The position numbers were made by a program, and so were the translations under genes. A stretch of 20,530 nt of DNA from Octopus sinensis. Taxonomy: Eukaryota. This document shows positions 1-20,530 of this stretch, piece by piece. The notes below the pieces were generated by a model. That model had not been told where the DNA came from, did not search any database, and was given only the letters and a program-made list of their open reading frames with translations. The stretch's first letter is position 1; every line of letters begins with the position of its first letter. The DNA lies in contig NW_021823974.1 in NCBI RefSeq assembly GCF_006345805.1, forward strand, positions 1 to 20,530, in the 5' to 3' direction.

Positions 1-10388: not shown

Positions 10389-10546
10389 ATATGGGCTCCC
10401 ATACGGATTCCGTCAACCAAATTCACTCACAAGGCAATCCGAGACGCAAAGTTACAATTGGAAGTACTTGCCCTAAGCGCTGTACAGCAACGCTGAATGC
10501 GACCGTACGTGGTTGTGAAGGAATCTTCTTAACCACATAGTCATAC
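10389..10546 (-). mobile_element. 5' (tRNA head) half of SINE family B
   Basis: ttccgtcaaccaaattcactcacaaggc...acttgccctaag...gtggttg...tcttcttaaccacatagtcat is colinear with ~7890-8012. Confidence 0.75.
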
Positions 10547-10814
10547 GTATGTCGGTCGATTATCCTTTTGTTATGAAGTATACCGAAACAGATCATATAA
10601 TTAGACTGTGTTTCTGAGTTGAGATGGGCGTAACGCGAAATGCTTTTCTCTATATTAGTTGGTATTTTTTTGCCCTGAATCAATTATAGGTTTTCCTCAT
10701 TTAAATGAGGCAGAATTTCAATCCGTATTCCAAGAAATAATTTCTTGCATTACAGATGATGAGACAAAATTCAGCACAACTTTTCCGTATCCAAACATGA
10801 GTTTCCCAAATTTT

Positions 10815-10853
10815 ATATACTACATATATTTATATACATACATATATTATATA

Positions 10854-10934
<81 letters not shown>

Positions 10935-10961
10935 AATATACATATATATATATATAAATAT

Positions 10962-11003
<42 letters not shown>

Positions 11004-11224
11004 GTATAATATATATATTATATATATTTATATATATATATCATATATATACATTATATACATATATATATAATATTTATATATATATATATTTATATAT
11101 ATATTATATATATATATTTATATATATATTTATATATATATATTATTATATATATATATATTAAATATAATATATATATATATATATATATAATATATAT
11201 ATATATAATATATATATATTATAT

Positions 11225-11260
<36 letters not shown>

Positions 11261-11285
11261 TATTTATTTATATATATGTATATAT
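10815..11285. repeat. ~470-bp imperfect (TA)n array
   Basis: Almost purely A/T. Confidence 0.97.
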
Positions 11286-11506
11286 TACGGAGATATACAT
11301 CCATAGGAAATGACTTGATCGGAGATCGCGTGCTGAAACAAAACCAATTGCAGCAAAGAACGTGCAGCGCGGAATTTTGTCAGTGAACAGGTCGCGGTTT
11401 CAAAGTGACGAAAATATTTTGACAAATTAATCTAAATGTTGAAGAGAATCTAACGGCTTTTGTGTGTTTTAAATGGCTTATAAACACACTTCAACGCTGC
11501 AATTGT
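11286..11506 (+). mobile_element. Short non-coding island in (TA)n; probable non-autonomous PLE pLTR or retrozyme-like element
   Basis: Sharp microsatellite boundaries, an internal HHR-like fold, and inverted copies caattgcagc (11345-54) / gctgcaattg (11496-11505). Confidence 0.55.
11373..11428 (+). ncRNA. Variant type I hammerhead ribozyme (G3:C8 core, UUU triplet)
   Basis: Stem I tttgtca(11376-82)/tgacaaa(11420-26); core GTGAACA 11383-89; extra G 11390; stem II gtcgc/gtgac; GAAA 11410-13; palindrome AAATATTT. Confidence 0.6.
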
Positions 11507-11577
<71 letters not shown>

Positions 11578-11598
11578 GAGAGAGAGAGAGAGAGAGAG
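11507..11598. repeat. (TA)n followed by (GA)n
   Basis: Direct reading. Confidence 0.95.
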
Positions 11599-12489
11599 AA
11601 GAAGAGACTGAAGTGGGTCAACAGATGAGATCTTGAGATGCTTATTACTGTAAACATGAACGTATTTATCGAGGTACTCGGAGTAAAGAGTGGCTATGAG
11701 GGGAAGCCAGGTGAGCCGGGTTTCATATATGAAATATACGTACATACATATACACATGTCAGTATATATAGGGATATATATATATATCGAGAGAGAGAGA
11801 GAGAGAGGAGAAACAAGACTGAAAATGAAGATGAACACGCGTGTATAAGCATTTAGATATTTCTATATTTATGGATCAGTTTTACATGGAACAGAAACAA
11901 TACAGAAAACTAGGGGGAGAGGGCATAGTATCTTAGGTCCGGCAGTTCTTTCTAGGGCTTGGAATTACGTAATATTTGTAACGTTGGGAGATAGAGTTTA
12001 CAAAATGTGAAGAATATGCAAGTGATAATGGACGCATAAAAACATTACCATAAAGCTACTCTCCGTTTTGCGGGTGGAAAGATTGGCAACTAGTGGTTCC
12101 GATCAGGATTCGAGAGAATTTAAGGATAGAATGTGTGTAGTAGGCAAATAGAAGTTGGTGGAAGGTGAATGTAGGTGGGACACTGGGGAGAGGAGAATGT
12201 TGAAGCAGAGGAGGGGTAAGAAGAGATAGGAGAGGCAGTGCAGTGAGAGGGAATGAGTGACCAGGGGATTTGAGAGAAGTAGATGTGGTGAGACGAAAGA
12301 TGACCGAAAAGGGGTAGAGTCGACAATATTGTGAAGAATGGCGTTGTTGCTGGGTGTGTTGACAATAGACGTTATTAATCAGGGATTGTAGAACCGATAG
12401 AAAGAAGTGATTCATCGCTGGTAACACTTTCAGTAGCTGGTATGCAGTACTAGATGCTTAAATCTGCCGAATCACGTATGTCTATTGGG

Positions 12490-13210
12490 CTATACAATAT
12501 TGAACCAGCTTCCAGCCCCCATTAAGTAACTGAGATGTTCCTTCAAAACTAGAAATTGAATACTGTGGACAAAATTGTGTTTTAGGGGTGTGTTGCATCG
12601 TGTTCGATCATTAAATGATGAAATTTTGAACAAAAAGCATCTCACGTTTTCAAGAATCGTAAAGGGTGAATTTGGTCTAACAGAGATACGACTATGGAAA
12701 ATATGAAGGTTGAAGTGTATAGGGCATGTGTGCATTCATCCATTTTCTACTCATTTGAGACATTGAAATATCTAGGAAGCACCTCCAATAGTTAAGCGAA
12801 ATCATAAGCAATGTTTACGCTCTCTTGTAAAAATCAAATGGGTGCACAAGATACCGAATACAAAAGTACTTGTGCGTATTAGTGTGAATGGTATTGAAAC
12901 TAAAATTCATCCACAAAGATTTGGTCAACACATGCCGAATACAACGAAAAACACCTTTCGAAGATTCGATACGTAGCTCACTAAAGAACTTTGTAAACTG
13001 GAAGTGTGATCCAAAGGATCGGATAAACTGGAGGAGTAAAATCCGAGAAGTTGCTGCTTTGTTTCACAATATCAAGCTGGAATATGCATTGACAAATAAA
13101 GAGGCAACAGAAAGGCTTACCTGTGGCCAATGACACCTATTTCGTTCTAATACCTGCAACCATATTTTGTCTTTCTCAAACTGGACTAGTTATTAGGAGC
13201 AGAAGCTCTT
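12490..13210 (+). mobile_element. Decayed 3' part of an RTE-clade LINE (RT C-terminus and terminal zinc-finger remnant)
   Basis: Frame-broken motifs KLNTVDK, SLNDEILN, IWSNRD...KVEVYRACV...YSFET, KQCLRSLVKIKWVHKIPNTKVL, FEDSIRSSLK...KDRINWRSKIRE, TCNH..LSQTGL. Confidence 0.85.
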
Positions 13211-13871
13211 ACTGAGGTGCCCTACTGAATATTCAGAGTTACAATCTCTTGAACTTATCGCTGTGTTTGTAATAAGATATACAGAAGAAAATATGAGTTG
13301 ACAAAGCACATGAAATGTCACAATAATGTCACAGATATAAGCAGTCTTCGTAACTAAATCAAGCATTTTCATGTCCTCTGTCTGGAAAAAACATTCGTAA
13401 CTCTCTTCCTCCTCTAAAGATCTATTTCCGTTCACATAATATATTGAATCTCTCTAACCATATTGTAGTAATTTTCTAAACAGTGAATATTTTACTTTAT
13501 AAAATGTTCTCCCCAATGGTTCAGAATCAAACGTATATACAAACTGTTGCATATTTACTAATTTTTATAGGTAAATAATGTTTGATTTATTTATTTGAAT
13601 TCGTTATCTTTATTTAAATATTTTATTCTATTCGATTTCTATATAACAATAATTAAACTGCAAATATCATTGAAGTCGCTAATTTATACTACATTAGTGA
13701 CTTTTCATGTATTACTCATGCGATTGTGTATTGTTTTAACTAGTTTAGTGCTAATGGAATATGTGCTCTGTCATCACTAGTTTATTATAGTCTTACTCGA
13801 CTAACGAGTCGACAGACATATATCATTAAATGTGAGTGTGTGTCTCCAAATTGTGGGAGTGGAGCAGCTAA

Positions 13872-13973
13872 AATTCAGGCTACATATGTTCCCTAGCTAG
13901 CAAATACTCCGATGTAATAATTATCAAACGAGAAGTATATAGCGAGCTACTCATCAGGAACGATACCTGAATT
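13872..13973 (-). ncRNA. Decayed type I hammerhead-like motif (probably inactive)
   Basis: Minus strand: aattcagg-tatcgttc-CTGATGA-gtagct...agctag-GGAA-CATATG-TA-g-cctgaatt. Confidence 0.45.
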
Positions 13974-14471
13974 ATACGAAGGTTACATTGACGTTAAAAA
14001 ATTCCCAATTTAACTCGCCGAAGATATAATTTGAAATAAGTGGTGAAACCGGAAGAACAGAGTAAAAAATATGAACTGATTTATTAGTACATATACTGAT
14101 CCCCAAATCTATCACTGTCAGTGACTGTGAGATTGCCGTGTTTGTTATTCTGGGAAGGCTTCGAATAGGCAAAATTGCAGTTCGTTACTTTTTCTACACA
14201 AAAGTAGGTGCCGTTGAAATAGATTTTACAGACAATCTGGGCTCTCTCAGTATCTGTCTTTGTGTTTGATAATTTTACATTTTACAATTTCTAGTTTGTC
14301 TTTTTTCTTTCTTTCTTTCTTTTTTGCTCTTGCTTTTCGTTTCGGGCTTCAGAACACTTTCCCTACCTGCATGCAAATTTCCCCATCTCAGTTATTCACT
14401 ACGGTTCTGTTTTGACTGTTAACATTATACACTTTGCTACTTTCAGTACTGTTTTAGGACGGGTGGCGTAT

Positions 14472-14638
14472 TCTTTTCTTTTCTTCTCTAGCAACAAGGC
14501 CCGAAATCTTGGGGGAGGGGACCAATTGATTTGATCGACCCCAGTACAAAACTGGGACTTAATTTATCGACACAGAAAGGATGAAAGGCAAAGTCGACCC
14601 CGACAGAATTTGAGCTCGGAATGTAAAGGTTAAGACAG
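14472..14638 (-). mobile_element. SINE family A (5'-truncated)
   Basis: acaaggcccgaaatcttgggggagggg...gatcgaccccagtac...aatttatcgacacagaaaggatgaaaggcaaagtcgacc...agaatttgagctc. Confidence 0.85.
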
Positions 14639-15269
14639 GTGTTGACAGACATAAAGGTTCAGGCGTACTCATACACACATGCATATATATATAGACAAGC
14701 ACACACATGCATTTATATGTACCTATGCATATTCATTTACAAATGTATACAAACGTGCATACGTATATCTATATATGCATGTATTTATTCATATCAAGTC
14801 TTTCATCATGTCAACAGTAAAACTATTGTACTTCATTGTGGTTATGTTTCAATTTAATACTTCAGTCAATTTCGTTAGAAGATAGTTGATGATTTGTAGG
14901 TGGAGCTGTTTAAAAACTACTTCGATATTTCACTTTTATGATGTATTATCAGGATACACTTTCAGCATCTTCAGAACACCTACAGTTATAATACGAAAAG
15001 GAAGGTACAAAAAAGAAACTACAACAACAATTTCTCTTGGTTAACCACACAGACGCACATATATTAAGGATAATTATACATACCTACAATCTAGATTTTG
15101 AACTAGATAAATATAGTTTGTAAATGGTGGTTCTATAAAAAAAAGACAGTGTTGATACTGTCAGTATGTATACACTGCGTTGGTGGCGGATAAATTGGAC
15201 CGGCTTCTAGATTGCTTCTATGATAGATCTAGTGAGTAAACTGTGATGAGTAACTCAACAAGATCGAGG

Positions 15270-15491
15270 TATGTATACATATATATATATATATACATAT
15301 ATGTATACATATATATTTAGGTATGCATGAATGTGCGTATAACTTAAATATATGTATATATATATATATAGATAGATATAGATATATGAGATTGTATGGT
15401 TGTATATATGAGTGTAAGGGGGGCGTACACGTATGTATGTATAGGAACTTATATGTATATATCTATATAAAATCTATGTATACATATATAC

Positions 15492-15525
<34 letters not shown>

Positions 15526-15846
15526 ATAATATATATATATATATAATATATATACATTGATATAGATATACATATGTATGAATATATAAATGTATATATG
15601 TATGTATGCATATGTATGCTCATGTATATATGCAAATCCAAATGCGGTACTATAGCATAACAATTTGAAGAATACATATCCATATATACACATGCGTATG
15701 CACTCATATACACGCATATGAACATATGTATAAGTACTTATCCGCATTTATATACATATATATACGTATATATGGATGCATATACATATTCGTATGTGTG
15801 TATATATATATACATATATATATATATACATACATACATACATATA

Positions 15847-15881
<35 letters not shown>

Positions 15882-15931
15882 AATGTAAATGTACATGATT
15901 TGTGCGTGTGTATACATGTAGGATCTTAATT

Positions 15932-15982
<51 letters not shown>

Positions 15983-15992
15983 CGTATATGTG
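15270..15992. repeat. Compound (TA)/(TATG)/(CA) low-complexity tract
   Basis: Direct reading. Confidence 0.92.
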
Positions 15993-16220
15993 TACTGCAG
16001 TATATATGCCAACGTAGGAGAGAAAATATAAATAGACAACGCCGACGTGATAAGTTTTAATAACATCAGATAATAAATATTCGATATTATAATAGCGTTC
16101 CGTAAATATTTAAATGAAATATGAAAATAACAAACAAACCATAGAAATATTTAAATAGATCATTTGATTAGAATTTAATTAAATTGCACTGCGTGGTGAA
16201 ATGTGCAGCACTTATAAGGG

Positions 16221-16222
16221 TA

Positions 16223-16300
<78 letters not shown>

Positions 16301-16365
16301 GTATGCATGTATGTATTTATGTATGTTATATATATATTCTTATGCATATATACATATACATATAA

Positions 16366-16406
<41 letters not shown>

Positions 16407-16480
16407 ATATACATACGTATATATGCTTGCGTGTGTGTAAATGTGTGCGTGTCTGTATCTGTGTTTCCATAAATATAGGT
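16221..16480. repeat. (TA)n/(TG)n tract
   Basis: Direct reading. Confidence 0.92.
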
Positions 16481-16556
16481 TGATATGTCTGTAATTATAT
16501 TTATTATATTTGTCTGTATTCTATATGCTTGCGTATATGTATGGATATGTTCAATC

Positions 16557-17135
16557 GAACATGCCAGATTGCGTATATTTGTATGTATATATTTATGTAT
16601 GCGTCTCTGTACTTAGTCTGTATTTATTAGAATTTGTGATTACATGGTACTCTACACCTCTACTATCTAGTATATGATGTTGGCAGCCAATTGGCAGAGT
16701 TACTAGTGCACCATATGGATTGCTTTGCATTAGTTGCAATGAGTCTTTACGAACTGATTTCAGATCCTGCTCAAATAAACTCTACTTGTCACCCCGCAGC
16801 TCTCGTCTAATCCAACCATCCCAGAATTTGTGGAATGCACTCTTTTTTCTCCTGATGTTTCTTTATGTCTTTTTGTCCGCGTGAATTTCTGTTAAAAATC
16901 TACTATGACCTTAAGTGAGATCTTTTCTCTCCGGTCTAAAAATATGCCTAAATCACGCTGTATATAACGTCGGCAACAGAACGATACTGACAAGAAATAA
17001 AAAGGCGAAAGTAACTCAAGATTATTTGTTATGCTAGATTTTTGTTTCAAATGATAATTCTTATTTTATTAGAACATGCCAGATTGCGTATATATGTATG
17101 TATATATTTATGTATGCGTCTCAATATTTAGTCTG
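16557..17135 (+). repeat. 64-bp direct duplication (16557-16620 and 17072-17135)
   Basis: gaacatgccagattgcgtatat...tatgcgtctc..ta.ttagtctg; 4 mismatches in a manual alignment. Confidence 0.9.
16682..16795 (+). mobile_element. Very old SINE family A head
   Basis: ggcagccaattggcagagttactagtgcacc...gtctttacgaactgatttcagatcctgc is weakly colinear with the family A head. Confidence 0.4.
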
Positions 17136-17310
17136 GAAACGCGAAAGAAAAGAGACAAGAAAGAGACAAGAAAGAAAAGGAAAAAAAGTGGAGGTGAAGC
17201 AGCGGAAGATGCCGGTGAAGGGTCATGGGTCGCATATCCCAGAACAAGTGGCGTTCTCAGCCGCACGCCGTGGTATGGACCATGTTGACGTTGCCTCGGG
17301 GAATGGTTGC

Positions 17311-19200
17311 CTTGTTTACAAATTTTTCTGGGCAACCTATTTTCCTTAAAATTAACCACAGAGCATTTTGATTAACAGTATCGAATGCCTTGCTTAAATC
17401 AACAAAGCAATGGTATAGGGCAAGTTTCTATTCAATGCACTTTTCCTGAAATTATTTGATAGTAAAGATACAATCAACGAAAACTACATTTAGGCTCCAT
17501 ATTTGGAACTGTGATGGCATTAAAATTTCTAACAGAATGCAGAAGAGCACCTTTCCATCTACAAAAGTGAAATCCCACAAAAATTACTACACAAAACCTT
17601 TGGCCCTGATTTATACAAGGCGACTAAAATGGCATCAATCCAGTCTTGAATTACTTCCTAAGTTCTCCAATAGTGAGAAATTAATATATTTCAGTGTTCA
17701 AACGTTTTGCCACTCCGATATGACAAGACTTCTACACAGATTCCATAGACCCTGGAGACTTATTGTTATTCAGCTTATTCACAGCTAAATGAATGTCATT
17801 TAGAGATGGTTCAAATGCCATCTCGTCTATAACTGGAAGGTGTTCGAGCTTTTCTAACATCCTCATGTCAACGGATGCTGGTCTATTCAAAAGTGCAGAA
17901 AAATGTTCTACCCAGCGTTTATAGATAGAAGCAGTGTCAGTCAAAAGCAAATGTCCATTTGCTCTTCTCACTGGAGTTATTGAAGAAGATTTGGTGCCAT
18001 ATACATCCTTATCATAAGAGTACAATCACCTTGGCATCATTTCTATCAGCCCCTTTTGCTATCATTCTACCATCTCTACTTAATTTTCCTTAGCGCAGAC
18101 TGCACTTTCAGCTTTCTATAAGCTTCGCTTCAGTTGGGGTTCAAGAACTGAGAAAGAAGTGTATTGCCGAAGTTTTGTTTTTTCTAAAAGTAGATCATTA
18201 ATTTGTGGTGATTTTTCTGAAAACTAGTCACTGGACTTATGCGATTTAAATCCCACTGAAGAACTTGCAGCCTGAAATACTTTTGTTTTGAAACCTTTCC
18301 ATAGATTGTTTGGATCAAGATTGATACTTTCTATAGCATCGTGGAATCTTTGCAAGTTGCTTGGTAATTTGAAGTTTGCAACATTTAACATTTTGGCTAC
18401 CTTAGGATCAGGCTGTCGACTTTTAGGCTTTATTGAAAAATTCCTTTTACCACGCACTTGATGCTGGTCAGTCCAGCTCTCTGCTCCACTCATGGCCCGA
18501 ATACTAGAAACATCTTTCATATCACGCTTTCTGATCAAAACATAATCTATGAACTGCCAGTCCTTAGATCTTAGGTGCATCCATGTGGTTTTATATTTAT
18601 TTTTCTGCTTAAACAAAGCGTTGATGACAACCAAATTATTCTCAGCACAAAACTTCAAAAGAGCTACTCCATTTTCATTACATTTTCCTATCCCATATCA
18701 GCCTGAAACAGGCCATCAAATGTAGTCATTTCCATCTCTTGCCAGAAATCTCTCAATATAACCAGCTTATCAGAAATTGGTACTTTCCTCAATAATGGTG
18801 CTAGATTGTCATAAAACTGTCTTACAGTTTCGTCAGAATGAGACATTGTTGGTACATAAGTAAGAAGCCTACTTTTTGTCAGCTTTATATAGCATGACTT
18901 GGTTCGTTCAGATATACCACTTGGAAATTTTGCCATGGAGGATACTAGTTAATTCTTTAGAGCAAACCCAACACCAGATTCTCTACGCTGACCTTCATGT
19001 ATGCCTTTCCAGAAGATAGTATATCCATAAGTAGGTTCATTTATTTAACCCTCACCAGAAGGACGAGTTTCAGAGAGCGCAATTATATCAAGGGAATATT
19101 TTTTAAGCCCACATGCAATACGGGAAGTACGCCTTTCTGGCCTCTTGTTAAAATTGTTCTCTAGAAGTGTGCACACATTCCAACAGCCAAAATTCAGAGG
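17311..19200 (-). pseudogene. RTE endonuclease-reverse transcriptase ORF disrupted by stops and frameshifts
   Basis: PLNFGCWNVCTLL...RPERRT...DIIALSETR...GYTIFWKG; YVPTM...FYDNL...DKLVILRDF; TTWMHLRSKDWQFIDYVLIR; RWVEHFSALLNRP; NNKSPGS; CFVDLSKAFDTVN...GCPEKFV. Confidence 0.93.
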
Positions 19201-19700
19201 ATCTTTATTAATTTTTTTTTTTAGGATTGATTGATTACAGTGGCAGGATGACGCTTGGATCTAACCTGTAATACACTGGGACACCTGCCGAGGCAGACCT
19301 GTTCCACTGATGTCCCCAAGCCATTTTTTGCCAGTCACTGAATCTGTGTGAGACATTTCAGTAGAAGTTGCAAGCTCATTTTTAGGTTTCTGCCAACTAA
19401 TTCAATGATTTTACTACGAATCTCTGTACAAGAATTGCTTGTGCCAATGAATAACTTTCAATGGGTGTAGCTTGCACTGCACTACTCCCACCCATTGGCC
19501 AAAGAAAACATTCGCCGGTGTGACCTGAGAATTGATAAAACCGGGAACGTCCAAGGCCTCAGGTTTTATTTTGAAGATTTCCTTCTCCTAGGTAGATTAC
19601 TAATCAAGGTTAAATAGCTTCTACCTGCACATGAGGTAAGCTATCCTGTGCCAGATACCAAACTGACACCGGAACGCTTCATAGAGTGATTCAATATCAT
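17311..19700 (-). mobile_element. RTE-clade LINE: 5' UTR, APE endonuclease and N-terminal RT; 3'-truncated
   Basis: Coding remnant 19200 down to 17311, plus an upstream UTR-like motif near 19560-19630; the 5' boundary is approximate. Confidence 0.85.
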
Positions 19701-19753
19701 TCCAGTATCCGATACGGAGCAACTCATACATACAAAGAAAGGTAAAAGACATC

Positions 19754-19773
19754 ATCTATCTATCTATCTATCC

Positions 19774-19841
<68 letters not shown>
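19754..19841. repeat. (TCTA)n/(GATA)n tetranucleotide microsatellite, about 22 units
   Basis: Direct reading; one TCCA variant unit. Confidence 0.98.
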
Positions 19842-20530
19842 CGACCAACACTTCAACGCCAAACACGAAGGATGTGCTGTCAGAGCTAGGATGCGTGCTC
19901 TAAGGAACGAAGGTGTTGGAGCCGAGAGAGGCCCGGGTGGCAGAGGCGCAACAGGGCACACAAAGCCACCATTCGGTCACTGGTAGATGAACAGGGGCGC
20001 GAATTGCTCGAGCCAAGTAAAATGTGTGAGGCCTTTCAGCAGCATTTTGCCCGACTGTTCGGAACGAGTGGAGGGCAAGAACGTAGGGTGGACTTCAGTG
20101 CCTACCTACATAGCCTACCACGACTCTCGACAAGAAAGGCAGGGTGCTGCGAAGGTGCCATCACGGCGGCGGAAGTGCGGGAAGCGATGGCAGAATGCTC
20201 GAGGGACAAATCACCGGGTTTGGATGGTCTACCCTACGAGCTTTACAATTGTATGCCAGACTTGTTTGGAGATCTCTTGGCGGCGGTGTACTGCAACTGG
20301 CAGCAAAACGGGAGCATTCCTGGTTTTGTGAGCCGAGCAGCGGTAACACTGCTGAAGAAAGATCTAAACAAGGGAAATGTAATAGATAACTTTAGGCCCA
20401 TCACTCTGCTTAATGCAGACTTGAAAATTTTGGCCAAGGTGCTAGCCAAGAGGTTGGCACTTGTCATCGAGAAACTGGTCGACAAGGCGCAAACATGCGC
20501 CGTGCCAGGCCGGACCATCCATGACAACCT
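19841..20530 (+). mobile_element. Tx1/L1-clade non-LTR retrotransposon ORF2 (linker and RT domains 0-2), 5'-truncated, continues beyond the window
   Basis: Frame open from about 19968 to the window end, missed by the ORF track because it has no stop: TIRSLVDEQG...CEGAITAAEVREAM...KSPGLDGLPYELY...VTLLKK...NFRPITLLNADLKILAKVLAKRL...QTCAVPGRTIHDN; frameshifts near 19925-19965. Confidence 0.92.

Follow-up and report, generated by a model that had tools for sequence, protein, structure and literature searches.

At positions 11376–11426 of its forward strand, the window (the whole stretch of 20,530 nt of Octopus sinensis DNA analysed here) carries a motif with the layout of a type I hammerhead ribozyme, in which the pair between core positions 3 and 8 is G3:C8 instead of C3:G8. 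In the hammerhead active site, it is this 3:8 pair that serves as the textbook case for compensatory changes. As the swapped pair is the normal form of a very abundant repeat, detected in the runs of four organisms, the motif looks like a natural ribozyme variant overlooked by standard searches. Its derivation from a hammerhead is very probable, and it would more likely than not cut RNA in some format. The explanation that we slightly favour is that of a G3:C8 hammerhead belonging to a high-copy family made up of Penelope-like elements (PLEs), or to a short non-autonomous derivative of them, in which C3:G8 would have been replaced by G3:C8 family-wide.

Fold of the hammerhead candidate

All the elements of a type I hammerhead were found where the preliminary description had placed them (table 1). 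Two stems surround the core strands to form a three-way junction: stem I with 7 bp (TTTGTCA with TGACAAA, all seven pairs Watson–Crick) and stem II with 5 bp (GTCGC at 11391–11395 with GTGAC at 11405–11409, including one G.U pair in the window copy), the latter capped by loop II at 11396–11404. The first core strand reads GTGAACA, which supplies G3 and C8 and does not match the literal consensus CUGAnGA; an extra G follows it, and the opposite core strand is GAAA. The candidate keeps U4, G5, A6, A9, G12, A13, A14 and the A15.1–U16.1 pair, whereas H17 is a weak U. A14 and U17 are unpaired in the active hammerhead. The sequence said to replace stem III, AAATATTT, is indeed a palindromic 8-mer; since it takes in both A14 and U17, however, the palindrome able to form helix III is reduced to the 6-mer AATATT.

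Table 1. Features of the hammerhead candidate and of the repeat carrying it, with positions in the window.
Feature	Position	Strand	Basis
Stem I, 5′ strand	11376–11382	+	sequence; no other letter at 4% or more in four runs
Core strand G3-U4-G5-A6-A7-C8-A9 (GUGAACA replacing CUGAnGA)	11383–11389	+	sequence; no other letter at 4% or more in four runs
Extra nucleotide separating A9 from G10.1, as is usual in PLE hammerheads	11390	+	sequence; PMC4209133; no other letter at 4% or more
Stem II, 5 bp, closing pair G10.1–C11.1, 9-nt loop; G.U 11394:11406 in window copy	11391–11409	+	fold, sequence, family depth
Core strand G12-A13-A14-A15.1	11410–11413	+	sequence; no other letter at 4% or more
Self-complementary AAUAUU; helix III possible only between two copies	11413–11418	+	sequence; predicted duplex −0.2 kcal/mol
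U17; cleavage predicted by analogy at 11419/11420	11419	+	position in fold; every other letter below 4%
Stem I, 3′ strand, with G at 11422 in 17–32% of family depth (pair kept)	11420–11426	+	family depth
(TA)n array, left; probable insertion target	10814–11285	.	repeat scan
(TA)n array, right; probable insertion target	11507–11573	.	repeat scan
Direct part of repeat copy (putative solo pLTR / 3′ end)	11363–11506	+	depth profile; loose ends before 11363 in four runs
Inverted copy of the element's 3′ end, with tail of approx. 58 nt at 11286–11343	11286–11364	−	alignment; opposite-strand joints

By its folding energy alone the motif stands out only modestly (−12.6 kcal/mol, z = −2.07): of 200 shuffled sequences, 6 fold equally well, and z falls to −0.06 once 81 nt of context are folded along. 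The minimum-energy fold has both stems but lengthens stem I by an eighth pair, G3.U17, a state that is likely inactive. Helix III would consist of six A–U pairs, for which −0.2 kcal/mol is predicted, and the co-fold predicted for two copies does not contain it.

The swapped core as the norm of a repeat family

Twenty-four sequencing runs under four organism labels were considered, none containing more than 0.21 of the words, and four of them were used, one per label. Contigs were aligned at 80% likeness, a cut-off that hides more distant subfamilies (any C3:G8 relatives included), and variants were reported from 4%. The contigs aligning to the stretch numbered 2,721, 3,082, 5,615 and 4,537 per run, and most were 90–95% identical. 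Thousands of distinct contigs per run indicate a high-copy repeat; its summed depth, a figure that is not a copy number, peaks at 0.4–2.7 million over the hammerhead.

In all four runs, no other letter makes up 4% or more at 11376–11392, 11410–11421 and 11423–11426, and no indel is listed inside 11376–11426. G3:C8 and U17 are thus the norm of the family, and the swapped core is not a mutation private to the window copy. The preliminary description had made its case depend on positions 3 and 8 staying complementary from copy to copy, which they do, and its interpretation as a natural variant ribozyme is partly supported, the swapped core being the usual form in the repeat of all four runs. Among the sequences within 80% likeness, no C3:G8 subfamily reaches 4% in any of the four.

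CpG-type transitions occur at 11393–11396, 11407 and 11409, at 2–8%. Beyond such plain CpG decay of G–C pairs, two stem positions change, both with pairing preserved: the A-to-G change at 11422 turns a U–A pair of stem I into U.G, and 11406 is C in 92–95% of the family depth, giving a G–C pair with 11394 where the T of the window copy gives G.U. Non-CpG variation is found in loop II (variable at two sites, 11399 and 11401), downstream of the motif, or in the form of the U–A to U.G change that preserves stem I. The conservation or covariation of core and stems anticipated earlier was accordingly found in part: GTGAACA is kept and the stem variants keep their pairing, but the stem changes seen in the four runs at the 80% cut-off are one-sided and wobble-keeping, with no two-sided compensatory change among them.

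Non-CpG polymorphic sites represent 1 of 42 positions in stems and core versus 10 of 43 in loop II and downstream (Fisher p = 0.007), in a comparison that leaves out CpG sites and the near-fixed private difference at 11445 and that pools regions of very different depth. Limited to 11376–11426, the same comparison yields 1 of 42 versus 2 of 9 (p = 0.077). As this test is post hoc and the uniformity of copies partly reflects their master copy, its outcome is suggestive only. Indeed, transposon copies inherit the sequence of their master, so that invariance by itself does not amount to selection. A protein-coding constraint was excluded, the common variants at 11401 creating stops in two forward frames and the core holding a stop in the third; a weak search, in which three shared 5-mers were required, gave no protein match to the repeat.

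Positions 11451, 11401 and 11431 behave as subfamily markers that set organism A, which is window-like, apart from organisms B, C and D. At 11451, G accounts for 0.2% of the depth in organism A versus 78–94% in the three others.

Predicted mechanism and activity

Positions 3 and 8 base-pair in the hammerhead (PMC3088659); residue 8 supplies the 2′-OH that serves as general acid, and G12 is the general base (PMC6155905). In transcripts holding tandem or paired copies, two motifs would pair through AAUAUU and build helix III between them. G3 would then pair with C8, setting the 2′-OH of residue 8 opposite G12, and cleavage would follow on the 3′ side of U11419, at a slow rate and probably helped by a protein that the element encodes, as happens with anole Poseidon. 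For a PLE hammerhead, a single C3G or G8C change was described as abolishing cleavage and the double change as partly restoring it, protein being needed (PMC11167929), and PLE hammerheads are poor cutters that act only as dimers (PMC4209133).

U17 is possibly a co-adaptation to the swapped pair. C17, the residue normally found there, would form an inhibitory Watson–Crick pair with G3, and for a G3–C8 variant G17 was reported to give more activity than C17 (PMC3884650, ‘data not shown’), so that a residue other than C at position 17 may have been co-adapted. U17 is usually poor for cleavage; it appears in none of the 12 hammerheads tabulated in PMC1636495, where it is described as excluded in natural ones with a triplet starting with A. 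Taken with the all-A–U helix III and the predicted G3.U17 trap, this residue argues for low rates, and the best reading is that cleavage would be weak and would proceed with dimer or protein assistance.

Depth continues across the predicted cut site, which implies that the copies derive from uncut or re-joined RNA; the anole element likewise inserts from uncut RNA (PMC11167929). Copies running across the cut site are also what a hammerhead descendant that no longer cuts would leave. Since PLEs can insert without cleavage, a master with a degenerate core could still have been amplified, its stems being kept as a signal for folding or for binding a protein. For the Poseidon element of the anole (PAc), hammerhead-dead mutants left insertion in vitro unaffected, and none of the RNA-seq reads had an end at the cut site (PMC11167929); moreover, G3:C8, U17 and a helix III of A–U pairs only bring three unfavourable features together in the candidate. 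We nevertheless judge such a loss of cleavage rather unlikely, as both changes from the consensus are transversions and restore exactly the one Watson–Crick pair of the core, while U4, G5, A6, A9, G12, A13, A14, A15.1 and U16.1 are all canonical with no variant at 4% or more, a pattern that would be rare under random decay.

Anatomy of the carrier element

The window consists of AT-rich, microsatellite-rich eukaryotic DNA, in which the repeat occupies a 221-nt island (11286–11506) between two (TA)n arrays. On its left side, 11341–11364 of the reverse strand aligns to 11487–11509 of the forward strand over 18 of 24 columns, with ten exact bases at 11345–11354 and 11496–11505. Opposite-strand joints were recovered at 11343/11487 in all four runs and at 11354/11487 in three of the four (one or two contigs each): in these other copies, the sequence near 11487 continues into the reverse complement of 11354 or 11343 downward. 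The inverted 3′ piece and the joints together indicate that the left end bears the tail of approximately 58 nt, and that the right end has none. Many copies begin near 11363, where 63–140 contigs per run have long loose ends that are mutually unlike (agreement 0.43–0.44).

At approximately 11358–11363, the consensus of these loose ends terminates in some runs in a pyrimidine run followed by CAG, resembling a 3′ splice site. An intron end at helix I is described for Drosophila Penelope (PMC4209133).

Inverted truncated pieces, one-sided tails of 30–40 bp and (TA)n targets have been described for PLEs (PMC8557442), and the tail has been attributed to the use of two start sites by the reverse transcriptase (RT), both lying downstream of the hammerhead (PMC11167929). 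The window copy displays an inverted truncated piece on its 5′ side, a tail at one end and (TA)n on both sides. The preliminary description had also likened the motif to Penelope-type hammerheads, and the extra nucleotide after A9, the G10.1–C11.1 pair and the short palindromic helix III bear out this comparison (PMC4209133). No PLE ORF, which would encode a telomerase-like RT and a GIY-YIG endonuclease, is present among the ORFs of at least 90 aa in the window, the RT-like pieces elsewhere in it being LINE-like, and no RT or endonuclease gene linked to the repeat was found. The available portion of the published Naiad, Chlamys and Hydra consensi, three Octopus Naiads included, gave no match to five 10–12-mers, in a text where line wraps can hide matches; under the same limit, none of 13 GTGANCAG sites in the consensi supplement was seen by eye to have stem II and GAAA. 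With no PLE ORF and no match to published consensi, we infer PLE membership from anatomy, which makes it likely that the repeat belongs to these elements.

That Naiad and Chlamys elements, which are said to be hammerhead-free, hide a G3:C8 variant was not supported by the motif searches in the available consensi.

PLE pLTRs carry type I hammerheads with C3:G8 cores and a U3:A8 subtype, with approximately 1,300 matches in Schistosoma (PMC4209133). The candidate resembles these (Cervera and de la Pena 2014, PMC4209133) in its type I layout, the extra nucleotide that separates positions 9 and 10.1, the G10.1–C11.1 pair, a palindromic helix III region that would require a dimer, mostly solitary dispersed copies and a low expected activity. 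It differs from them by its G3:C8 core, by U17 and by having no linked PLE ORF here, as well as by its stem lengths (7 bp for stem I and 5 bp for stem II, versus 4–5 and 7–8; PMC4209133). The candidate would function like, and probably descends from, PLE type I hammerheads. The window copy itself is a truncated fossil of approximately 220 nt with no partner nearby, probably inert and without a role at its locus; the window contains neither a second copy of the island nor head-to-tail tandem units.

Head-to-tail junctions, which would set two motifs side by side, were detected in two of the runs. One leads from 11430 to 11375 in run X6 (a unit of approximately 60 nt, depth 3227), and the other from 11487 to 11375, with 12 letters between, in X6 and X4. 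The 60-nt unit of X6 comprises little beyond the hammerhead, and is possibly a hammerhead minisatellite in that organism.

An active G3:C8 hammerhead could alternatively be part of a non-LTR retrozyme or of a satellite-like tandem repeat, with a circular RNA intermediate, rather than of the pLTR of an autonomous PLE. Like the non-LTR retrozymes (Cervera and de la Pena 2020, PMC7229834; bioRxiv 10.64898/2026.07.22.740005), the family is a short, AT-rich, non-coding animal repeat with a type I hammerhead, and no ORF was found in it. Its stem sizes of 7 and 5 bp and its short helix III palindrome place it closer to the canonical type I hammerheads of animals than to min-HHRs (PMC4209133), many copies start approximately 20 nt upstream of the core, and the head-to-tail junctions point the same way. 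However, retrozymes form tandem arrays with canonical cores (PMC7229834; bioRxiv 10.64898/2026.07.22.740005), whereas in the window there is only one unit, which has an inversion, a tail and a swapped core; the junction depths shown, at most 3227, are tiny compared with the summed 0.4–2.7 million; and having an additional nucleotide behind A9 is characteristic of PLEs (PMC4209133). We therefore regard a retrozyme or satellite as an improbable carrier. Since retrozymes have been proposed as PLE derivatives (bioRxiv 10.64898/2026.07.22.740005), this reading and the PLE reading overlap.

Searches with relaxed descriptors and chance resemblance

A descriptor accepting any Watson–Crick pair at 3:8 was run on both strands of the window, and its single match was the site at 11376–11426. 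When the window, stripped of its microsatellites, was simulated 300 times with an order-2 Markov model, loose matches arose at a rate of 0.01 per window, and none of the 300 windows had one this good; the type I topology first proposed is supported. In 19 of 64 metagenome parts, 120 sites shared the core and the base of stem II; none of these had a stem I of at least four pairs, the best having three, and no copies of the repeat family were found in metagenome contigs. With E values of up to 10 allowed, none of the Rfam hammerhead models matched the 221-nt island, as would be expected from the earlier suggestion that standard consensus searches miss the variant; scanning the whole window gave microsatellite noise only, among the 150 of 232 matches listed.

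It is very improbable that nested hairpins of a MITE, Helitron or SINE merely happen to hold GUGAACA and GAAA, for although Rfam recognises no hammerhead even at E 10, the folding z is only −2.07 and no protein establishes the class of the repeat, equal quality was reached in none of the 300 simulated windows and none of the 120 core-matching metagenome sites, and four PLE-hammerhead traits that a hairpin does not need occur together (the extra nucleotide, G10.1–C11.1, the palindromic helix III and the insertion anatomy).

G3:C8 hammerheads were also sought in viral contigs, with few stem II types covered. None passed the stem filter among 45 sites with a GCC/GGC stem base or among 13 with GTC/GAC, and a G3:G8 control under the same filter gave 0 of 31. 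Likewise, with few stem II types covered, none passed of the eight G3:C8 sites among 120 non-G8 sites, nor of the two among nine. One viral contig (L005) displays a type I hammerhead-like fold with a stem I of 5 bp, a stem III of 9 bp, GUA and an unpaired C3:A8 core, and in three others (L066, L091 and L007) the hammerhead-like folds are of type III and have the U3:A8 core already known.

Relation to known core variants

In the literature searched, U3:A8 is the only natural 3:8 swap in print, nature otherwise using C3:G8 (PMC3088659 and PMC4209133). For G3:C8, only engineered cases were found, though a natural one may have been reported before; natural G3:C8 is not mentioned in the available portions of PMC10085705, PMC13725137, PMC6765202, PMC7229834 and PMC2920678. 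Like the natural U3:A8 variants (Perreault et al. 2011, PMC3088659), the present core represents a natural covariation at the 3:8 Watson–Crick pair. Whereas U3:A8 takes two transitions, however, G3:C8 needs two transversions, and it is fixed in a high-copy eukaryotic repeat. A further close counterpart is the engineered C3G/G8C hammerhead of the anole Poseidon element (Frangieh et al. 2024, PMC11167929), with the same pair in a PLE context. That construct is a laboratory mutant and partly active, whereas the G3:C8 described here is a natural family sequence; furthermore, the PAc ORF begins in stem II (PMC11167929), and no such ORF is evident in the repeat studied here.

Building on the G3:C8 hammerhead that we favour, an entire Penelope-like lineage might run on an active third core form, combining G3:C8 with a co-adapted non-C17 in thousands of copies across several related animals. 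This broader proposal is tentative and in our view somewhat doubtful. If true, a family-wide natural G3:C8 with U17 would widen the known sequence space of the hammerhead and mean that current descriptors undercount ribozymes, and it would provide a natural test of the 3–17 mispairing model. G3:C8 cores being invisible to CUGAnGA descriptors and to Rfam, some retroelement families regarded as ‘ribozyme-free’ may carry such cores. The high-copy family, with its subfamilies in several species, also offers material on whether PLE hammerheads are kept for cleavage.

Other repeats in the window

Two LINE-like remnants were observed. The first, at approximately 17700–18700 on the reverse strand, has broken endonuclease/RT-like frames without a Pfam match; the second, at 19890–20528 on the forward strand, has an open frame of 213 aa that matches RVT_1 weakly (E 6e-5), without reaching the Pfam cut-off. 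No tRNA gene was called in the window. A SINE-like repeat is present in five diverged copies (14491–14630, 3801–3936, 6678–6734, 8805–8893 and 3127–3202), 71–81% alike to the first. Finally, 5027–5177 and 5599–5749 form inverted arms of 151 nt, 89% complementary, that enclose a (TA)n-rich stretch.
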